Virus record (IMG/VR): IMGVR_UViG_2778261202_000006
Coordinates: 1 to 41,660 of that record
Strand: one strand, 5' to 3'
Source of the DNA: a virus
Taxonomy: Duplodnaviria > Heunggongvirae > Uroviricota > Caudoviricetes
DNA: 41,660 bases
In this document: positions 1 to 41,660 of the stretch, piece by piece
How the letters are laid out: each line of letters starts with the position of its first letter
How positions within the stretch are numbered: position 1 is the first letter of the stretch
The notes under the pieces: model-generated
Database searches by the model: none
What the model was told of the DNA's origin: nothing
Seen by the model: the letters and a program-made list of their open reading frames with translations, nothing else
Made by a program: the position numbers and the translations under genes

Positions 1-1158
1 ATGCTCACCGTTAAGCAGATTGAAGCAGCAAAGCCGAAAGAAAAACCATACCGCCTACTCGATGGTAATGGCCTGTATCTTTATGTCCCTGTATCAGGGA
101 AAAAGGTATGGCAGCTTCGCTACAAGATTGACGGTAAGGAGAAAATCCTGACCGTCGGAAAATATCCGCTTATGACTTTGCAGGAAGCAAGGGATAAGGC
201 ATGGACTGCGAGGAAAGACATCTCGGTTGGCATCGATCCGGTAAAGGCGAAAAAGGCTTCGTCTAACAACAATTCATTTAGTGCGATTTACAAGGAATGG
301 CACGAGCACAAGAAGCAAGTCTGGTCTGTAGGGTATGCGACTGAACTTGCAAAAATGTTTGATGACGACATTTTACCTATCATCGGCGGCCTTGAAATTC
401 AGGATATTGAGCCGATGCAACTGCTGGAAGTAATCCGCAGATTTGAAGATCGCGGTGCAATGGAGCGAGCCAACAAAGCCCGCAGAAGATGCGGCGAGGT
501 TTTCCGTTACGCTATTGTCACCGGAAGGGCTAAATATAACCCGGCACCTGACCTTGCAGATGCCATGAAAGGATACCGCAAGAAGAACTTCCCGTTTCTT
601 CCTGCAGACCAGATCCCGGCATTCAACAAAGCACTAGCAACATTTTCAGGAAGTATCGTATCGCTTATTGCGACTAAAGTTTTACGCTACACAGCCCTCA
701 GAACAAAAGAGCTTCGTTCCATGCTATGGAAGAACGTCGATTTTGAAAACAGGATTATCACCATCGACGCCAGTGTGATGAAGGGCCGCAAGATTCATGT
801 TGTTCCTATGTCAGACCAGGTGGTTGAACTTCTCACTGCGCTAAGCTCCATCACTAAACCAGTATCAGAGTTTGTTTTTGCCGGGCGCAACGATAAGAAG
901 AAGCCAATCTGCGAGAACGCGGTATTGCTTGTGATCAAACAAATCGGCTATGAGGGTCTGGAAAGCGGTCACGGATTCAGGCATGAATTCAGCACGATTA
1001 TGAACGAGCACGAATGGCCTGCTGACGCTATTGAAGTGCAACTTGCACATGCCAACGGCGGATCTGTGCGCGGAATTTACAACCATGCTCAGTATCTCGA
1101 TAAACGCAGAGAAATGATGCAATGGTGGGCGGACTGGATTGATGAAAAGGTGGAGTGA
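1..1158 (+). CDS. intS: Tyrosine integrase, P4-type (DUF4102-like N-terminal arm-binding region plus C-terminal catalytic domain)
   Basis: 385-aa ORF; N-terminus LTVKQIEAAKPKEKPYRLLDGNGLYL typical of P4-family integrases; C-terminal H..R..H..Y-type region (HGFRHEF, HANGG..RGIYNH); sits at prophage end. Confidence 0.85.
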   Translation: MLTVKQIEAAKPKEKPYRLLDGNGLYLYVPVSGKKVWQLRYKIDGKEKILTVGKYPLMTLQEARDKAWTARKDISVGIDPVKAKKASSNNNSFSAIYKEWHEHKKQVWSVGYATELAKMFDDDILPIIGGLEIQDIEPMQLLEVIRRFEDRGAMERANKARRRCGEVFRYAIVTGRAKYNPAPDLADAMKGYRKKNFPFLPADQIPAFNKALATFSGSIVSLIATKVLRYTALRTKELRSMLWKNVDFENRIITIDASVMKGRKIHVVPMSDQVVELLTALSSITKPVSEFVFAGRNDKKKPICENAVLLVIKQIGYEGLESGHGFRHEFSTIMNEHEWPADAIEVQLAHANGGSVRGIYNHAQYLDKRREMMQWWADWIDEKVE

Positions 1159-1389
1159 TCCACCTTAACCATTATCGAAGAGCACAAAGCCTTGCAATCC
1201 AGTGCAAAGATTTGTGTGACACTATTTTTTGTTAAAGGCTATCTACAGATAACCATAACTTTGATTTGTGGTATGGTAGTATATGATCACCACAAACACT
1301 GCTTCGTTTGTCGATCGAAAAAAATTTTAATGCTAGAATTCGATTGCGAAACCATTAATAATTTTTATTAGATTTAGGTAACAAAAATA

Positions 1390-2421
1390 ATGCGCAATAT
1401 TTCTATGGATTTGTTAAGGGTAATGTGCTGCATGTTTGTAGTAGCTATACATGTTACTCCTGATTACGGCAATACTGTAATAAATGGATATCCTCTTGCA
1501 ATACAAACATGGTCTTTAGTAATTCAATCGATTGTAAGATCTGGCCTGCCAATTTTTTTCATATTAAGTGGGTATTTTCTTCTAAACAGAAAGGGTGCTG
1601 AAGGTGGTGTCAAGTACTTTAAGAGAATTGCCGCCTTATTAATACCTTTCTTAATTTATGCTTTCCCTTATTATATACTTTTCTACAACGGGACTGTTAG
1701 CTTTTATGGAGCCCGTCAATTTTTAGATTACATTTTTGAAGGTAGCACATCTTTATCCTCACATTTTTGGTTTATATATACCATGCTTGGAATATATATT
1801 TTATATCCAGCAATAAAATTTATAACAGATAGAATTAGCGATGAGAATTCATTTTCCGTTATCATTTTCATGATTTTATTAATAACTTACCAAGCGTACT
1901 CTAATCAACTAGGATTATTTATTAACGGTTTTCACAATGTAATTCCAATACAAAACTTAGATACGTGGGTTATTTATTTTATATGTGGAGGCATGATAAA
2001 AAGAATAAGCAATATAAACATTAATCTTTGGATTACAATTCCTTTGCTAGTAGTTGCAGAGATGCTTCTAGTTTATTTTAGCGTCAATAAATATGGTTTT
2101 AACACTTACCCTTATGATACCAATCCTGTTATGCTTGCACTCACCCTATCAATTACATATGCATTTACCAAGCTGCATAATATTAACATCAAATTATCAA
2201 AATTAACACAGTTCACTTCTAGTTATACCTATGGGTTATTTCTCATACATATACTTGTGTTAATTAAAACAAGGGATTTTATATCACCATATTTTGATTA
2301 CCAATACAGCATTTCAATGACAGCGATGCTTTTTGCATTGACATTTTTTATTAGTTTAACAATTGCTATAATTGTGGACAATGTTTTTATAAAGCCTATC
2401 TTTAATTTACTAAAGCTTTAG
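1390..2421 (+). CDS. Integral-membrane acyltransferase (acyltransferase-3 family; O-antigen acetyltransferase-like, serotype conversion)
   Basis: 343-aa very hydrophobic ORF with N-terminal DLLRvmccmFVVaiHv motif typical of acyltransferase_3; markedly AT-rich relative to surrounding phage DNA; located between integrase and tailspike as in Sf6-type phages. Confidence 0.7.
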   Translation: MRNISMDLLRVMCCMFVVAIHVTPDYGNTVINGYPLAIQTWSLVIQSIVRSGLPIFFILSGYFLLNRKGAEGGVKYFKRIAALLIPFLIYAFPYYILFYNGTVSFYGARQFLDYIFEGSTSLSSHFWFIYTMLGIYILYPAIKFITDRISDENSFSVIIFMILLITYQAYSNQLGLFINGFHNVIPIQNLDTWVIYFICGGMIKRISNININLWITIPLLVVAEMLLVYFSVNKYGFNTYPYDTNPVMLALTLSITYAFTKLHNINIKLSKLTQFTSSYTYGLFLIHILVLIKTRDFISPYFDYQYSISMTAMLFALTFFISLTIAIIVDNVFIKPIFNLLKL

Positions 2422-2458
2422 TTTTAATTGCGCCATATATATGGCGCAATTATCATTA

Positions 2459-4321
2459 TCAAAAATCATTTCCCTCCCATGAGCATGCTGTTATCGAACA
2501 CGATAAGAACTTAAAAAAATAAGCGCTGGTTGTTGTTGGTGCTATTTTTAGTCCCAAAGCTATATTTTTAGCTGTTTCTAAACAAACTGATATTCCAGAA
2601 TTGTTATTTAGCGTATAAGAACGCATGGGTGTTAATGTGTAATAATCATCAGTTGTATAGAATATTTCCACAGTAGTGCTTGAGTCAGTGGCATGATCTC
2701 TATACCCAATTGAAATGGCAATACTATTCATTGTTTCTATATCAAGTGCAGCATTCCCACCACTATTTCTGAATGCCAGCCCTGAATCTGAGAATGCTTG
2801 ATGCCTTTCATCTGTTGGTGTTCCGGTATTCAATACCGCCCATGGCCTCACATCATCTGATGTATATGTCTGATTCAGATTCCTGATAAGTCCGCCGACA
2901 CCAAGTCCTGGCCCCCACAGATAGTATTTGTACTGATAAGATTCTTGCTCAAAAATATTATTGAAAACTCTTGCTTGTTTATAGAAATCATTATCTGTAA
3001 TTATATCAAGGTGCGTTGGATCTGCTACTGATGACTCCCAAGAAAAACTTGCATACGATCCATCACCAAAGCGGAAAAAACTTTTAGAAAATGAAATTTG
3101 CTTTTCTTTATTCGAAAAAACATCTCCAGTAAAAAGACCAACAGCAGGAATCAGCTTTGCATGTGAGGATTTATACTTTAACTCACCAAAAGAAATAATA
3201 GCATTCTTTTTATTGTCAACATCAGATACTGTCCCAATGTAGTAATAATCGACAAAAATAATATCATAATGTTTTGAGATGGTATCATTACCATATCCCC
3301 AATCGCCGTTATCAGCAATACAAAGTGACTTCCCTGTAACAGCTCTCCATGCATTGATTCTGGCATCTTGTTCCGCAACTGAAACCCCCTGATGCTGGGG
3401 TTCATCAAATAAATAATAACCTATTACACAGTCCCTTCTTCCTAAAGACACAATATCAGGTGGTGGCGTATCATTAGGGCTATTGATTATGACATTAATT
3501 CCAACAGCTTCAGCAGCATTGCATGCTTTCTCAAATGTTCCACCATCCGTAAAATTGTATCCATAATGAATAATCGTATTGAAACCAGCGGTCTTAAGCT
3601 GAAGCATATCACATATATCGAAAACACCATGAACCCATGTAGCCTTCATTTTTGAATGATTCACAGGAGTGTAACTATCAAGATTACACGGGACTGAAGG
3701 CCTACGGGTATAAGTAATGGTACTCTTCCCTTCTATCTTGGCACCATTAGGCCAGTCGAAGCGAGACAGAGTTATATTACCGCTAATATAAGCCTTTCCT
3801 GTTCGTTTAATTGCCTCAAGTATCGACTGTTTTGCATCAATGCCGGGGTTTGAATAATCATATCCAAAAAGGGCTATATCAGATTCATTATAAATCTGAT
3901 TATCAATATTTTCTTGTACTGTTTTACCATTACTTGAGCCAATAAGTGATGCCCCTGACGAAGTGGAAATCTCTTGTCTTAACTGATCTGGATCGTACTT
4001 CAATACATTAGGAAAATTGAACTGCAGAGAACCATACGCATCATAAACAGCCATAGAATGGCCTTGCACAGTTACGAATTTGGCAATCTGTCCGTTATAT
4101 ACAGGGTAACCAGCGGCGTTAATGATGATTGGTTGCGAAACAGGAACGTGAGATCCATCTTCGTTCTCTACATAAACCTGAATCTGGTTTTCAGGATTTA
4201 CAGGGTCAGTGTCAATTTTACCAATATAAATTTTGCCATTGGCTACGGCTTTAAAAGAACGAGCCATAGTGAAGAGTTGCGAAGGCATGCTTACCACAAC
4301 ATTTGCGGTGATATCTGACAT
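2459..4321 (-). CDS. gp9: Tailspike protein (P22 gp9-type N-terminal head-binding domain, divergent receptor-binding/enzymatic domain)
   Basis: From internal ATG at 4321 the protein begins [43 protein letters not shown], matching the P22 tailspike N-terminus; GGAG SD 9 nt upstream; six-frame ORF extends 16 codons further upstream to 4369. Confidence 0.9.
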
Positions 4322-4409
4322 TTCATTACTCCAGACGAATGATATGATGCAACCATGATGTGATTGCATACCGAAATGGTACTATTGAGTATTTATCCAG
4401 TAGGTTACG

Positions 4410-4709
4410 ATGCCATTCCACCCAACTGGTGAGGCATCAAGGATGTACAGCAAATACGACGAGGCGCAGTTTCACTTGATACTTCCGCATGAACTCCACG
4501 CGAAAATTAAGCAGCGTGCGAAGATGAATAACAGATCGCTGAACTCAGAGATAATTGCAGCGATTGAAGAATCGTTGACTAAACAAAGCTCTGCATCCGT
4601 TTACATTGACGATGCAGAGCGTATGGCAGAACAACAATCTGATATGGTTAAGAAAATGGTTTTTGAAACGCTTAAGACCATGTATAGCAATAATAAAAAG
4701 GAAACATAG
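4410..4709 (+). CDS. mnt: Mnt-like ribbon-helix-helix repressor
   Basis: Similarity to P22 Mnt along its length (..NNRSLNSEIIAAIEESL.. and ..DDAERMAEQQSDMVKKMVFETLK..); alternative start at ATG 4443 would give a protein closer to Mnt length; divergent from tailspike. Confidence 0.75.
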   Translation: MPFHPTGEASRMYSKYDEAQFHLILPHELHAKIKQRAKMNNRSLNSEIIAAIEESLTKQSSASVYIDDAERMAEQQSDMVKKMVFETLKTMYSNNKKET

Positions 4710-4779
4710 AAATCTAGTTTCCGGATAAAATGGCATTGCCTTCATGATATCCTGTGAAAAACTAAGGAGAGTTAACCAT

Positions 4780-5265
4780 ATGAAAAAATCACTGTTAATT
4801 ATCCCGCTTCTGCTGGTTGGATGCGCAAAAGTAAGTGACTATCAAGCAAGTTGCGAACAACGCTATCAAAAGCTTAGCGATATGGCTAATTGCCTTGATG
4901 CCAGTGTGAAGAACGACTCACGCATGGCATCAGCACCAACACCTAAGCTGTATGTCCTTGCTGCAAAGATGCTCGGGCAAGGTGTCGATGAAGGCAAGAT
5001 AAGTGACGCACAGGCAAGACTTGAGCTTCAGAATCTTTATGTTCAATTACAAAGCCAAGAACAAGCCCAACAAATAGCACAAAGCCAAGCATTCCAGCAG
5101 GCTTTATTGAATTATCAGGCTGTAAACACAATGCAAGCGATCGAGCAAAAAGCGCGCCAGCCTGTTATAACTCAACCTTACCCAACACGCGTTGACACAT
5201 ATACAAACTGCAATTCAGGGTTTGGAAATACAGTCACATGCAACAGTAGCAGTAACATAAGATAA
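4780..5265 (+). CDS. Lipoprotein, Gln-rich, function unknown (candidate superinfection-exclusion or lysogenic-conversion factor)
   Basis: Start at ATG 4780 preceded by strong SD AAGGAGAG; signal peptide MKKSLLIIPLLLVGC with lipobox LVGC and Ala at +2; co-directional directly downstream of mnt. Confidence 0.65.
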   Translation: MKKSLLIIPLLLVGCAKVSDYQASCEQRYQKLSDMANCLDASVKNDSRMASAPTPKLYVLAAKMLGQGVDEGKISDAQARLELQNLYVQLQSQEQAQQIAQSQAFQQALLNYQAVNTMQAIEQKARQPVITQPYPTRVDTYTNCNSGFGNTVTCNSSSNIR

Positions 5266-5355
5266 CAATCAGCAAAGGTATTGCCTATGCAGAGTGGTAC
5301 GATAAACCTCGCGTTCTACATATTTGGTTTTTGCACGTTCCTGGTGTTTGAAAAG

Positions 5356-7353
5356 CTATTCTGACAACGCATCAGACTTAGCCCCCTGCGTCAGAGCGTT
5401 AATTGCCTTTTGTGCCTGCTGCATTGCTTTCTCAAAGGCTGTTGATCCGCGTGGGGTGTTTGCCATTCGGAGCATTGCATTTCTGAATGGTTCGCTCTCA
5501 TAGGCGCGAGTAAGAAGTCCGTAGCTTACCGCTGCGCCAGTTGTCGCCGGGTTCATTGCCGTCCCATACCCGATAATGAACGGGATGGTTTGCTGCCCTG
5601 TTGGTGTTGTTACTGCCGCTTTTGCTGCCTGCTGAGTGGACTGAAGGTAATTTTTCAATCCTTTCAGATAAGCAGCGTCCTGCCCCTTAAATGTGATGCC
5701 AGTCTGGTTTTGCAGGATGTTAATCTGCCGAAGGAACTGGTCAGGGGATCCGCCAGATTTCTCCATCGCCTTTCCAATGATGCCATTGCGCATTTGCGCC
5801 CTGCCAACACGACCAACTGAGTTATACAGCGTCTTAATTTCCGATTTGTTCTTGCTAAATAGCATGTTGTTGACAACTTCCGGCGTCAGGTCACCTTTCA
5901 TGAGAACATTCTTCAGCCTGGTATTCTTTAGTTTAGCCGCTTCGTCAGCGTAGACGGCATTGGCCTGCTGATATTTACGGAGAGTATCGTTGCCAAGATT
6001 CTGACCAATGGCACCATTGATATCGTCAGTCATTGCCTTGTAAACGCGCTGAATGGCAGCATCGGAACGGTTTGGTAACACTGGTCGCTCACCCTTCACG
6101 TCCATTCTGAACTGGCTGCGCAGATCGCTTAATTGCTTCAAATCCAGATTTACCGGACCATCAGGACCAGCATTGCGAACAAGCTCATCACGATAGGACT
6201 GAAGTTTTGAAATAGTCTCGTTATCAGCGACCTTGCCAAGCTTCTGCAGGTTAGATATTTCTGTATCAATCTGCTGAATTGCTCGCGCAGGCTGAATGTT
6301 TACTCCAGCCATAGCATTCTGAACCTGCTCCAGTCGATTACCGGCGGCACGACGAATTCCTGATGTTTTCGCTTTTAGGCTGTCAATAACAACCGCTGGA
6401 TCATACTCACCGAATTTATCAGCAAATCTCTGCACCAACTGGCTTCTCGCTTCCTGTTGCGTTGCTCTCATTCCGCTTGTGCCAGCCAGAGGGATATTTT
6501 CTGCTGTAGTCTGCGCCATTTTTCCGACGCGGGAAGTAGGCTGTAACAGGTCTGTGGTGTGCAGAGGAACTCCTTCACGCTCTGCAAATCTGATAGCCTG
6601 CTGCGCTTCTGGCGCAATAGCACCACGAACGCCACGATAAGCAGCACCTAATCCACGTCCGGCAGCGTTAATAGCACCGCCAGCCAACACACCAACGCCT
6701 AAATCGGTGGCGAGTGCTTCCGCATCATCTTTCGCACTATTTGCAGCAAGTGATCCAACTGCGTTTTCTGCGAGAAGTCGTGTTGCCCCATGAGCAATTC
6801 GACCAGCAAGTGTTGGTGCCTGTGTTGCCGCCCTCTCAACGCCAGCAGGAGTGAGGTAAGGCAATGCTTCAGCAAATACCCTTCCCTCTGTCGTTTGTGG
6901 AGTCAGCGCGCCTTGCTGAAGGCCAAAGTCCTGCTCTAATCCCTGCGTTGTTACTCGTGGCGCTGGTTGATATGTACCATCGCCAATGCCGAGTTTACCG
7001 CCAGCCCAAGCCGCCGCGCTTGTTACAGCATCTGCAACTGATGCAGGTATGTTTGCCACGTTCACGCCAGCCTGCACCAGTCCGCGACCAGTCTCTTTCA
7101 CTGCTTCACCAAGATCAGACATAAATCCACTTTGCTGTGGTTGTTGCTGTGCTACTGGTTGCTGTGTATCCACTGGCTGCACAGATGGCAATGGATAGGC
7201 AGCATAGAAAGCTTGCTTAGCCTGCTCTGCATTTTCTCCGGCTTGCGGGGCCACGACTTCATTGAAGTATTGCTCCTGAGCCTGCGCTTTTTGTTCTGGT
7301 GCTAACGCCTGATACTGTGGAGAGGCGATAACATCTTTCCATGCTTTAGCCAT
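5356..7353 (-). CDS. gp16: Ejection (E) protein, P22 gp16-like
   Basis: 665 aa; N-terminus [30 protein letters not shown] matches P22 gp16; position after gp20. Confidence 0.85.
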   Translation of the reverse strand: MAKAWKDVIASPQYQALAPEQKAQAQEQYFNEVVAPQAGENAEQAKQAFYAAYPLPSVQPVDTQQPVAQQQPQQSGFMSDLGEAVKETGRGLVQAGVNVANIPASVADAVTSAAAWAGGKLGIGDGTYQPAPRVTTQGLEQDFGLQQGALTPQTTEGRVFAEALPYLTPAGVERAATQAPTLAGRIAHGATRLLAENAVGSLAANSAKDDAEALATDLGVGVLAGGAINAAGRGLGAAYRGVRGAIAPEAQQAIRFAEREGVPLHTTDLLQPTSRVGKMAQTTAENIPLAGTSGMRATQQEARSQLVQRFADKFGEYDPAVVIDSLKAKTSGIRRAAGNRLEQVQNAMAGVNIQPARAIQQIDTEISNLQKLGKVADNETISKLQSYRDELVRNAGPDGPVNLDLKQLSDLRSQFRMDVKGERPVLPNRSDAAIQRVYKAMTDDINGAIGQNLGNDTLRKYQQANAVYADEAAKLKNTRLKNVLMKGDLTPEVVNNMLFSKNKSEIKTLYNSVGRVGRAQMRNGIIGKAMEKSGGSPDQFLRQINILQNQTGITFKGQDAAYLKGLKNYLQSTQQAAKAAVTTPTGQQTIPFIIGYGTAMNPATTGAAVSYGLLTRAYESEPFRNAMLRMANTPRGSTAFEKAMQQAQKAINALTQGAKSDALSE

Positions 7354-8741
7354 TAATCACCCCATAGTGAAGAAAAGTTACTGCTGGCTGCTGGTTGTGA
7401 TACCTGTGCAGGTTGAGATTGCTGCCGCTGAGATTTACCAACATTAACGTTATATTGTTGGTTGTAATTGTTGGTGTATTCCTGAATCTCACGAATCGAC
7501 TGCTGCATAGCCTCCGGGCTTGAATAGTCAACCTGCGGCATCCCCTGAAAATACATCTTCGCTTCTGCAACGGTGTTAATACCACTGGCACCCATGTCCC
7601 TTGCTGCCGCCACACCCTGATTCTGCATTCTTCCCTGAATACGTTGTGCTGAGTTATATAACTGGCGCTGCTCTTTTCCTGTTAATCGGCTGCGAACATC
7701 AGCACCAATTGCCGGGTTACCTGCGCCGCCGGTCATTCCTGTCATGAAATCGAGAGCAGAAGCATCTGCATTTGCGATCGCGTCGATATCCTTCTTCATG
7801 GCATAGTTTTGTGCTGATGCAGACGATGTTGCAGGCGCTGCGATTGAACTGGCAGGAACGCGAACCATATTCCCCTCGTTGTCGATGCCTTCGTAGAACG
7901 CATTAGCCCCAGCGCCGTGAAGTTTCCCGCCTACCGTTACAGTTCTGCCATCTGATAACTGAACTGTACGCTCATCATTCCCAGCGGTTCCTCTTGTTGA
8001 CGCTCGCTGCATTGCCAAATCCTGCCCGCGTCTCGCAGTAGAAGCAGATAAGTCCTGACCGCGCATCGTGATGTTCTGGCCTCGTGCTGTTAGCGCCTCG
8101 CCAGCCTGATTGCTGCGGATTGTCTCTGCCAGCCTGCCTCGGTCAATCTCACGACCTGCCATCTTGTCCTGAACATTGAAGTAATCAATAGGACCAAGAG
8201 CAGCCATCCCAAGGTGATCAACAAACTCACCAAATCCTGAAGGATTCTGCTGATACATCTGAGCAACGTTATTAGGGTCAACACCGACGCGCGCCAGCTC
8301 ATTGGCGTTGTTTTGCAGCCATGATTGCATTGCTTCTGGAGACGAGGCCGCAAGGCGTGCGCCAGCCGCTAAGGTGCCGATAGAATTGCGCTGGTCTTCA
8401 TCAATGAATCCCATGCCTTTACGAACGGATTCAATCTGGTCTGGATATTGAGTAGCCAACTGACGCAAAGCACCGCGATCACCAGACGCATAAGCATTAG
8501 CGTATGCCTGCTGAAATTCTTTCTGCCGCTGAGCCTGCTTTTCCTGCTGAAACACCCCCGCAATACCTGAAAGGCCTTGCAAAGCAGTCAGCCCAACATT
8601 GTTAGCGCCTGAACGCTCAATATCATTGTTCTGCCTGATAAGCTGAAGCGTATTGCCGATGTCATTTACGCTAGGAGCGTTTGAGTTGACGCCGCCAATA
8701 CCAGCCAACAATCCGCCGTTTGTTCCTTGCCAAGTAGCCAT
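7353..8741 (-). CDS. gp20: Ejection protein, P22 gp20-like
   Basis: 462 aa, synteny gp7-gp20-gp16; start overlaps gp16 stop region. Confidence 0.8.
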
Positions 8742-8750
8742 GATTACCCC

Positions 8751-9443
8751 TTAAAACAACGAGCCAAGCAATCCGATACCAGCACCAATGCCAGCGCCCC
8801 AAGGCGTTGATGTTCCCAAAAGGCTGGCAAGACCTGCACCGGCAATCGCACCAGACGTGCCGCCGCTAATTGCAGTCTGAAGACTTGATGGTTTATTGGC
8901 ATTAGCAGCGGCAAGTGCTGCGCTTTGCTGTGCAATGCTGCTCATGTTGTTGGCGTACGTCTGCCCGGCGTTTGCCTGACCTTGCAGCGCACCAAGACCA
9001 ACGTTTGCCAGATTGTTGTAATTGCTCATCTGATTTGATAACCAAGACTGACCGAGTGTCGGCGCGATCGTAGCCAGTTGATTGCTTGTGGCTGTCGAAC
9101 CAAGTCCACCCGTCGCCTCCGCAGCAGCAAGACTCTGGTAACGAGCCTGACCTGCAAGGTCTTTATACTGCTGAGAGTTGTAATACTGATTAAGTGCCTG
9201 CCCCTGACCTTCTAAACTGGAAAGGTTCTGAAGCTGGTTAACATACTGCTCCGCAAGAGGCGTGAACGGAGCAAGGTTTTTCATGATCGTCTGCCACTGC
9301 TGATTTTGCAGGTCTGCTGCATACTTCTGAGCTTCTGCGGCATACTTTGCACTTTTATCAGAACTGCCACCTTTCCCGCCTTTTTCAGGGCAATAAGGTT
9401 CCTCGCCGCGCAGTTTTCTGCCCAGCTTAAATGCATATAACAT
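8751..9443 (-). CDS. gp7: Ejection protein, P22 gp7-like
   Basis: 230 aa; Gly/Ala/Gln-rich with hydrophobic C-terminus as in P22 gp7; synteny. Confidence 0.8.
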   Translation of the reverse strand: MLYAFKLGRKLRGEEPYCPEKGGKGGSSDKSAKYAAEAQKYAADLQNQQWQTIMKNLAPFTPLAEQYVNQLQNLSSLEGQGQALNQYYNSQQYKDLAGQARYQSLAAAEATGGLGSTATSNQLATIAPTLGQSWLSNQMSNYNNLANVGLGALQGQANAGQTYANNMSSIAQQSAALAAANANKPSSLQTAISGGTSGAIAGAGLASLLGTSTPWGAGIGAGIGLLGSLF

Positions 9444-9445
9444 GG

Positions 9446-9904
9446 CTATCTCCCGTGATTCAGGAAGTCGATTAGTTCTTCGCGTGTGGCGCTGTAAAAT
9501 GTCACGTCATCCACGCCTTTGAAGTATTTCTTGATGGTTCCTACACGCTTAAGGCCAATCATTGCGCAGTACATCTGACCGTGGCGGAATTTGCGCGCAG
9601 CGAACGATGTGACGCACTGAACGGTGGTGTTAGTAAGAATGTATCGCCAGAACGCCAGCCCGATTTCCTTGCTGAATCCACGAACCTCTGGCAGGTACAT
9701 GGCGTGGCAATCAAAGGTCAAAGGCTGAATCTCCTGATAGTAAACAATGCCGCCGAACTGCCCGTGCACGTTCACCTCGAAGTAACGGCATTCAGGCTTG
9801 TAGTCGTATCCATCACCGTTGTTGCTCCCGGCGATAATGTCGGGGTGATTTCCAACGGCTTCTATCAGGTCGATGTTTCGCGTTGGTTTGAACTGAATCA
9901 TCAC
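9446..9904 (-). CDS. gp14: gp14-like virion assembly/DNA-stabilisation protein
   Basis: 152 aa ORF at the position of P22 gene 14 between tail needle and gp7. Confidence 0.6.
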
Positions 9905-10749
9905 TGCTCCGCGATTATCTTGATGGTTGTGGCAGTAAACGCCGCACCATTCGACTGAATGGTTAACGTACTGCCATTTGTGGCAAGAAATCCGTCTTTA
10001 TCCACGCTGAAGAATGTAGCTAACAGGATGTTGTCGATTGTTGTCGCCGCATTACGACTGCTGACCAGCGTATCAGGAACAGAGCCGGAAAAGGTTAGCT
10101 GCATTGACCTGTTGGCGGTTCCGCTGGGCCACGTCCCGACGATCGACAGCTTGAAGAACAAGGTTTTGTTCTCGTTGAACACAACCATCTTGTTGTTAAC
10201 AGTGTCAAAGAATGGTGCCAACGTCCCGGATGACGGCGTGAGCGTTTTCAGCAGGCTAACAAGGTTGGTCGGCGCTGTCGGGATGGTTACAGATACACCA
10301 GAGTAAACAACCTCTGACTTCTTGCGTGTGGTTGCATACTCCAGAGCATCAATGCGCGTTTCATGGTCTGAAACCTGCGACTCCAGCGACTGAACTCTGG
10401 TATCAAGCGACGCAATATCGCTTTCATTCTGAGCGATTCGCGTTTCATGTTCCTGAAGAGTTGATTCTGCCTGGCTGATTCGCTCCTCATGATTAACAAG
10501 CGTTGCTTCCGCAGCAGAAATTCGCTGCTCATGGTCAGCGAGAATCACATCCTGCTCATCGTTCCTGACTTGTGCGTCATAAGCGCCCTGTCCGGCCTCG
10601 TTGGCCTTGTTAGCCACGTTACCAACATCAGTACCCTGTGCGATAACGTAAAGCAGATACGACTGCGAGAAGATATTGCGTGGAAGAACTGATGTATCGA
10701 GCCGCGTAGCTTGGATGATTACCGGCACATTGAGATTCGAATCCGCCAT
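9901..10749 (-). CDS. gp26: Tail needle protein (P22 gp26-like with C-terminal knob extension)
   Basis: 282 aa; N-terminal coiled-coil heptad region (..[51 protein letters not shown]..) typical of gp26; longer than P22, as in Sf6/HK620-type needles. Confidence 0.8.
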
Positions 10750-12167
10750 TACTCAATCCTTATCTGGCAGCCAGACAGAGTGACTGGTGACTTCGTGATA
10801 ACGCGCAATTTGAAGCCGACATTTTTCCTGATGCGCCCAACTCGCTTCCACAAAACACGTTTGTCGTAAACGAACGGTTCATTCTGCTCAATCATCTGTT
10901 CACGTCCGTAATTTATGCCGTCAGTGGTTGCAGAGAGGAACAGGCGGTCGGCGTACTGCGCAACGCCAGTTGACGATTCAACCTCAAGGTCGAACACTCT
11001 GGCGTTATCCGCTTTGAACAACGGAGTAAACAGCAGGTGTTCCTGTTGCTTGTCGTACTGGCTGCTGATGTCGAATTGCAATTTCCCGGTCACGGACTCC
11101 AGCTTATCGCCGCACGTTATCTGATTGCCTTCGTAAATGAAGTCGATAGCGCGGTACACATCGTTATACAGTCCTGTTTTCAGCACACACCATTGCGGAC
11201 CATTGGCGCTTGAAGATGCGTCGTACACCAGAACATGGCGCGGAAGATGGATAATCAGCAACTCATGAGCATCAAATCGCAGCGATTCCATCACACCATC
11301 AGCCAGTTCATCAGCAGTGTAGGAGCGGAGGATTTTCTCAATGCTCGCGCTGGCGATTGGTGACACCTGACCGGAGCCGATGATGTATACAGACGGCGCA
11401 CCCGTTGCCGGATTGCTGATGAACGCATACGAATCAGCAAACGGCGTTTTGCAGTAAGTCCCGGCGATGCCTTTTTGCACCATCAGTGATGGCTGTGCGA
11501 CATACAAAGCAGCACCAACGGTGGTTGCGCCAGTCAGGGAAAAATATTCAATCGTCGATGAACCAAAGCAGACGATGAAGTCTCGCCATGTTCCGATGCC
11601 GATGATGCCGTCAGGCTGAGACTCGGCACGATATTGTGCGCTGTATCGGTCAGGATGTGATTCGTCTTCAGGGTCAGTGATAAACCATGAATCAGTTCCG
11701 TCTTTTGACCACGCATAACGCCCACGTAAGCGCGTAATGTCGCGGACTGAGCCTAACTCATACTGCGTGAATCCGCTGTCTGTAGGCCAGTTTGAGACGG
11801 TTTTAACCGCACCATCATAGCGATACTCGACCAGTTGACCATTAACGCCTACAGCCTGAGATGTTCGACCATGCGCCATTGATACGCGACCACTTCCAGC
11901 GACGTCACCGACTTCGCTTTCGCCTTTGTAGAGCTTCCCACCACACACGCGATAAACAGCACTCTGCGCCATGTTGTACTCGACTCCGCGCGATACACCG
12001 TTCACATCAGAACGTTTGGCAATGCCCGGGAATGAGCGAAGATATCCGCTGCTGTTCAGGATTTCTTTGGGTGTAGCCAGCATATTCACTGGCAGATAGT
12101 CGATATAGTCAGCGTTTCTAAAGTCTTTGCCGACACCTTTCATAAGCGGAAGTTGCTGAATCGGCAT
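10749..12167 (-). CDS. gp10: Tail accessory factor gp10-like
   Basis: 472 aa, same length class and position as P22 gp10. Confidence 0.85.
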
Positions 12168-12667
12168 TATTCGCTCCCGTTATCACAAGGTTCCTTTCGG
12201 TGGAAGTAATTCCAACCGTTCCACTTCGCCAACTGGTTTCCACTGCCAACAGGCATACGGTTTGGATAACCGGACTTACATTTAGCGGCTTTCGCCCTAT
12301 CCATTGCAGACAGTTTGACGAGTCGCTCTTTCCCGTATCTGGCAGTGGTTATAAGTTTTGCAGACGCTTCCAGCGCATAATCTGGAGCAATGCGGCAGGC
12401 AAGGTTGAAAATGACGGCATTGATAGCGTTATTTGATAAACCGTGCTCATCGCCCGGATCCGGAGAAACATCTGCATCAGCAAAAATGTAGCCAACGTTG
12501 ATACCAGGTGACGCATCACCGCCAAGCCATTCAGCCATCATCATTTCAAGGTCGTTGACGCCGTCTTCCATAGACTGCGGTTCGACATCTGTTAACGTGG
12601 CATTTGATGCCACACCGAGCTTACGTAATGCCGCAAGGACTAAATCACCCTTCGTTGTCAGGTTCAT
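12167..12667 (-). CDS. gp4: Tail accessory factor gp4-like (peptidoglycan hydrolase family)
   Basis: From ATG 12667 begins [33 protein letters not shown], matching P22 gp4 N-terminus; six-frame ORF starts earlier at TTG 12727. Confidence 0.85.
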
Positions 12668-13232
12668 CTGCTGCCGCCTTAGGTTTTCGACCAGGCTTTT
12701 TACGCTGTTTTTCTTCTGGCTCTGCAATAGCCGGACGCAAACTCAGGAGTCGTCCAAGAACATCATTTGCTTCATGACCATCCCACTCTTTCCCGAACTC
12801 AAGCTCAGTACCTTCAGGAAGGAACTCGATTTCTTCAACAGGTAGGTGATAAGTGATTTCGCCTTCTGGAGTGGTGATACCAGCAATGATCCAGCCATCC
12901 CACTCTTCACCGTCACTGTGTTTGCGAGACCACCACGAAAGCTCAGCGTAAGCATGCATCAGCGATGAGAAGAGGCGCACTCGGTGAGCGTAAAGCTCGT
13001 TAAAAGTGTGATAACCGTCGGACACTTCGCCCATATCAACTGGGGAAGTTTCACCTCCGCCAACACTCCCAATTTGATCACCAACAAGAGGATCATCAGG
13101 AACATCGTCAGGGTGCTTATACCAGCCATTTGCTAAGTGCACAGCTACATCATCAGGATCAACGGTTTTCGTTTTCAGCTTGCGTCCCCATATTTTGGTA
13201 TCTCCGCCAGCCTGAAAAATCATTACGCTCAT
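12645..13232 (-). CDS. Hypothetical strongly acidic protein inserted between coat and gp4 genes
   Basis: ATG 13232 preceded by SD GGAGAT and by an intrinsic terminator after the coat gene; 195 aa, rich in D/E with repeated WDG motifs and basic C-terminal tail; six-frame ORF extends upstream into coat gene in another frame. Confidence 0.5.
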
Positions 13233-13240
13233 TGGTATCT

Positions 13241-13268
13241 CCAATAGAAAAGGGAGCAGAAGCTCCCT
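13241..13268 (-). terminator. Intrinsic terminator downstream of coat gene
   Basis: Hairpin GGGAGC-ttct-GCTCCC followed by T-tract on the minus strand, between coat stop and next start. Confidence 0.6.
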
Positions 13269-13275
13269 CTGGTTA

Positions 13276-14571
13276 TCACGCGGTCTGGTTAGGCAGACCA
13301 ACACCAATTGCCTCTGGTCGTACAGCACATGCTGAATACCACACAGCAATACGGCACTTACCAGACAGAGTGTTGATATCACCCTGCGTTGCGAAGATGC
13401 CGTTAACACCAATACCAGGAATGCTGAAGGAAGACGTTTTCATGCCAGCAAACAGTTCATGGGTTACCGGGATCGGCTGAGACAGCAGGCGGATTGAGTC
13501 ATCAGCCCAGAACACGTTAGCGGTGGTTGTTGCCACGTTCAGAACGTTTACCGGAGTGGTATCAGCAAGAGAGGTGTTTACGTTAGCGTAAGCCTTCTCT
13601 TCTTTTGTCAGTGACGCGTCATCCAGTGCAATCGGCTTCGGCGTGATTTCGATGTGAGTACCATCGATCACACGGGTGATTGAGAAAGTAGCATCATCAG
13701 TCAGCACGTTCTTCGCCATCTGAGACAGGAATTTCACACCAGTGAAGCTGATTTTGTCGCCGCGCTTAAACCCGGTGGTGGAGGATACGGTCACCGTTGC
13801 AACACGGTTGTCGACGTTCTCTTTGTTACCATCGGTATCAAGAGTGTATGCCTGCGGCTTAAACTTCTGCGCACCAGAAACAGTTACACCAGTAGCGGTT
13901 GACTTGGTAACTGCCGGAAGTTTCGGTGAGCGAAGAATTTCATCAAAGCCAGCAATCTGACGCTGAATAGTACCGTTGCGATACGCTTCTTCAGGAACGC
14001 GACCGAAGATGTCACCATCTACCAGGTTGCGGCCTGCTTTGCGGTAATCGTCAGGGTTCAGGAAGTAACTGATGCCCATATCGCGGTTTAGCTCACGGGA
14101 GAACATCAGGCGCTCTGCATCAGACACAAAATCCCAGCCAGACAGGCCAGTAGATGGACCAATTGCGCGGGTATCGTGAACAACAAGCGAGCCCATTTCA
14201 GTTGCCTGTTTGGCAATTGCTGACTCAATGTTATTCGCCAGTTTTTTGGCGGATGCCTGGATGCGGCGACGGTAAGAACGCTCATCACGCAGGTCATCTG
14301 CACGAAGCTCGAAGAAATCGTTATCCGGATCGCCCATGTTGCATTTCACGGAGAGTTCCAGAATCCCGGTTGCGTTGCCAGTTAAATCCCAGCCAGTCTG
14401 GGTTGGCGCTTCCTGCTCAACAGGCATCCACACGGTGTTGCTTGAACGCTGCATGGATTCTGCCGGAGGGGTGTATTTTGTCACTTTGGACGCCATTGGC
14501 GTCAGGTTCTGGACGGTTTCGATGATTTCATCCAGAGCATACGTGACCAGTTGACCTTCATTTAATGCCAT
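13276..14571 (-). CDS. gp5: Major coat protein, P22 gp5-like
   Basis: 431 aa; N-terminus [27 protein letters not shown] and overall similarity to P22 coat protein. Confidence 0.95.
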
Positions 14572-15482
14572 TATCGAATTCCTTTATTCAGTTGCGCCTT
14601 GAGCTTGCGGTACGTCTCTACATCCCCTTTGTTTGCTGCCGCCTCCATCTGCTTTTCAATCGCAGAGATATTTGCAGCAACAGCATGTCCCTGAATGGGT
14701 TCATCAGGTAACGGGGCTTCTGAAACAGGCTTGGCTCGAGGCTTGAGAGTTAAACGTTCTGACAGTCGAGTGAGTTCAATCAGTGCGGATTGCCCGTCCA
14801 TCGCCAGCAACTGGCGTGTTTTCTCAGGATTAGCACCAAGGTGATACATGATAGCAGCGGATTTCTCCGGGAAGAGGCGCATGATGTCGGCACCGACTGC
14901 TGGCGGCACCAGTTGCATGAATGCATCCTCTTTCTCCTGATAGTCAGGGATATTGAGCTTTTCCGCTGCGTCGTAGTGCTTACGGGCTGCCTCGACGTAT
15001 TGCGCTGATTGCTGGGTGAACTCCTGAGTTTTGCGACCCTGCTCGGCGACAGCCTGGCTTCGTGCGTCCATAGCCTTGATCTGCCATTCACTGTTTGCCT
15101 GCTGGAAGGCAGCCAGTGCGCGGCTCTGGTCATAGTCGTACTTAGCCAGTGCGTCTTCGGAAAGATAATCGTTAGGGTCTGGTTGTTTTGGTAACTCAGG
15201 GTTCACCCGCAGGTGCTCCGGCAACTCTCCACGCTTAACCGCTTCCATCTGCTGCTCAAGCTCACGCTGGCGTTTGCGTTCGATGCGGCGACGGGCAAAT
15301 TCAGCATTAGTTGCCGGGTCTTGTTTTGGTTTCTCATCGTCTTTCAGGACAATCTCGAAGCCTTCTTCCTGACCTGCGTTGTCGTTGGCATTATCGACAA
15401 CTAAGCCATCAGCAGATGCCGCTGCATGATTGCCGGGCAGGGTTAATTCTTCAGAAGCCTGAATGTCGGTGGTTTGGTCCAT
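14571..15482 (-). CDS. gp8: Scaffolding protein, P22 gp8-like
   Basis: 303 aa, acidic helical protein directly upstream of coat gene. Confidence 0.9.
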
Positions 15483-15495
15483 GATTAACTCTCTC

Positions 15496-17664
15496 TTATT
15501 GAGGTGTCTCGGCTACTCCGCCGGAGGGGATTTGAACTTGACGCATAAGATTCGCGAAATCCATGCGTTGTGAATGAGTCTGGTCTGCATCTTTAAGAAG
15601 CAGCTCAGCGTTAGCACGAGCATCTTTGCTGCGCTGTTGCTGGAATTGACCTACGAGCTTGAGGTACTCACGCAGTTCTGCCTGCTTGTCGAGGTCCATA
15701 TTGTTGAAGATTTCTGCAATCTTCGCGGCGTTGAGTTGGTTTTGGGCTTCAACCTTGGCGGCTTCAACCTGAATCTGCGCCTGTTGGTTCTCTGCCTTGA
15801 GCAATTCAGCCTGACCTTGCAGAAGGATACCCTGCGCCTGAATTTGCTCTGCTGATGGCTGCTGCGGCTGTTGTTGTGCCTGCTGTACCATCTCCATTTC
15901 TTCAGGTGTTTCTGGTTTCTTCAGCCCCATCATCACCAGTTGCTTGTTAGCGTACTCTCGCATCATCTCGACGCCTTTACCGTCAAGCAGCGTGAAGTAT
16001 TGCAGCATCAGCATCTGGAACTCTGGAGTACCTTGCGGAACCTTGGTGAGCAACTCCTGAATCTCTGCGCGGTTCTGTTCCTTCATACTCTGGAAGGATG
16101 GTCCAACGTCTGTATAGCACTCATAGCGACCGCGAATGTCGTTGAGTGTGACCACATTACCGGACTGGTAATCGACAACTTGCGCGTAGAGTTGAACGTC
16201 TTTCTCGCTACCATCTTCAAGTGTCAGCGTTACATGACGAGGAACGTCATAAATATCGTTGACCATTGAGGCATAAATCTCGCCATCACGTCGCATTGCG
16301 GTAGCCAGGTTATCCTGAAACACGTATGTCTCAAGGTCTGCCCGCATGTTCAGTTGATTGACGGTATCGAAAGCGACCTGACTGTTTGCTGCCTGCGCAT
16401 CCACGCCAAGACTAGCCACCTCTTTCACTGCGTTGGTGGCAGCCTCAAGCATGTAAGCGTTGGCTTGCGGCACTTCAGGGTTTTCCATGTAGGAGATTGG
16501 ACCAATCGGAAGGTCGTTACCGTTTTCATCGGTCTTGTTCTGCAGATAGTACGGATAGTCATCATTTCCACCGTACATGTATTCGTAGCCTTCGATTTGC
16601 TCAGGGAAGAAGGTAGGTTTCTTCTTCGGTGAACGAGCAACAATATCGGCGTTGAACGACATGATCATGTTACGAAGGCGCTGACCGTCTTTCGTCAGCC
16701 TTACCACTCCTTCGTAGCACTCCTTGTCACCAGCGAATGACCATTCGCCATACACTGGAACGATTGGAATATGCTCTCCGGCTATCTTCTCGCGATCTTT
16801 CAGTATCTGCGTGCAGGTGATGATCGACTTATACACACGCCGACGCTTCACCTTGCGCTCTGCTACCTTAATGAATCCACGATTAGCCAGGTCGTCGATG
16901 ACGTCTTTGATATCCTGCTGGTAATAGCTGACCGGCTCACCTGTCAGCGGGTCGCGGTAGATGAAGACCTTCTCCTTCTTCTCTTCTACCTCGTAATACT
17001 CAGCGACATAGACGACATCATTCGATACCCACGGGAACAGCCATGTATCGTTCGGATTCTGGAAAGATGGCAAGGTGTCCGGATCAATACCGTAATCCTC
17101 TGCGAACTCTTTCCAGCCATTGCGCGACAAGGCGTTAATCACCGTACAGTGCTTAGCGTCGCTCTTATCCATCTGCTTGCTGTTGGCGTCCCATATGACG
17201 TGTGAGCAGGCTTCATGAATTGGCAGGCGTCGAATTACCTGATTGTTGCTTGTTGGGTCGTTGTCTTCGTACTGTGTGACCAGACGCCATGCACCAACGC
17301 CGGACTCTATCTGCTCACGAACGCCAACGTTAACGGCAATCTTTGCCGTGTTATGGCGCATATCGGTACGATACATTCCCATCAACACATCGGCAGCATC
17401 AGGATTAGCGCCGTCTTTTGGTCGGAAGAGAACGTCGATAGGGTTCCGGCGCATCTCTGCGACCAGTTTCCTGACCACCGGGCGAACAACATCGAATTGT
17501 CCGCGATATTGCAGGGTAGTGTAGTTTGATAGCCAGTCATCCCATTGGCTTATGCGACTGAAGTATAAATCGTTAGAAGCTTCTGTTCTCGCCTCGTCGG
17601 AAGACATCCAATCAACATCGAATGCTTGCAGTATCTTATTTAATCGCTCTGCGTTGTCAGTCAT
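15496..17664 (-). CDS. gp1: Portal protein, P22 gp1-like
   Basis: 722 aa; strong similarity to P22 portal along the length (..[40 protein letters not shown]..). Confidence 0.95.
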
Positions 17665-17714
17665 AACTTTACCGTGATAAAATCAATGGGACAACTTCAA
17701 CAGGAGATTCTATT

Positions 17715-18215
17715 GTGAGCCATCCATCTATAGAAGATATAAGGAAAAATTTCACATACGATGCTGAAACCGGAATTTTGTACGCGGCTAATCGCACAAG
17801 GAGGACAGACCTTAACGGCAAGCCAGTTGGGTGCCAGCATGGAAACGGATACCTTGATGTAAGGCTTGGTAAAAAACTGTACTACGTGCACAGAATTTGT
17901 TTTGCGCACTACTATGGTTACTGGCCCGAAGCAGTAGATCACATAAACGGAAACCGTGCTGATAACCGCATCTGTAATCTTAGAGATGCCAATAAGCAGT
18001 TGAACGGACTAAACCGTGGCATGGATTGCGACAATTCAACTGGATACAAAGGAGTTTCCTATCGCAAGGACACAAATAACTACATGTGGCAATTTGTGGT
18101 AGAAGGCAAGAAATACACAAAAAGCGGATTCGCTACAGCATTAGATGCATACAAGCATAAAGTAGCATTTATTAACGCTCTGAATTCCGCTGCCTCTGAA
18201 TTTCTCAAGCCGTAA
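17715..18215 (+). CDS. HNH homing endonuclease (HNH_3 plus AP2-like DNA-binding domain)
   Basis: 166 aa; motif HINGNRADNRICNLR and GYKGVSYRK; GTG start with AGGAG SD; opposite strand, wedged between portal and large terminase genes. Confidence 0.8.
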   Translation: MSHPSIEDIRKNFTYDAETGILYAANRTRRTDLNGKPVGCQHGNGYLDVRLGKKLYYVHRICFAHYYGYWPEAVDHINGNRADNRICNLRDANKQLNGLNRGMDCDNSTGYKGVSYRKDTNNYMWQFVVEGKKYTKSGFATALDAYKHKVAFINALNSAASEFLKP

Positions 18216-18224
18216 CAACAGTAT

Positions 18225-19727
18225 CTATCTTGTTGACCGTGCGATGGGCCTGATTGGGGCTGGTATCTTTTTCTCTTTTGGTTTTTTGATGTCGCGCATC
18301 ATTTTGGCGAAGCGGCGCATCATGTATGCATAGCGAACGGCTGAGAGAACGTCGTCGTTAAGCTTGACGATTTTCCCGTTTTCATCACGGTGATAGAGGC
18401 GGAACTCCTCAAAGAATGGCTCACAGGTGTTGAATACTTTGAAGCGACCATCAAGCATCATGTCGCGCAATTCAGTGATTCCAGGCTCAACAGCATTACC
18501 GCCATCAGGCCATGTCGCATGATCCTGCAACATCATAAATCCAGCGTCTGCATACTGCCCTTTGAGCTGCTCACCGCCGCCCTTCTCGTGCTGGTTTCCG
18601 TCATGAGGCCATGCTGTTGGCACTTTATGCGCCCATGATTTAACAGCCCCCCATGCCTGAACGGCTGTTTTTTCTTTCGCCTTCCACACGCGTGAAACGT
18701 AGATTGTGTCTGCGTCCTTATCCCACCAAAGCTGAACCTGCGCTTGTGGGTGATCCCATCCGAAATCCATCCCGCCAATTACGTAGAAGTGATCAGGACA
18801 CTCGAACGGCTGGCACTTAATCGTCTCTTCCGGTATCTGGAAGATTCGACCGCTACCCATCGTAGGAATACCGCGAGCACGCGCCTCTCTCTCGTGCTCG
18901 GGATAGGATGCGATGATTTGCTCTTTCTGCTCGTCGGTGTAGTGCTCTGCGTCATAGATGGTCATGTTGACCACTTTCTGCGACTTGCTGGGATTCTTCA
19001 GGAACTTGGTAACAACGTCAGACATCCCCATCAGCGGGGTAAACGTCAGAATTGAGAATTGCCCGTATTTGTTGGTACGGGTAAGACCTTCGCCATAAAT
19101 GCTGTATGGTGGCTCTTCGTCAAACCACACGCCGTGGATTGTGTCACCCTGCCAGCGAGCACGGCCTTGCGAGTATGGCTTGAAGTAGCAGATTGAAATG
19201 CCATCTTCAACGCCATCAGCCGTGTGATGCTTAACCAGAAGATGATCAACAAGGTTCGGAAAGAAAGGAGACTTCTTCCAGCTAATGATGTCTTCTTTCG
19301 GTATGGAACCGTAGCCAGGCTCATCATTCTCTTCGATACGACCGCACAGGATGCGTTGAGTCGTTTTGGTTACCGTCTCGTTTGTCTCGCCGCCAATCCA
19401 GAAGACAACAGGCTCATAGAAACGCTTACCTTTCCACTCACCGCCATATTTACCATCATCCGGATAGCCTTTTGTTCCCGGATAACGCCCTGTAAGGTGA
19501 AACGCGACTTCAGCAGCACCAGTAAATGACTTACCAAGCTGGTTACCAGCCATAAAACATCGCTCTGGATAGTCATGCCCGGCGTCGATGAACTCACGCT
19601 GTTTGCTGTATGGCGTAAATTCATATAGCAGGTGTGTGTTCCGGTAGTTCTCTTCTTCTTCGAGTAGCTCGAGCAACTCGATTTGCTCTTCGTCGCTCAG
19701 GTTATCAAGAATCGTGTCCAGTTCCAC
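18225..19727 (-). CDS. gp2: Terminase large subunit, P22 gp2-like
   Basis: 500 aa; N-terminus [25 protein letters not shown] and ATPase/nuclease regions as in P22 TerL. Confidence 0.95.
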
Positions 19728-20193
19728 GGTTGAATAGCTCCTTGATACGAGAGCGTCGCTTATCGCGATCTCCCTTATCAGGTGTCACGTCTTCAACTTG
19801 CGACTGCTCTTTGAGGCCCAAATCACGGGCGATGATGTTAGCGTTGAGAAGGTCAGCGGCTGCGCCAGAGAATTTCTGATCGTAGATGATGTCTTCCGCT
19901 CGTGATGTGACGTCAGAAAAACCTTCCATTGACCGGAAGGTTCCCCATGTTTGCCTGGTGATATCAAGGAAGGTACACAATCCTGAAATAGTCATGGCTC
20001 GCATCTTAGGGACATTAGCCTTAATTATTTCTCCCTGATATGAAAATACCTTACCCTCCCATAGCGGGTTATCATCAGCCCACTCGAAGTATTCACAACA
20101 AGCAGCCCACAGCGCATCAGGCGATTCGAATTTAGGGTTTCGCCCATGACTACTGCGGGCCTCCCAGAATCGGTTGCCCTTTGGTGCTGCCAT
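19705..20193 (-). CDS. gp3: Terminase small subunit, P22 gp3-like
   Basis: Begins [25 protein letters not shown] from ATG 20193 (ORF has an ATG two codons upstream at 20199); overlaps start of TerL. Confidence 0.9.
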
Positions 20194-20397
20194 ATTCATC
20201 TCACTTAATTGTCATTTCAGGTTGAGAACTCTTTTGCACCTTCAATCAATGACTGCTTCAGCAATTCGAGTGTGCCAATCGCCTCACACAAACTGATTTC
20301 ACCATCGTAATCATGAATAACGCTTTCCAGCCGCTCGTATAGCTCTTGAGTAATTGGGAATTTCTTCTCCTTACCCAAATTGATTACGCGGCTCACA

Positions 20398-20640
20398 TCA
20401 TGCTCCGGTAGTGAACAGGTCTAACGCTTCCTTCGATTTACGCACCGCTTCGATAGTGCGGGTCGTGATATCTGAGTTAGCGCCACCTGACTGGAAGTGA
20501 ATTTTGAATAGCTCAAGCTTCAGCTCGTCAGTGCCAATGAATTGAAATGCTTCTTCTGCGGCTGCGTTCTGGTTCATGACCAGTTTGTAAATCTCTAACT
20601 GGAATTTCTGTTCTTCAGTCATGGGAATAATCTCTGCCAT
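20398..20640 (-). CDS. Hypothetical protein (80 aa) upstream of terminase
   Basis: ATG with GGAG SD; compact ORF in late operon. Confidence 0.5.
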   Translation of the reverse strand: MAEIIPMTEEQKFQLEIYKLVMNQNAAAEEAFQFIGTDELKLELFKIHFQSGGANSDITTRTIEAVRKSKEALDLFTTGA

Positions 20641-20705
20641 TGTTGGCTCCAGTCGTTGGGTTAAGCCATTAAGGTGAAAACTCGCGAATTCTCATTTTGA
20701 TGGCA

Positions 20706-20732
20706 ATAAAAAAGGCCGCCTAAGCGACCTTC
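20706..20732 (-). terminator. Intrinsic terminator, copy A of shared cassette 3' element
   Basis: Minus-sense AGGTCGCTTAGGCGGCCT hairpin (one G-U pair) followed by TTTTTTATT; begins 3 nt after stop of 20735..21040. Confidence 0.65.
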
Positions 20733-20734
20733 CA

Positions 20735-21040
20735 TTAAAATATTCTTTTCTGCTGAGATTGCTCAGCCCATCCAGGCTTATTGAATGGGTGGCATACATT
20801 TCCTTGTGCGTTAGATAATGCAGCCGAGTTAGCTTCTTTCCACTGTTCTTCTGTTGATTTAACGCTGTTATTTATATAAACCATGCCATCCCCAGACATC
20901 TCTTCTGCATACTCTATCGCTTCTTTCTTCCTGTCAGAAGAGAAACGCTTAGAATTACCGGCACTCAAAAACCCTGAAATTTCGTATGCGATCCATTCCT
21001 TGGTTTCTGCATTAAATAGCAACTGCCAATCTTTACACAT
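20735..21040 (-). CDS. Hypothetical cargo protein A (101 aa)
   Basis: ATG preceded by GACGAGGTTGAT context shared with cargo B; flanked by shared 5' element and shared terminator. Confidence 0.55.
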   Translation of the reverse strand: MCKDWQLLFNAETKEWIAYEISGFLSAGNSKRFSSDRKKEAIEYAEEMSGDGMVYINNSVKSTEEQWKEANSAALSNAQGNVCHPFNKPGWAEQSQQKRIF

Positions 21041-21121
21041 ATCAACCTCGTCTAGTTGTTCGTCATAGATTCAGTGGCTGGCGGTGACGATTCCGCTTTT
21101 CGGGAGCTACCCTAGCCACTG
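21041..21121 (-). promoter_or_regulatory. Conserved structured 5' element, copy A (three-stem fold upstream of cargo A)
   Basis: Outer stem CAGTGGCT/AGCCACTG (21072-21079 with 21114-21121), inner stem GCGG/CCGC around loop TGACGATT, third small hairpin; shares architecture and covarying stems with copy at 23975..24058. Confidence 0.55.
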
Positions 21122-21259
21122 TTTTATTCTATCCGATGTCTTTCCATCAGTCCGCCACCACAAAGAATCTTTTTTGCCATAAGGCAGGAGGTTCATCTTT
21201 CAGTGGCTGCCAGTGTTATTTCCCCACTTTCTGGCTTGGGTTGTTTCGCTGTACTACCG

Positions 21260-21802
21260 TTAATTGGTGAGTCCGGGGATTACGGTTTGCCCGTGCTGTT
21301 CAAGACGTTCAATTCTCGCCAGTAGCTGAGGCTTCTTAATTTTTCCCCAGCGATTGAGCAGGCGGCCTGACATGCTGGCAACATCCTTCTCTTTCATGTA
21401 CTCCAGCATTACGGCATTTCTCTCTTCTTCAAATTGACGATGACCAACCTGAAGCATGGCGTACATCCAGTTGAATGCGTTGATGTAAGCAATTTTGATA
21501 CGCATTGCTTCTTTTTTGGTGTAGGACATAACCAAAAGCATCAACCCATCCTTGCGGAGACGGTAGAATTTTTGCGGCTTACCATTCTGTAACTCATTGT
21601 TTTTATAGCAAAGCTCAAAGTTGAGCTTTGTATCAAACTCAGGAGGGCAAGCTTCTATGGTTCGTTCAATGTCACGAACCACGTTCTTCGGCAGCTTTCC
21701 AAATGCTTTTGCCACCATAAAAGAATCTGTAACCGGATCGTTGTTTGCTACAAAAATTAGGTCTCTGAAATCTATATCGTTAACAACGGTTGGGTAGTTC
21801 AT
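21260..21802 (-). CDS. rha: Rha-family phage regulatory protein (antirepressor-like)
   Basis: From ATG 21802: ..FMVAKAFGKLPKNVVRDIER...KFYRLRKDGLMLLVMSYTKKEAMRIKIAYINAFNWM.. resembles Phage_pRha family; six-frame ORF extends further upstream to 22048. Confidence 0.7.
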   Translation of the reverse strand: MNYPTVVNDIDFRDLIFVANNDPVTDSFMVAKAFGKLPKNVVRDIERTIEACPPEFDTKLNFELCYKNNELQNGKPQKFYRLRKDGLMLLVMSYTKKEAMRIKIAYINAFNWMYAMLQVGHRQFEEERNAVMLEYMKEKDVASMSGRLLNRWGKIKKPQLLARIERLEQHGQTVIPGLTN

Positions 21803-21947
21803 TGCGTCTTTACCTTTTAGAAAGATGAGCCTGTTCGCACAGAAAAGCCGTCCCCGAGATGGTCGCCACCATATACGGCAATTCTCAGGCTCAGCTTTCT
21901 GAAAGACTCGGGGTTTATATGCGCTGCGATGCGCGTTTACTGAGGAC

Positions 21948-21975
21948 ACAAAAAAGCCCCGCGAATGCGAGGCTA
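21948..21975 (-). terminator. Intrinsic terminator downstream of Rz
   Basis: Minus-sense GCCUCGC-AUUC-GCGGGGC hairpin followed by UUUUUU. Confidence 0.55.
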
Positions 21976-22147
21976 AATCCTGGTATTTGTAATGACTGGC
22001 TCTTATCTCAACGCAGCCCCTTACCGCGCGCAAAATGCTCAATATCAAGCATCAGCAATGAGATGTTTAATCTGGATTCACTCCAGAAGTGAGCACCACC
22101 CTGTCTACAGAGCCAGATGTGAAGGATGATGAGTAAAATTATCGCTA

Positions 22148-22615
22148 TCATCGAAGGCATTGCGTCCTGATGTATTCCTGAAGCGTTCTCAGTGCTGTTT
22201 GGTCGCGGATAATTCCGTCCCGGATACCGAGAACGTTTCGTCCAGCAACTGGAGAGAGTTCGACGGTGGAATCATTGCCCATGCCGGAGGCGCTGGAGGT
22301 TTCGGCTGAGGATGGCATAGGGCATTTTCCTTTGACGAGCACCCTACCACCATTATCAAGCTTGCGCCGAAGAGCATCATTTTCAGCTTTCGCATCAGCT
22401 AACTCCTTCGTGTATTTAGCATCGAGTGCATCAGCAGTACGCTGGCGCTGCTGCATGTCAGTAATGGTGGTAGTCGCCTGCTTCAGCTCACTGACTTTTT
22501 TATCGCGCTGCTCTTTGTAGGCGATTGCGTTATCACGGTAATGATTAACAGCCCATGACAGGCAGACGATGATGCAGATAATCAGAGCGGAGATAATCGC
22601 GGTGACTCTGCTCAT
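22148..22615 (-). CDS. Rz: Spanin, inner-membrane subunit (Rz)
   Basis: N-terminal half matches lambda Rz ([31 protein letters not shown]..), C-terminal half divergent. Confidence 0.85.
22189..22395 (-). CDS. Rz1: Spanin, outer-membrane lipoprotein subunit (Rz1), embedded in Rz in another frame
   Basis: Embedded ORF with signal/lipobox ..[16 protein letters not shown] and proline-rich [11 protein letters not shown] as in lambda Rz1. Confidence 0.7.
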
Positions 22616-23088
22616 ACCTCAATCTCTCTGACCGCTCCGCCAGCCTCTTTGAATTTTGCAATCAGGCTGTCAGCCTTATGCTCGAACTGGCCATAACCAG
22701 CACCCGGCAGTGAAGCCCAGATATTGCTGCAACGGTCGATTGCCTGACGGATATCACCGCGATCAATCATCGGTAAAGCGCCACGCTCTTTAATCTGCTG
22801 CAATGCCACAGCGTCCTGGCTTTTCGGAGAGAAGTCTTTCAGGCCAAGCTGCTTACGATAGGCATCCCACCAACGGGAAAGAAGCTGGTAACGTCCGGCT
22901 GCTGTTGATTTGAGTTTTGGGTTTAGCGTGACAAGTTTGCGAGGGTGATCGGAGTAATCAGTGAATAGCTCTCCGCCAACAATGACGTCATAACCATGAT
23001 TTCTGGTTTTTTGACGTCCGTTATCAGTTCCCTCTGACCACGCCAGCATATCGAGGAACGCCTTACGTTGATTATTGATTTCCACCAT
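22612..23088 (-). CDS. R: Endolysin (lambda R-type lytic transglycosylase)
   Basis: 158 aa, near-identical by recall to lambda R ([49 protein letters not shown]..). Confidence 0.95.
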
Positions 23089-23395
23089 CTTCTACTCCGG
23101 CTTTTTTAGCAGCGAAGCGTTTGATAAGCGAACCAATCGAGTCAGTACCGATGTAGCCGATGAACACGCTCGTTATATAAGCGAGATTGCTACTTAGTCC
23201 GGCGAAGTCGAGAAGGTCACGAATGAACCAGGCGATAATGGCGCACATCGTTGCGTCGATTACTGTTTTTGTAAACGCACCGCCATTATATCTGCCGCGA
23301 AGGTACGCCATTGCAAACGCAAGGATTGCCCCGATGCCTTGTTCCTTTGCCGCGAGAATGGCGGCTAACAGGTCATGTTTTTCTGGCATCTTCAT
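23072..23395 (-). CDS. S: Holin/antiholin (lambda S-type, dual-start MKMPEKH)
   Basis: 107 aa, matches lambda S including Met1-Lys2-Met3 dual-start motif. Confidence 0.95.
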
Positions 23396-23684
23396 GTCTT
23401 ACCCCCAATAAGGGGATTTGCTCTATTTAATTAGGAATAAGGTCGATTACTGATAGAACAAATCCAGGCTACTGTGTTTAGTAATCAGATTTGTTCGTGA
23501 CCGATATGCACGGGCAAAACGGCATCAGGTTGTTAGCGCAACCTCTTGCCACCCGCTTTCACGAAGCCAGCCATTGAGCTGGTTTTCTTTTATGCAAAGC
23601 ACACCGCACCGTAGCCACAGCGGATAAGGTGAGGGTTTTGTCTGTCTGGTTTTTGGTGGAATGCGCTTTCAGAAATGTCGTGCA

Positions 23685-23712
23685 ATAAAAAGGCCGCCTT
23701 AGCGACCTTTAT
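23685..23712 (-). terminator. Intrinsic terminator, copy B of shared cassette 3' element (overlaps stop codon of cargo B)
   Basis: Minus-sense AGGTCGCTAAGGCGGCCT hairpin followed by TTTTTATT; near-identical to 20706..20732. Confidence 0.65.
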
Positions 23713-23974
23713 TTGAATTTGGATTCCCTCTCCATTTCCATTCATCTTTATGAGCTGCAACGCCAAGTTCGGTAAGAGAGTAGTATTGCATTAAGCTATG
23801 ATATCCGCCGTTATTATCACGGTCGAAAAAGCCAACAGCAAGATATCCATGACGGACCAATGAGTCAACCATGAGAATCTCATCATCCTGTACGTCAGAA
23901 TCAGCAATTCTCTCCTGCTTAAATTGAAGAATTCGATTGAGAAAATGCAGTTCTCTTCCAGAGATTTTTTCCAT
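23699..23974 (-). CDS. Hypothetical cargo protein B (91 aa) in the Q-S interval
   Basis: ATG 23974 preceded by GACGAGGTTGTT context shared with cargo A; six-frame ORF extends upstream to 24055 through the conserved leader, so the shorter start is preferred. Confidence 0.55.
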   Translation of the reverse strand: MEKISGRELHFLNRILQFKQERIADSDVQDDEILMVDSLVRHGYLAVGFFDRDNNGGYHSLMQYYSLTELGVAAHKDEWKWRGNPNSNKGR

Positions 23975-24058
23975 AACAACCTCGTCTAGTTGCTCGTCTA
24001 TGTTCGCTATGGCAGGCAGTGACGATACTGCTTTTCGACTGGCCGGTCTAGCCATAGC
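23975..24058 (-). promoter_or_regulatory. Conserved structured 5' element, copy B
   Basis: Outer stem GCTATGGC/GCCATAGC (24006-24013 with 24051-24058), inner stem GCAG/CTGC around loop TGACGATA, third hairpin GACTGG/CCGGTC; compensatory changes relative to copy A. Confidence 0.55.
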
Positions 24059-24284
24059 TGAAGGGGACCAGTTACGTTTATCAGGCGTCTTTCGACCGAT
24101 TTCCTGAGGTAGCAGGTTAGGATGTGGTGGCTACTACGTGAGACTTAGCTCAGCGCCCTACAGGAAGGTTCTTTGGCTGAGTACCCATTACAAACCCTGT
24201 TTTAACCACATGGGGAAGCCAACTCTCCCAAATACTTAGTGTCGAGCCTAAACAGGGCATGAAAGAAGGCTTTCCGTTGTGCTT

Positions 24285-24322
24285 AAAACGCAAAAAGCCC
24301 CGAGCTATTAACTCAGGGCTTT
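24285..24322 (-). terminator. tR'-like intrinsic terminator shortly downstream of pR'
   Basis: Minus-sense AGCCCUGAG-uuaau-CUCGGGGCU hairpin followed by UUUUUGCGUUUU. Confidence 0.6.
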
Positions 24323-24341
24323 ATTTAACGAGTGCATTTAT

Positions 24342-24384
24342 CCATCGTTGAGTCAAATTTACCCAATTTTATTCAATAAGTCAA
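24342..24384 (-). promoter_or_regulatory. Late promoter pR' with qut region (lambda-type)
   Basis: Minus-sense TTGACTTATTGAATAAAATTGGGTAAATTTGACTCAACGATGG matches the lambda pR' region as recalled (-35 TTGACT, -10 TAAATT); immediately downstream of Q. Confidence 0.75.
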
Positions 24385-24426
24385 TATCATGCCGTTAATA
24401 TGTTGCCATCCGTGGCAATCATGCTG

Positions 24427-25050
24427 CTAACGTGTGACCGCATTCAAAATGCTGTCTGCGATTGACTCTTCCTTGTGGCATTGCACCACCAGAGCGTCAT
24501 ACAGAGGCTTAACAGTGCGTGACCAGGTGGGTTGAGTAAGGTTTGGGATTAGCATCGTCACAGCGCGATATGCGGCGCTTGCTGGCATTCTTGAATAGCC
24601 GACACCTTTGCATCTTCCGCACTCTTTCTCGACAACTCTCCCCCACTGCTCTGTTTTTGCTATATCAACCGCACGGCCTGTACCGTGGCAATCTCTGCAT
24701 CTTGCGCCCGGCGTCGCGGCACTACGGCAATAATCCGCATAAGCGAATGTTGCGAGCACTTGCAGTACCTTTGCCTTAGTATTTCCTTCAAGCTTTGCAA
24801 CGCCACGGTATTTCCCCGATACCTTGTGTGCAAATTGCATCAGATAGTTGATAGCCTTTTGTTTGTCGTTCTGGCTGAGTTCGTGCTTACCACAGAATGC
24901 AGCCATTCCGAATCCGGCTTGTGATTGCGCCATCCCCATAGCAGCCATCACATCAGTACCGGAAAGAGAGTCAGAAGCCGTGGCCCGTGGTGAGTCGCTC
25001 ATCATCGGGCTTTTTGGCGAATGAAATTTAGCTACGCTTTCGAGTCTCAT
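24427..25050 (-). CDS. Q: Late-gene antiterminator Q (lambda-type)
   Basis: 207 aa, matches lambda Q by recall (MRLESVAKFHSPKSPMMSDSPRATASDSLSGTDVMAAMGMAQSQAGF..). Confidence 0.95.
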   Translation of the reverse strand: MRLESVAKFHSPKSPMMSDSPRATASDSLSGTDVMAAMGMAQSQAGFGMAAFCGKHELSQNDKQKAINYLMQFAHKVSGKYRGVAKLEGNTKAKVLQVLATFAYADYCRSAATPGARCRDCHGTGRAVDIAKTEQWGRVVEKECGRCKGVGYSRMPASAAYRAVTMLIPNLTQPTWSRTVKPLYDALVVQCHKEESIADSILNAVTR

Positions 25051-25235
25051 GGCCTTCCCCTTTTGCCCTGTTTGACCATCAGGACGCCGTTAACTATTAC
25101 GTGACGCTCACCTTTGCTGTCTCGGTTGTACTTGAGCACTGTTCCTCTTGCACAGGAAAGCATCCTCGCCACTTCGGTCTGATTGCCTCGTGTCTGTATA
25201 AGCAGTTCTGGTATCGTTTGAATTGTGGCGTTCAT
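25047..25235 (-). CDS. ninH: NinH-like protein
   Basis: 62 aa; ..GNQTEVARMLSCARGTVLKYNRD..HVIVNGVLMV resembles lambda NinH; immediately upstream of Q. Confidence 0.75.
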   Translation of the reverse strand: MNATIQTIPELLIQTRGNQTEVARMLSCARGTVLKYNRDSKGERHVIVNGVLMVKQGKRGRP

Positions 25236-25594
25236 ACGCTCTCCAGTTCGGTGATTTTTATTCCAAGCCTTCCGCCTGGTACTTTCACGCCACGAATTAC
25301 GCGAATGTCATCGAATTGCTCGTCGTCTTCCGCAAATCCGGCGTGGATAAGGGAGTCGAGTAAACCTTTAAGAATGTTGTCGAGGTCGCGGCGGCGGGAG
25401 TCTGGAACGTCTGCGATGACTTTGATTCGTAGTCGTGATTTGGTGAAAATGTCTAACTTGAGTTGGCGGATGATTTGCTGAACTTCTTTTCGGTATTTCT
25501 GGCCTTTGTCGCTGATGTAGTATTGGCTTCCCCGTCTTCGCCAGTAGGTGTTCACCGACGGCGGGTATGGAAGCACAAACTGATATTCGTTCAT
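25232..25594 (-). CDS. rusA: Holliday-junction resolvase RusA
   Basis: 120 aa; ..LPYPPSVNTYWRRRG..VPDSRRRDLDNILKGLLDSLIHAGF..DDIRV.. matches RusA family. Confidence 0.9.
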   Translation of the reverse strand: MNEYQFVLPYPPSVNTYWRRRGSQYYISDKGQKYRKEVQQIIRQLKLDIFTKSRLRIKVIADVPDSRRRDLDNILKGLLDSLIHAGFAEDDEQFDDIRVIRGVKVPGGRLGIKITELESV

Positions 25595-25881
25595 GGCTTA
25601 ATCTTCCCCTCCTTCAGCAGTATCGCCTGCGTCCTGATCACGCCTTCGAGGTGGTAAAGTCTGGCGTCTTTGTTGTCGAGAATCCTTGTGCGTCGGTCGA
25701 TCTCCGCGTGGCAGTCACTACAAGCCCATGCACCGATCAGGTCGTCAGGCTTCATTCCCGTTCCGCAAATTCCAGCCATCCGGTAATGTGCCAGAACTGT
25801 AGTTTCAGGATTGCCATTGCATACGCCGTAAATACGTACCTGGCATTCTCTGCCGCGCGCTTCTTTGCGTAGGTTAGCCAT
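25591..25881 (-). CDS. YbcO-like (DUF1364) putative nuclease
   Basis: 96 aa Cys/His-rich protein upstream of rusA as in DLP12. Confidence 0.65.
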   Translation of the reverse strand: MANLRKEARGRECQVRIYGVCNGNPETTVLAHYRMAGICGTGMKPDDLIGAWACSDCHAEIDRRTRILDNKDARLYHLEGVIRTQAILLKEGKIKP

Positions 25882-26150
25882 TATGGTTCACTCCAGTAAT
25901 TCTCAATTGCAGCAGCCATTCTCTGCATCCACTCAGCCAGCTTTAACGCGGCTTCTCTTTCAGAACCACATTTAGGGAAATCCTTCATTTCCATGCTGGC
26001 CTTATATGTTCTGAATGCCAGGTCTCCGGTAATAACCAGCTCCTGATCAAGCACCGAGCGTTTATTCCGGTGTTGAACGTAATAGACAGATTCAGTCCGC
26101 ATTTCTTCTCTGTCTTTTTTGAAGGAAATAAGCTCAGAGAAATCACTCAT
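25881..26150 (-). CDS. Hypothetical nin-region protein (89 aa)
   Basis: ORF translationally coupled to neighbours. Confidence 0.5.
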   Translation of the reverse strand: MSDFSELISFKKDREEMRTESVYYVQHRNKRSVLDQELVITGDLAFRTYKASMEMKDFPKCGSEREAALKLAEWMQRMAAAIENYWSEP

Positions 26151-26319
26151 CGTCTTCTTCCTCGTACATTGAGCTATTCGGATCGCTCATCAGTTCTGCG
26201 CAGCACGCTTCACATACATGAACTTCCAGCACATGCAGCTTCTGACCGCAGTTAGCGCACGTTAAAGCCCGCTCGACGCTTTCTTTCTGGTATTGAATGG
26301 ATTGGGATGGGCTAAGCAT
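26143..26319 (-). CDS. ninF: NinF-like protein
   Basis: Not in ORF track (58 aa); translation [58 protein letters not shown] resembles lambda NinF. Confidence 0.7.
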   Translation of the reverse strand: MLSPSQSIQYQKESVERALTCANCGQKLHVLEVHVCEACCAELMSDPNSSMYEEEDDE

Positions 26320-26684
26320 TATTGGATTCTCTGCATCATGAGAAAGACAATCATGGCGGCGCGGAGGGGATTTTCATGTATAGCTCGCTTAGATTTACAG
26401 TAGGCCACACCGCGTGCACCCCACTCGTCTTCATCGAGATTGATAATGCTAATCCTGTATTTTTCAATAATCGGCCATGCGTCTGCTGGGTTTACGCATG
26501 GGTTAAATGATCCGCGCTCAACTTCTACTTCAACTGCGTCTCCGTTTACAATGTCTCCCTCAAATGAGACAAACACCATATCGCCATTCTCACCTTCTTT
26601 GTAATCCGGTGATCCGTTATGAATAGCTTCGAATACCGCCACGTTAATTTCAAAATCACTTAACTGTGAATAATCCATTGTCAT
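26319..26684 (-). CDS. Hypothetical nin-region protein (121 aa)
   Basis: Start ATG 26684 overlaps NinE stop (ATGA); six-frame ORF begins at GTG 26720. Confidence 0.5.
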
Positions 26685-26857
26685 TTCCTCGCACGATGTC
26701 TTAGCCACCGGATATCCCACAGGTGAGCCGTGTAGTTGAAGGTTTTTACGTCAGATTCTTTTGGGATTGGCTTGCGTTTATTTCTGGATCGTTTCGTTGG
26801 AAGGTATTTGCAGTTTTCGCAGATGATGTCGGTGATACTTCGTCGCTGTCGCCTCAT
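26681..26857 (-). CDS. ninE: NinE-like protein
   Basis: Not in ORF track (58 aa); translation [58 protein letters not shown] resembles lambda NinE; ATG overlaps NinB stop. Confidence 0.7.
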
Positions 26858-27264
26858 TCATACCTCCTGTCGGTAAATCTGACACCCTGACCAATAGCCC
26901 AGGCTGTCGTGTACTCAATCAGACTTGCCATACGCTTCACACTCATCTGCGCGCTGCTTTCGCGAATGTTGACGTATTCGCCTTCAAGCCCGGGCAAAAC
27001 ATCAGCTTCCTGTTTTGTTGCCACTGCATGACCGCTGATCAACAAAACCTTCCATTGTTCCGGTTTTAACCATTTGCCGCACCATTGAACCTGACGTGCG
27101 ATATCCGCCAGCATCGCGTGAAATTTTGCGTTCTGGTCAAGGTTGCGCTTGTAGTCAGTAATGCGGATGGTAACTGGCTTGTCTTTATCGAGTGGTGTTG
27201 CGAGGATGGCGTTGATTGCGGCTTGCTGTTGTTGCTTAGTTCGGAGGAAGATTGTTTGCTTCAT
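26854..27264 (-). CDS. ninB: NinB recombination protein
   Basis: From ATG 27264: [48 protein letters not shown].. resembles lambda NinB; six-frame ORF starts at TTG 27312. Confidence 0.85.
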
Positions 27265-27266
27265 CG

Positions 27267-27455
27267 TTACTCCTTCACTTTGACTCCGGCGGTGCGAACT
27301 GCGGCCATCCAAGCCCTGTATCTCTTGTTTATTTCAACTCGTTTATACACAATCACGCCCAAAATATTCTTGCTTCGCATTTGTCGAATGAAGCAAGCGG
27401 AGACACCAAGTTCATCAGCGCACCAATCTTCAAATCTCTCTAAGTTATCGTCCAT
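27267..27455 (-). CDS. Hypothetical protein (62 aa)
   Basis: ATG 27455 with GGGGA SD; stop 2 nt before NinB start. Confidence 0.45.
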   Translation of the reverse strand: MDDNLERFEDWCADELGVSACFIRQMRSKNILGVIVYKRVEINKRYRAWMAAVRTAGVKVKE

Positions 27456-27456
27456 G

Positions 27457-27678
27457 TCAATCCCCGTTAATCGTTTCACTCACGAATCTGACAAAACCAG
27501 CCATGTTAATTTGCATGAGTTTTTTCAACACTTTGTCTCGCCGGCTACGTTTTGGTTTTGGCCTGTGGTTGAATCTTTCACAAACTGGAAGGCTTGATGA
27601 TTTCCAGTACCTATTACGCCTTGCTCCATCTTCCGCCATATCGGCATGAATAAGGTCTGCGAGTGTGCTCACATTCAC
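27457..27678 (-). CDS. Hypothetical basic protein (73 aa)
   Basis: GTG start with GGAGAG SD. Confidence 0.4.
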   Translation of the reverse strand: MNVSTLADLIHADMAEDGARRNRYWKSSSLPVCERFNHRPKPKRSRRDKVLKKLMQINMAGFVRFVSETINGD

Positions 27679-27686
27679 CTCTCCAG

Positions 27687-27869
27687 TTACATTGGTTTTG
27701 TAATGTTGCTAGTCATCTTACGAATAAAAAAATGCGTACGTAGCTTTGCTTCCCACATGTAAATCTCCTCAAGGCGAGATAAATCTACGAATACCGGACC
27801 TTTGTAATCTGGTCTTGATGCCCTTATGTATGAGCTAATAGTTTGTGCATCTTGCTCGTCAAGATTCAT
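27687..27869 (-). CDS. Hypothetical protein (60 aa)
   Basis: Compact ORF in operon context. Confidence 0.35.
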   Translation of the reverse strand: MNLDEQDAQTISSYIRASRPDYKGPVFVDLSRLEEIYMWEAKLRTHFFIRKMTSNITKPM

Positions 27870-28062
27870 GACTTCCCTCTCTAACAGATTTCAGGTTATT
27901 CCACTCCGTTACCGCACTGCGATAATTCGCGGCCGCCACAGCGGCGTGGTTAGCGCAGTAGATTTGGCACCCGTTCTCCATGTCGAATATTGTCGGTGAT
28001 TTTCCGCATTTACATTTTTTGGCACGCGGTGCGTCTGAACACATTCCGTTAACGGTGTCCAT
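27859..28062 (-). CDS. Hypothetical Cys-rich small protein (zinc-ribbon-like)
   Basis: 67 aa with CKCG..C..YCANH spacing. Confidence 0.4.
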   Translation of the reverse strand: MDTVNGMCSDAPRAKKCKCGKSPTIFDMENGCQIYCANHAAVAAANYRSAVTEWNNLKSVREGSHES

Positions 28063-28086
28063 CAGGATCCCCCTCGTTCTTAATCC

Positions 28087-28116
28087 AATAAAAAAGGGCT
28101 ACTGTGTAAATAGCCC
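28087..28116 (-). terminator. Intrinsic terminator downstream of primase-helicase
   Basis: GGGCTA-ttacacagt-TAGCCC hairpin followed by T-tract on minus strand. Confidence 0.55.
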
Positions 28117-28147
28117 CTGTTATTAGCTCAGTGATGTAGATGGCCAT

Positions 28148-30028
28148 TTAATACTCCGTCACGTTTTCCTGTCGCCACGCCTCGTCATATTCCGATTTCG
28201 GCATATTGGCGATGTAGCTATATGGCGATCCTGATTCAAGTTGCAGGAACTGGTGCGATTGCTCGTCAAGGAACAACGGGACACCACCTTCCCAACCTTC
28301 GCCGTTACGTTGTTTTTCAAGCATCAAAACAGATGCCGGAGATGCCAGTAGCTGTTCGTCCTTCTCTGACATCTTTTCACCACTCTGAACTCTCTGTAAC
28401 GCTCTCTCGCGAGCCTTGTTACGCCAGATGATGAAAAGGTTGTCTGTCAGGTCTGTTATCGCTCCAGATCCTTTTACGTCCATTTTCCCGGTTGGTTTTT
28501 CTTCGCTGTCTCCTTTTCGCGAGTGAGTAACGAGAATGACGTGGGAGTTTGTTTTGTTTTTGAAGTCGCAAATCGAGTCAACAAACGCCTTCTGCCCGTT
28601 ATAGTCATCGTCGCCTATGCCACATTTCATCAGGCTGTCGATGATGAATAACTGGATTCCGTATCGGCGGCGAGCGTAGTCGAATATTTCGATCAGCCTG
28701 TCGGCTTTCGCCGTTCCGGTCAGACCAAACACCCAAAGTCTTTCGTCATAAAATTTAAATGCAGAGTCAATTTCCAGCACTGGCGGCATCTTGCAGCACG
28801 TCGCCTGACGGGTAAGGCGCTTAAGGAGAATACCAGGCTTCAGCTCAAGTGACGCGATGCATGTCTTCACACCCTGACGCATTGCCTCAAGTGCCATATG
28901 CCCGACAACCTCCGTTTTTCCGTGACCGTTCACACCATTGACCAGCGTCAACTCGGCCTCACGGAACTGGAATTTATCTGCCAGAGATTCCCACGGTGGA
29001 TTAAACAGATACTGCTGCTTGCCGTAGAAAGCGTTGATAGTGTCCTGGTAAAACTCTCGCGCGCTGTAGAGTTCTTCAGGATCGAAGTAGGATGCCGTGC
29101 CGATGTACTGCCAGATTTCATCCTCGGTAACACCGTTCATCAGGCATTCGTTGATGTCTTTGTACGGCAGAGTAACAAGACGGCAACGATGTTCACCGAG
29201 TCGGCTTGCGATTTCCCTTGCGGCTTCACGACCAACATCATCAACGTCCATCGAGATGAATATTTCCTCAAACCTGTCGAGGTTGTGATACTCAAACTCA
29301 ATCCACTGTTGCTTAGCGCCTTTCCCGCCACCAAACGGCACGGATAACGCCGAGATGCCGTATTGCGCATAGCTCATACAATCAATTTCGCCTTCGCAAA
29401 GTACAACCGCCCTTACGCCAGCGTCCAGAGCCTGCCATCCGAACAGACAAGGTTCGCAATCACCTTCTGCCATAATGACTTTCTTCCCGTCCGGGCGCTC
29501 AGTGCTGATTCGCTTGACCTGCAACAACTCACCATCGCGTTTGTACGGAAGCACCAGAGCATCCAGTTCTCGTTCTCCATTCCACACCTTTCCGCTGACA
29601 ACCTCGTAGCGCTTTACGACTTCTGGCGATATGCCACGCGATTGCAGGTACTCAAGATGGGATTCTGTTCTGGTAACGTAGCGGGCGATTTTCTTGCGAT
29701 CAGGTCTGGAGAATTTCTTCTCACGTTTGGCATCGAAATGGTGATCGTCATCCTTGATACCGAGAAATGCTTTCGCTTCCTGCATAGCCTGATGCAGGTT
29801 AATTCCACGACATGCCATCCACAAATCAAGCATGTCACCGCCGTCTCCCTCAGCAAAATCAGCCCATTTTTTCTTGCCGCTAAGGTTGACCTTAAGGCTG
29901 TTTCCCTTGTCACCGTTGACGTTACCGGCAACCCACTCATGCCCCTCTTTCTTGCCGTTTGGCAACAGGTGCGGAGCCACCCTGTCAACCTGCGCCCAAA
30001 GCAGGTCGCTAAGTTCACTTGGCGTCAT
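28148..30028 (-). CDS. Bifunctional DNA primase/helicase (TOPRIM-type primase N-terminal, DnaB/RecA-like helicase C-terminal)
   Basis: 626 aa; central VVLCEGEIDCMS (TOPRIM-like) and Walker A GVNGHGKT in C-terminal half; located next to O-like initiator. Confidence 0.8.
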   Translation of the reverse strand: MTPSELSDLLWAQVDRVAPHLLPNGKKEGHEWVAGNVNGDKGNSLKVNLSGKKKWADFAEGDGGDMLDLWMACRGINLHQAMQEAKAFLGIKDDDHHFDAKREKKFSRPDRKKIARYVTRTESHLEYLQSRGISPEVVKRYEVVSGKVWNGERELDALVLPYKRDGELLQVKRISTERPDGKKVIMAEGDCEPCLFGWQALDAGVRAVVLCEGEIDCMSYAQYGISALSVPFGGGKGAKQQWIEFEYHNLDRFEEIFISMDVDDVGREAAREIASRLGEHRCRLVTLPYKDINECLMNGVTEDEIWQYIGTASYFDPEELYSAREFYQDTINAFYGKQQYLFNPPWESLADKFQFREAELTLVNGVNGHGKTEVVGHMALEAMRQGVKTCIASLELKPGILLKRLTRQATCCKMPPVLEIDSAFKFYDERLWVFGLTGTAKADRLIEIFDYARRRYGIQLFIIDSLMKCGIGDDDYNGQKAFVDSICDFKNKTNSHVILVTHSRKGDSEEKPTGKMDVKGSGAITDLTDNLFIIWRNKARERALQRVQSGEKMSEKDEQLLASPASVLMLEKQRNGEGWEGGVPLFLDEQSHQFLQLESGSPYSYIANMPKSEYDEAWRQENVTEY

Positions 30029-30132
30029 GATTCCCTCAGATTGAGATTTTTAAACCAGAAATCGACAAACGAAATACTTAACCAGCCGTGGTTATAACCA
30101 GCGACCAGTAGCGATTTGATTTTTGATTTCAT
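30025..30132 (-). CDS. Possible micro-ORF (35 aa) between initiator and helicase
   Basis: ATG with AGGTGA SD 6 nt after O stop; stop overlaps helicase ATG (ATGA); too short to confirm. Confidence 0.25.
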   Translation of the reverse strand: MKSKIKSLLVAGYNHGWLSISFVDFWFKNLNLRES

Positions 30133-30135
30133 GGT

Positions 30136-30996
30136 TCACCTGTCGAAAAACACGTAGCCAGTTTTCGATACAGTGATTGCGGATGATGGTTTGGATTGTG
30201 GTTGAATAGTTTCTGGCTTCTCGTCGTTCCAGCGTTGACCGTTCAGGTAGCTCGATGGTAACAACCTGTCGAATCCGAACTGCTTACCATTCCTGCATGC
30301 GATGTCTTCTGCCAGCATCGTGGCAAACTCGCTTGCCGTACCCCTGGTAGTTTTACGCCATTCCCTGAACTGTGTTCTGAATGCCGAAGCTGCGTTTTTC
30401 TTCCCGGCCTTCCGCATGCCTGCACACCAGAATATTTCCTCGAATGCCTTGTCGGTTTCTTCGTGACGGTCAGATGATTTTTCACACTCCGTCCGAACAC
30501 TTTCGGACATAGTGTTTTTATTATTTCTTTTTTCTTTTGTAATAGTTTCTTTTGTGTGTCCCTGTTTTGGTGACAGCGCTGTCACCGTTTTGGTGACACT
30601 TTTTGTCACCAATGCAGTGACATTATCACCAGAGTAGTGACACCCTTCGATTTGCCATTCTTCGATGTTCTTGTTAGGCCCGATTTGCTGGCCTTCGCGA
30701 AGGATTACCTTCATCGCGATAAGCTCATTCTTGGCCTTGTTTACCTTCTGTCTTGGCAGCCTGGTAATTTGAGCTAACTGACTATCAGAGATGCGATCCA
30801 TCTTTTTACCGTAGCCGTATGTTTTACGGCATATGGCGTGGGCAACCTTGCTCTGATTTTTCGTTAAATCTGCGCCGATAAGCTCTTCATACAGGGCATT
30901 TGCAAGACGGGTATAACCATCTTCAACTTCTGCCACACGACGCTCCACAGGCCGTTGTGAAGGCCTTAAATGTGTTACGGTTGCAAGATTACTCAT
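30136..30996 (-). CDS. Replication initiator, lambda O-like N-terminal domain
   Basis: 286 aa; N-terminal ..[53 protein letters not shown].. matches phage replication protein O N-terminal family; iterons inside gene. Confidence 0.85.
30569..30646. repeat. Origin iterons inside initiator gene (repeats built on GGTGACA/TGTCACC) with adjacent AT-rich tract
   Basis: GGTGACAGCGCTGTCACC (30569-30586), GGTGACACTTTTTGTCACC (30592-30610), GTGACATTATCACC (30617-30630), GTGACAC (30638-30644); AT-rich stretch 30505-30560. Confidence 0.75.
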
Positions 30997-31135
30997 GACC
31001 TTTCTCCTTCTGCATCAGCTTCACTTTTTCCAACTCAGCCCGGAATCGACCAGGCTGCTTGAAGCTGGACAGGAAGCGATCACGTAGTATGTGTTTGTGA
31101 ATTTTGTCCTGGTAAGGACTGAGTTGTTTTGTCAT
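30989..31135 (-). CDS. Possible small ORF (48 aa) between cII and initiator
   Basis: ATG 31135; stop overlaps initiator start; no family recognised. Confidence 0.3.
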
Positions 31136-31167
31136 AATTACTCCTGTTGATAGATCCAGTAATGACC

Positions 31168-31461
31168 TCAGAATTCCATCTGGATTTGTTCAGAACGCTC
31201 GGTTGCCGCCGGGCGTTTTTTATTGGTGAGAATCGAAGCAACTTGTCGTGCCAATCGAGCCATGTCGTCGTCGACAACACCCCATTCAAGTACAGCAAGC
31301 AGCATTGAGAACTTTGGAATCCAGTCCCTCTTCCACCTGCTGATCTGCGACTTATCAACGCCCACAGCTTCCGCTGTCTTCTCAGTTCCAAGCATTGCGA
31401 TTTTGTTAAGCAACGCACTCTCGATTCGTAGAGCCTCGTTGCGTTTGTTTGCACGAACCAT
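31168..31461 (-). CDS. cII: CII transcriptional activator (lambda-type)
   Basis: From ATG 31461: [75 protein letters not shown].. matches lambda CII by recall. Confidence 0.9.
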
Positions 31462-31518
31462 ATGTAAGTATTTCCTTAACAAATAAGAAGTTAAGCGCAT
31501 CAACTTATGCGCGTTGTA

Positions 31519-31563
31519 TTCCCGCATTTCGGCGGGAATGAGGACCATGACTGTTAAAGAGCA
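31519..31563 (-). promoter_or_regulatory. nutR (boxA plus boxB hairpin)
   Basis: Minus-sense boxA TGCTCTTTAACAG followed by boxB hairpin TTCCCGCCGAAATGCGGGAA between cro and cII. Confidence 0.7.
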
Positions 31564-31569
31564 ATTTGC

Positions 31570-31755
31570 TTATGCCGCTTTGCGGTAAGCGCTTTCTTGA
31601 TACTTCAGGGCGCCAGCTGTAACGACTTCCAGTCGATAGGCGTCTTTCTCTGGGATGACTTCCTTCCACTGAGAGACTGCTGCGTCGCTAATGCCTAACG
31701 CTTTAGCTACAGCACGCTGGGTTCCGAAGTGGTCGATAACATCTTTCTTGTACAT
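31570..31755 (-). CDS. cro: Cro repressor (P22-type)
   Basis: 61 aa MYKKDVIDHFGTQRAVAKALGISDAAVSQWKEVIPEKDAYRLE.. matches P22 Cro by recall. Confidence 0.9.
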   Translation of the reverse strand: MYKKDVIDHFGTQRAVAKALGISDAAVSQWKEVIPEKDAYRLEVVTAGALKYQESAYRKAA

Positions 31756-31769
31756 AGACTCGCTCCGAA

Positions 31770-31835
31770 ATTAAAGAACACTTAAATTATCCACTAAAGG
31801 AATCTTAAGTCAAGTTTATTTAAGATGTCTTAACT
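31770..31835. promoter_or_regulatory. OR operator region (three P22 c2-type 18-bp operators) with divergent promoters
   Basis: ATTAAAGAACACTTAAAT (31770-31787), ACTAAAGGAATCTTAAGT (31793-31810), ATTTAAGATGTCTTAACT (31818-31835), all fitting ANTNAAG-N4-CTTNANT. Confidence 0.75.
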
Positions 31836-32486
31836 ATGAAAACTCAATTGATGGGAGAGCGCATTCGCGCTCGGAGAAAAGAACTCAAGATCAGGCAGGC
31901 CGCACTTGGAAAGATGGTCGGCGTGTCTAATGTTGCCATATCTCAGTGGGAACGCTCTGAGACAGAGCCAAATGGAGAGAATCTTCTCGCCCTGGCTAAT
32001 GCGTTGAAGTGTTCCCCTGACTATCTGATGAAAGGAGAGGAAAGTCTTTCAAACATTGCCTATCACAGTAGGCATGATCCAAGAGGGTCATACCCTCTGA
32101 TTAGCTGGGTGAGCGCAGGATGCTGGATGGAAGCTGTAGAACCATATCATAAGCGTGCAATAGATAACTGGTACGATACAACCGTAGACTGTTCAGAAGA
32201 TTCGTTTTGGTTGGACGTGAAGGGAGACTCAATGACGGCTCCGGCCGGTCTCAGTATCCCTGAAGGAATGATAATACTCGTCGATCCTGAAGTAGAGCCG
32301 CGTAACGGGAAACTGGTAGTTGCAAAGCTCGAAGGAGAAAACGAGGCAACTTTCAAGAAGTTAGTTATTGATGCAGGCAGGAAGTTTCTAAAACCACTTA
32401 ACCCACAATATCCGATGATCGAGATCAACGGAAACTGCAAAATCATCGGCGTAGTTGTCGATGCAAAACTAGCAAACCTTCCATAA
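31836..32486 (+). CDS. c2: Prophage repressor C2 (CI-like, HTH plus S24 peptidase autocleavage domain)
   Basis: 216 aa; matches P22 c2 repressor by recall (..MGERIRARRKELKIRQAALGKMVGVSNVAISQWERSETEPNGENLLAL..); Ser/Lys dyad region GDSM..K. Confidence 0.95.
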   Translation: MKTQLMGERIRARRKELKIRQAALGKMVGVSNVAISQWERSETEPNGENLLALANALKCSPDYLMKGEESLSNIAYHSRHDPRGSYPLISWVSAGCWMEAVEPYHKRAIDNWYDTTVDCSEDSFWLDVKGDSMTAPAGLSIPEGMIILVDPEVEPRNGKLVVAKLEGENEATFKKLVIDAGRKFLKPLNPQYPMIEINGNCKIIGVVVDAKLANLP

Positions 32487-32510
32487 GGGGGCATTCGCCC
32501 CTTTTTTTTA
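32487..32510 (+). terminator. Intrinsic terminator after repressor gene
   Basis: GGGGC-ATTC-GCCCC hairpin followed by TTTTTTTT. Confidence 0.65.
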
Positions 32511-32529
32511 TTTCCTTTAAAAATCAAAG

Positions 32530-32610
32530 CCAAACTTAAGTTACGAAAGAAAATTTAAGTTTTCTTCAAAAATACTCTTGACCATTAATTAAAGAGATCT
32601 TAAATTTAAG
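32530..32610. promoter_or_regulatory. Probable OL operator/pL region
   Basis: ATTAAAGAGATCTTAAAT (32588-32605) fits the same operator consensus; further TTAAG half-site-like repeats upstream; lies before nutL and N. Confidence 0.5.
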
Positions 32611-32652
32611 CCATCAGCAGGACGCTGGTAGCCAAACGGAACAGATTGGCAG

Positions 32653-32693
32653 GCTCTTTAACATTGATGGGATTGTCCCGCCGAAATGCGGGA
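32653..32693 (+). promoter_or_regulatory. nutL (boxA plus boxB hairpin)
   Basis: boxA GCTCTTTAACA (32653-32663) and boxB hairpin TCCCGCCGAAATGCGGGA (32676-32693), same boxB as nutR. Confidence 0.7.
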
Positions 32694-32800
32694 ACCAAAG
32701 AGTAGTTGGCTTTGGGGTGACGTGAAGTGCAGCTGCACGACGGCAACCGGAAGATAAGCACCCGGCGCGTCACCGCCAAAGTCAATCATCGGAGGTCAAC

Positions 32801-33100
32801 ATGACAGTAGTCATTACATATCTGGCTGACGATAACGCCAGAAATCGCCGCAGAGCACGCAGACAGGATCAACGTGAACAGGAAATGCAAGAGCAGCGAC
32901 TGGCGCGAAAAATTGCGCTAAAGCTCTCTGGTTGCGTCAGAGCAGATAAAGCAGCATCACTCGGAAGCCTTCGCTGCAAGAAGGCAGAAGAAGTCGAGCG
33001 TAAACAGAACCGTATTTACTACCGGAAGCCACGGAGTGAAATGGGTGTGACTTGTGTTGGTCGCCAGAAAATAAAATTAGGCAGCAAACCACTTATTTGA
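32801..33100 (+). CDS. N: N-like transcription antiterminator (arginine-rich motif)
   Basis: 99 aa; N-terminal arginine-rich motif NARNRRRARRQDQRE; first gene after nutL; GGAGG SD. Confidence 0.65.
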   Translation: MTVVITYLADDNARNRRRARRQDQREQEMQEQRLARKIALKLSGCVRADKAASLGSLRCKKAEEVERKQNRIYYRKPRSEMGVTCVGRQKIKLGSKPLI

Positions 33101-33108
33101 GGTGAGAT

Positions 33109-33267
33109 ATGAACATGAATGTATCTTTAACAAAATCATTGCTTGCCAGTCGTGGATTAAAGATGAAACCAACAAAAAGTTATAAAAACGGCAGTCGATG
33201 CTACTCAGTTTCAGGATGGAGCGGAGAGTACACAATCAAAGGTATTTTGTGGCAGTTAGGATTTTGA
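33109..33267 (+). CDS. Possible small ORF (52 aa)
   Basis: ATG with GAGGTGAG SD directly after N; not in ORF track because under 60 aa. Confidence 0.3.
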   Translation: MNMNVSLTKSLLASRGLKMKPTKSYKNGSRCYSVSGWSGEYTIKGILWQLGF

Positions 33268-33300
33268 TGATTCTTTTGGCAGCAAGACACAGAGGTGAAT

Positions 33301-33435
33301 ATGAACGCAGTTGAGTTTACAAAATGGATGGCAGAGCAAGATATCACAGGAGCCGACGAAAAGGCTGTGTACTACATGGCTATGCTATGGATTCACAAAG
33401 CAAAAGAGGCTGCAAATGCTCTTGGAGGTGAGTGA
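33301..33435 (+). CDS. Possible small ORF (44 aa)
   Basis: ATG with AGAGGTGA SD; stop overlaps next start. Confidence 0.3.
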   Translation: MNAVEFTKWMAEQDITGADEKAVYYMAMLWIHKAKEAANALGGE

Positions 33436-33623
33436 TGAAAGTAAAAATAACTGCTTCTAATACCAGTTTTGTTAGTGTTGGTGATATTACAGAAGTAATA
33501 ACAAACCATGATGGAACACAAGTTATGTGGTCTGATTTCTGTAAAAGATATGAGCGAGTTAGTTGGTGTAAACTCGTATGGGGCGTCGAATACGAAGAAT
33601 TACCTGAAATGCATGACGAATAA
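33435..33623 (+). CDS. Hypothetical protein (62 aa)
   Basis: ATG 33435 preceded by GGAGGTGAG; ORF track starts 3 nt earlier at GTG. Confidence 0.4.
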   Translation: MKVKITASNTSFVSVGDITEVITNHDGTQVMWSDFCKRYERVSWCKLVWGVEYEELPEMHDE

Positions 33624-33628
33624 GCACT

Positions 33629-33656
33629 GTGTATTCATTCCAACGAGTGAATACAC
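33629..33656 (+). other. Perfect 9-bp inverted repeat (GTGTATTCA ... TGAATACAC) with 10-nt spacer, no T-tract
   Basis: Read directly; lies between small ORF stop and tL1-like terminator. Confidence 0.5.
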
Positions 33657-33716
33657 GGAGCAATGTCGCTCGTAACTAAACAGGAGCCGACTTGTTCTGA
33701 TTATTGGAAATCTTCT

Positions 33717-33745
33717 TTGCCCTCCGATGTGGGGGCAATTTTTTT
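33717..33745 (+). terminator. Intrinsic terminator (tL1-like) in early-left operon
   Basis: TTGCCC-tccgatgtg-GGGCAA hairpin followed by TTTTTTT. Confidence 0.65.
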
Positions 33746-33757
33746 GACGGAGGATAT

Positions 33758-34069
33758 ATGAAATTACGTGTCTGGCATATCCCGCAAGTACCTATGAAGC
33801 CGTTCATTGTAGAAGTGGCAAGTGTTGAAGAGGGTGTTCGCCTGATGGACGCACTGGCTGATTATGACGCCTTTCAGTATGACAACAACATCAAGCCTGA
33901 TTACTGCAATGCTAACGGCCTTGAGATGTGGGATGAGAGCCTTACCGATGAAGATTTATCAGATATGGGGCTTACTGATCGCTGGGTGGATTGGTATAGC
34001 GAATGCCAATGTTACGACGACCCACGTAAATATCTCGAAAGCCTGAAAGAAGAAACATCAGCCGCCTAA
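33758..34069 (+). CDS. Hypothetical strongly acidic early protein (103 aa)
   Basis: ATG 33758 with GGAGGA SD; D/E-rich C-terminal half (..EMWDESLTDEDLSDMGLTDRWVDWYSECQCYDDPRKYLESLKEE..); six-frame ORF begins upstream at 33704 across the terminator. Confidence 0.5.
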   Translation: MKLRVWHIPQVPMKPFIVEVASVEEGVRLMDALADYDAFQYDNNIKPDYCNANGLEMWDESLTDEDLSDMGLTDRWVDWYSECQCYDDPRKYLESLKEETSAA

Positions 34070-34144
34070 GCGCGGCTTTACCGCATACCAATAACGCTTC
34101 ACTCGAGGCGTTTTCGTTATGCAATCAAACAGAAGGAGCATCCT

Positions 34145-34315
34145 ATGCAACAGTTCGCTATTGCAGGGGCGGCATCGGTTCGCCCTTTCAACCCAATTTT
34201 ATCGGTGCAGCATTCACGAAAAAACATTTTAACCGGAGCAGACTTTAAACAACCAAGAATGAAAAGTTTGCTCGAAAAGCTTTGGGATATTTTGAAACAA
34301 CAAGGCCGTCCATGA
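34145..34315 (+). CDS. cIII: CIII-like protein (FtsH inhibitor family)
   Basis: 56 aa, MQQFAIAG....SLLEKLWDILKQQGRP pattern resembles lambda CIII; not in ORF track because under 60 aa. Confidence 0.55.
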   Translation: MQQFAIAGAASVRPFNPILSVQHSRKNILTGADFKQPRMKSLLEKLWDILKQQGRP

Positions 34316-34419
34316 GTTTTACAGATAACTGGTCAGACGAAGAATTCATTCGTCAGATGAAAGAAATGCTCAATCAGCACAAAGAACAGGAGAAAGATGA
34401 TGATTCTGACTCTGAATGA
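34312..34419 (+). CDS. Possible micro-ORF (35 aa)
   Basis: ATG overlaps cIII stop (ATGA); acidic C-terminus. Confidence 0.25.
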   Translation: MSFTDNWSDEEFIRQMKEMLNQHKEQEKDDDSDSE

Positions 34420-34708
34420 TAAGCGTGAAATATCGCAAATAATCGCAAATTTTACTGATGAAGATTACGAACGAATCAACAGTGAAGTTGATCGCCTCTG
34501 CAAACGTTGCGACCCAATAAGCGAAATGCTTCGCTCATATAAACCAGATGAACACACTAAGGACGCTATCGACTGGCTGGAAGATGATGACTGTAACTAT
34601 CAGGAAAAAGCCGCTGAATGGTTCTGGGATGCAATAACCGAAAGAGTTAAGGCTGAATATGCCTTCGCAATATTCAAACGCAGACATATTTATGGAGAAG
34701 CTGCATGA
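34397..34708 (+). CDS. Hypothetical protein (103 aa)
   Basis: ATG start, operon context immediately upstream of recT. Confidence 0.5.
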   Translation: MMILTLNDKREISQIIANFTDEDYERINSEVDRLCKRCDPISEMLRSYKPDEHTKDAIDWLEDDDCNYQEKAAEWFWDAITERVKAEYAFAIFKRRHIYGEAA

Positions 34709-35607
34709 GCAATATCGTTGAATTCGTTAAACAGCAAGAGCAGTTATTCTGCGGAGCATTGACTGAACAGACGGTGACATGGGCTAAGGAAAGCCAGTTT
34801 GCAATTCAGTATTTCCAGAAAAACGATTACCTGGCTAAAACAGCACTGGCAAATCCAACCAGCGCACAGAACGCCATCATCAATGTTGCGGCGATCGGCA
34901 TCACCTTAAACCCGGCCAGCAAACTGGCTTATCTGGTTCCTCGCGACGGCATGGTGTGCCTTGATATCAGTTACATGGGATTACTTCATCTTGCGCAATC
35001 GACAGGATCAATTAAGTGGGGGCAATGCAAACTGGTGTACTCAAACGACACCTATGAATCAAATGGCCTTGATTCAGCACCAACCCACAAATACAACGCA
35101 TTTGGTGAGCGAGGCCCTATTGTTGGAGGTTATTGCACGGTTAAAACAGCAGATGGTGACTACCTGACTGAAGAAATGAGTCTGGCAGAAATTAAAGCTG
35201 TGGAAGCAACGAGCAAGGCAAAGAATGGACCGTGGAAGACATTCTGGGAAGAGATGGCGCGTAAAACCATAGTTAAACGCGCCAGCAAATACTGGCCTAA
35301 AGCCCAGCGACTGGATAATGCCATTCACCTGCTTAACGAAGATGAAGGTATGCATCAGGAACCAGTTATGCCGCACAAATCAGAGGAAGATATCCGCGAA
35401 GATGAACGGAAACGCCAGCAGGAAATTATGGAAAAAGCACAACTTCTTTGTGATGAAATGGCTCAGGCAGAAAACATGGATGATTTGAAGCGATATTTTG
35501 CAGAAGCATATCGCCTGACATCTGGAATGAAATTGCAGCAGAACGTACAAGCCATTTACATAGAATGCAAAGCGAAACTTGAGGTTGCCAGTGAGCAAAC
35601 TATATGA
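34705..35607 (+). CDS. recT: RecT-family single-strand annealing recombinase
   Basis: 300 aa; ..AIINVAAIGITLNPASKLAYLVPRDG..GPWKTFWEEMARKTIVKRASKYWP.. typical of RecT family. Confidence 0.8.
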   Translation: MSNIVEFVKQQEQLFCGALTEQTVTWAKESQFAIQYFQKNDYLAKTALANPTSAQNAIINVAAIGITLNPASKLAYLVPRDGMVCLDISYMGLLHLAQSTGSIKWGQCKLVYSNDTYESNGLDSAPTHKYNAFGERGPIVGGYCTVKTADGDYLTEEMSLAEIKAVEATSKAKNGPWKTFWEEMARKTIVKRASKYWPKAQRLDNAIHLLNEDEGMHQEPVMPHKSEEDIREDERKRQQEIMEKAQLLCDEMAQAENMDDLKRYFAEAYRLTSGMKLQQNVQAIYIECKAKLEVASEQTI

Positions 35608-36073
35608 AATAGCCAATGAATACGCAAAATTGATGGATTCAGATTTAGAGCCAGAGATGATTGCTGACACAATAGAAGGAATGGAAGGAGAATTTACCGA
35701 TAAAATAGAGCAACTTCTCGCCATTATTAAAAATGAATCTGGTTATGCTGAACGCCTCAAGGACGAGGCAAAGTCACTGAATGAACGAGCCGCAGTAATT
35801 CAAAATAAGATTGACAGCATTATGGCGTATATAGCGTCATCGCTTGAAATGGTTGGCAAGAAAAAGATTCGAGCAGGTATTCACCAGGTAACAATCCGCA
35901 AACCGTCAGAAACTGTAGAAATCATCGACTCAAGCGCCCTTCCTCCTGAATACGTTGAGTTTGAAACGACAATTAAAGCCGACAAACTGGCAATCAAACA
36001 CCAACTAAAAGCAGGAATAAATATCCCCGGCGCTCAACTCAAAGTTGGGAAACCTTCACTTCTTATCAAATAA
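35591..36073 (+). CDS. Sipho_Gp157-like protein (commonly paired with RecT)
   Basis: Likely GTG start 35591 (GAGG upstream); ORF track starts at TTG 35579; N-terminal ..KLYEIANEYAKLMDSDLEPEMIADTIEGMEGEF.. resembles Gp157 family. Confidence 0.55.
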   Translation: MSKLYEIANEYAKLMDSDLEPEMIADTIEGMEGEFTDKIEQLLAIIKNESGYAERLKDEAKSLNERAAVIQNKIDSIMAYIASSLEMVGKKKIRAGIHQVTIRKPSETVEIIDSSALPPEYVEFETTIKADKLAIKHQLKAGINIPGAQLKVGKPSLLIK

Positions 36074-36084
36074 CGGTATCGACT

Positions 36085-36399
36085 ATGAAAAAGACTCCAT
36101 GGGAGAAATGGGAAGTCGATTTCTTGTGCGAAGTAGCGGCAACAATGCCAGTTGAAGTTATCGCTGAAAAACTGGAAAGGACTGAAAAAGCAGTAATGGC
36201 GAAAGCAACAAGGATTGGAGCTGACATTGTTAGCCGACTTCGTGGAAGACGCTGGACAAGAGCTGAAGTATCACTTTTCGGTAAGTTCTCCGCAGAAGAA
36301 ATAGCAATTGCAACCTGCCGCTCAATTTATTCAGTAAGGGCTATGCGATACAAGCTAAAAAAACTCGATGAAGAAAGAGCAGGCATACGAATAAATTAA
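36085..36399 (+). CDS. Hypothetical protein with two internal ~40-aa repeats (helix-turn-helix-like)
   Basis: Repeats PWEKWEVDFLCEVAATMPVEVIAEKLERTEKAVMAKATRIG and RRWTRAEVSLFGKFSAEEIAIATCRSIYSVRAMRYKLKKL. Confidence 0.5.
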   Translation: MKKTPWEKWEVDFLCEVAATMPVEVIAEKLERTEKAVMAKATRIGADIVSRLRGRRWTRAEVSLFGKFSAEEIAIATCRSIYSVRAMRYKLKKLDEERAGIRIN

Positions 36400-36415
36400 C
36401 ATGGAATAATTAACA

Positions 36416-36697
36416 ATGAAGCTAAACATCGACCTCGGAAAATACGTTATTACCGGAACCAAACACGATCTGATTCTTAGCGAAAGAGGAATTATCAAAG
36501 AAGGTGAGAATGCAGGGAAAGAAACACTAAGCCGTATCGGTTATTACAGCAAGTTTGAGCATCTGGTTAAAGAGTTATGCAACCGTGAAATTCTGTTATC
36601 TCAGGCGCGGACGCTACAGGATATTCAGCAGCATATCGAGACTTTAGGTGAGTCACTTAGCATGGCTATTGACCAGTTCGTGGAGAGTAAATCATGA
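36416..36697 (+). CDS. Hypothetical protein (93 aa)
   Basis: ATG start, operon context. Confidence 0.45.
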
Positions 36698-36858
36698 GAG
36701 GAATTGCATACAATCCCGGCATTCTTCCGGCAGAAATGATTATTCGCCAACGCGTAAAGCCAATGCCATCGAGAGAGGAATTGCTTAAAAGAAAGAGTTT
36801 CGGTTCTGTTAATGACAACAAATATCTGAATGCGATGTGGCGGAGTGGGAAGAAATGA
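36694..36858 (+). CDS. Possible small ORF (54 aa)
   Basis: ATG overlaps previous stop; stop overlaps next ATG. Confidence 0.3.
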
Positions 36859-37304
36859 AACAAATGTCACTAATTGAGATGGATGGATTTCTGAAAGGTA
36901 AATGCATCCCCCGAGATTTAAAGGTTAACGAAACAAACGCTGAATATCTGGTGCGTAAGTTCGGTGAACTTGAATCAAAACTAGAAACGGCGTTGCGGGA
37001 GTGTCGTTCTGCTGGAATCACGATTGATAACCTTGAGGCTAAATGCGCGAAGATGGCTGCTGAAAATACCTCGCTTAAGCAATCTGAGAAGGAATTTAAT
37101 GACTTTTGTCGTGAGGAGTTTAGCGAATGGGAAGATGATGTTACTGAAACCCCAGCCACCGATGCTTTCCTGGCTGAAGTACGGGCGCAGGGCGTGGAGA
37201 TGGCTATGGAGCATATGCAGTCGAGCGGTTCGTTAACATTTGGAGATTGCTACATATCACTTAACGAGTTCGCCGCAGAGCTTCGCAAAGGAGGTAACCA
37301 GTGA
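36855..37304 (+). CDS. Hypothetical coiled-coil acidic protein (149 aa)
   Basis: ATG 36855 with GGAG-type SD; ORF track begins at GTG 36837. Confidence 0.5.
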
Positions 37305-37600
37305 GTGTATATCTCATTGATAAACGCCGACGTGGGCAACAAATACCACCTGTAGGAATTCCGAATCACACATGGTTTTGCGTACTTGATATCGATGGCA
37401 TGGATAAGTTTGTTGACACTCGTCATTACTGCGATACCGCAACAGCTACTCCGGCGAAAGCAAAGAAAATGGCTGCTCTGATAGAAAACTGGACTCCACC
37501 TGATGGGTGGTGCAATGGGAATGATCGAGATTGGCATGAAAAAATGAAGGGCTATATCTGCGATTTCTTACGTAAATGCAACGGATTCAGGGTGATGTGA
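37301..37600 (+). CDS. Hypothetical protein (99 aa)
   Basis: GTG start overlapping previous stop. Confidence 0.45.
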   Translation: MSVYLIDKRRRGQQIPPVGIPNHTWFCVLDIDGMDKFVDTRHYCDTATATPAKAKKMAALIENWTPPDGWCNGNDRDWHEKMKGYICDFLRKCNGFRVM

Positions 37601-37601
37601 C

Positions 37602-38336
37602 ATGAACAAGATTGACTATCAGGCACTGCGTGAAAAGGCAGAGAAAGCAACGTGTGGCGTGTGGTCGCTCGAATATGGAGAGGAGAGATTTGATGCTGGT
37701 GATGCGCTAATTCATCGTGAAGTTGTTGGATATCTTCCCATTTGCAGAATTGAAGGAGCGCATCCTGAAAGCGGTTTCGATGAAGATTTCCAAATAGAAC
37801 AGCAGGCCAATGCTGAATTCATCGCCGCAGCCAATCCAGCTACCGTGCTGGCACTGCTGGATGAACGGGAAAGAAACCAGCAATACATCAAACTCCGCGA
37901 CCAAGAGAACGAGGATATTGCGCTTACTGTTGGGGGGCTGCGCGTTGAACTAGAAGGCAAAGACAGCAAAATAGCCAATCTTACCGCCGAACGCGATGCT
38001 CTTCGTGAAGGTGAGATGGGCGACGCTAGGCATAGCAACACACGGGCCGCAGCTGATATCTACTTCCAACTGGTCGAGGAGTGCGAAATTCCTGCTGGCG
38101 GTTCTCTGGTCGAGTACGTTGACGATATGCGCGAGAAGCTGGAAGCCGCAGAGAAGCGCATTGCTGAGCTGGAGTTGCGGGAGGTTGTGCTTCCGCAATG
38201 CTATAGCATGTTGCATCGCGTCGATTTTGACGAGCCTTACCACACTGAAATGGTTTACAGGCAGCATCAGGTTCTTGAGGCACTGCACAACGCTGGAATA
38301 AACGTCACCGAAGCAGGTAAAGGAGAGGCATCATGA
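37602..38336 (+). CDS. Ead/Ea22-like early protein
   Basis: 244 aa; N-terminus MNKIDYQALREKAEKAT and central coiled coil typical of Ea22-like prophage proteins. Confidence 0.55.
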   Translation: MNKIDYQALREKAEKATCGVWSLEYGEERFDAGDALIHREVVGYLPICRIEGAHPESGFDEDFQIEQQANAEFIAAANPATVLALLDERERNQQYIKLRDQENEDIALTVGGLRVELEGKDSKIANLTAERDALREGEMGDARHSNTRAAADIYFQLVEECEIPAGGSLVEYVDDMREKLEAAEKRIAELELREVVLPQCYSMLHRVDFDEPYHTEMVYRQHQVLEALHNAGINVTEAGKGEAS

Positions 38337-38839
38337 GCACTATCACAAGAGAATGGCTGCAGCAGGCTATCAACGATTATGAAAGCGTTCGTGATGAGCT
38401 TCCTTTCGGGCTTGATGATTACCAGGGGAATATCCTGGCTGCCCTGCGTATCGCACTGGCATCGCTGGAAGCAGAGCCGGTGGCGTGGAAGGTAACATTC
38501 ACGCAAATTGACCGTGAATATAACACGTTCACTGGTATGTATTCTGACAAAGCAGAAGTCGAACGGTGGGTGCGGCTGCATAAAGCATGTAATTTTCGGG
38601 CAGATATAACACCGCTTTATACCGCCAAGCCAGTGCCGGTAACTCCGGATGGTTGGATAAGCTGTAGTGAGCGAATGCCGGATAAGTTAATTCCGGTAAT
38701 GGTCATGTATGAAGACGGTGAGATGTGGTCTGCAATGTGGAATGGCAATCGCTGGGATGATGGCACCGAATATCCGGATCCGCACTCAGTTACGCACTGG
38801 CGTGAAATGCCAGCAGCACCGCAGCAGGAGGTGAAGTGA
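38333..38839 (+). CDS. DUF551-domain protein
   Basis: C-terminal GWISCSERMPDKLIPVMVMYEDGEMWSAMWNGNRWDDG..VTHWREMP typical of DUF551. Confidence 0.6.
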   Translation: MSTITREWLQQAINDYESVRDELPFGLDDYQGNILAALRIALASLEAEPVAWKVTFTQIDREYNTFTGMYSDKAEVERWVRLHKACNFRADITPLYTAKPVPVTPDGWISCSERMPDKLIPVMVMYEDGEMWSAMWNGNRWDDGTEYPDPHSVTHWREMPAAPQQEVK

Positions 38840-39117
38840 TGGACTCCTTCGCGAAATATACGATTATTGACTGGATAGCATTCCTTCAGGTTTTGCTCAT
38901 CTGGTTTTATATGGCTTACAGGAGTGGGCAGTGGATTGTCAGTGTAGCCTGTAGCAAGGGATGGCGTTGGTGGAACCGAAAGAATAAAAAAGCACTAGCC
39001 TTGGATTCGTTTTACGAAGCATTCAATCTTAACAGCCTTCAGCCTGGTTCTGTCGTTGTAGTCACCACTCAAAGCGGCATGACCATTCAGATTCATAAAC
39101 CAAAAGAGGAAAAATGA
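38836..39117 (+). CDS. Hypothetical protein with one predicted transmembrane segment
   Basis: Hydrophobic IIDWIAFLQVLLIWFYMAY near N-terminus. Confidence 0.45.
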   Translation: MMDSFAKYTIIDWIAFLQVLLIWFYMAYRSGQWIVSVACSKGWRWWNRKNKKALALDSFYEAFNLNSLQPGSVVVVTTQSGMTIQIHKPKEEK

Positions 39118-39262
39118 TGTGGCCTATATGTGTTAATTGCGGACGGATGTGCCTATCTGGATGGTGCCGAAAGTGCGACAAATGCACGAAGAACAGACAA
39201 TAACAATCCTCGCATTCGCGGGGATTTCTTTTATCTGAACTCGCTACGGCGAGTTTTGTTTT

Positions 39263-39574
39263 ATGGAGATGATTATGGCCTGTTCAACATTCAACCCTTT
39301 AACGTTACAGAAATACCAGCCAGACCCTGAAGATTTATGCTCACTGTGTGGCGGAAATCATGGCAAAGCCGCCATGATCGAATGTAAGGACAAAATCAAC
39401 ATATGCCTTAATTGCGTTGATGTCCTCGTTGATATCAAAAATGAGAGAGAAGATAAAAAGCGTAGCGAGGCTGTTCGCGCCTTAGATTCATGGATGCGAG
39501 ATGGGTATAGTGCCGCGCAAATTTATGACTTAGCAATATCAAAAGGCGAAATACCAGGAGTGCGTATCGAATAA
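39263..39574 (+). CDS. Hypothetical Cys-containing protein (103 aa)
   Basis: ATG start; CSLCGG..C..C..C pattern; last gene before xis. Confidence 0.45.
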   Translation: MEMIMACSTFNPLTLQKYQPDPEDLCSLCGGNHGKAAMIECKDKINICLNCVDVLVDIKNEREDKKRSEAVRALDSWMRDGYSAAQIYDLAISKGEIPGVRIE

Positions 39575-39682
39575 GACGTAACCAACATTCGAATTGAAGA
39601 ACTGAAAGAACACCAAGCCGACTGATGGCGGTTTTTTATTACCTGATTTGCAGGTTCGATTCCCTATTCGGAGATAGCACTC

Positions 39683-39883
39683 ATGCAACACGAACTACAG
39701 CCTGATTCCCTGGTTGATTTGAAATTCATCATGGCCGATACTGGCTTCGGTAAAACCTTCATCTATGACCGGATTAAGTCCGGAGACCTGCCTAAAGCCA
39801 AAGTTATCCACGGGCGAGCAAGATGGTTATATCGTGACCATTGTGAATTCAAAAATAAGCTCTTAAGCCGCGCCAATGGGTAA
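39683..39883 (+). CDS. torI: Excisionase / recombination directionality factor (TorI-like winged-helix Xis)
   Basis: 66 aa basic protein, ..LKFIMADTGFGKTFIYDRIKSGDLPKAKVIHGRARWLYR.. ; terminal gene adjacent to att core. Confidence 0.8.
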   Translation: MQHELQPDSLVDLKFIMADTGFGKTFIYDRIKSGDLPKAKVIHGRARWLYRDHCEFKNKLLSRANG

Positions 39884-39956
39884 AATAGCGGGTAAAATAT
39901 TTCTCACATCTAAAAAACATCATTCCAATCAATCCCCTGCCGCTTCAAGTAGATGT

Positions 39957-39971
39957 CTGCAGGGGACACCA
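39957..39971 (+). other. Putative attR core: 15-nt match to the 3' end of a tRNA (acceptor stem plus CCA)
   Basis: CTGCAGGGGACACCA; resembles 3' end of tRNA-Arg(CCU) as recalled; lies between excisionase and host permease. Confidence 0.55.
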
Positions 39972-40412
39972 GATACCCTTCAAACGAAATCTACCTTCAC
40001 CCCGTAAAAGATGGGTTTGGCAGCACACTTGCCTTATATCTACTCATTTTTACTGCAACAGGTTGAAATCTCAGCACTGTCAGAAAGCGCTGATGACTAA
40101 ACAGCCCTGGGCCGGGCGATGTAACCATCACACAGAATCCTGATAGCGAAATATGGCGTGACTCGATACTTCACTCCGCAATGCATTCCTTGATGAATTC
40201 GCAGGACCGTGATACACGGGACAGGTCACTGAATGACGACAATGTCCTGGAAATCAGCGAACCGCGCATCTGAAGTACATTTGAGCGACTGTACCAGAAC
40301 ATGAATGAGGCGTTTGGATTAGGCGATTATTAGCAGGGCTAAGCATTTTACTATTATTATTTTCCGGTTGAGGGATATAGAGCTATCGACAACAACCGGA
40401 AAAAGTTTACGT

Positions 40413-41660
40413 CTATATTGCTGAAGGTACAGGCGTTTCCATAACTATTTGCTCGCGTTTTTTACTCAAGAAGAAAATGCCAAATAGCAACATCAGGCAG
40501 ACAATACCCGAAATTGCGAAGAAAACTGTCTGGTAGCCTGCGTGGTCAAAGAGTATCCCAGTCGGCGTTGAAAGCAGCACAATCCCAAGCGAACTGGCAA
40601 TTTGAAAACCAATCAGAAAGATCGTCGACGACAGGCGCTTATCAAAGTTTGCCACGCTGTATTTGAAGACGGATATGACACAAAGTGGAACCTCAATGGC
40701 ATGTAACAACTTCACTAATGAAATAATCCAGGGGTTAACGAACAGCGCGCAGGAAAGGATACGCAACGCCATAATCACAACTCCGATAAGTAATGCATTT
40801 TTTGGCCCTACCCGATTCACAAAGAAAGGAATAATCGCCATGCACAGCGCTTCGAGTACCACCTGGAATGAGTTGAGATAACCATACAGGCGCGTTCCTA
40901 CATCGTGTGATTCGAATAAACCTGCATAAAAGACAGGAAAAAGTTGTTGATCAAAAATGTTATAGAAAGACCACGTCCCCACAATAAATATGACGAAAAC
41001 CCAGAAGTTTCGATCCTTGAAAACTGCGATAAAATCCTCTTTTTTTACCCCTCCCGCATCTGCCGCTACGCACTGGTGATCCTTATCTTTAAAACGCATG
41101 TTGATCATCATAAATACAGCGCCAAATAGCGAGACCAACCAGAAGTTGATATGGGGACTGATACTAAAAAATATGCCGGCAAAGAACGCGCCAATAGCAT
41201 AGCCAAAAGATCCCCAGGCGCGCGCTGTTCCATATTCGAAATGAAAATTTCGCGCCATTTTTTCGGTGAAGCTATCAAGCAAACCGCATCCCGCCAGATA
41301 CCCCAAGCCAAAAAATAGCGCCCCCAGAATTAGACCTACAGAAAAATTGCTTTGCAGTAACGGTTCATAAACGTAAATCATAAACGGTCCGGTCAAGACC
41401 AGGATGAAACTCATACACCAGATGAGCGGTTTCTTCAGACCGAGTTTATCCTGAACGATGCCGTAGAACATCATAAATAGAATGCTGGTAAACTGGTTGA
41501 CCGAATAAAGTGTACCTAATTCCGTCCCTGTCAACCCTAGATGTCCTTTCAGCCAAATAGCGTATAACGACCACCACAGCGACCAGGAAATAAAAAAGAG
41601 AAATGAGTAACTGGATGCAAAACGATAGTACGCATTTCTGAATGGAATATTCAGTGCCAT
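40413..41660 (-). CDS. cscB: LacY-family oligosaccharide:H+ symporter (sucrose permease CscB-like), host gene
   Basis: 415 aa, 12-TM MFS protein with LacY-family motifs (GIVQDKLGLKKPLIW, FEYGTARAWGSFG); outside prophage. Confidence 0.8.
   Translation of the reverse strand: MALNIPFRNAYYRFASSYSFLFFISWSLWWSLYAIWLKGHLGLTGTELGTLYSVNQFTSILFMMFYGIVQDKLGLKKPLIWCMSFILVLTGPFMIYVYEPLLQSNFSVGLILGALFFGLGYLAGCGLLDSFTEKMARNFHFEYGTARAWGSFGYAIGAFFAGIFFSISPHINFWLVSLFGAVFMMINMRFKDKDHQCVAADAGGVKKEDFIAVFKDRNFWVFVIFIVGTWSFYNIFDQQLFPVFYAGLFESHDVGTRLYGYLNSFQVVLEALCMAIIPFFVNRVGPKNALLIGVVIMALRILSCALFVNPWIISLVKLLHAIEVPLCVISVFKYSVANFDKRLSSTIFLIGFQIASSLGIVLLSTPTGILFDHAGYQTVFFAISGIVCLMLLFGIFFLSKKREQIVMETPVPSAI

Follow-up and report, generated by a model that had tools for sequence, protein, structure and literature searches.

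The window (the whole stretch of DNA analysed here, 41,660 nucleotides) is a P22-like (Lederbergvirus) E. coli prophage. Between its gene 9 and gene 16 homologues, and antisense to the late operon, lie an mnt homologue, a lipoprotein gene and a small ORF, together with a candidate Mnt operator and a homologue of the P22 promoter Pmnt (Table 1). On the left, residues 1-113 of the tailspike form a Head_binding domain (Pfam, E 1e-64), and PGAP annotation of an E. coli prophage with 99.9% identity labels the protein 'phage head-binding domain-containing protein'. On the right, the gene 16 product is 34% identical to P22 gp16, and its relatives are labelled 'DNA transfer protein' or 'P22-gp16 family phage DNA ejection protein'. 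Searches by tblastn found neither an arc nor an ant homologue anywhere in the 41.6-kb window, and both genes are absent from all 80 closest loci with the same Mnt type. A tblastn query with P22 SieA matched P22's own locus only, so there is no P22-type sieA in the window or in the other loci, including all 80 that carry the lipoprotein. The mnt-lipoprotein stretch is an 'ant moron' variant without arc, ant or sieA. The term denotes a variable, non-morphogenetic gene set between gene 16 and gene 9 homologues (PMC2629481), and in keeping with it the lipoprotein gene is common to 12 upstream gene configurations in 80 loci, some of them without any Mnt.

Table 1. Features of the gene 9-gene 16 region, in window coordinates
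Feature	Position	Strand	Basis or remark
Tailspike gene (P22 gene 9 homologue), last of late operon	2459..4321	-	Pfam Head_binding
Inverted repeat of the initial annotation, ATGCAACCA-TGATG-TGATTGCAT	4347..4369		Outside conserved mnt module
Candidate Mnt operator core TACCGAAATGGTA, TACC-N5-GGTA	4369..4381		4-bp arms, 5-bp centre
Pmnt homologue	4385..4411	+	Positional homology with annotated P22 Pmnt
mnt homologue, 88 aa	4443..4709	+	Pfam, PDB, PGAP coordinates
Terminator-like hairpin inside mnt, late-operon strand	4581..4620	-	Perfect 10-bp arms
Candidate extended -10 TGATATCCT, putative promoter of the lipoprotein gene	4745..4753	+	
Lipoprotein gene, 161 aa	4780..5265	+	Signal peptide, lipobox LVGC, PHROG 6067
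Small ORF, 25-aa hydrophobic peptide MQSGTINLAFYIFGFCTFLVFEKLF	5287..5364	+	Overlaps gene 16 end
Gene 16 homologue (DNA ejection protein), right-hand moron border	5356..7353	-	Relatives' annotation, P22 gp16 match

At least 80% of positions 4250-5400 is present in 106 of 5,426 complete E. coli genomes (~2%). These carriers include E. coli B7A, which has the same arrangement at 97% identity and whose prophage is drawn in Fig. 3 of PMC2629481. An orphan mnt with a gene of unknown function has previously been described at the ant-moron locus (PMC2629481, PMC8022706), and the arrangement belongs among the many variants already known from the gene 16-gene 9 region. The orphan-mnt morons of ST64T, ST104, phage L and E. 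coli B7A likewise combine mnt with an extra gene and have no arc or ant, although in ST64T and phage L that gene differs from the lipoprotein (orf62 in phage L, PMC8022706). Proteus phage vB_PmiP_Brookers (gp15-gp14) has the same order of tailspike, mnt, lipoprotein and gene 16, also without arc and ant; the two genes are annotated there as 'Arc family DNA-binding protein' and 'putative lipoprotein', and the lipoprotein is 55% identical to that of the window. Brookers differs in its Mnt, which is of QFNLR type and is paired with a P22-like operator, and in a gap of only 17 bp between the two genes.

The mnt product combines an N-terminal ribbon-helix-helix domain (Pfam Arc PF03869, E 8e-13, above the curated cutoff) with a C-terminal tetramerisation coiled coil (Pfam PF11423 Repressor_Mnt, E 4e-12), and it matches PDB entries 1mnt (E 7e-18) and 1qey (E 1e-6). 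Both Pfam domains and the negative tblastn search for arc and ant bear out the initial identification of a ribbon-helix-helix repressor of Mnt type, encoded without arc/ant and divergently from the tailspike. Translation almost certainly begins at ATG 4443, not 4410, judging from a Shine-Dalgarno (SD) sequence GGTGAGG 8 nt upstream, alignment with the P22 N-terminus and the PGAP start in the 99.9% identical prophage. The divergent control region that had been proposed between tailspike and mnt does exist, but because mnt starts at 4443 it comprises 121 bp (4322-4442) rather than 88 bp (4322..4409).

An intact mnt ORF of 86 or 88 codons, free of premature stops, is found in all 121 family loci extracted, and pN/pS for the ribbon-helix-helix domain is 0.024 over 62 distinct alleles. 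Together these values are incompatible with neutral decay of the mnt family and indicate, as a new result, that the orphan gene is under strong purifying selection, which raises the question of what use the repressor has once the antirepressor is gone. The DNA-facing beta-strand residues are H-N-R in P22 Mnt versus Q-H-I in the window, as had been pointed out earlier with the implication of a different operator; His6, Asn8 and Arg10, which Knight and Sauer are said to have identified in 1989 as the DNA-contact residues of P22 Mnt, are not kept as a set. The aligned contact positions hold Gln, His and Arg in 119/121 relatives, versus Gln, His and Ile in the window. This replacement of the third DNA-facing arginine (R13I), seen in 2/121 loci, probably weakens operator binding by the window's Mnt. 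The isoleucine favours an alternative in which mnt is a functionless leftover of a deleted immI and only the lipoprotein matters, expressed from its own promoter. Consistent with that alternative, the locus has lost arc, ant and a usable Pant, some lipoprotein loci are mnt-less, a -10-like element of the lipoprotein gene is conserved, and a 'remnant' possibility has been raised for the mnt-like gene of phage L (PMC8022706). The intact ORFs and low pN/pS argue the other way, as does the finding that operator, Pmnt and mnt travel as one module (below), and we consider the alternative improbable; it may apply to the window's single mnt copy, but not to the family.

In P22 the operator abuts the Pmnt -35 element and overlaps the Pant start; here a short palindrome occupies the homologous position, and there is no functional-looking Pant. 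This palindrome, TACCGAAATGGTA, is likely the Mnt operator, newly proposed here because it aligns with AGGTCCACCGTGGACC, the operator annotated in P22, and like it immediately precedes a shared TATTGAG. All 30 intergenic variants retain TACC-N5-GGTA. Mosaic breakpoints fall just left of the candidate operator, and sequence on that side, including the inverted repeat listed in Table 1, is swapped while the operator stays with mnt, such that operator, Pmnt and mnt move as one module. Against this assignment, the arms span only 4 bp, five loci have TACA in the left one, and diversity within the operator (0.025) does not fall below the 0.027 measured across the intergenic region as a whole. Across relatives the beta-strand HFNFR pairs with the operator GGTCCACCGTGGACC, QFNLR with GACCAC(T/C)GTGGTC, QFHLR with TACC(G/T)AAATGGTA and QINIR with GGTATAACCGTTATACC, and these natural pairs are a possible test set for ribbon-helix-helix recognition rules. 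The window contains three copies of TACC-N5-GGTA versus 0.21 expected. Those within the coat and portal genes were rejected as operators because Sf101, with the same Mnt, has the operator copy only, the coat copy has been lost in IME10, which shares coat and portal with the window, and Gally has no copies at all. A Rha-family gene (21260-22048) was also rejected as an Mnt target, there being no operator-like site nearby.

The Pmnt homologue consists of a -35 element TTGAGT (4385-4390), a 15-bp spacer and a -10 element TACGAT (4406-4411), compared with TTGAGA-17-TATCAT as annotated in P22. P22, 720R6 and VSe13 have 2 bp more in the spacer, the -10 is invariant across 24 intergenic variants, and the promoter falls below the threshold of a sigma-70 consensus scan. 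The candidate operator lies upstream of the -35 element and does not overlap the promoter. On the opposite strand, the counterpart of Pant has a 15-bp spacer and a decayed -10 element (TAAATA, no -7 T), and no leftward promoter toward the tailspike is predicted in the intergenic region.

The initial annotation had instead pointed to an inverted repeat, ATGCAA-N12-TTGCAT at 4346..4369, in the shared control region; on that scheme Mnt would bind the repeat and control both an mnt-lipoprotein operon and the tailspike. A repeat does stand between the two divergent starts, its spacing corrected to ATGCAA-N11-TTGCAT (4347-4369; alternatively, arms of 9 nt with one mismatch around a 5-nt loop), and in one allele class an A-to-G change renders the 9-bp arms perfect. 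The P22 ant moron and its repressors may also influence tailspike levels (PMC2629481). The repeat is nevertheless no more than chance would give: its pattern arose at least once in 14/100 shuffles of the window, and inverted repeats with arms of 6 nt or longer number 18 in the 551-bp region. It also lies off the P22 Omnt position, and six upstream variants with the same Mnt DNA-binding domain, beta-strand QFHLR (VSe13, L014, L088 and three others), have unrelated sequence in its place but keep TACC-N5-GGTA. Mnt control of the tailspike is not supported either, given the decayed -10 and 15-bp spacer of Pant and the lack of a predicted leftward promoter. We regard this scheme as very unlikely. 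As an RNA structure the repeat was likewise rejected, its folding being not unusual (z = -1.2).

The locus corresponds to P22 immI (mnt-arc-ant-sar, orf59a, sieA), which occupies the same position and likewise runs antisense to the late operon. The likeness extends to a homologous Mnt, tetramerisation domain included, and to Pmnt and operator at homologous positions next to the shared TATTGAG. Unlike P22, the window lacks arc, ant, sar, orf59a and sieA, has a decayed Pant, a different operator core and a Q-H-(R/I) rather than H-N-R beta-strand, and carries the lipoprotein gene and the 25-aa ORF at the place of orf59a and sieA. P22 Mnt controls an adjacent arc-ant operon, whereas no such operon exists in the window or the 80 closest loci. 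Since the facing Pant is decayed, Mnt at its site would no longer repress an antirepressor or the tailspike, and the protein may be kept for autoregulation or to act in trans on incoming phages that share its operator. In P22, prophage Mnt also acts on the ant gene of a superinfecting phage. Extended to the present locus, this would mean that orphan Mnt silences the antirepressor promoter of incoming P22-like phages of matching operator type and thereby shields the prophage from induction. Strong constraint on the DNA-binding domain, though no cis target promoter remains, is compatible with such a role, as is the role of P22 prophage Mnt in maintaining lysogeny by repressing ant (PMC2629481); the P22 record describes mnt with the note 'maintenance of lysogeny'. 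Against it, arc and ant are absent from the 80 closest loci with the same Mnt type, hence no phage with a matching Omnt-Pant-ant arrangement was found, and we judge immunity in trans unlikely.

The 70 nt separating mnt from the lipoprotein gene contain no predicted terminator; a small hairpin at 4700-4722, which has no U-run, was rejected as one. The short Brookers gap has a parallel in Tatumella (60 bp), and in Providencia the order is mnt, orf153, lipoprotein. In one locus (L067) the mnt ORF is lost while Omnt, Pmnt and leader are kept, fused to the upstream region of the lipoprotein gene. Co-transcription of mnt and the lipoprotein gene is plausible, given the lack of a predicted terminator in the gap and the linkage of the two genes in Brookers and Providencia. 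A putative promoter of the lipoprotein gene's own is suggested by a candidate extended -10 element: a TGnTAT(C/T)CT-like sequence is kept upstream of the gene in several junction classes and in Tatumella (L008), and an mnt-less MAG (L009) has TGATAATCT there. The sigma-70 consensus scan did not call this element. Transcription of the lipoprotein gene could come from Pmnt by read-through, from a weak extended -10 promoter of its own, or from the two together. The idea that Mnt was repurposed to govern this operon fits poorly with an operator upstream of the Pmnt -35 and with a lipoprotein gene that occurs in 12 gene sets, some of them mnt-less.

Downstream of the lipoprotein gene, the 25-aa ORF is intact and of equal length in 100/100 loci holding its core, with a pN/pS of 0.32. 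In lipoprotein-less loci it directly follows mnt, preceded by an SD sequence GGAGG, and homology resumes exactly at its ATG. From this arrangement it is possibly the third gene of the mnt-lipoprotein unit.

The lipoprotein gene is confirmed on the same strand as mnt, its start corrected to 4780, with an SD sequence AAGGAG (4764-4769), a signal peptide and a lipobox (MKKSLLIIPLLLVGC) that satisfies the pattern [LVI][ASTVI][GAS]C. All 33 aligned homologues share the lipobox cysteine, as do at least 90% of the sequences in a wider set of 40. At position +2 the window's protein has Ala, and the 33 aligned sequences have Ala (29), Val (2) or Thr (2); Gln and Ser also occur among 13 more distant relatives, and Asp is found in neither group. 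In E. coli, Asp at +2 is the rule for retention in the inner membrane, and the protein is predicted to be sorted to the outer membrane by Lol. Its pN/pS is 0.058, and at least two loci carry frameshifts (L090, L103).

The best family match is PHROG 6067 (category 'unknown function', E 2e-110); no named family was found in Pfam, NCBIfam, PADLOC or PHROGs, and nothing among PDB sequences, whether queried with the single protein or a profile. An AlphaFold2 model (pLDDT 90.8) has a helical N-domain, a long (~50-residue) helix and a C-terminal disulfide beta-hairpin; alignments reveal four conserved cysteines. The model contains no hydrophobic membrane-spanning helix after the signal, and its fold has no match among solved structures. 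A profile search recovers 247 related clusters, mostly ~130-aa lipoproteins with the same four cysteines, and no names were found for these distant relatives. By these comparisons the lipoprotein belongs to a broad, unnamed four-cysteine lipoprotein family without a solved structural relative. Literature searches for its accession, its PHROG and the Brookers and Gally locus tags returned no mentions in the collection of papers covered, and it is not discussed in the SieA paper PMC10883804.

The gene is also carried in Salmonella, Proteus, Providencia, Serratia, Klebsiella and Yersinia. All of the ~130 close and distant phage copies examined lie between genes 16 and 9, and the lipoprotein gene adjoins the gene 16 homologue in every locus where one was detected. 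With its 12 upstream configurations in 80 loci it behaves as an independent cassette in the sieA position, a result that is new here and that agrees with the earlier placement of the gene, next to gene 16 and in the orientation of sieA, at the P22 sieA/immI site. P22 SieA is a polytopic inner-membrane superinfection-exclusion protein with the motif FxRYPxEAxxFNK (PMC10883804). Both genes adjoin gene 16 and are transcribed opposite to it, as positional alternatives, and by analogy with SieA, a prophage-expressed envelope protein, expression of the lipoprotein from the prophage would be expected. The two proteins differ in that there is no sequence similarity between them and in that the lipoprotein is secreted by a cleavable signal and predicted to lie in the outer membrane.

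Outer-membrane lipoproteins that exclude phages include Cor (phi80/N15/HK022), T5 Llp and F-plasmid TraT. These are likewise small lipoproteins of mobile elements, expressed in the carrier cell, and represent the type of mechanism proposed here. No homology to them was found, the sole matches to Cor or Llp running through the signal peptide of other proteins, and known exclusion proteins resemble the lipoprotein in neither sequence nor fold.

A role in superinfection exclusion is plausible, and exclusion at adsorption or DNA delivery would be the most likely role of a prophage-expressed envelope factor here, because the lipoprotein fills the slot of sieA in P22. A different possibility, which we hold as a serious minority view, is that the protein serves host fitness or envelope homeostasis, like lambda Bor, and excludes nothing. 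It draws on the 247 related clusters, at least one member of which sits outside phage among the housekeeping genes uvrC, ung and earP, and on the absence of a matching PADLOC defence model; a non-phage envelope function is equally compatible with the data because distant members occur in such ordinary chromosomal contexts. It is less easily reconciled with the confinement of the ~130 phage copies to the gene 16-gene 9 region, the position of P22 sieA. We also offer, tentatively, a more specific form of the exclusion proposal, in which the lipoprotein, alone or with the 25-aa membrane peptide, represents a new class: anchored in the outer membrane, it might project a ~50-residue helix with a disulfide-bonded tip into the periplasm and prevent the ejection proteins gp7, gp20 and gp16 from assembling their trans-envelope channel, as a functional alternative to SieA drawn from a widespread bacterial lipoprotein family.

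Building on what is directly observed (the gene identities, selection, mosaic structure, and positional homology of promoter and operator with P22), we favour a model in which the locus is a reduced ant moron, comprising Pmnt, mnt, the lipoprotein cassette and the 25-codon hydrophobic ORF as a unit antisense to the late operon. The unit would likely be expressed from the prophage, by analogy with P22; an Mnt of the QFHLR type would bind TACC-N5-GGTA directly upstream of the Pmnt -35 element; and the lipoprotein would be exported, lipidated and sorted to the outer membrane, where it would most likely act in exclusion. We give this model as a whole slightly better than even odds (roughly 55%). 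The lipoprotein is an exclusion candidate in that it is strongly conserved and placed exactly where P22 keeps its DNA-entry blocker, and if it does exclude phages, the host range of therapeutic and typing phages would be affected.

One further feature lies within mnt on the strand of the late operon. A terminator-like hairpin has arms at 4588-4597 and 4611-4620, and UUUGUUU (4581-4587) comes after it on the minus strand. The minus-strand RNA folds with -21.8 kcal/mol (z -3.6, 0/200 shuffles as stable), and the arms are intact in 108/121 loci. Third-codon-position diversity is 0.011 in the hairpin arms and T-run, versus 0.098 in the rest of mnt.

A P22-like (Lederbergvirus) prophage in reverse reading direction makes up the window, and homologues of arc, ant or P22-type sieA were found nowhere in it; the initial annotation had noted that arc and ant are missing beside mnt. 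That annotation was largely borne out in its gene identities: the Mnt homologue carries both the Arc-like ribbon-helix-helix (RHH) and the Mnt tetramerisation domains and aligns with the solved P22 Mnt at E 7e-18, and the 161-aa product of the gene following it begins with a textbook lipobox (MKKSLLIIPLLLVGC-AKV...). Its coordinates needed correction, in that mnt starts at ATG 4443 and not at 4410; GGTGAGG lies 8 nt upstream of this codon, the resulting N-terminus aligns with that of P22 Mnt, and PGAP placed the start at the same ATG in a 99.9% identical E. coli prophage. The tailspike-mnt spacer is therefore 121 bp (4322-4442).

Features of the window discussed in the text, with coordinates and supporting detail
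Feature	Position	Strand	Detail
Integrase	1-1158		
O-antigen acyltransferase	1390-2421		Acyl_transf_3
Tailspike	2459-4321	minus	Head_binding, E 1e-64
Inverted repeat of the initial annotation	4347-4369		ATGCAA-N11-TTGCAT
Candidate Mnt operator palindrome	4369-4381		TACCGAAATGGTA; position homologous to P22 operator
Pmnt homologue	4385-4390, 4406-4411		TTGAGT, 15 bp, TACGAT; alignment with P22
Mnt homologue	starts 4443	plus	
Hairpin within mnt	4581-4620		arms 4588-4597 and 4611-4620
-10-like element	4745-4753		TGATATCCT
Lipoprotein gene	4780-5265	plus	SD AAGGAG at 4764-4769
25-codon ORF	5287-5364	plus	hydrophobic peptide MQSGTINLAFYIFGFCTFLVFEKLF
Ejection gene 16 and 20 homologues	beyond lipoprotein gene	minus	
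TACC-N5-GGTA copy, coat gene	13549-13561		TACCGGAGTGGTA
TACC-N5-GGTA copy, portal gene	16158-16170		TACCGGACTGGTA
Rha-family regulatory protein	21260-22048	minus	Phage_pRha and ORF11CD3 domains

The P22 counterpart of this region contains sieA, orf59a, mnt, arc, sar and ant, together with promoters and operators whose positions are mapped (NC_002371 annotation). [quoted passage not shown] The window's arrangement is a common variant of this already described region: at least 80% of 4250-5400 is present in 106 of 5,426 complete E. coli genomes, among them B7A, whose prophage was drawn in a 2008 figure (PMC2629481); phages Gally, vB_EcoP-720R6 and Salmonella VSe13 encode lipoproteins more than 95% identical to the window's; and Proteus phage Brookers, without arc or ant, has tailspike, mnt, a 17 bp gap, a lipoprotein gene (55% identical product) and gene 16 in that order. 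Related loci L117, L122, L132, L147, L148 and L150 and E. coli M160133 carry an extra 600-700 bp between the tailspike start and mnt, annotated in M160133 as an HNH endonuclease gene.

Within this region the lipoprotein gene is an independent cassette occupying the sieA slot. In 80 IMG/VR loci whose encoded lipoprotein is at least 97% identical to the window's, the gene invariably has the orientation of sieA and directly adjoins the gene 16 homologue wherever one was detected, which confirms the sieA-like position initially proposed. Its upstream neighbours comprise 12 different gene sets: window-type Mnt directly upstream (40 loci), P22-like Mnt with orf59a (10), P22-like Mnt with a different, opposite-strand lipoprotein (9), ant only (8), complete arc-ant-mnt-orf59a (3), and others, some wholly lacking Mnt (10). 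The switch to differing upstream DNA falls within 20-40 nt of the lipoprotein start codon. When loci were collected by the window's Mnt type instead, 35 of 80 lacked the lipoprotein, and in those examined (e.g. L135, L139) the next gene after mnt is a 25-codon hydrophobic ORF, at whose ATG homology between lipoprotein-bearing and lipoprotein-less forms restarts exactly; the cassette thus spans approximately 4740-5286.

This short ORF, unannotated and just downstream of the lipoprotein gene, extends 9 nt into the end of gene 16. In 100 of 100 loci holding its core it is uninterrupted and its length does not change (pN/pS 0.32); it follows a strong SD (GGAGG) in lipoprotein-less prophages, and its peptide has no PHROG match. 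A second, unrelated lipoprotein gene occurs in L002 (1964-2383, minus strand; 139 aa, MKRIIGVVAGAILLSGC..., PHROG 6823, unknown function), in L033, L065, L066, L068, L071 and others; in the 720R6/Gally-type arrangement it lies on the opposite strand between mnt and the first lipoprotein gene, and the moron region can therefore hold two different lipoprotein genes. In prophage contigs L090 and L103 the first lipoprotein's frame is broken into two tblastn pieces, apparently by a frameshift, so that the protein is lost on occasion.

Under the +2 rule of E. coli lipoprotein sorting, Ala at +2 predicts an outer-membrane location. Pfam, NCBIfam and PADLOC assigned the protein to no family, and PHROG 6067 (function unknown) was its sole match. 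Close homologues are spread across Enterobacterales, and a profile search of 1.8 billion representatives returned 247 related clusters, mostly ~130-aa lipoproteins sharing the same four cysteines, with at least one sitting among housekeeping genes outside phage. The gene is under strong purifying selection (pN/pS 0.058 over 55 alleles). A confident AlphaFold2 model from a deeper alignment (pLDDT 90.8) folds residues 18-70 into a small helical domain, 76-125 into a single long helix and 139-159 into a C-terminal beta-hairpin; conserved Cys 25 and 38 lie in the helical domain and Cys 144 and 154 (alignment numbering) in or beside the hairpin, and we infer a disulfide within each pair. Its function can therefore be suggested solely from context: the protein is secreted to the envelope, and its gene runs antisense to the late operon where P22 encodes SieA, its DNA-entry blocker (PMC10883804). 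By this analogy it is a reasonable candidate phage-exclusion factor. That it represents a new exclusion class, anchored in the outer membrane and blocking the ejection channel with its helix and disulfide tip, with or without the 25-aa peptide, is a tentative idea to which we give a little under one chance in three.

Co-transcription of mnt and the lipoprotein gene is favoured by the 70-nt gap, in which no terminator was predicted, by a linkage that reappears in deeply divergent relatives (gaps of 17 bp in Brookers and 60 bp in Tatumella; the order mnt-orf153-lipoprotein in Providencia), and by locus L067, in which the mnt ORF is lost and operator, Pmnt and leader are joined to the lipoprotein's upstream region. 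A promoter belonging to the lipoprotein gene is favoured by a conserved -10-like element in the cassette (the orf59a and VSe13 junction classes have TGGTATCCT, Tatumella has TGCTATTCT and a MAG without mnt has TGATAATCT), together with the contexts lacking any Mnt. The likeliest arrangement would combine read-through from Pmnt with a weak promoter of the gene's own, resembling P22 sieA, which has its own promoter (NC_002371 annotation). The 153-aa predicted membrane-anchored protein of a Providencia alcalifaciens prophage (L007, 3519-3980), its gene tightly packed between mnt and the lipoprotein gene, is further cargo of this unit.

The annotated P22 operator (AGGTCCACCGTGGACC) directly abuts TATTGAG, the Pmnt -35, and overlaps the opposing Pant start; its aligned counterpart in the window is CATACCGAAATGGTAC-TATTGAG. 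Across lineages the palindrome at this position varies together with the DNA-facing beta-strand residues of Mnt: GGTCCACCGTGGACC with HFNFR (P22), GACCAC(T/C)GTGGTC with QFNLR (720R6-like), TACC(G/T)AAATGGTA with QFHLR (window type, VSe13) and GGTATAACCGTTATACC with QINIR (L054), in keeping with the operator specificity different from P22's that had been suggested. The ATGCAA/TTGCAT repeat, initially read as the control element, does not fit that role. Among 30 distinct intergenic sequences accompanying window-type Mnt, six have wholly different left-hand DNA, each with its breakpoint just left of ACATACC, and all six retain the operator-Pmnt-mnt unit, whereas the repeat is exchangeable; the pattern also arises in 14 of 100 window shuffles, the surrounding 551 bp holds 18 inverted repeats whose arms are 6 nt or longer, and RNA of the region folds with unremarkable stability (z -1.2). 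Nor is there a basis for the suggested Mnt control of tailspike initiation, since the Pant counterpart has lost its -10 (TAAATA, with no -7 T, after a 15-bp spacer) and no leftward promoter toward the tailspike was predicted; the VSe13-type and 720R6-type orphan arrangements likewise have a Pant counterpart without any -10. The centre of the candidate operator precedes the inferred start of Pmnt by ~43 bp, too far for a site of simple autorepression.

TACC-N5-GGTA occurs three times in the window against 0.21 expected. Phages that share the window's Mnt do not consistently retain the coat and portal copies (both are missing from Sf101, the coat copy from IME10), which are probably due to chance or codon usage. 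The Rha-family gene lies between the lysis and terminase genes, a position it shares with its counterparts in P22, Sf101 and Gally, with no Mnt-operator-like site near it.

The orphan mnt family is clearly functional, judging from an ORF of 86 or 88 codons without premature stop in all 121 extracted loci and an RHH-domain pN/pS of 0.024. It may be kept for autoregulation, as a trans-acting guard against the antirepressors of incoming relatives, or for something else; no arc-ant module carrying the window's operator type was present among the 80 nearest loci. The window's own copy has FHLILP in place of the FHLRLP found in 119 of 121 relatives, codon 13 (4479-4481) being ATA (Ile) instead of AGA (Arg). 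This DNA-facing beta-strand position aligns with P22 Mnt Arg10 and Arc Arg13, a DNA-contacting residue (Knight & Sauer 1989; Raumann et al. 1994), and the repressor of this prophage may therefore be crippled, binding DNA poorly.

The perfect 10-bp inverted repeat inside mnt is followed by UUUGUUU on the minus (late-operon) strand only, forming a terminator-like hairpin ~260 nt upstream of the tailspike start (-21.8 kcal/mol, z -3.6). Of 121 loci, 108 preserve the arms unbroken, whereas the neighbouring loop wobble base varies freely, and third-position diversity is 0.011 in arms and T-run versus 0.098 in the rest of mnt; the hairpin could modulate read-through into the tailspike gene.

Follow-up and report, generated by a model that had tools for sequence, protein, structure and literature searches.

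What is the gene for an acidic 195-aa protein doing between the coat and gp4 genes of a P22-like phage, and is it an insertion equipped with its own signals, as the original prediction had it, or part of a locus that is already familiar? In the window, i.e., the whole stretch of 41,660 nt of viral DNA that was analysed, the gene is a minus-strand ORF (13232..12645) with an ATG at 13232, 195 codons and a stop codon at 12645-12647 (Table 1). As predicted, the protein is acidic (predicted pI 4.7; 38 D+E and 20 K+R), its translation contains WDG at residues 111-113 and 150-152 as well as a basic Lys/Pro tail, and its neighbours are coat and gp4 genes according to their PF11651 and PF11650 matches. 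The position between coat and gp4 likewise stands, except that the end of the gene runs 23 nt into the start of gp4. The ORF is a genuine gene, matching phrog_3769 over its full length (E 1.6e-101), and its product falls into a cluster of 1929 E. coli sequences that are 99% identical. Compared to the epsilon34 orthologue, pS for the whole gene is 0.87, i.e., saturated, while pN is 0.25; as ranges, pS is 0.87-0.95 and pN 0.19-0.32, indicating purifying selection on the protein. Thus, the ORF encodes a real, constrained protein. Two ORFs on the opposite strand (12498-12845 and 12984-13136) were taken as shadows of this conserved minus-strand gene.

Table 1. Features of the coat-gp4 region, in coordinates of the window
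Feature	Position	Strand	Evidence or remark
Coat (major capsid), P22 gp5 family; upstream neighbour	13276..14571	-	PF11651 E 2.8e-166, full length
Post-coat hairpin ('t coat' type), 9-bp stem AGAGGGAGC/GCUCCCUUU, loop UUCU	13249..13270	-	followed by U-rich tail to about 13243
Shine-Dalgarno GGAG	13239..13242	-	6 nt ahead of ATG 13232; conserved in APC_JM3.2 and Louie
Whole gene, 195 codons + stop	12645..13232	-	orthologue of epsilon34 gene 6, L/ST64T orf186, ST104 orf54
N-terminal orf69-like domain, aa 1-45, beta-hairpin + helix	13098..13232	-	phrog_1175 E 1.9e-14
Acidic Gly/Pro-rich linker, aa 46-67, predicted disordered	13032..13097	-	pLDDT <50, residues 50-61
WDGH domain, aa 68-165	12738..13031	-	PF25311 E 1.3e-39, profile positions 1-97 of 97
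C-terminal tail, aa 166-195, Lys/Pro-rich KKPGRKPKA, then acidic end	12648..12737	-	codons hold gp4 RBS region and start
Overlap of gene 3' end with gp4 start, 23 nt	12645..12667	-	read from sequence
gp4 head-completion / head-tail adaptor; downstream neighbour	12167..12667	-	PF11650 E 9e-59; phrog_637

The protein is modular: An N-terminal mini-domain resembling orf69 is followed by an acidic linker predicted to be disordered, then by WDGH and finally by a Lys/Pro tail, the codons of which also serve as the gp4 initiation region. The N-terminal domain aligns with P22 orf69 and with APC_JM3.2 gp22, and AF2 models residues 1-40 with pLDDT >88; its profile matched 447 clusters, and among the 120 matches listed, all were short proteins of 44-90 aa. 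The WDGH domain scores 134.8 bits against PF25311, for which the cut-off is 27 bits; it is net acidic (pI 4.5) and is modelled with pLDDT 91-98, compared to 87 for the whole protein. It contains the signature W150-D151-G152-H153 and S71-D72-G73-Y74-H75-T76-F77...H83-R84 (the SDGYHTFxELYxHR block), which are ≥90% conserved in 150 diverse members. The near-invariant residues are S71, D72, G73, H75, T76, F77, E79, Y81, H83, R84, W100, S102, H105, D107, G108, Y128, H129, W150, D151, G152, H153 and R161. Such a density of near-invariant residues in ∼100 aa (five His, three Asp, two Arg and several Trp/Tyr) suggests a pocket for ligand binding or catalysis, more than a role that is only structural. 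HxT motifs like those of 2H phosphoesterases ('YHTF' and 'YHLP'), picked out by eye, did not fit the H-x-T/S pattern and were without database support, and this idea was rejected. The C-terminal tail is common to P22 orf69, epsilon34 gp6 and APC_JM3.2 gp22, and the DNA from GCAGAGCCAGAAG onward is identical to that of APC_JM3.2.

The original prediction regarded genes 5 and 4 of P22 as normally adjacent. This is not the case: P22 carries a stem-loop and orf69 there, and Sf6 has 't coat' and gene 6 at the same place. A 186-aa homologue occupies the same position in epsilon34, L, ST64T, ST104, SE1, g341c and BTP1, and the 195-aa protein is 62% identical to these orf186/gene 6/orf54 proteins, which are found at this position in 35+ Salmonella P22-like phages. 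The gene of the window lies between coat and gp4, downstream of the coat hairpin, and its 3' end runs into the gp4 start; its N-terminal domain and Lys/Pro tail are homologous to those of orf69/orf186 (phrog_1175, phrog_3769 and alignment). Based on direct homology and synteny, we assign it, by position and by sequence, as the orthologue of epsilon34 gene 6, L/ST64T orf186 and ST104 orf54, with P22 orf69 as the short form. The epsilon34 paper describes the P22 copy as an internally deleted version and reports the gene to be non-essential in P22 (PMC2629481); published accounts list its function as unknown (PMC2629481, PMC8022706). The feature is already known, from the epsilon34 and phage L genome papers, a Pfam entry and the name given by the NCBI annotation pipeline.

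A comparison with P22-like genomes lacking the insert had been proposed. E. coli phages in which coat and gp4 are 97-98% identical keep both ends of the gene and are without the WDGH part. WDGH DNA was found in 43 of 5426 complete E. coli genomes, in all cases at ≥99% identity, and the coat-gp4 flanks in 212 E. coli genomes (≥80% coverage). Among E. coli prophages that are otherwise near-identical, only a minority carries WDGH, and the segment from the ATG to the tail is a mosaic unit, flanked upstream by the conserved post-coat hairpin and Shine-Dalgarno and downstream by the conserved gp4 start region. The "insertion" is one allele of a known variable locus and, as a genome feature, ordinary.

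The gene had also been credited with its own terminator and Shine-Dalgarno sequence. A hairpin with a U-run and a GGAG do precede it. The hairpin folds with −21.1 kcal/mol (z −3.3) and also gave a terminator-like match in a scan; as a GC-rich hairpin directly followed by a U-run (tail UUUUCUAUU), it is a putative Rho-independent terminator by sequence and fold prediction. Equivalent hairpins with other stem sequences are present in epsilon34, P22, Sf6 and APC_JM3.2; the one in P22 is annotated as a stem_loop and the one in Sf6 as the terminator 't coat'. Because the hairpin is kept in P22-like phages with or without WDGH, it is not this gene's own terminator, and we assign it to the coat gene. 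A scan detected no sigma-70-like promoter near the gene, which speaks against a moron with its own promoter. Late transcription in lambdoid phages is antiterminated, and read-through of the hairpin is expected. We suggest that the gene, without a promoter of its own, would be made late within the antiterminated late operon, and that its translation is probably coupled to that of gp4. This suggestion follows from the absence of a promoter-like site near the gene and from the conserved overlap with gp4, which is 17 nt in P22 and epsilon34, 26 nt in Sf6 and 23 nt in APC_JM3.2.

The overlap conserved in these four phages also fits a scenario in which the conserved function resides in the orf69-like frame, which would bring ribosomes to the gp4 start and thereby control gp4 dosage, or would aid assembly in a minor way, with WDGH as a tolerated passenger. 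Consistent with this, the short form (N-terminal domain and tail) greatly outnumbers the long one, WDGH+ and WDGH− alleles have identical tail DNA, pS is lower in the tail (0.60) than outside it, and the linker can be replaced by a PE repeat. However, WDGH is under strong purifying selection against the epsilon34 orthologue (pN 0.19 with saturated pS) and has kept every near-invariant residue of the family and, therefore, is not a decaying passenger; moreover, the conservation of the N-terminal domain at the protein level exceeds what a mere coupling ORF would need. We consider this scenario rather unlikely as the explanation of the gene, and note that it is compatible with, and not exclusive of, the counter-defence function that we prefer.

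The case for counter-defence comes from the WDGH family elsewhere. The PF25311 profile matched 3657 cluster representatives at E≤1e-3 (clusters at 50% identity), spread over phages of Enterobacterales, Listeria, Bacillus, Streptococcus, Lactococcus, cyanobacteria and actinobacteria. Among 150 diverse representatives, the fusion partners annotated by Pfam are Sequestin/PF21825 (six), Lar (three), the Acb2/Tad1 hairpin, a Tad2-like domain, YodL, an RNase_T exonuclease and a zinc ribbon (one each), and about 135 are without an annotated partner. One protein (P0101) has the order Tad2-like-WDGH-Sequestin and is encoded in a P22-like Serratia prophage between lysis and terminase genes; the gene for a WDGH-Sequestin protein (P0082) directly follows a Tad2-like gene; and in Bacillus phage Nate, a NADAR gene adjoins the WDGH gene. 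What is new here is this apparent link of WDGH by fusion to Sequestin and Tad2, both proven Thoeris sponges, to the Acb2/Tad1 hairpin and to Lar, and by adjacency to Tad2-like and NADAR genes. The annotated partners are dominated by proven anti-defence modules, and the same type of evidence led to Sequestin: PF21825 was found via its fusion to Tad2/Acb4 and was then proven to be a 3'cADPR sponge (bioRxiv 10.1101/2025.07.12.664507). Some WDGH partners are not anti-defence, i.e., the RNase_T exonuclease, YodL and a PHROG labelled nucleotide pyrophosphohydrolase.

Because of the fusions to Sequestin, Tad2-like, Acb2/Tad1-hairpin and Lar domains in other phages, we favor anti-defence among the three functional options originally proposed, the others being a packaged internal protein and a capsid decoration or accessory protein; the support is indirect. 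Fusion and adjacency to sponge domains are recurrent for the WDGH family, not for the 195-aa protein itself, in which Pfam, NCBIfam and PADLOC revealed no known anti-defence domain (NCBIfam and PADLOC gave no matches at all), and WDGH has no homology to a characterised sponge family in sequence or fold. Our preferred reading, to which we give an even chance, is that the gene encodes a late-operon accessory protein, orthologous to the known post-coat gene, in which WDGH is most likely a counter-defence module and not a virion building block. The 195-aa protein is, then, plausibly a counter-defence protein: It would be a cytoplasmic accessory protein in which WDGH would bind or hydrolyse a small nucleotide-derived signal of host immunity, or otherwise neutralise host defence, and it would be expressed alongside structural proteins, which are common triggers of such defence systems. 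For Thoeris, the reported triggers include a capsid vertex protein (PMC13243611) and side tail fibres (bioRxiv 10.64898/2026.06.04.730250). The broader proposal is that WDGH represents a new, widespread family of phage counter-defence proteins that sequesters or hydrolyses nucleotide-derived immune signals, e.g., the ADPR-derived signals of Thoeris, and was grafted into the P22-like post-coat gene. We put this forward tentatively, as a possibility that may well not hold; if true, members such as this one would be made together with the very structural proteins that trigger signalling defences.

The invariant His, Asp and Arg residues would also suit a nucleotide- or nucleic acid-metabolising enzyme, or a host-takeover enzyme, acting outside immunity, e.g., a phosphohydrolase or a nuclease accessory domain. 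The single RNase_T-type exonuclease fusion, the three WDGH members that match a PHROG labelled nucleotide pyrophosphohydrolase and the broad spread over Listeria, Bacillus, Streptococcus, Lactococcus, cyanophage and actinophage genomes agree with this idea, which we nevertheless regard as improbable: WDGH matched no enzyme family by sequence or fold, its commonest annotated partners are anti-defence modules, and the gene is dispensable and patchy among near-identical phages, a pattern typical of accessory genes in an arms race. No solved structural relative of WDGH was found, and a literature search on WDGH or PF25311 returned nothing relevant and revealed no experiment with a WDGH protein. 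Differences in distribution and source ruled out that WDGH is a renamed Lockin, Acb5, TadIV-1 or RyR-like Tad. INPHARED contains no Lockin, and Acb5 comes mostly from Streptomyces and Mycobacterium phages, both unlike the distribution of WDGH; TadIV-1 comes from T4, whereas the tblastn matches of WDGH include no Escherichia T-even records.

Is the protein part of the virion instead? Its gene lies inside the head-assembly cluster and would be co-transcribed with the coat and head-completion genes, and an unrelated S. pneumoniae phage likewise carries a WDGH gene in its head module, flanked by the genes for the portal and a minor head protein. With its acidic body and basic tail, the protein would suit an internal or ejected role, packaged in few copies along with the DNA, or capsid decoration, with the N-terminal domain or the basic tail targeting the procapsid and WDGH acting in the next host. 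Injection would also allow an anti-defence protein that is made late to act early, when it would be of most use. Several observations argue against this. First, virion gels of epsilon34, which has the full-length gene, almost match those of P22, which has only orf69, except for the sizes of gp13/tailspike and the 15-kDa Dec, and no extra band of ∼21 kDa was reported (PMC2629481), although the gels speak to an abundant component and not to a few copies per virion. Second, the gene is non-essential in P22 (PMC2629481), and phages with 97-98% identical coat and gp4 do without WDGH. Third, the canonical virion genes are all present separately in the window, and the complete P22 ejection set of gp7, gp20 and gp16 is separately encoded. 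Fourth, elsewhere WDGH is found in early or accessory regions, as in Pavtok, Eowyn, A511 and Nate. Fifth, the protein has no similarity to Dec or any other virion protein, with no Pfam, PHROG or PDB match to Dec, gp4, gp10, gp26, gp14, gp7, gp20 or gp16. The suggested searches for remote homology and structure identified the WDGH and orf69-like domains and matched no known virion protein or solved structural relative; virion proteomics covering the 195-aa gene was not found in the literature. Altogether, these findings do not support a decoration or packaged protein, and we regard a virion-associated role as quite improbable.

The value of the locus is that of a lead. The WDGH family is large (>3600 clusters at 50% identity) and structurally unmatched. 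Moreover, natural WDGH+ and WDGH− alleles in near-identical P22-like phages of E. coli and Salmonella (L, ST64T and epsilon34 vs. P22) provide ready isogenic material.

Among known systems, the closest are epsilon34 gene 6, orf186, orf54 and the BTP1 homologue, which are alike in position, three-part architecture, hairpin and gp4 overlap. Identity is 62% overall and about 77% within WDGH; these homologues have 186 aa compared to 195 aa for the E. coli allele, and the N-terminal domain and linker have diverged. P22 orf69, Sf6 gene 6/HK620 hkbT and APC_JM3.2 gp22 share the locus, the N-terminal domain and the Lys/Pro tail but are without WDGH; in APC_JM3.2, the flanking DNA is identical and a PEPEPE repeat linker takes the place of WDGH, while for Sf6 gp6 the similarity is weak (23%). 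Dec of phages L and epsilon34 is likewise an accessory protein of P22-like phages, and P22 itself lacks it. However, the Dec gene lies at the far genome end, and Dec has an OB fold and forms a strong band of 15 kDa in virion gels; none of this applies to the 195-aa protein. Within the PF25311 family, the WDGH domain matches over its full length and has all signature residues; it is embedded in an orf69 frame within a late structural operon, whereas elsewhere the domain stands alone or occurs in fusions, most of them encoded, like the stand-alone forms, in early or accessory regions. To our knowledge, descriptions of the known sponge genes do not generally place them in late operons. The known sponges also have positively charged pockets, while the WDGH domain is acidic. 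Like Tad1, Tad2, Acb2, Acb4, Sequestin, Lockin, Acb5 and TadIV-1, WDGH is a small, promiscuous accessory module of phages, and the guilt-by-fusion logic that we apply to it is the same as that by which Sequestin was discovered.

Here, we identify the ORF between the coat and gp4 genes as an already known accessory gene, of the orf186/gene 6 family, at a known variable locus and not as a novel insertion. The original prediction of an acidic 195-aa gene at this position is borne out by the ORF itself, its computed pI of 4.7 (38 Asp+Glu vs. 20 Lys+Arg) and the Pfam matches of its neighbors; the WDG repeats noted there lie at residues 111-113 and 150-152. The description of a hairpin after coat and an SD ahead of the ORF was accurate: the 43-nt spacer holds a 9-bp hairpin, then a U-rich tail and then GGAG, 6 nt upstream of the ATG. 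The final 23 nt of the ORF are shared with the start of gp4. However, genes 5 and 4 of P22 are not, as had been supposed, normally adjacent. In the curated P22 record, gene 5 is followed by an annotated stem-loop, orf69 and gene 4, and in the Sf6 record the annotated terminator "t coat" is followed by gene 6 and the gp4 homolog. Nor does the terminator belong to the ORF; because a hairpin lies 3′ of the coat stop codon in five of five phages examined, with differing stems (AGAGGGAGC, AGGGGC, AAGGGGC), it is a conserved coat-gene feature that was not imported with the ORF. By tblastn, 62%-identical proteins are encoded at this locus in epsilon34 (gene 6), g341c, L and ST64T (orf186), ST104 (orf54), SE1, BTP1 and ∼30 other Salmonella P22-like phages. 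According to the epsilon34 genome paper, the P22 homolog of gene 6 has an internal deletion, and gene 6 is non-essential in P22 and of unknown role (PMC2629481); orf186 is listed as function unknown in the phage L paper (PMC8022706).

Features of the coat–gp4 region and of the surrounding prophage
Feature	Position	Strand	Basis
195-aa ORF	ATG 13232 to stop 12645-12647	minus	ORF reading of window
Coat gene, upstream neighbor	13276-14571		PF11651, E 2.8e-166
gp4 gene, downstream neighbor	12167-12667		PF11650, E 9e-59
9-bp hairpin (with U-rich tail) after coat	13270-13249		folding -21.1 kcal/mol, z -3.3
WDGH-coding DNA	12729-13100		
Tail motif (K/R)xGRKPKA	12648-12700		
Integrase gene	1-1158		
Acyltransferase-3 family gene	1390-2421		
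173-aa ORF	4744-5265	plus	no Pfam match
665-aa ORF	5356-7353	minus	no Pfam match

The remainder of the window makes up a full P22-like prophage, with genes for an integrase, an O-antigen acyltransferase, a tailspike with a P22 head-binding domain, gp20, gp7 and gp14-like proteins, gp10 and a tail needle with an Sf6-type knob. The acyltransferase-3 family gene, which comes after the integrase gene and adjoins the tailspike gene, is probably an O-antigen-modifying lysogenic-conversion gene. The 173-aa ORF is flanked by the tailspike gene and the 665-aa ORF, at the place of the immI/sieA region in P22; judged by position, the 665-aa ORF should be the gp16 homolog.

The ORF is a genuine gene under constraint, and its family is already catalogued. 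PF25311, the WDGH domain, is matched end to end by residues 68-165 (134.8 bits, threshold 27 bits; E 1.3e-39), phrog_3769 matches the whole length (E 1.6e-101), phrog_1175 matches residues 1-44, and 1929 E. coli sequences, some of which bear the name "WDGH domain-containing protein", fall into one cluster at 99% identity. Relative to the epsilon34 ortholog, synonymous sites are saturated (pS 0.87 overall, 0.95 in WDGH) and nonsynonymous divergence stands at 0.25 for the whole gene and 0.19 for WDGH, demonstrating purifying selection. The lower pS of the tail (0.60) fits a dual constraint with the gp4 ribosome-binding region. The tail motif (aa 178-186, KKPGRKPKA), also conserved in P22 orf69 and epsilon34 gp6, loosely resembles an AT-hook (GRP core); its conservation may stem from protein function or solely from the gp4 ribosome-binding region that it overlaps. 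The confident AlphaFold2 model (mean pLDDT 87) comprises a β-hairpin and helix (residues 3-34), a disordered linker (46-66), WDGH as a compact α/β domain (pLDDT 91-98) and a tail of low confidence.

The locus is modular and mosaic, and both its hairpin and its overlap with gp4 are conserved. A protein alignment of the window protein, epsilon34 gp6, P22 orf69, Sf6 gp6 and APC_JM3.2 gp22 reveals a common N-terminal domain and a common K/P tail. WDGH is confined to the long forms; in APC_JM3.2 gp22, a PEPEPE repeat replaces it. The closest sequenced phages (APC_JM3.2, IME10, Louie, Dewey, HZ41 and CurroJimenez) have coat and gp4 genes 97-98% identical to those of the window. The DNA of two of them, APC_JM3.2 and Louie, was aligned to the window: both are the same across the coat end, hairpin and SD, diverge in the N-terminal domain and lack WDGH, and in APC_JM3.2 identity resumes at GCAGAGCCAGAAGAAAAACAG and continues through the gp4 start. 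In the APC_JM3.2 allele (L001:2970-3236), N-terminal domain and tail are joined by a Pro-Glu repeat, (GAGCCA)n, annotated as repeat_region 3116-3166 and variable in length (cf. Louie); the window has one GAGCCAGAAG copy at this junction, a possible hotspot of slippage or recombination that would mark the module boundary. In Louie (L002:1631-2158) and Dewey, whose coats are 97% identical to that of the window, an opposite-strand HNH endonuclease gene separates the scaffold gene from the coat gene, which gives the head-gene cluster a second variable site.

The N-terminal domain profile matches 447 clusters, and since all 120 among the matches listed are Enterobacterales proteins of 44-90 aa, short forms seem to predominate. 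The coat–gp4 type of the window occurs in 212 of 5426 complete E. coli genomes at ≥80% coverage, and the WDGH segment in 43 of the 5426, every copy being at least 99% identical. The WDGH-coding DNA is thus more uniform (≥99% in the 43 genomes that carry it) than the flanking coat and gp4 genes of this prophage type (90%-99% across hundreds of genomes; compared region 12100-14700), suggesting that the cassette spread recently and horizontally between prophages.

WDGH proteins form a large family, with 3657 representatives (50% identity) matching at E≤1e-3; these are 112-570 aa long and have the domain at any position. Among sequenced phages it occurs in those of Listeria (54 records), Bacillus (45) and Salmonella (35), in phages of Streptococcus, Lactococcus, Klebsiella and Staphylococcus, in cyanophage S-2L and in actinophages. 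Across 150 diverse members, conservation reaches ≥90% at ∼25 residues, among them five His, three Asp, two Arg and several Trp/Tyr, a sequence pattern that suggests a ligand or catalytic site. That WDGH is a non-immune enzyme seems to us quite unlikely. Three of the 150 match phrog_4159, "nucleotide pyrophosphohydrolase", although none has a MazG-type Pfam match; this may come from a partner domain or from a wrong PHROG label.

Pfam-annotated fusion partners among these 150 representatives are PF21825, crAss001_48 or Sequestin (six members), Lar restriction-alleviation (three), and the Acb2/Tad1 hairpin, Tad2-like, YodL, RNase_T exonuclease and a zinc ribbon (one each). A P22-like Serratia prophage encodes a Tad2-like–WDGH–Sequestin protein (P0101, L011:6001-6798), with its lysis cassette on one side and its terminase/portal genes on the other. 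A WDGH–Sequestin protein (P0082) is encoded directly 3′ of a 293-aa Tad2-like gene in the early operon of a temperate, Pavtok-like phage (L012:5071-6870); both regions look like candidate anti-signaling hotspots. In Bacillus phage Nate, a NADAR-family gene adjoins the WDGH gene. On the strength of these fusions, we regard it as an evenly balanced proposition that WDGH would neutralize a host defence of whatever type, and only tentatively suggest that its targets might be nucleotide immune signals.

Because no promoter-like site was found near the ORF, we infer that it is expressed from the late operon. It would also be translationally coupled to gp4, and its product would be a cytoplasmic accessory protein. 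Structural proteins, namely a capsid vertex protein (PMC13243611) and side tail fibers (bioRxiv 10.64898/2026.06.04.730250), are reported determinants of Thoeris sensing, so that it would not be unreasonable for a counter-defence protein to be made together with coat. It is unlikely, and compatible with WDGH in counter-defence, that the orf69 frame serves gp4 expression.

Of the roles originally proposed, anti-defence has gained indirect support from the fusions to Sequestin, Tad2-like, Acb2/Tad1 hairpin and Lar domains, whereas a decoration or packaged protein has lost ground. Streptococcus pneumoniae phage phiARI0468-4 does have WDGH between its portal and minor head protein genes; this stand-alone 131-aa protein (gp19, L009:3408-3803) represents an independent placement in the head-morphogenesis module of an unrelated siphovirus. 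However, virion gels of epsilon34 vs. P22 (PMC2629481), the dispensability of the gene, the lack of it in phages whose capsids are nearly identical (APC_JM3.2 and Louie among them) and the nonstructural contexts of WDGH in other phages make a virion protein improbable, although low-copy packaging may occur. Remote homology searches with WDGH matched no known structural protein: phmmer and profile searches of the PDB returned nothing, Foldseek gave no resembling solved structure (best E 0.96) and BFVD matches were solely other WDGH proteins.

Sequestin is a 3′cADPR sponge that blocks type I Thoeris and was discovered through its fusion to Tad2 and Acb4, in a paper that does not mention PF25311 (bioRxiv 10.1101/2025.07.12.664507). 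Lockin and Acb5, other new families in that paper, have a phage distribution unlike that of WDGH. The candidacy of WDGH for counter-defence, unpublished as far as searchable literature shows, is a testable lead that follows the same fusion logic as Sequestin.

Follow-up and report, generated by a model that had tools for sequence, protein, structure and literature searches.

A probable free-standing HNH homing-endonuclease cassette at the terminase–portal junction of a P22-like prophage

Introduction

The gene for the large terminase (terL) and the portal gene abut or overlap by one base in phages P22, L, Dewey and IME10, which agrees with the adjacency that a preliminary description of the present locus had stated for P22. 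In the prophage analysed here they are separated by several hundred base pairs, and the question that this locus raises is what occupies the gap and how it came to be there. The DNA is a stretch of 41,660 nucleotides of viral origin (IMGVR_UViG_2778261202_000006:1-41660), which we refer to as the window. The preliminary description offered two readings of the gap: a free-standing homing endonuclease that had invaded the junction, or an HNH partner for the terminase. HNH genes reportedly lie beside the terminase genes of HK97-like phages, and HK97 gp74 stimulates terminase cutting in some cos phages. Free-standing homing endonuclease genes (HEGs) of phages, such as the seg and mob genes of T4, are found between essential genes and co-convert flanking DNA (PMC2988022, PMC2790892), and HEGs mark recombination boundaries near essential genes (PMC10448857). 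Our comparisons indicate that the inserted unit extends over 17548..18236, which is larger than the HEG alone, and that it is very probably a free-standing HNH homing-endonuclease cassette inserted at the terL–portal junction of a P22-like prophage.

Results

Setting and content of the interval

The window is an integrated P22-like (Lederbergvirus-type) prophage, with an integrase at 1..1158 and a LacY-type host permease at its right end; it also encodes an acyltransferase, a tailspike with the P22 head-binding domain and a tail needle. The interval 17665..18224 is the exact 560-bp gap from the portal ATG (reverse complement of 17662-17664) to the terL stop (reverse complement of 18225-18227). 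The portal gene (15496..17664, minus strand, 722 aa) is of the P22 type (Pfam P22_portal, E=1e-162). TerL (18225..19727, minus strand, 500 aa) matches Terminase_6N (E=1e-47) and Terminase_6C (E=7e-28), with both its ATPase and its RNaseH-like nuclease domain intact, and a small terminase of the gp3 type, assigned by Pfam, lies at 19705..20199 on the same strand.

The sole real ORF of the interval, the HEG at 17715..18215 on the plus strand (166 aa, GTG start, stop included), runs antisense to the portal, TerL and small terminase genes and is preceded by AGGAG at 17702-17706, 8 nt 5' of its start. The ORF, the AGGAG and the Pfam assignments of the neighbours all agree with the earlier reading of a 166-aa opposite-strand gene with its own Shine-Dalgarno sequence between portal and TerL. 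The ORF is wholly intergenic and has, besides the Shine-Dalgarno sequence, its own promoter-like site; an Rfam search of the window returned no intron family.

Protein family and fold

Searched against Pfam, the HEG protein matches HNH_3 (PF13392) over residues 56-98 (E=2e-13) with 50.1 bits against a curated cut-off of 24.8 bits, in keeping with the HNH_3 type proposed earlier, and it matches PHROG_99 ‘HNH endonuclease’ with E=4.7e-50. I-HmuI (PDB 1U3E) is the sole solved relative by sequence (E=0.015). In this alignment D75, H76, N88 and N97 of the HEG protein fall on D74, H75, N87 and N96 of I-HmuI, which we take to be the metal ligands, general base and structural Asn of that enzyme. All four are invariant in an alignment of 68 homologues, as are H59, N78, D83, N84, R85, L89, R90 and N100. 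An AlphaFold2 model of the protein (pLDDT 94.3) likewise has 1U3E as its best Foldseek match in the PDB (probability 1.0, E=1.3e-3, 107 aligned columns), and the predicted N-terminal beta-sheet region and HNH beta-beta-alpha-metal core resemble those of I-HmuI.

The C-terminal part has PF00847 (AP2) as its best sequence match, yet this falls below threshold (15.8 bits against a cut-off of 33.3 bits, E=0.017). The model places strands at 114-117, 122-129 and 132-139 and a helix at 142-155 in this part, Foldseek returns weak AP2 matches to 3IGM and 7ET5 (E=0.04-0.7), and many homologues carry both the PF00847 and the HNH_3 annotation. An AP2-like label for approximately residues 110-155 is therefore reasonable, resting mainly on the predicted fold. 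NCBIfam holds no model for the protein and PADLOC gave a weak generic ‘homing endonuclease’ match alone (E=1e-4), so these searches do not tie the protein to a known defence system.

Expression signals

A promoter-like site for the HEG lies at 17654..17683 on the plus strand and has 10 of 12 consensus matches plus TG. Its -35 box, TTGTCA at 17654-17659, overlies codons 2-4 of the portal gene, which is read from the opposite strand, and a spacer of 18 nt leads to the extended -10 TGATAAAAT (TG-n-TAAAAT) at 17675-17683. The element CCGTGATAAAAT together with the following (A/G)TGGGA is conserved in all 12 HEG-carrying loci, whose HNH genes are 63-76% identical in nucleotide sequence, and a TTGnnn (TTGtnn) box in the portal start is conserved in all HEG-carrying loci as well. 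The HEG leader at 17665..17714 (plus strand), compared across the 12 loci, contains the AGGAG. Read on the minus strand, this leader gives the portal gene a different 5' flank, with a conserved ATCACGG 7 nt before the ATG; in cassette carriers it replaces the stop-start coupling of terL and portal found in HEG-less phages.

A pattern scan also picked out a weak terminator-like hairpin followed by a T-run at 18247..18271 (plus strand), just 3' of the HEG and inside the 3' end of terL, which is a possible end of the HEG transcript. The count of terminator-like hairpins in the region was not above the expectation from shuffled sequence, so we treat such hairpins as weak. The phage L record (MW013502, L006:1811-1848, corresponding to approximately 18234-18271 of the window) has a ‘terminator’ annotated inside the 3' end of terL, opposite the late genes, although phage L has no HEG there.

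Presence and absence at the junction

Six E. coli phage genomes, Dewey, IME10, Louie and CurroJimenez among them, are 96.6-97.7% identical to the window in the flanks and lack the insert; their terL stop directly abuts the portal ATG, and HEG-less junctions read TAAATG or ATAATG. The junction type was found in 215 of 5,426 complete E. coli genomes, and a sensitive search of this set recovered the 560-bp insert in two, that is, at 2 of the 215 junctions (~1%). Both carriers encode WP_024623278.1, which differs from the window protein by one residue (A92T). Among the phage records with this portal type (n~114), only Salmonella phage SEN22 has the gene at this site. The comparison of junctions among relatives that the preliminary description had proposed thus reveals a presence/absence polymorphism in two independent backgrounds. 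That description had named missing catalytic residues and a ubiquitous gene as findings that would speak against a mobile endonuclease, and the opposite of both was found.

Extent of the cassette and the rewritten portal start

Compared with Dewey, the portal gene of the window is 96-98% identical down to nt 118 and then 56% identical over nt 1-117. This tract, the AT-rich portal codons 1-39 at 17548..17664 (minus strand), makes up the left part of the cassette. No relation to Dewey is seen across the insert; on the right, identity returns to 98% at 18237, 12 nt inside terL, and the cassette end at 18216..18236 consists of a 9-nt spacer and the last 12 nt of terL including the stop. This end differs from HEG-less relatives, and the TerL C-terminus accordingly reads ...IARSTR* in the window and ...IARRT* in those relatives. 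Over the 39 rewritten codons the protein is conserved at ~2/3 to 3/4 of positions and synonymous sites are saturated; the remainder of the portal gene has dS 0.11 and dN 0.001. GC content is 42-43% in the cassette versus 50.5% in the flanks, and 43% in portal codons 1-39 versus 50-56% in HEG-less versions, a composition that marks the cassette as evidently foreign.

The rewritten 117-nt portal start occurs only in the two HEG carriers among the 5,426 E. coli genomes, and HEG-linked portal starts are at most 72% identical to any HEG-less version. For some pairs of HEG-carrying loci the portal starts are more alike than the portal bodies (91% vs 74% for L012 and L017; 80% vs 71% for SEN22 and L017), and the starts of SEN22 and L012/L017 are 80-81% identical. 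The window and SEN22, however, share just 58% in this tract, so the rewritten portal start does not simply follow the HEG, and the grouping of HEG-linked portal starts suggested by these comparisons is a partial result. Portal nt 1-117 are variable even among HEG-less phages (52-87% identity); the divergent tract may thus partly reflect a mosaic hot spot rather than selection for resistance. The rewritten start is a candidate site of cleavage resistance and probably protects the carrier. In a search for the target, defined as alignment columns fixed in HEG-less portal starts and absent from HEG carriers, only column 84 qualified (G vs A), which is too little to define a cleavage site.

A second case at the same site

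The SEN22 homologue (gp3, ‘homing endonuclease’, ALF02424.1; genome KT630648) is also 166 aa long, 69% identical in amino acid sequence, and has the same position and orientation between terL and portal. Its authors noted the insertion in 2017, so the phenomenon was already known for one phage. The SEN22 flanks are 96-97% identical to the HEG-less phages L, ST64T, epsilon34 and P22; its terL is identical to that of phage L up to the stop codon, and its divergent portal tract, measured against L, ends at the same 117-nt boundary as in the window, right before CAATGGGATGACTGGCT (SQWDDWL). SEN22 shares with the window both the conserved promoter-like element and a 117-nt rewritten portal start. 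The two cases differ in host (S. enterica subsp. diarizonae for SEN22), in the start codon of the gene (ATG in SEN22, GTG in the window) and in the terL/portal background, which is ~73-75% identical in nucleotide sequence between them, and synonymous sites are saturated between the two HEGs.

Site-specific clade, movement and selection

In a large protein database, nine clusters of relatives reach 66-99% identity, and the next relatives are at 44% or less. For all nine clusters (12 loci), the protein database and contig look-ups for each protein place the gene between terL and a portal gene of the P22 type, antisense to both; a peptide-pattern scan of one genome per species yielded no confirmed relative of the HNH protein. 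The hosts of the clade include E. coli, Salmonella houtenae and Obesumbacterium proteus, and further members come from metagenomic contigs. The adjoining small terminase belongs to three families (GP3_package, Sf6_terminase and Terminase_2), and the portal gene is the constant neighbour across at least five portal/terminase backgrounds. What the enzyme recognises is therefore presumably the junction or the portal start, and not terL.

Two observations bear on movement. A single mismatch occurs in the ~800 bp that loci L007 and L008 have in common, a tract that begins at portal nt ~190, spans the HNH gene and takes in 60 nt of terL. Outside this tract identity is ~93% between their portals and ~58% between their terL genes, which represent different terminase types. 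The same pattern could also come from an ordinary exchange of modules if its breakpoint fell at the junction. Among the three E. coli prophages that carry the HEG, divergence is 0.3-0.9% in the cassette and 2.1-2.8% in the portal and terL flanks (Fisher p~0.01), and the cassette is thus younger than its flanks. The free-standing homing endonuclease proposed in the preliminary description is supported by this age difference together with the presence/absence polymorphism, the rarity, the site-specificity and the intact set of HNH residues.

All 12 HEG copies are full length. Pairwise among clade members pN is 0.08-0.22; synonymous sites are saturated (pS~0.8), and we therefore report that pN is much smaller than pS in place of a dN/dS figure. 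Full-length ORFs and low pN indicate that the protein has been kept functional for a long time.

Other variable slots

Other positions in this phage group also hold HNH genes or vary in content. A second HNH_3 gene, 31-41% identical to the HEG at the terL–portal junction, lies antisense between coat and scaffold genes at L004:16756-17271, L011:296-844 and L017:279-821. The window is without it, its coat gene (13276..14571) abutting the scaffold gene (14571..15482). With the terL–portal site, this makes at least two endonuclease insertion sites in the morphogenetic operon of the group. A further HNH gene, of 195 aa and unrelated in sequence, is present at L004:13529-14254 (E. coli 19451123) beside a fragment that is annotated as the pseudogene of a truncated ‘packaged DNA stabilization protein’; judging by its appearance, the gene was inserted there with duplication or splitting of the gp10 start. 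An unrelated HNH gene also stands between a Rad52-family recombinase gene and ssb at L005:37882-38349, in a prophage of E. coli 23CRST032.

Within the window, an ORF with a WDGH domain (12645-13412, minus strand; Pfam E=2e-39) sits between a gp4-like tail accessory gene and the coat gene and, as listed, overlaps both; hypothetical genes of other sizes take its place in related prophages, so that this position, too, looks like a variable slot. A regulator- or antirepressor-like gene with Rha and ORF11CD3 domains (21260-22048, minus strand) separates the small terminase gene from the lysis genes; some of the related loci have it (L009, L016) and others lack it. Two copies of the Rfam int-alpA motif, both above the gathering threshold, were found on the minus strand at 21060-21122 (42.0 bits) and 23992-24058 (43.7 bits), one of them lying upstream of the genes for packaging and the second close to the lysis and late-regulator region.

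Discussion

Taken as a homing cassette, 17548..18236 would work as follows. The 166-aa enzyme, in which an HNH core similar to that of I-HmuI is joined to an AP2-like domain for DNA binding, would be expressed from a sigma-70-type promoter of its own that faces against the late operon. When a cassette-free related phage enters the same cell, by mixed infection or by superinfection of a lysogen, its DNA would be nicked or cut near the terL stop and portal start, and recombinational repair would copy the HEG from the cassette-bearing genome. The first 39 portal codons would be copied along with it; their synonymous rewriting probably removes the target, and they include the -35 box. Conversion would end where homology resumes: in the portal gene at CAATGGGATGACTGGCT, the nearest strongly conserved sequence, and in the other direction right at the terL terminus. 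What we infer in this scheme is that the enzyme cleaves DNA, where its target lies, whether it makes a nick or a double-strand break, that the rewritten portal start is resistant and that the promoter is active. I-HmuI nicks intron-containing and intron-less DNA alike, so divergence of the target would not necessarily be required. An efficient drive would be expected to exceed a frequency of ~1%; the low value could stem from weak activity, from a cost to fitness or from scarce opportunities for co-infection.

The closest structural parallel is I-HmuI of Bacillus phage SPO1, a nicking enzyme in which, as in the HEG protein, a beta-sheet DNA-binding region at the N-terminus precedes the HNH core. 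Identity is 27% over the 107 aligned columns, centred on the N-terminal and HNH parts. I-HmuI is encoded in a group I intron, whereas the window HEG is free-standing and intergenic, and the C-terminal DNA-binding part of I-HmuI is helical, which by description sets it apart from the AP2-like C-terminal part of the HEG protein. The nearest relatives outside the clade (36-44% aa identity over >90% of the length) are HNH_3/AP2 endonucleases of T5-like (Demerecviridae) and other enterobacterial phages, such as ‘hegJ, putative H-N-H-endonuclease P-TflX’. They belong to PHROG_99 and have the same two-domain layout; they differ in insertion sites and host phages, and a genome often holds several copies.

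In its genomic behaviour the locus resembles the free-standing HEGs of T-even phages (T4 MobE, an HNH enzyme, and SegA-G, GIY-YIG enzymes). These too are intergenic between conserved or essential genes, have their own expression signals, are present or absent among close relatives and co-convert flanking DNA, and their carriers, like the window, show sequence differences near the insertion site (PMC2988022, PMC2790892). In contrast to the temperate P22-like prophage studied here, the T-even hosts are virulent myoviruses, and the Seg enzymes belong to a different protein family. Unlike the T-even HEGs, moreover, the window gene is antisense to its host operon, and part of its promoter lies inside the rewritten start of an essential neighbouring gene.

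Several alternatives to homing, or additions to it, have to be weighed. One is that the cassette is a two-part unit, the HEG plus a rewritten portal start that acts as resistant target, carrier of the -35 box and portal translation start, and that this unit serves the lysogen as a weapon; we regard this as doubtful. If it were true, the prophage would make the nuclease in order to nick or cut HEG-less P22-like phages at their terL–portal junction when they superinfect. The cassette would then arm one temperate phage against another and go beyond a selfish element, and such a role would explain strong purifying selection alongside rarity.

A related proposal keeps the HEG mainly as a means of excluding HEG-less P22-like phages that superinfect or co-infect: its promoter would be active in the lysogen or at an early stage of infection, the competitor would be damaged at an essential junction, and homing would be secondary. 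It overlaps the homing explanation, with which it is compatible, and adds to it rather than replacing it. Purifying selection at this locus is strong and lasting, with none of the 12 loci degenerate, where a simple course of invasion followed by decay predicts otherwise; the sigma-70-type promoter-like site is conserved, independent of the late operon and antisense to it; the probable target lies in essential genes; and exclusion of a competitor's markers by HEGs is documented in T-even phages (PMC2988022). Continued homing, however, explains the purifying selection equally well, the PADLOC match is weak and generic (E=1e-4), and a frequency of ~1% speaks against a large benefit. As the main role of the gene we consider exclusion unlikely.

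The cassette might also be an inactive relic or passenger, brought in by a single illegitimate recombination event where two mosaic segments meet and no longer moving itself. A relic would accommodate the general variability of P22-like phages at the terL–portal border and over portal nt 1-117, the high mosaicism of Lederbergvirus genomes (PMC11990801) and the rarity of the cassette. Against this, the catalytic residues are invariant and the ORFs intact despite saturated synonymous sites in the clade, the same site is held in at least five portal/terminase backgrounds, the cassette is significantly younger than its flanks, and one mismatch in ~800 bp separates copies in divergent backgrounds. 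A relic is thus very unlikely.

The terminase partner that the preliminary description had offered as its second option fares worst. HK97 gp74-type HNH-motif proteins are encoded beside terminase and portal genes, as here. Those proteins are described as sharing the orientation of these genes, as occurring across their whole phage group and as needed to cleave cos, whereas the window gene is on the opposite strand, is absent from ~99% of relatives (present in ~1%), belongs to another HNH family and comes from a phage that packages by the headful (pac) route. A gp74-like accessory role in packaging, for which the one argument is position beside terL and portal, is scarcely credible and effectively refuted by viable relatives that lack the gene: plaque-forming phages with ~97% identical terL and portal do without it (Dewey, Louie and CurroJimenez are isolated, plaque-forming phages; PMC11990801), as do 213 of the 215 E. 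coli junctions, and further against it the gene is antisense to the packaging operon with its own promoter-like site, it encodes an HNH_3 and AP2-like protein of I-HmuI fold instead of a small PF01844-type HNH, TerL retains its own RNaseH-like nuclease domain, and the clade occurs beside three unrelated small-terminase types.

We therefore favour the homing cassette. What is new here is modest, namely the exact cassette boundaries and the co-inherited portal start that bears part of the promoter. A relative at this site had already been published; the finding leaves what is known of such elements unchanged and is a well-supported but ordinary example. For annotation it means that the gene should be called a free-standing homing endonuclease and not a packaging component, and that the real insertion unit, 17548..18236, takes in the first 39 portal codons. 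Matched empty sites exist in easily handled phages (Dewey, IME10, L and P22), so homing and the mapping of the target are directly testable. For the temperate P22-like phages the locus provides a clean, datable natural case of a HEG marking a recombination boundary inside the packaging module.

Follow-up and report, generated by a model that had tools for sequence, protein, structure and literature searches.

Two unrelated genes in the late region of a P22-like prophage are each preceded by the same kind of structured 5′ element and followed by the same terminator, which raises the question of what the element is and what it does for the gene behind it. All genes concerned are on the minus strand of the window, that is, the whole stretch of 41,660 nt that was analysed. 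Taken as a whole, the observation made in a preliminary description of this DNA stands: both 5′ elements are present on the minus strand, fold as given there and are paired with a common terminator.

Composition and placement of the two units

In each unit a leader RNA precedes a cargo gene, which is followed by an intrinsic terminator; copy 1 has a -10-like box in addition (Table 1). The two cargo proteins are unrelated, as had been noted (BLASTP of one against the other, E = 0.19), and neither has a Pfam or PHROG match; only 4 homologous clusters were found for cargo 1, the predicted structure of which (AF2 pLDDT 67.8) gave no fold match, and only 9 for cargo 2 (AF2 pLDDT 51.9). An in-frame ATG at 24055 would give a 118-aa version of ORF 2, and the stop codon of this ORF is located inside the terminator loop. 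As start context, ACTAGACGAGGTTG is present at two places in the window and no others (21056-21043 and 23990-23977), a 27-nt repeat spanning the start codon is 93% identical between the copies, and a 23-nt terminator repeat, AAAAAGGCCGCCT(A/T)AGCGACCTT, is 96% identical, in agreement with the common start context and 3′ terminator described previously. The placement given earlier, with copy 2 between Q/tR′ and the holin gene S and copy 1 between Rha and hkbM/terminase, was correct as well. Both terminators form an 8-bp hairpin (-11.0 kcal/mol) followed by T5-6, and neither is among the matches listed by a simple terminator scan of the window.

Both units are insertions relative to sister phages: Sf101, HK620 and CUS-3 lack both of them, and the junctions were mapped. 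The TAGAAT box of copy 1 travels with the cassette and is missing from the empty site; no -35 match was found for it, nor was it listed by a sigma-70 scan, and no recognisable promoter was found upstream of copy 2. The upstream part of the insertion bearing copy 2 gave no fold signal (z = +1.03) and no tRNA. The remnant of an older element upstream of copy 1 is kept in Sf101, HK620 and CUS-3.

Table 1. Positions of the features of the two units and their surroundings in the window
Feature	Position	Strand	Sequence or remark
Copy 1 terminator	20702..20731	-	hairpin AAGGUCGC-UUAG-GCGGCCUU, U-tract, then ATTGCC
Cargo ORF 1	20735..21040	-	101 aa, orphan protein
Copy 1 P4 hairpin	21043..21058	-	CAACU[AGACGA]GGUUG; RNAfold
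Copy 1 Shine-Dalgarno	21049-21046	-	GAGG; half in P4 loop, half in P4 stem
Copy 1 site 2	21052-21048	-	GACGA, in P4 loop; duplex -7.1 kcal/mol
Copy 1 site 1	21060..21065	-	UGACGA; 6 bp with P3 loop, duplex -7.8 kcal/mol
Copy 1 three-way junction	21072..21122	-	Rfam RF02996, RNAfold minimum-free-energy structure, covariation
Copy 1 helices	P1 21122-21115/21078-21072, P2 21112-21102, P3 21096-21081	-	junction strands UA, GAAAA and CA
Copy 1 P3 loop	21085..21092	-	AAUCGUCA
Copy 1 -10-like hexamer	21126..21131	-	TAGAAT, 3 nt upstream of P1
Remnant, 3′ half of older element	21199..21215	-	CACUGGCAGCCACUGAA; repeat D3
Copy 2 terminator	23681..23709	-	hairpin AAGGUCGC-UAAG-GCGGCCUU, U-tract, then ATTGCA
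Cargo ORF 2	23699..23974	-	91 aa, orphan protein
Copy 2 P4 hairpin	23975..23994	-	AGCAACU[AGACGA]GGUUGUU; RNAfold
Copy 2 Shine-Dalgarno	23983-23980	-	GAGG
Copy 2 site 2	23986-23982	-	duplex -7.1 kcal/mol
Copy 2 site 1	23994..23998	-	GACGA; duplex -7.1 kcal/mol
Copy 2 three-way junction	24006..24058	-	Rfam RF02996, RNAfold
Copy 2 helices	P1 24058-24051/24013-24006, P2 24048-24037, P3 24031-24016	-	
Copy 2 P3 loop	24021..24026	-	AUCGUC
Upstream part of ~0.6-kb insertion bearing copy 2	24059..24282	-	missing from Sf101

Fold, family and distribution of the leader

The leader belongs to the int-alpA RNA family (Rfam RF02996). It has an 8-bp P1 closing a three-way junction from which P2 and P3 emanate, and conserved junction nucleotides. 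Copy 2 matches the model at 43.7 bits (24058..23992) and copy 1 at 42.0 bits (21122..21060). Each match spans the full model (positions 1-71) and exceeds the curated gathering score of 35.8 bits, the E-values in a search of the whole window being 6e-6 and 1.7e-5; the 5′ element can therefore not be called undescribed, as had been supposed. Reportedly, int-alpA is one of the candidate sRNA motifs of the ‘224 candidate structured RNAs’ study by Weinberg et al. in 2017, and sRNA is the type that Rfam assigns to the family. No study on the function of int-alpA RNA was found in the literature, and the main text of the 2017 discovery paper contains no discussion of it (PMC5737381).

RNAfold predicts the three-way junction, followed by a further hairpin (P4), for both window copies. 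The stems described previously were all found as given: an outer stem that reads ACAGUGGC/GCCACUG in one copy and GCUAUGGC/GCCAUAGC in the other, an inner stem (GCGG/CCGC versus GCAGU/ACUGC), a variable third hairpin (GGG..CCC versus GAC..GUC) and the loop (A/U)AUCGUCA, conserved in both. The selection on pairing that had been proposed from these two copies is supported by the Rfam matches and by an alignment of 31 diverse copies, in which 87.1% of cells pair (62.0% in shuffles) and both partners vary in 12 of the 16 helix pairs. Covariation scores 0.622, which 0 of 500 shuffles reach; shuffles score 0.134 and slid controls 0.08-0.13. Owing to G-U pairs, the fold is a property of the sense strand alone. 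Among Vibrio, Pseudomonas, enteric and metagenomic copies there is little or no variation in the junction nucleotides UAG, CGAAA and G..CC, and the Rfam consensus has the same conserved CUAG / CGAAAAGC / GCCUG. When the window elements were compared with Rfam at E ≤ 10, int-alpA was the only family reported, with no ribozyme, tRNA or known riboswitch among the results, and ARAGORN detected no tRNA. A hammerhead ribozyme was considered and rejected, the junction lacking CUGANGA when read directly from the sequence.

The preliminary description had envisaged that the element might recur with other cargo. A search of phage contigs yielded about 100 non-identical int-alpA copies with 41 families of cargo, among them DUF1376 proteins, primase-helicases, KilA-N/Bro/Rha regulators, homing endonucleases and orphan proteins, and a core pattern of 16 specified bases has matches at more than 120 loci in viral contigs; related copies also match RF02996 by covariance model. 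In every copy the three-way junction immediately precedes an ORF, with which it is co-oriented. In 39 of 87 copies (~45%) a -10-like box (at least 5/6 match to TATAAT) lies no more than 15 nt from P1, about ten times the rate farther upstream. The window copies are not beside int or alpA, both heading single-gene cassettes in the late operon. A 3′ end made up of a hairpin, a T-run and ATTGC is found in 9 of 14 terminator-bearing cassettes, from unrelated phages. Of 76 copies, 62 are without the 3′ terminator module and stand at the head of longer operons. Leader and cargo also reassort, a Salmonella prophage joining leader 2 of the window to cargo 1, and the idea of modular units holds, with a conserved 3′ terminator framing interchangeable cargo.

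Loop complementarity and its possible roles

Two sites downstream of the conserved P3 loop are complementary to it, and one of these lies at, or overlaps, the Shine-Dalgarno sequence. This complementarity is absent from the preliminary description and is the most informative feature of the element. We analysed it in 91 parsed copies with 60 distinct loops, using loops exchanged between copies as control. A perfect loop complement of at least 5 nt exists in the 55-nt tail of 96% of the copies (27% with exchanged loops), one of at least 6 nt in 80% (6%), and two or more sites in 68% (3%). Complements of at least 6 nt are concentrated in the site-1 zone (76% versus 2% in the control) and the site-2 zone (30% versus 4%), with no excess upstream (1% versus 6%) or in the ORF interior (5% versus 4%). 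The P3 loop covaries with both downstream sites across 60 different loop sequences. The geometry is fixed: site 1 starts 5-9 nt after P1 and site 2 13-15 nt after site 1, with the start codon usually 7-12 nt farther on. The two pairings are nearly isoenergetic (mean -6.8 and -7.3 kcal/mol), and P4 is modestly above its control (mean best stem 4.46 versus 3.93, highest control 4.22). The loop-to-tail pairing is not included in the structure line of RF02996.

Complementarity of the loop to sites beside the ribosome-binding site suggests translational control of the following gene, and we consider it fairly probable, on the basis of sequence, that the leader is a cis-acting control element with two alternative pairings. 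The P3 loop (UCGUCA) could pair with either of two sites of almost equal strength. Pairing at site 1 (UGACGA, 6 nt after P1) would form a pseudoknot and leave the ribosome-binding site free, whereas pairing at site 2 (GACGA, in the P4 loop) would form a kissing complex locking away the Shine-Dalgarno sequence GAGG, which is contained in the 3′ strand and loop of the predicted P4 hairpin. We infer that pairing alters translation, and likewise which state would be on and what would flip the switch; since the junction is strongly conserved, a host factor or ligand is suggested as the trigger. Several observations weigh against cis control. Site 2 measures no more than 5 nt in either window copy, and in many copies it abuts the Shine-Dalgarno sequence instead of covering it; by analogy with the activator pseudoknots of IncI/IncB repZ/repA, pairing at site 2 could activate instead of repress. 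Copy 2 has no recognisable promoter and copy 1 a -10-like box only, Rfam classes the family as trans-acting sRNA, and a simple antisense scaffold leaves the strong sequence conservation of the junction and P2 unexplained.

It could also be that termination at P1 and a U-run, or else cleavage within the AU-rich linker, releases the three-way junction as a short stable antisense or immunity RNA. Its loop would bind site 2 or site 1 of other transcripts with the same loop sequence, resulting in copy-number-dependent repression or cross-talk as with P1/P7 c4, P4 CI and IsrK. Such a role, which is compatible with the cis model, fits the sRNA type in Rfam, the run of at least 4 U within 14 nt after P1 in 29 of 91 copies, the UUAUUUUU or UCUUUUU that follows P1 in canonical E. 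coli copies, the resemblance of cargo families to c4/CI-controlled genes (antirepressors, primase-helicases) and the precedents of P4 CI and IsrK (summarised in PMC4825925). As the loop core UCGUC and the site-2 context ACUAGACGAGGUUG are the same in both window copies, cross-regulation between them is physically possible. Nevertheless, we regard action in trans as unlikely: neither window copy has a U-run after P1, every copy is immediately followed by matching sites of its own, for which an RNA acting only in trans would have no need, and there are no loop complements upstream of the element such as the a1/b1 sites of c4 or seqA of P4.

A sub-variant of cis control that names a trigger is a riboswitch or protein-responsive aptamer, in which a metabolite, or else a protein of host or phage, would be bound by the junction together with the loop:site-1 pseudoknot, and binding would decide whether the loop is available at the ribosome-binding site. 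The near invariance of the junction across the Vibrio, Pseudomonas, enteric and metagenomic copies and in the Rfam consensus would be in keeping with this, and near-isoenergetic pairings are expected of a switch. We nonetheless consider it a rather poor prospect, as the 41 downstream gene families have no common metabolic theme, unlike those of metabolite riboswitches, there is no candidate ligand, and known riboswitch families gave no match even at E ≤ 10.

The preliminary description had also offered a recombination target, and the fold might be an attC-like single-stranded DNA site mobilising the cassettes, with the 3′ hairpin plus TTTTTTATTGCC as the other end. The discovery paper itself warned that single-stranded DNA and RNA motifs are hard to distinguish computationally (PMC5737381), and the insertion of both units, the conserved 3′ end in cassettes from unrelated phages, the TTATTGC present at the empty site too and the swapping of cargo between constant ends would all suit such a site. 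However, co-orientation with the ORF, the strand-specific G-U pairs and pairing at the ribosome-binding site point to RNA, and the element always abuts the ribosome-binding site, has -10 boxes enriched just upstream and is associated with no recombinase. Most copies lack the 3′ module, and cargo exchange is accounted for by ordinary homologous recombination between conserved flanks. A DNA-level role is therefore very improbable, and of the earlier interpretation the structured element, many cargos, modular units, insertions and reassortment remain, while novelty and the recombination target do not. An integron cassette, which would be promoterless, carry attC at its 3′ end and lie in an array beside an IntI integrase, was likewise rejected: here the structured element stands at the 5′ end and pairs with sequences of the ribosome-binding site, there is no integron integrase, and the units are single insertions at different loci. 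Plain local duplication or functionless chance resemblance, for which one could cite only two copies in the window and short helices, is refuted by Rfam E-values of ~1e-5, the core-pattern loci and the compensatory helix changes, the last of which had already been used to argue against duplication; the unrelated flanking cargo genes also speak against it.

Comparison with known systems

Canonical E. coli int-alpA copies directly follow int and have the same three-way junction, conserved nucleotides and layout of loop, site 1 and site 2 as the window copies, with the loop ACCUU and AAGGU twice. The window copies differ in lacking the integrase/alpA neighbourhood, a contextual and not a structural feature of RF02996, and the U-rich tract after P1, and in residing in the late operon of a P22-like prophage as single-gene cassettes with a conserved terminator.

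The units resemble the lambdoid ‘morons’ of Hendrix and colleagues, which are defined without any shared leader. Each is a single extra gene between conserved late genes, missing from Sf101, HK620 and CUS-3, with its own intrinsic terminator and, for copy 1, a candidate promoter (TAGAAT, no -35); they differ in that their interchangeable cargo is flanked by a structured leader and a terminator, both conserved.

In the repZ/repA leaders of IncI-alpha and IncB plasmids (Asano and Mizobuchi; Praszkier and Pittard), a hairpin loop pairs with a short stretch immediately 5′ of the Shine-Dalgarno sequence, and whether this pseudoknot forms depends on another RNA that competes for the loop. In those plasmids, however, translation is switched on by the pseudoknot, with a separate antisense RNA as the competitor; these leaders had no Rfam match in the window region. 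IsrK of the Gifsy-1 prophage (RF01394) is likewise a leader upstream of a first cistron. It exists as a short sRNA and a read-through mRNA, and the short form pairs with the long one, changing translation of the first cistron (PMC4825925). It differs in activating translation and in its fold, and its model had no match on the window.

In its presumed mode of action the leader resembles c4 of P1/P7 (RF01695) and the CI RNA of P4, both of which are structured RNAs specified within the leader of the very operon under their control. The loops of c4 are reported to be complementary to sites of its own transcript at or near the first ribosome-binding site (Citron and Schuster, 1990, a work cited in PMC8201110). 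P4 CI RNA pairs with two sites, seqA and seqC (PMC4825925). The likeness of loops complementary to same-transcript sites at or near the first ribosome-binding site is one of analogy, does not count as a sign of homology and extends to the antirepressor or primase-type genes controlled, as for many int-alpA cargos. The C4 covariance model had no match at E ≤ 10 in 20600-24500 of the window; as a positive control, it found two true C4 copies (82 and 74 bits) in an island, L134, that also carries an int-alpA copy. Both int-alpA targets are downstream and none is upstream. It is c4/CI that are marked by excision from the leader, through RNase P or other processing, and by premature termination. 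By analogy, the leader would best be read as an element whose mode of action is like that of P1 c4 or P4 CI RNA, yet which stands outside their family.

Identity, recurrence and covariation of the 5′ element

The window represents a P22-like (Lederbergvirus) prophage whose closest matches are Sf101, CUS-3 and HK620, and its late genes run on the minus strand in the order Q, late promoter and tR′, holin, lysozyme, Rz, Rha, hkbM/hkbN and terminase. Two cargo ORFs in this region had been described as dissimilar and as framed by a shared 5′ element and a common 3′ terminator, and both points were borne out on the minus strand: the proteins are unrelated (E=0.19), an element of ~85 nt lies ahead of each ORF, the hairpin AAGGUCGC-U(U/A)AG-GCGGCCUU with a U-tract lies behind it, and the window has exactly two occurrences of the 14-nt start context ACTAGACGAGGTTG. 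The stems listed in the preliminary description are also correct.

Coordinates of features in the window
Feature	Position	Strand	Remark
Q	25050..24427	-
Late promoter and tR′ terminator	24384-24294	-
Insertion containing cassette 2	24282..23685		~0.6 kb
Segment between tR′ and leader 2	24282-24059	-	~224 nt
RF02996 hit, copy 2	24058..23992	-	43.7 bits, full model covered
Extended cargo 2 reading frame	24055-23699	-	118 aa
Cargo ORF 2	23974..23699	-	91 aa
Terminator hairpin and T-run, cassette 2	23709-23687	-
Cargo 2 stop UAA	23701-23699	-
TTTTTTATTGCC, cassette 2	23688-23681
CACUGGCAGCCACUGAA	21215-21199	-
Insertion of cassette 1	~21132..20710
RF02996 hit, copy 1	21122..21060	-	42.0 bits, full model covered
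Cargo ORF 1	21040..20735	-	101 aa
Terminator hairpin and T-run, cassette 1	20731-20708	-
TTTTTTATTGCC, cassette 1	20709-20702

An Rfam scan of the whole window at curated thresholds gave just two hits, one per element and both to RF02996, the int-alpA RNA. Since both copies score above the family threshold of 35.8 bits, the element, which had been put forward as undescribed, already belongs to a curated family; no other Rfam family came near either copy at E≤10, C4 and isrK giving nothing. Rfam types RF02996 as 'Gene; sRNA'. The family reportedly originates from the work of Weinberg et al. in 2017. The int-alpA motif is absent from the discussion in the main text of the discovery paper, and our search for a functional study found none, the sole other full-text mention being a presence/absence table in a survey of outer-membrane-vesicle sRNAs. 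That the 5′ element is a real structured leader of a known family is strongly supported; what is new here is the layout as a two-site switch, the association with promoters, the range of cargo and the reassortment of modules.

In BLAST searches of GenBank phages, the 100-nt leader matched at 72–89% identity in unrelated phages of eight host genera (Salmonella, Enterobacter, Edwardsiella, Pantoea, Klebsiella, Pseudomonas, Shewanella and Vibrio). In most annotated records that were retrieved, the match stops 1–6 nt short of the annotated start codon; the exceptions are Tyrion, IME307 and PA-1, where the start called here is unannotated or the annotated CDS is a different one. Insertion places among conserved genes vary (terL/portal, head-morphogenesis/protease, tail genes, methylase/ninG). 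The core pattern GGCTAGGNTNGNTNCCGAAA matched at least 120 viral contigs; 100 non-identical copies were parsed among the matches listed, 91 of them cleanly, and a sample of the parsed copies likewise scored above the RF02996 threshold. The element stands strictly 5′ of an ORF, and its recurrence in front of unrelated cargo in other phages was confirmed by the 90 downstream ORFs, which make up 41 families. Some viral contigs carry tandem int-alpA pairs (~585 nt apart in locus L018; also L026, L050 and L114), each copy lying 5′ of its own ORF (156-aa and ~330-aa proteins), with loops that are related yet distinct (GCCUUG vs ACCUUGA).

The helices of the three-way junction (P1, which closes it, P2 and P3) were assessed in a MAFFT alignment of 31 diverse copies against 500 shuffles and slid controls. 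Paired cells amounted to 87.1%, compared with 62.0% after shuffling, and cells with a change on both sides numbered 121 vs 32.6; the covariation score was 0.622 vs 0.134, a value reached by none of the 500 shuffles, with slid controls at 0.08–0.13. The earlier suggestion that pairing is kept under selection is thus upheld, all three helices being strongly supported by covariation.

Leader 2 is open in frame with cargo 2 from an ATG at 24055, and the databases hold 118- and 128-aa proteins (P0003, P0011) starting MAR(P/L)A(S/N)RKAVSS..DEQLDEVVM, the translation of the RNA leader. A coding N-terminal extension was rejected, as conservation tracks base pairing rather than codons and copy 1 has an in-frame TGA right after P1. 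For the former reason we take the extension of cargo 2 as an annotation artefact, and starts of the MAR(P/L)A(S/N)RKAVSS type are probably a recurrent start-codon annotation error, the RNA leader accounting for spurious N-terminal extensions (MARPASRKAVSS...) in database proteins.

Cargo, transcription signals and module exchange

Assigned with Pfam and PHROG, the cargo families include DUF1376 (22 copies), DUF927/DUF5906 primase-helicase-like proteins (8), HTH_36/DnaD_N replication organisers (7) and KilA-N+P63C (5), then Rha, Bro-N+ANT, PriCT_2+AAA_25, a RecD-like helicase and DUF551 with 1–2 copies each, several families of homing endonucleases (HNH_3/NUMOD4/AP2 and GIY-YIG) and many small orphan proteins. 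The window cargos are themselves orphans, with 4 (cargo 1) and 9 (cargo 2) homologous clusters among 5.8 billion sequences and no match to Pfam or PHROG domains; their AF2 pLDDT values are 67.8 and 51.9, and structure searches gave no usable match (top PDB Foldseek hit, E=0.95).

Of 87 copies, 39 have a −10-like hexamer (at least 5/6 of TATAAT) no more than 15 nt upstream of P1, 14 of them with exact TATAAT; this is ~10 times the frequency in the 25 positions farther upstream. Copy 1 has TAGAAT 3 nt before P1, without a −35; the promoter search at copy 2 gave nothing convincing, and this copy is presumably transcribed from the Q-modified late transcript. At the other end, a hairpin and T-run follow only 14 of 76 complete cargos, the others heading longer operons. 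In nine of these 14 terminator-bearing cassettes, whose sources are enteric, Vibrio and Pseudomonas phages, ATTGC comes after the T-run, and both window copies fall into this subclass (TTTTTATTGCA in copy 2). A simple terminator scan listed neither window terminator; on direct checking, each consists of an 8-bp hairpin of −11 kcal/mol followed by 5 or 6 T. The stop codon of cargo 2 falls in the 4-nt loop of its own terminator hairpin, filling three positions, the last codons GGU CGC lying in the 5′ arm, and the cargo 1 stop stands 11 nt ahead of its hairpin. Past the hairpin, TTTTTTATTGCC is conserved in enteric, Vibrio and Pseudomonas cassettes despite differing hairpins (loci L002, L003, L005, L006, L008, L016, L024, L030 and L136), and in Sf101, HK620 and CUS-3 the empty site also has TTATTGC; the motif may be a preferred crossover point.

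Cassette 1 is missing from Sf101, HK620 and CUS-3, where the empty site reads CATCGG/TTATTGCAG; in the window, the insert runs from ATAGAAT through leader, ORF and hairpin to TTTT. The sequence CACUGGCAGCCACUGAA, ~130 nt upstream of copy 1, looks like the 3′ half of another int-alpA, the likeness covering the P3 3′ strand, the P1 3′ strand and the linker. It is kept in the same three phages, all without cassette 1, and may be the scar of an earlier cassette at this site. The insertion that contains cassette 2 starts directly behind tR′, between the flanks GCACAAC and GCACGAC, in place of which Sf101 has one TCACGAC. The segment between tR′ and leader 2, part of the same insertion, showed neither a fold signal (z=+1.03) nor any Rfam match or tRNA; in its Salmonella counterpart (L137, ~2930-2995), a tRNA-like T-arm, acceptor stem and CCA (GGTTCGACTCCTGAAGGCTTCCACCA) form the end. 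In HK620 (L132, 1710-2320), another ~0.6-kb insert occupies the Q-S interval, where CUS-3 (L133, 2076-2671) has annotated 'boundary sequences'; this position is a general hotspot for mosaic exchange.

At the Rha-proximal site, one combination of promoter and leader is found with four different cargos, namely those of the window, L001, L024 and L044. One of 5,426 complete E. coli genomes has cassette 1 in full, and 47 have its leader with other cargo. Cassette 2 is present at 100% identity in E. coli ET151, and cassette 1 at 99.8% in PM06121. In the Q-S interval of a Salmonella prophage, leader 2 (97.7% identical) is joined at the start codon to cargo 1 (91% identical), followed by the same terminator as in the window, and in a Sodalis prophage a leader-1-type element stands ahead of a cargo-2 homologue. 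Leader, cargo and terminator are therefore interchangeable modules, in agreement with the modular cargo unit proposed earlier. The accompanying idea of a recombination target was not supported: we found no recombinase or defined end sequence pointing to a dedicated mobility mechanism, and homologous exchange between conserved flanks is sufficient to account for the module pattern.

Complementarity of the P3 loop to two downstream sites

The conserved 'loop' of the preliminary description is the P3 hairpin loop, and it is complementary to two sequences in the tail 3′ of P1. In copy 1, the loop UCGUCA faces site 1, UGACGA, 6 nt past P1, and site 2, GACGA, which lies within ACUAGACGAGGUUG and overlaps the Shine-Dalgarno GAGG; in copy 2, the loop is UCGUC and both sites are GACGA. 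The family has 60 distinct loops, with which both sites covary (CCUCA with UGAGG and GAGGU, UCGUAA with UUACGA and UACGA, UUCGUUAC with GUAACG and UAACG, ACCUCCAA with UUGGAGG and AUGGAGG). When loops were swapped among copies as a control, perfect complements of at least 5 nt in the 55-nt tail dropped from 96% of copies to 27%, those of at least 6 nt from 80% to 6%, and copies with at least two sites from 68% to 3%. The signal is restricted to two zones, with none upstream of the element or in the ORF interior: site 1 begins 5–9 nt past P1, site 2 13–15 nt past site 1, and the start codon is usually 7–12 nt further on. The alternative duplexes are near-isoenergetic, with means of −6.8 and −7.3 kcal/mol (−7.8/−7.1 in copy 1 and −7.1/−7.1 in copy 2). 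The layout recurs in canonical copies of E. coli islands, which stand directly behind an integrase gene: a loop ACCUU or GCCUU is followed by AAGGU/AAGGC and then by AAGGU at the ribosome-binding site.

RNAfold predicts that site 2 is in the loop of a small hairpin, P4, with the Shine-Dalgarno in its 3′ strand and loop, and compensatory changes occur in P4 (CAAC/GUUG, UUAAC/GUUAA, AUAAC/GUUAU, UACAC/GUGUA). As a family-wide feature, P4 showed only a modest excess over the control and is therefore kept as a secondary element. In the subfamily L023, L115 and L122, the loop ACCUCCAA is like an anti-Shine-Dalgarno, and the two sites are true Shine-Dalgarno motifs, each with an in-frame AUG behind it (MNGGHFM...), a dual-start arrangement.

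Possible modes of action and known systems

From this layout, we infer that the int-alpA leader would exert cis-acting control of translation, the P3 loop alternating between the two sites. Site 1 would be a decoy, pairing with which keeps the ribosome-binding site free, and pairing with site 2, as a kissing interaction or pseudoknot, would hold the Shine-Dalgarno. The invariance of nucleotides in the junction hints at binding of a factor or ligand. Precedents go both ways and leave the sign uncertain: c4 and CI repress by antisense/anti-Shine-Dalgarno pairing, and in IncI/IncB repZ/repA a pseudoknot adjoining the Shine-Dalgarno activates.

A short form of int-alpA acting in trans is a live rival, or addition, to the cis model, and would have analogues in c4, CI and IsrK (PMC8201110; PMC4825925). 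About a third of copies have a U-run behind P1, which speaks for it, as does the identical loop/site 'address' of the two window copies. It could also be, though we consider it improbable, that the leader is a self-titrating, addressable RNA switch shutting off matching site 2 transcripts in trans. Full-length mRNA, with site 1 covering the P3 loop in cis, would have its cargo translated; junction fragments without site 1, from termination or decay, would build up, and their uncovered loops would silence every cellular transcript with a matching site 2. The 60 loop/site variants would then form an immunity or address code that ties cassettes within one phage (UCGUC/GACGAGG in both window copies) and could also tie co-resident phages, or helpers and int-alpA-bearing satellites. 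If this is true, the dose of toxic proteins that act on DNA (homing endonucleases, antirepressors, replication initiators) would be buffered whenever the genome copy number changes. A ribozyme or tRNA-like reading is dismissed: the junction has CGAAA without CUGANGA, Rfam gives only int-alpA at E≤10, and ARAGORN found no tRNA.

The cis model offers a testable hypothesis for int-alpA, one among many computationally discovered bacterial RNA motifs: a variable loop presented to two near-isoenergetic partners at the ribosome-binding site, which phages and satellites across Gammaproteobacteria may use to gate dangerous or timing-sensitive genes such as homing endonucleases, antirepressors, replication initiators and orphan morons. 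If true, int-alpA would be a widespread class of phage riboregulator, relevant to the silencing of integrase-adjacent satellite operons, and a compact, reprogrammable part for translational control.

Membership in the C4/CI family was rejected, as the C4 covariance model finds nothing on the window elements; as a positive control, it worked on L134, finding two C4 copies, with isrK, in an island that also bears int-alpA. This integrase-bearing island of E. coli 2012EL-2448, adjoining yicC, carries int-alpA, an isrK-like RNA and the two C4 RNAs (2993-3058, 4568-4647, 4696-4783 and 5186-5273) amid Icd-like genes, so that 2.3 kb hold three families of RNA regulators. The window elements may function like c4/CI by analogy, yet they are RF02996 members outside that family. 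As transcription units, the cassettes fit the concept of morons, to which they add a common leader and terminator.

Follow-up and report, generated by a model that had tools for sequence, protein, structure and literature searches.

The acidic open reading frame at positions 33758-34069 of the window (the whole stretch of 41,660 nucleotides of phage DNA that was analysed) almost certainly encodes a member of the P22 gp17 family, judging from its sequence matches, and the hairpin and terminator that precede it are not specific to gene 17 but make up, within the PL transcript, a conserved linker placed before a swappable slot. The best explanation overall is that gene 17 is a PL-operon counter-exclusion gene of the infecting phage, gated by a tL2a-type terminator, and we regard this explanation as probable. 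The original prediction was that of a DNA-mimic or anti-restriction factor, expressed at the very start of infection or induction behind a terminator passed with the help of N. Its observation was partly confirmed and its interpretation partly supported: an early factor with which the infecting phage counters a barrier was retained, based on the gp17 family and on two publications (PMC4837284; PMC9409062) and with the dependence on N read from the layout, while DNA mimicry and anti-restriction were not.

Identity and conservation of the gene 17 protein

The gp17 family owes its name to P22 genetics of decades ago. The protein of the window comprises 103 amino acids, with 23 Asp and Glu against 9 Lys and Arg, a net charge of -14, a pI of 4.12 and 12 aromatic residues, in agreement with its earlier description as acidic and rich in aromatic residues. 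Its only Pfam match was GP17 (PF17420, 'Superinfection exclusion gene product 17'), which covered profile positions 1-98 of 98 (E=5.1e-56; 187.3 bits against a cut-off of 25), and it also matched phrog_1510 (E=6.9e-58). The NCBIfam search returned nothing for this protein, and no defence-system model of PADLOC matched it at E<=0.1. The sequence was 89.3% identical to P22 gp17 over all 103 residues and 95.1% identical to H-19B gp17, public prophage contigs encode proteins 99-100% identical to it, and the DNA was 97% identical to that of H-19B and several Stx phages. The gene order 17-cIII-kil is common to the window, P22, phage L and H-19B. Gene 17 of P22, as well as that of H-19B, ST64T, phage L and Stx phages, is like the window gene in its length, its place in the PL operon before cIII and kil, and the terminator that adjoins it upstream. 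RefSeq already annotates gene 17 in E. coli prophages; the gene is therefore already known here, and it is in itself ordinary. An alternative TTG start at 33704 was ruled out, since the terminator would fall inside the coding region and all the homologues begin with MKLRVW.

Structure prediction, which had been proposed as a check of DNA mimicry, gave a confident AlphaFold model (64 homologues; pLDDT 92.2, pTM 0.80) with a beta-beta-alpha-beta-alpha-beta-alpha topology. This model matched neither a DNA mimic nor any other solved structure, and sequence and profile searches of the PDB with the protein gave nothing meaningful. We found that the window protein carries every residue that is invariant in the family (P9, Q10, F16, L33, Y36, D37, F39, Q40, K46, D48, Y49, N51, W76 and W79); these 14 residues show no variation among 64 close homologues, and among 109 distant homologues (median 46% identity) their conservation is 92% or higher. 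The most acidic segment, the loop 59-75, is variable in both sequence and length. Acidity itself is conserved in the family, with a mean net charge of -12.6 and a mean pI of 4.3 among 211 homologues. This pattern of conservation in the aligned sequences suggests a specific binding or ligand site on an acidic scaffold.

Organisation of the leftward early operon

The plus strand of the window corresponds to the direction of the lambdoid leftward early (PL) operon, an operon that is repressed in the lysogen. The features of this region, from the repressor gene to the recombination genes, are given in Table 1.

Table 1. Features of the leftward early region of the window, in order of position.
Feature	Position	Strand	Basis or remark
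C2/cI-type repressor gene	31836-32486	+	Terminator at its 3' end
PL-like promoter, followed by leader	3' of the repressor-gene terminator	+	Leader carries nutL
nutL in the PL leader: boxA GCTCTTTAAC and boxB hairpin	32652-32693	+	Identical to the annotated nutL of HK620
N-type antiterminator gene (99 aa, pI 10.6)	32801-33100	+	phrog_271 'anti-termination protein N-like', E=6e-36
Small ORF 1 after N (52 aa, basic, pI 10.1)	33109-33267	+	Strong Shine-Dalgarno
Small ORF 2 after N	33301-33435	+	Strong Shine-Dalgarno; phrog_24660, E=2.7e-34
Small ORF 3 after N	33435-33623	+	Strong Shine-Dalgarno; phrog_10407, E=6.5e-46
Left linker: GAATAAGCAC (holds the upstream stop codon), hairpin H1 and box GAGCAATGTCGCTCGTAAC (33658-33676)	33616-33676	+	Conserved flanks
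Spacer (134 nt)	Between small ORF 3 and gene 17	+	Carries hairpin and terminator
Intrinsic terminator, homologue of lambda/HK620 tL2a	33717-33745	+	Scan, fold and alignment
Shine-Dalgarno GGAGG of gene 17	33749-33753	+	Read from sequence; kept in related loci
Gene 17 homologue (103 aa, acidic, P22 gp17 family)	33758-34069	+	PF17420, phrog_1510
Right boundary hairpin over the stop codon (GCC GCC TAA)	34060-34077	+	Aligned with lambda ea10 3' end and phage L; -10.4 kcal/mol
Second terminator-like hairpin, tL2b homologue, just 5' of cIII	34093-34118	+	Scan; aligns with HK620 tL2B and lambda ea10-cIII spacer
cIII	34145-34315	+	phrog_550 'CIII', E=1e-22
kil-like gene	34312-34419	+	RefSeq kil annotation on matching E. 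coli prophage DNA
Second acidic ORF (103 aa, pI 4.65, net charge -9, 12 aromatics)	34397-34708	+	phrog_3486, family without function
RecT-type recombinase gene	3' of the 34397-34708 ORF	+	

The boxB stem of nutL had a folding energy of -10.5 kcal/mol. The N gene showed only a weak match to Pfam N_peptide, and its start region is base-for-base that of HK620 N. Gene 17 had been taken to be expressed first after N, which does not hold, since three ORFs with Shine-Dalgarno sequences intervene. For the first of them, Pfam, PHROGs, NCBIfam and PADLOC gave nothing convincing, and the other two were assigned to PHROG families without an assigned function; none of the three resembles lambda Ral, and the 62-aa ORF upstream of gene 17 showed no relationship to it. 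The searches of PADLOC and NCBIfam with the small neighbours of gene 17 also returned nothing. P22 carries sieB, ral, ORF78 and ORF67 upstream of gene 17, where the window has instead these three small ORFs. Further downstream, the second acidic ORF, which lies just before the RecT-type gene, resembles gene 17 in its acidic and aromatic make-up.

The terminator and the hairpin upstream of gene 17

The terminator scan detected 11 terminator-like sites in the surrounding 3.5 kb, against 3.2 expected, and the site at 33717-33745 was the first intrinsic terminator found on the plus strand after N in the window. It consists of an 8-bp stem (33717-33738, including 5 G-C pairs) and a run of seven T (33739-33745), with a folding energy of -12.3 kcal/mol (z = -3.1). 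It had been described as tL1-like: the site is indeed a canonical terminator, but its homology is to tL2a and not to tL1. In particular, the spacer 33624-33744 (121 bp) shares 96.7% identity with the lambda interval that separates ral from ea10 (33925-34045), and the corresponding terminator of HK620 is labelled tL2A and the next one tL2B, with the HK620 tL1 annotated elsewhere. A T-run, which we read as a terminator tail, was present just 5' of gene 17 in all but two of 47 distinct upstream sequences (from 79 loci), and the terminator stems upstream of gene 17 differed between lineages. In the minimum-energy fold of the spacer, the UCUUCUU just 5' of the terminator stem pairs with GGAGGAU, the Shine-Dalgarno region of gene 17 (33710-33756). 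According to this predicted fold, the terminator hairpin might thus also affect the translation initiation of gene 17, though the pairing could be due to chance.

The inverted repeat reported at 33629-33656 is present and lies within a longer stem. As RNA, this hairpin (H1) has a 14-bp stem, formed by 33627-33640 with 33645-33658, and a CAAC loop, with a folding energy of -20.2 kcal/mol (z = -6.7), and the entire spacer folds far better than its shuffles (z = -4.8). Perfect 9-bp repeats formed four distinct hairpins in the 41.7-kb window, against about 1.8 registers in shuffles, which is within chance; thus, the case for H1 rests on the comparison across phages. Among 193 instances, the site between the flank GAATAAGCAC and the GAGCAAT box was occupied by at least five unrelated stem sequences, each of which forms a 9-14-bp helix, and in the commonest type the changes sit in the loop or preserve pairing. 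In an alignment of 69 distinct sequences of H1, which was model-guided and fitted to the structure, 97% of the cells are paired and 10 out of the 14 pairs show changes in both partners; its covariation score was reached by none of 500 shuffles. When the partners were slid, pairing fell to 33-55%. The terminator stem was less well aligned in the same alignment (81% of the cells paired). Judging from these sequence comparisons, the stem of H1 is under selection.

No RNA family of Rfam matched the hairpin or the linker at E<=1 over 31000-36000. Our best guess is that H1 is an RNA-level element at cistron boundaries, either a 3' stabiliser or a processing site, and that the conserved flanks would also be the points at which crossovers exchange genes. 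Some Salmonella-type phages carry the motif 'GCAC, hairpin, GAGCAATATCGC' twice (L056:3585-3625 and 3850-3900), where the two copies flank a 66-aa acidic ORF upstream of gene 17 and differ in their stem sequences; the doubled motif of this locus indicates that the hairpin linker is a repeated boundary element between genes.

A swappable slot between the tL2a and tL2b homologues

In HK620, tL2A and tL2B directly adjoin each other, with no intervening gene, whereas the two terminators enclose ea10 in lambda and their homologues enclose gene 17 in the window. The linkers are found on both sides of this slot in the window (33616-33745 and 34060-34118), in lambda (L003:1788-1944 and 2295-2390) and in the other loci compared (L089-L206). 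The linker of the window is the E. coli/lambda version, and that of the P22 type is the Salmonella version. Lambda Ea10 (DUF2528) occupies the same slot, with a net charge of -14, a pI of 4.3, a similar size, and the same left linker and Ala-Ala-stop hairpin, but shows no detectable sequence relationship to the gene 17 protein (hhalign probability 0.4%).

To survey the content of the slot, we scored the first gene after the linker at 107 unbiased occurrences of the conserved box GAGCAATRTCGCTCGTAAC. The slot was empty, with cIII following directly, in about 42 instances, while ea10 was found in 34, a 322-aa protein in 7, and gene 17 in 5; the others included an HNH endonuclease. The majority of the small proteins encoded there in its place equal gp17 in acidity, with net charges of -14 for Ea10, -12 for a 138-aa protein, -13 for an 84-aa protein, -11 for an 82-aa protein and -9 for a 41-aa protein, and the 82-aa protein belongs to phrog_14587, 'anti-restriction protein'. 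Several of the slot genes end in Ala-Ala-stop, encoded by the common right boundary hairpin GCCGCCTAAGCGCGGC. The terminator therefore controls all that lies 3' of it and not gene 17 in particular, gene 17 being one of several genes at a site of recombinational exchange.

Distribution of the gp17 family

An exhaustive profile search recovered 1204 clusters of the gp17 family at 50% identity, 783 of these at E<=1e-10. The family was present in 326 phage records, including the strictly lytic Ackermannviridae, an N4-species phage and Gamaleyavirus, and also large Bacillus phages. The named carriers are the strictly lytic Vi01-like phages, N4 and Gamaleyavirus, the Bacillus phage SP-10, and ST64T, phage L and Stx phages; the family has been called a hallmark of Kuttervirus (PMC9409062). 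Identity between homologues of enterobacterial phages, Bacillus phages and one mycobacterial phage was 35-45%. In phage AlfredRasser (species Enquatrovirus N4), the homologue (L006:2986-3300) lies two genes 3' of two RNA polymerase II subunit genes, a placement that points to expression at an early or middle stage of this strictly lytic phage.

On plasmids, the family was found in 16 records, 15 of which were non-mobilizable and mostly phage-like or chromosome-sized; these records lend no support to a location of the family in the leading, anti-defence regions of plasmids. Longer members of the family were also recovered, namely a 143-aa form with a C-terminal extension (L056:4001-4432) and other long forms fused to Phage_gp49_66, to DUF6166 or to a segment that weakly matches the RNA polymerase alpha-CTD (P0155, P0172, P0144). 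The fused domains of these longer members gave no clue to function. A partial tandem second copy of the gp17 domain was observed in a few members (P0217, P0236).

Probable counter-exclusion and the alternative explanations

According to two secondary sources, P22 needs gp17 to overcome the exclusion exerted by a resident Fels prophage (PMC4837284; PMC9409062). The two sources conflict as to the excluding prophage and rely on different early publications: PMC4837284 gives Fels-1, after Susskind and Botstein 1978, and PMC9409062 gives Fels-2, after Susskind et al. 1974. In both cases, the role described is the reverse of the name 'superinfection exclusion' that Pfam, PHROGs and RefSeq give to the family. 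Based on this secondary literature and on our own reading of the locus, we consider that the gene 17 protein rather probably has a counter-exclusion role. The presence of the family in strictly lytic phages also argues for a function that serves the infecting phage better than the lysogen.

A different possibility is that gp17 is a host-takeover factor directed against a component conserved among hosts, such as a nucleic-acid-binding protein that Gram-negative and Gram-positive bacteria have in common, in which case the Fels phenotype would be indirect. The 1204 clusters and the identity kept between enterobacterial, Bacillus and mycobacterial phages are consistent with such a general target, as are the very strong conservation of the core of the family and the proximity of the AlfredRasser homologue to the RNA polymerase II subunit genes. 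However, gene 17 is dispensable and its distribution is patchy, with only those five instances in the unbiased slot survey and many lambdoid phages that carry ea10 or an empty slot. An accessory counter-defence gene fits this patchy occupancy better than a core takeover function, and we hold host takeover to be unlikely.

The reading of the original prediction, in which the protein would mimic the backbone of B-DNA with its acidic surface and thereby inhibit type I restriction-modification enzymes, BREX or similar DNA-binding defences in the manner of Ocr and ArdA, appears less likely still, and had no positive support beyond acidity. The charge and pI of the protein, the acidity kept across the 211 homologues, the early position of gene 17, with no recognisable ral between N and gene 17 in the window, and the annotation of one alternative gene of the same slot as anti-restriction are all in line with it. 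Like gp17, Ocr (T7 gp0.3) and ArdA are small and very acidic and are expressed early by an incoming element, but neither their fold nor their sequence was found to resemble it, and it is an aromatic and polar cluster that is conserved in gp17 and not a pattern of charge. DNA mimics share no single fold, so the lack of a fold match is still compatible with mimicry. Aromatic or polar residues, though, make up most of the invariant set, and variation falls in the loop that is the most acidic. Ral itself, with which the protein had also been compared, showed no profile similarity to it (hhalign probability 0.1%), and P22 and phage L have a separate ral, annotated as anti-restriction and located in the same operon, besides gene 17. 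Finally, the phenotype reported is prophage-specific exclusion and not restriction.

That gp17 is a superinfection exclusion protein made by the prophage against incoming phages, as the three databases name it, is highly improbable. Gene 17 lies 3' of N and of a terminator in an operon that is kept repressed during lysogeny, and strictly lytic phages have the family as a hallmark. In addition, gp17 counteracts exclusion according to the publications in which its name is explained, and PADLOC gave no match.

A model for gp17 action and a candidate target

Counter-exclusion by the infecting phage thus being the reading that we prefer, the layout of the operon would imply that N modifies RNA polymerase at nutL after infection or induction, and that the modified polymerase continues past the tL2a-type terminator into gene 17, cIII, kil and the recombination genes. 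The protein would then act for the infecting phage and not for the lysogen, and would neutralise exclusion or abortive infection brought about by a heterologous prophage that resides in the cell, such as Fels in Salmonella. As a small alpha/beta protein, gp17 may bind its target directly through the cluster formed by P9, Q10, Y36, D37, F39, Q40, K46, D48, Y49, N51, W76 and W79, and the conserved negative charge may help it to occupy a basic, probably nucleic-acid-binding, surface. This binding mechanism is a conjecture: the search for structural analogues gave no hint of a partner, and we found nothing relevant to gp17 in the literature on recent anti-defence work.

We also searched the two Fels prophages for genes that gp17 might counteract. 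Fels-2 STM2723.1, a 565-aa 'hypothetical protein' encoded on the minus strand in an accessory hotspot (L207:22639-24336), is a homologue of AbiU/AIPR (PADLOC E=2.7e-112; Pfam AIPR). By homology, it is a candidate target of gp17, which would be relevant only if Fels-2 is the excluding prophage. The eight Fels-1 ORFs considered as candidates, either morons or ORFs of the immunity region, had no defence-related match in Pfam or PADLOC, their sole Pfam match being YcgJ; thus, Fels-1 provided no target candidate.

As a tentative and rather doubtful extension, gp17 could be the founder of a family of phage proteins, large in size (about 1200 clusters at 50% identity), that neutralise a widespread abortive-infection system, for instance that of the AbiU/AIPR protein STM2723.1, and the slot between tL2a and tL2b may serve to exchange small acidic counter-defence genes. 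If this is true, gp17 would found a large counter-abortive-infection family without a solved structural relative. The misleading name 'superinfection exclusion protein' spreads through hundreds of phage records, including those of lytic phages considered for therapy. The target of gp17, once found, would provide both a counter-defence mechanism and the exclusion system that it defeats, and the arrangement of linkers and slot offers a concrete view of how lambdoid phages swap small early accessory genes.

Follow-up and report, generated by a model that had tools for sequence, protein, structure and literature searches.

A mosaic island of small genes beside the excisionase gene of an HK620/Sf6-type prophage at argW

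A run of short, closely packed open reading frames (ORFs) in the window (i.e., the whole stretch of 41,660 nucleotides analysed here, which is an HK620/Sf6-type, P22-like E. coli prophage at argW) raises the question of whether these ORFs are genes, whether their products act together and how such an assembly comes about. A sequence-only reading had described them as an island of small ORFs between the RecT/Gp157 pair and the excisionase gene, most of them without an assignable function. Within 36085-39574 we found 11 same-strand ORFs, including a 29-aa micro-ORF (Table 1), and the gene order read out as RecT, Gp157, island and TorI-type xis, as had been proposed.

Neighbouring ORFs are joined by ATGA junctions (o2/o3, o3/o4, o6/o7 and o8/o8b), by a GTGA junction (o4/o5) and by a TGATG with a 1-nt overlap (o7/o8); o5 and o6 are separated by a 1-nt spacer, and gaps of 16 nt and 71 nt lie at o1/o2 and o8b/o9, respectively. 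As a chance control we used 500 dinucleotide shuffles. ORFs of 50 aa or longer covered 0.99 of the plus strand, compared to 0.34 ± 0.10 in the shuffles (maximum 0.69), and the overlapping stop/start codons noticed in the earlier reading amounted to 6 junctions, where the shuffles averaged 0.56 (maximum 5). On the minus strand, ORF coverage was 0.50 and there was 1 overlapping junction. A Shine-Dalgarno-like motif was present at 8 of 10 starts. An existing Pfam or PHROG family was found for 10 of the 11 ORFs, o8b being the exception (PHROG family match for 10 ORFs; Pfam gathering cut-off passed by 8). Wherever diverged copies were available, dN/dS values of 0.05-0.58 pointed to purifying selection; reading frames were intact relative to full-length homologues, with no disruption seen, and nearly all ORFs had a counterpart with roughly 93% identity or more in sequenced phages or genomes (HK140, Sf6, HK620, Gally and strain D1). 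Given the family matches, the dN/dS values and an ORF density and number of junctions far above the shuffles, the island genes are real. Many of their products are DUF proteins. The view that most products lack an assignable function is correct, and they do not all fall into characterised families with housekeeping phage roles.

Table 1 Features of the island and its surroundings (window positions).
Feature	Position	Strand	Length or evidence
pL-like promoter	32578-32606	+	promoter scan
nutL-like boxA	about 32652-32661	+	read from sequence
nutL-like boxB hairpin	32677-32694	+	read from sequence
N antiterminator gene	32801-33100	+	phrog_271 E 6e-36; Pfam N_peptide below cut-off
RecT + Gp157 recombination module	34705-36073	+	Pfam RecT E 1.7e-33; Sipho_Gp157 E 1.5e-36
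o1	36085-36399	+	104 aa
o2	36416-36697	+	93 aa
o3	36694-36858	+	54 aa
o4	36855-37304	+	149 aa
o5	37301-37600	+	99 aa
o6	37602-38336	+	244 aa
o7	38333-38839	+	168 aa
o8	38839-39117	+	92 aa
o8b	39114-39203	+	29 aa; under usual ORF cut-offs
Linker block A	39199-39273	+	conserved 75-nt intergenic segment
o9	39275-39574	+	99 aa
Linker block B	39574-39640	+	conserved 67-nt segment
TorI-type excisionase gene	39683-39883	+	100% identical to HK620 HkaC and Sf6 gp18
attR core CTGCAGGGGACACCA	39957-39971	+	argW positions 61-75 (argW comparison)

The island lies in the order cI, pL, nutL-like site, N, gp17, RecT, Gp157, island, TorI-type xis, attR. Specifically, cI (S24 peptidase and HTH), N, gp17, RecT and Gp157 are all upstream of it on the same strand, with the cI repressor gene immediately upstream of the stretch holding the pL-like promoter, nutL and N, and with the RecT and Gp157 module directly upstream of the island itself. 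The pL and nutL assignments are based on consensus resemblance only. Terminator-like sites occur upstream of the island at 33717 and 34093. HK620 HkaC and Sf6 gp18, to which the excisionase is identical, are both annotated as TorI, and the integrase gene is found at window positions 1-1158. The island's operon neighbour gp17 belongs to a superinfection-exclusion family.

Pieces of the island were found in 569 phage records and in 3939 of 5426 E. coli genomes, while at least 80% of it was covered by a single one of these genomes and by no phage record. Breakpoints coincided with gene borders, with the conserved beginning of Ea22, with the start of DUF551 and with linker blocks A and B, and across ten related loci the presence or absence of most members was independent. 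Gene order matched that of the island in HK620, Sf6, HK140 and HK446. By sequence comparison, the island is the counterpart of both the P22 ea region (orf56-eaE-orf45-eaF-eaD-eaI-eaA-eaG-eaC; equivalents HK620 hkaI-hkaD and Sf6 gp24-gp19) and the lambda exo-xis region (orf60a, orf63, orf61, ea22, ea8.5, orf55). As in P22, HK620 and Sf6, it is located between recombination or anti-RecBCD genes and xis on the pL strand. P22 Orf56 corresponds to o3 (70%), and EaE, EaD and EaA resemble o4, o6 and o7; Sf6 gp24, gp22 and gp19 correspond to o2, o5 and o9 at 97-98%, and HK620 and Sf6 share the TorI xis and IntS found here. However, cassettes of P22-type regions are permuted differently, P22 has Erf/Abc1/Abc2 where we found RecT and Gp157, its eaF, eaI, eaG and eaC are missing from the island, and the DUF4752 gene and the 29-aa ORF are missing from the P22, HK620 and Sf6 loci compared.

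The likeness to lambda comprises the position, early expression (presumed here by analogy), the N-terminus and coiled coil of Ea22 (58% aa identity to o6 over 74 residues, E 1e-22) and two non-coding linker blocks (96% nt identity) that flank the orf55 slot. By contrast, lambda orf60a, orf61, orf63 and ea8.5 have no homologues in the island (hhalign probability of 0.5% for o9 vs. Ea8.5), the orf55 slot holds o9, and the C-terminal domain of o6 is unlike the solved lambda Ea22 CTD and has no PDB match. The exo-xis region is described as affecting lysogenisation and induction. With the same families present and a counterpart in these named regions, the finding of an island is right but not new: eleven tightly packed, real genes, shuffled among thousands of related prophages, make it genuine but ordinary, and it contains no new kind of system. 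The 10 family assignments, the recurrence of the micro-ORF in phage records, the near-identical copies elsewhere and the P22/lambda equivalence could not be seen from the letters alone.

The clearest signs of exchange surround o9. Linker block A, which contains two hairpins resembling terminators (39205-39226, 39237-39256), is 96-98% identical in lambda, HK140, D1, Gally and Sf6, whatever gene comes next; its lambda copy sits between ea8.5 and orf55, and JEP4 keeps it inside an 86%-identical match. Judged by this conservation, it marks the left-hand edge of a slot whose cassettes can be swapped. Linker block B is 93-98% identical in lambda, P22, HK620, Sf6, HK140, D1, Gally, JEP4 and JNE132847, and carries a terminator-like site (hairpin and T-run at 39615-39640) as well as a remnant at 39575-39619, i.e., the final 15 codons of a gene resembling lambda orf55 (100% identity in translation). 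The HK140 annotation places a rho-independent terminator at the homologous site. Block B is the probable terminus of the pL-distal transcription unit and the right-hand edge of the slot.

Regions of this kind had been called hotspots for host-takeover and anti-defence genes; the literature agrees, and the point becomes concrete for o4. This protein belongs to the P22 EaE / HK97 gp37 / HK446 gp27 (Oad2) family (phrog_614 E 2e-61), which has at least 7644 90%-clusters of relatives, some of them fused to Ead/Ea22. Oad2 (gp27 of HK446) binds the P2 OLD abortive-infection nuclease and inhibits it; it is sufficient alone for the anti-OLD phenotype and is described as a relative of P22 EaE that is at times fused to Ea22, while an HK75 homologue with 54% identity to Oad2 does not block P2 OLD (bioRxiv 10.64898/2026.07.10.737580). 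We found o4 to be a full-length homologue of Oad2 (56% identity, E 5e-57), and it also matches P22 EaE (64% over residues 60-113). Alignment of the family showed conservation of the N-terminal 63 aa, a 15-residue block and an LRKGGNQ tail, with variable segments in between; the N-terminal 63 aa are nearly identical in o4 and Oad2, both have the block and the tail, and in HK446 the upstream neighbours are DUF5405 and DUF2737 genes, as they are here. The middle and C-terminal segments, however, are not alike, and o4 resembles the inactive HK75 variant (71%) more than Oad2. As a member of the Oad2 family, o4 may therefore have a target other than P2 OLD. A near-identical copy of this variant (about 93% or higher) was found in a bacterial genome only, not in the phages compared. 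The earlier description of o4 as an acidic coiled-coil protein stood as to charge (29 D+E vs. 18 K+R), but matches to coiled-coil families were weak. The gene begins at ATG 36855 rather than at GTG 36837.

We consider it very probable that the island makes up the promoter-distal portion of this prophage's pL (early-left) operon, being composed of independent accessory cassettes and corresponding to the ea and exo-xis regions. Upon infection or induction, transcription would start from pL and, by analogy with lambda and P22, would be made termination-resistant by N acting at nutL; it would then run through gp17, RecT and Gp157 into the eleven small genes, to be translated as a coupled chain. 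Each gene, or in some cases each domain, would be an independent, dispensable accessory cassette rather than part of a single machine, and lambdoid phages would swap these cassettes by recombining at conserved gene starts and at short conserved linker blocks. Each product probably binds one protein of the host or of a rival element, or DNA, early in infection. For o4 this would mean stoichiometric inhibition of the Oad2/EaE type, directed at an OLD-class nuclease or a similar sensor of phage recombination or anti-RecBCD functions.

Alternatively, the island could serve lysogenic conversion or defence, being expressed from the repressed prophage and protecting the host, e.g., through an anti-phage system or superinfection exclusion. 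Such cargo is frequent in prophage regions beside att sites, the adjoining gp17 is of a suitable family, o8 looks membrane-anchored from its sequence, and yfdQ and yfdS of CPS-53 (an argW prophage remnant) affect how the host tolerates stress and initiates replication. We nevertheless regard this as unlikely: PADLOC defence models matched none of the ten island proteins, a promoter scan found no sigma70-like promoter on the coding strand inside 36085-39574, overlapping codons chain the genes to the pL operon, the regions homologous to it in lambda and P22 are transcribed early in lytic growth, and one family member (Oad2) is an anti-defence rather than a defence protein. Somewhat less likely still is a coherent system in which the coupled ORFs encode subunits of one machine, e.g., for replication control or DNA modification in the manner of yfdQRST. 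The independent presence or absence of most members across ten related loci, the retention of at least 80% of the stretch in 1 of 5426 genomes, the sufficiency of HK446 gp27 alone and the lack of any enzyme or ATPase domain in the island products (domain searches) weigh against it more than it gains from tight translational coupling, from the joint action of CPS-53 yfdQRST on DnaA, or from the recurrence of the o2-o3-o4 triplet in HK446 and of the o3-o4 pair in P22, HK97-type phages, HK620 and HK75.

That the ORFs are chance frames or decayed pseudogenes of a cryptic prophage is effectively refuted by family matches of up to E 1e-68, by an ORF density and junction overlaps above all or nearly all of the 500 shuffles, by dN/dS well under 1 and by frames undisrupted relative to full-length homologues. 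Signs of decay do exist: there are truncated copies elsewhere (the strain D1 Ea22-like gene is flagged partial), three Cys are lost in the JEP4 copy of o8b, and the orf55 3' remnant is conserved.

Within the favoured reading of independent cassettes, o1 would be a DNA binder with two HTH units in the slot of Abc1, which in P22 likewise directly follows the recombination module. The 104-aa protein (families phrog_11492 and phrog_323) consists of two Myb/sigma70-region-4-like HTH units. The tandem repeat noticed earlier is clear across the family, with a repeated motif W-x3-E...EIA..t.RS..sV and a third copy in longer relatives, and the AF2 model (pLDDT 81) has two three-helix units; the protein's own halves, however, were not significantly alike (score 20 vs. 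shuffle mean 21.4). Sigma70_r4_2 was matched by 8 of 14 family members (best E 1.4e-7), the best PDB hit of the family profile was the NarL LuxR-type HTH (E 0.0057), and 19 matches were found in BFVD (E ≤ 1e-3), among them Myb-like and GcrA proteins as well as regulators; dN/dS was 0.05-0.14. The phenotypes of Abc1, itself an HTH protein, are counter-defence and the triggering of cell death. Both proteins have about 95-104 aa and two HTH units and are encoded by the first gene after the recombinase module, and a repeat-unit HMM of o1 matched the Abc1 C-terminal HTH (E 4.8e-6), a match spanning only the 24-residue HTH core, with a shared motif generic for sigma70-region-4/LuxR-type HTHs. BLAST found no similarity between the two, hhalign gave 23%, and an abc2 partner was not found in the window. 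We thus see at most a weak sequence link to Abc1. In the record of one phage, Gally, the homologue of o1 carries the annotation Abc1-like.

The Ea22-like and DUF551 proteins recognised earlier were confirmed by Pfam and proved to be modular. The first, o6 (Ead_Ea22, 102.5 bits), is related to lambda Ea22, P22 EaD and HK620 HkaG, and combines a shared N-terminus and coiled coil with a swappable C-terminal domain; the counterpart of its residues 193-242 in JEP4 lies in another gene context, dN/dS was 0.09-0.55, and no sequence relative was found in the PDB. Ea22 is pro-lysogenic and tetrameric, and o6 may similarly be an oligomeric coiled-coil protein that biases towards lysogeny. The second, o7, is an EaA-type protein with a C-terminal DUF551 domain (residues 107-164, 65.7 bits). 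Its residues 1-47 are 100% identical to HK140 gp34 and residues 102-168 to the Gally EaA C-terminus, while P22 EaA matches both ends weakly. By these matches, o7 is a chimera whose modules occur separately elsewhere.

Four further products are DUF proteins. The DUF5405 protein o2 (Pfam 25.6 bits vs. cut-off 21.6; phrog_154 E 1.6e-31) is equivalent to Sf6 gp24 and HK446 gp29, has 98% identity to the Sf6 and HK140 copies and a dN/dS of 0.08-0.26, and no relative of it was found in the PDB. The most widely conserved member is the DUF2737 protein o3 (Pfam E 1.8e-28; equivalents HK97 gp38, HK620 HkaI and P22 Orf56), which was present in 7 of 8 loci in the comparison matrix, including P22 (dN/dS 0.14), and always immediately upstream of an EaE/gp37-type gene, an adjacency annotated in HK446 and HK75. 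The DUF7739 protein o5, with 5 Cys (Pfam E 8.6e-19; phrog_1239 E 5e-54; dN/dS 0.19), is equivalent to Sf6 gp22 and HK75 gp27 and is 98-100% identical in Sf6, D1 and JNE132847. Finally, o8 is a DUF4752 protein (Pfam E 3.4e-36; dN/dS 0.23-0.28) with 95-98% identity in D1, Gally and JEP4. Residues 8-26 (Kyte-Doolittle 19-residue maximum 1.78) probably span the membrane, so the single transmembrane segment proposed earlier is plausible, but the start given with it (38836) is corrected to ATG 38839.

The Cys-rich small proteins mentioned in that reading are o8b and o9. Judged by its sequence, the former, MMWPICVNCGRMCLSGWCRKCDKCTKNRQ, with six Cys among its 29 residues, is probably a zinc knuckle; it had no match in PHROG, Pfam or NCBIfam. 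We found it in 28 phage records by tblastn, and in the virulent phages C1 and KFS-SE2 (72% nt identity, 8 synonymous and 6 nonsynonymous codon changes) 5 Cys are kept. The latter, which fills the slot held by orf55 in lambda, most likely starts at 39275, where its homologues begin MACSTF, and is the equivalent of Sf6 gp19 (phrog_3680 E 2.7e-68). The protein combines a C4 zinc ribbon of the ClpX type at its N-terminus with a long helix and a conserved tail at its C-terminus; C22, C25, C44 and C47 are invariant in the family. The ClpX N-terminal domain (zf-C4_ClpX) was the sole consistent match in Pfam and the PDB alike: it was found in 16 of the 22 members of the family, with a best E of 0.0013 and scores that never reached the gathering threshold, the five best PDB matches of the family profile were all ClpX (E 0.016), hhalign gave a probability of 92.9% for the ClpX N-terminus, and the CxxC...CxxC spacing is common to both (CSLCG...ICLNCVD in o9 vs. 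CSFCG...ICDECVD). In contrast to ClpX, o9 has no AAA+ module and has its own N-terminal YQPDPEDL motif and C-terminal tail. The AF2 model was not confident in the zinc region, and we propose that o9 may act as a zinc-ribbon protein of the ClpX type. The Sf6 gp19 record notes a similarity to 933W L0063.

The stretch of small plus-strand ORFs between the RecT/Gp157 pair and the TorI-type excisionase gene (36085-39574, hereafter the island) is a lambdoid accessory region of the P22 ea or lambda exo-xis type, a textbook feature whose genes are already catalogued. It occupies the lambdoid early-left position, between recombination genes and xis, on the strand transcribed from pL and downstream of N. 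It also contains an Ead/Ea22-family gene together with further genes typical of early-left regions, and a breakpoint map against ten loci plus lambda shows mosaic exchange of cassettes at conserved boundary sequences. In P22, erf-abc1-abc2 is followed by orf56, eaE, orf45, eaF, eaD, eaI, eaA, eaG and eaC and then by xis; using o1 to o9 and o8b (a 29-aa micro-ORF) as labels for the island ORFs, P22 Orf56 corresponds to o3 (70%), EaE resembles o4 (64% across the conserved block), EaD is matched by o6, and both ends of EaA are matched by o7. Likewise, Sf6 gp24, gp22 and gp19 are o2, o5 and o9 at 97-98% and Sf6 gp23 is o3 at 89%, HK620 HkaI, HkaH and HkaG are the counterparts of o3, o4 and o6, and lambda Ea22 has its N-terminus and coiled coil in common with o6 (58% over 74 residues). 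Most island genes have copies that are 93-100% identical in sequenced phages or genomes (HK140, Sf6, HK620, Gally, strain D1). An earlier sequence-only reading, which saw in the region a dense early-left island of small, coupled ORFs, of a kind that in lambdoid phages is a hotspot for host-takeover and anti-defence genes, described it correctly and interpreted it sensibly. Since regions of this type are already known from P22, HK620, Sf6 and lambda, the island adds little as a genomic feature, and its forward-looking value lies only in a list of candidates: o4 as a variant of the Oad2 family (see below), o9, o8b and o3.

A single prophage makes up the window, with an IntS-type integrase gene at its start (1-1158). 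The minus strand is filled by ORFs of morphogenesis size, and the plus strand from 31.8 kb carries a cI-type repressor gene, a terminator-like hairpin, a pL-like promoter, boxA/boxB-like elements and an N-type antiterminator gene, followed by P22 gene-17 superinfection exclusion, RecT, Gp157 and the island. The 66-aa excisionase 3' of the island shares 100% identity with HK620 HkaC and Sf6 gp18, which carry the annotation TorI; it is followed by CTGCAGGGGACACCA, which is the final 15 nt of argW, and the last gene of the window encodes an oligosaccharide MFS transporter. Integrase and excisionase stand at opposite prophage ends because attP sits between them in HK620 and Sf6. A promoter scan of the coding strand found no sigma70-like match within the island, and terminator-like sites at 33717 and 34093 fall between pL and the island. 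From this arrangement, and by analogy with lambda and P22, we infer that only transcription modified by N would reach the island. Regions of this type are delayed-early and N-dependent in expression and dispensable for lytic growth, which may hold here too; the evidence read on this point consists of promoter, terminator and nut-like motifs. No Rfam family was found in 31000-41660 at E<=0.1, and the intergenic segment 39575-39682 folded no better than its shuffles (z = 0.40).

The recombination module of this prophage consists of RecT and Gp157 (PHROG label "Mu Gam-like end protection"), and none of the P22 genes abc2, abc1, erf, arf, kil, c3 and ral has a BLAST-level homologue here (32800-36073). 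Upstream of RecT, a 35-aa ORF (34312-34419) has its first 21 residues 86% in common with HK446 gp33 and differs at the C-terminus; HK446 gp33 is reported to be sufficient to trigger P2 OLD (bioRxiv 10.64898/2026.07.10.737580).

Along the plus strand, the island is a chain of ORFs without a break. At six junctions the stop codon of one ORF overlaps the start codon of the next (four ATGA, one GTGA and one TGATG), a seventh junction has a spacer of one base, and 8 of the 10 starts have a Shine-Dalgarno-like motif. Compared with 500 dinucleotide-preserving shuffles, both the coverage by ORFs of 50 aa or more (0.99 observed; shuffle mean 0.34, maximum 0.69) and the number of overlapping junctions (6 observed; mean 0.56, maximum 5) exceeded every randomised value, and the arrangement is far from chance. 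Ten of 11 island ORFs matched a PHROG family (E from 8e-23 to 3e-68), eight passed a Pfam gathering threshold, and dN/dS was 0.05-0.58 in every case with a diverged copy at hand. Family matches, shuffle test and dN/dS together exclude the explanation that these are chance ORFs and, with the junction overlaps, confirm the dense island of small, coupled ORFs proposed from the sequence. The ORF calls and other features are listed in the table. For want of a family match, we dropped the alternative ORFs at 37996-38301 and 39130-39330 as well as all but one of the six long antisense ORFs tested, and the starts GTG 36837 (o4) and GTG 38836 (o8) were rejected from where the homologues start. The minus-strand ORF 37712-38041, inside the Ea22-like o6, matches phrog_13760 (E 3.6e-24); most likely this is a shadow ORF whose annotation as a gene in certain phage genomes created the PHROG family.

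Features of the early-left region. Bit scores are Pfam scores, with the gathering threshold (GA) for comparison.
Feature	Position	Strand	Description
pL-like promoter	32578-32606	+	motif resemblance
boxB-like hairpin, with boxA-like GGCTCTTTAA at about 32652-32661	32677-32694	+	motif read
o1	36085-36399	+	ORF
o2	36416-36697	+	ORF; DUF5405, 25.6 bits (GA 21.6)
o3	36694-36858	+	ORF; DUF2737, 98.6 bits (GA 25)
o4	36855-37304	+	ORF
o5	37301-37600	+	ORF; DUF7739, 68.4 bits (GA 27)
o6	37602-38336	+	ORF
o7	38333-38839	+	ORF; DUF551, 65.7 bits (GA 22)
o8	38839-39117	+	ORF; DUF4752, 123.6 bits (GA 27)
o8b	39114-39203	+	29-codon ORF
block A	39199-39273	+	two terminator-like hairpins; in lambda between ea8.5 and orf55
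o9	39275-39574	+	ORF
block B	39574-39640	+	hairpin with T-run; in lambda the orf55 end and the spacer before xis

To survey mosaicism, we used megablast to compare a 3.9-kb query stretch with phage records and 5426 complete E. coli genomes. Parts of the stretch matched 569 phage records and 3939 of the genomes; 80% of its length was covered in no phage record and in one genome only (strain D1, 81%). The breakpoint map placed exchange points at gene borders (36394-36419, 36693, 37301 and 37603), inside o4 (where the middle varies between a conserved N-terminal 63 aa and a 15-residue block), within the first 30-50 nt of the Ea22 gene o6, which are conserved, at the start of the DUF551 domain (38636-38684) and at blocks A and B, two conserved linkers on either side of the o9 slot; these places coincide with boundary sequences marked in the HK620 and Sf6 records. 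This pattern argues that the genes are probably independent cassettes rather than subunits of one machine. Members are present or absent independently of each other, which contradicts the explanation of the island as one multi-subunit system. It is also unlikely that the island serves the host as a defence or conversion island, given that PADLOC component models matched 0 families for all ten proteins and that the genes, which have no internal promoters, are physically chained to pL.

The comparison of the linker blocks took in lambda, Sf6, HK140, Gally, JEP4 and strain D1, and for block B also P22 and HK620. The blocks flank o9 here, its homologue in Sf6 and an orf55-like gene in HK140, D1, Gally and JEP4, and are 93-98% identical in nearly all copies compared (the exception being block A in JEP4, 86%). 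In lambda, both are present as short non-coding blocks at 96% identity. The site homologous to block B is annotated as a terminator in the HK140 record. Block B also holds a remnant of orf55 (its last 15 codons) together with a terminator, and in P22 it coincides with the annotated aI RNA terminator.

The candidate o4 has a characterised relative. According to a July 2026 preprint, HK446 gp27 (Oad2) binds and inhibits the P2 OLD abortive-infection tRNase, and is related to P22 EaE and sometimes fused to Ea22 (bioRxiv 10.64898/2026.07.10.737580); this work shows that inhibitors of host immunity are indeed found in the recombination-proximal hotspot. Oad2 and o4 are homologous over their full length (56% identity, E 5e-57), and HK446 carries the same triplet of DUF5405, DUF2737 and gp37-like genes as o2-o3-o4. 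The o3-o4 pair (a DUF2737 gene followed by an EaE/gp37-type gene) also occurs in HK446, HK75, HK620 and P22. However, o4 is nearer to the HK75 homologue (71% identity versus 56% for Oad2), which reportedly gave no protection against P2 OLD, pointing to specificity (bioRxiv 10.64898/2026.07.10.737580), and we therefore regard o4 as a family member only and assign it no target. The EaE/gp37 family comprises at least 7644 clusters at 90% identity, Ea22 fusions among them, and its size and variability fit what might be a fast-diversifying binder. As the family is so large and variable, o4-like variants offer inexpensive candidates in the search for proteins that inhibit other OLD-like systems. A PDB sequence search with o4 returned no credible relative.

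In the family of o9, all 22 sequences compared share four cysteines (C22, C25, C44 and C47) with the CxxC-x18-CxxC spacing of the ClpX-type C4 zinc finger (PF06689), which 16 of the 22 members match (best E 0.0013). The o9 score of 14.5 bits lies below the Pfam gathering threshold of 27, as do all scores in the family. Nonetheless, the ClpX N-terminal zinc-binding domain is the only consistent match of the family, being recovered by Pfam, by the top five PDB hits and by hhalign, whose probability of 92.9% supports a probable relatedness between o9 and the ClpX zinc finger. As to the dimerising treble-clef/zinc-ribbon fold of this finger, the AlphaFold2 (AF2) model of o9 is weak and unreliable in the zinc region (pLDDT 55-59), and Foldseek with this model gave no meaningful match. 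The record of Sf6 gp19, the equivalent of o9, notes similarity to 933W L0063. Homology to Ea8.5, which has the same general position and a zinc motif, was considered and rejected (hhalign probability 0.5%). If the o9 family is a free-standing mimic of the ClpX zinc-binding domain, it could pair with the ClpX N-domain or compete against it, and if so the acceptance of substrates and adaptors by ClpXP might be retuned during the lysis-lysogeny decision. We consider it improbable that even one of the cassettes without an assignment encodes a new kind of early host-takeover factor; the two most specific leads would be o9 as a ClpX-domain mimic and o4 as a blocker of a defence distinct from P2 OLD, either OLD-class or a related ABC-ATPase/TOPRIM type. 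Being small and abundant, o9, the conserved o8b and o3 (the DUF2737 protein that accompanies EaE almost universally) would reasonably go into a screening panel.

The first ORF, o1, belongs to a family with a repeated unit (W-x3-E...EIA..t.RS..sV), present in two copies in o1 and in three copies in relatives of 151-153 aa. The repeat is seen in the family alignment; self-alignment of the two halves of o1 was not significant. Sigma70_r4_2 is matched by 8 of 14 family members, the best PDB match of the family profile is the NarL HTH, and the AF2 model consists of two three-helix units (mean pLDDT 81). A BFVD search gave significant matches to 19 phage relatives, whose names include Myb-like, GcrA and regulator, while Foldseek against the PDB found no significant match (best E 0.1), with bipartite HTH and Myb domains dominating the list. 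In size, in position after the recombinase genes and in being an HTH protein, o1 is like P22 Abc1: AF2 and position make it a small two-HTH protein directly after the recombinase genes. The o1 repeat HMM matches the 24-residue HTH core of Abc1 with E 4.8e-6 in a set of 1639 sequences. By contrast, hhalign gave a probability of 23%, tblastn and BLAST showed no similarity between o1 and Abc1, which rejects straightforward orthology at the BLAST level, and the window holds no homologue of the anti-RecBCD protein Abc2, with which Abc1 is paired. We conclude that o1 may work like an Abc1-type small HTH protein, its membership of that family being unproven.

Among the other products, o6 matches Ead/Ea22 (PF13935) at 102.5 bits (cut-off 27) over residues 3-191, covering the N-terminal and coiled-coil part; for lambda and Stx-phage Ea22, a tetrameric state and a bias towards lysogeny are known. 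A literature search on DUF5405, DUF2737, DUF7739, DUF551 and DUF4752 turned up no functional work apart from mentions of DUF551/YfdS. The DUF551 domain also occurs in YfdS of CPS-53, a protein that, in concert with YfdQ and YfdR, dampens the initiation of replication when supplied in excess. PDB sequence searches with o2, o6 and o7 gave no credible relative, and NCBIfam nothing useful for any island product. The DUF551 protein o7 is visibly a domain-level chimera: its residues 1-47 are identical to HK140 gp34 (a 104-aa protein) and its last 67 residues (102-168) to the C-terminus of Gally EaA (267 aa), with the break at a 49-nt block (38636-38684) kept in HK620, HK140, P22 and JNE132847 at 89-98% identity. 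One hydrophobic segment is present in o8, to which the Cys-rich o8b is coupled. The latter has no match in the family libraries, and several phage records carry no annotated feature at its position; it also occurs in unrelated virulent siphoviruses (Deseoctovirus C1 and Skatevirus KFS-SE2; 72% nucleotide identity), where it ends a small operon. Compared with these copies, o8b shows 8 synonymous and 6 nonsynonymous codon changes, with five cysteines retained, the synonymous changes in the virulent-phage copies preserving MWPIC..CGRMCL..WCRKCDK.

Finally, 19 nt 5' of the torI start, TTGCAGGTTCGATTCC (39648-39663) is an exact copy of argW positions 46-61, and the att core after torI (39957-39971) corresponds to argW positions 61-75. 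Since these pieces adjoin each other in the tRNA, torI looks like a ~293-bp wedge set into a 30-nt 3' half of the tRNA. The HK620 record annotates a cII-activated promoter, pI, which the piece at 39648-39663 overlaps; this piece is conserved in HK620, Sf6 and strain JNE132847.
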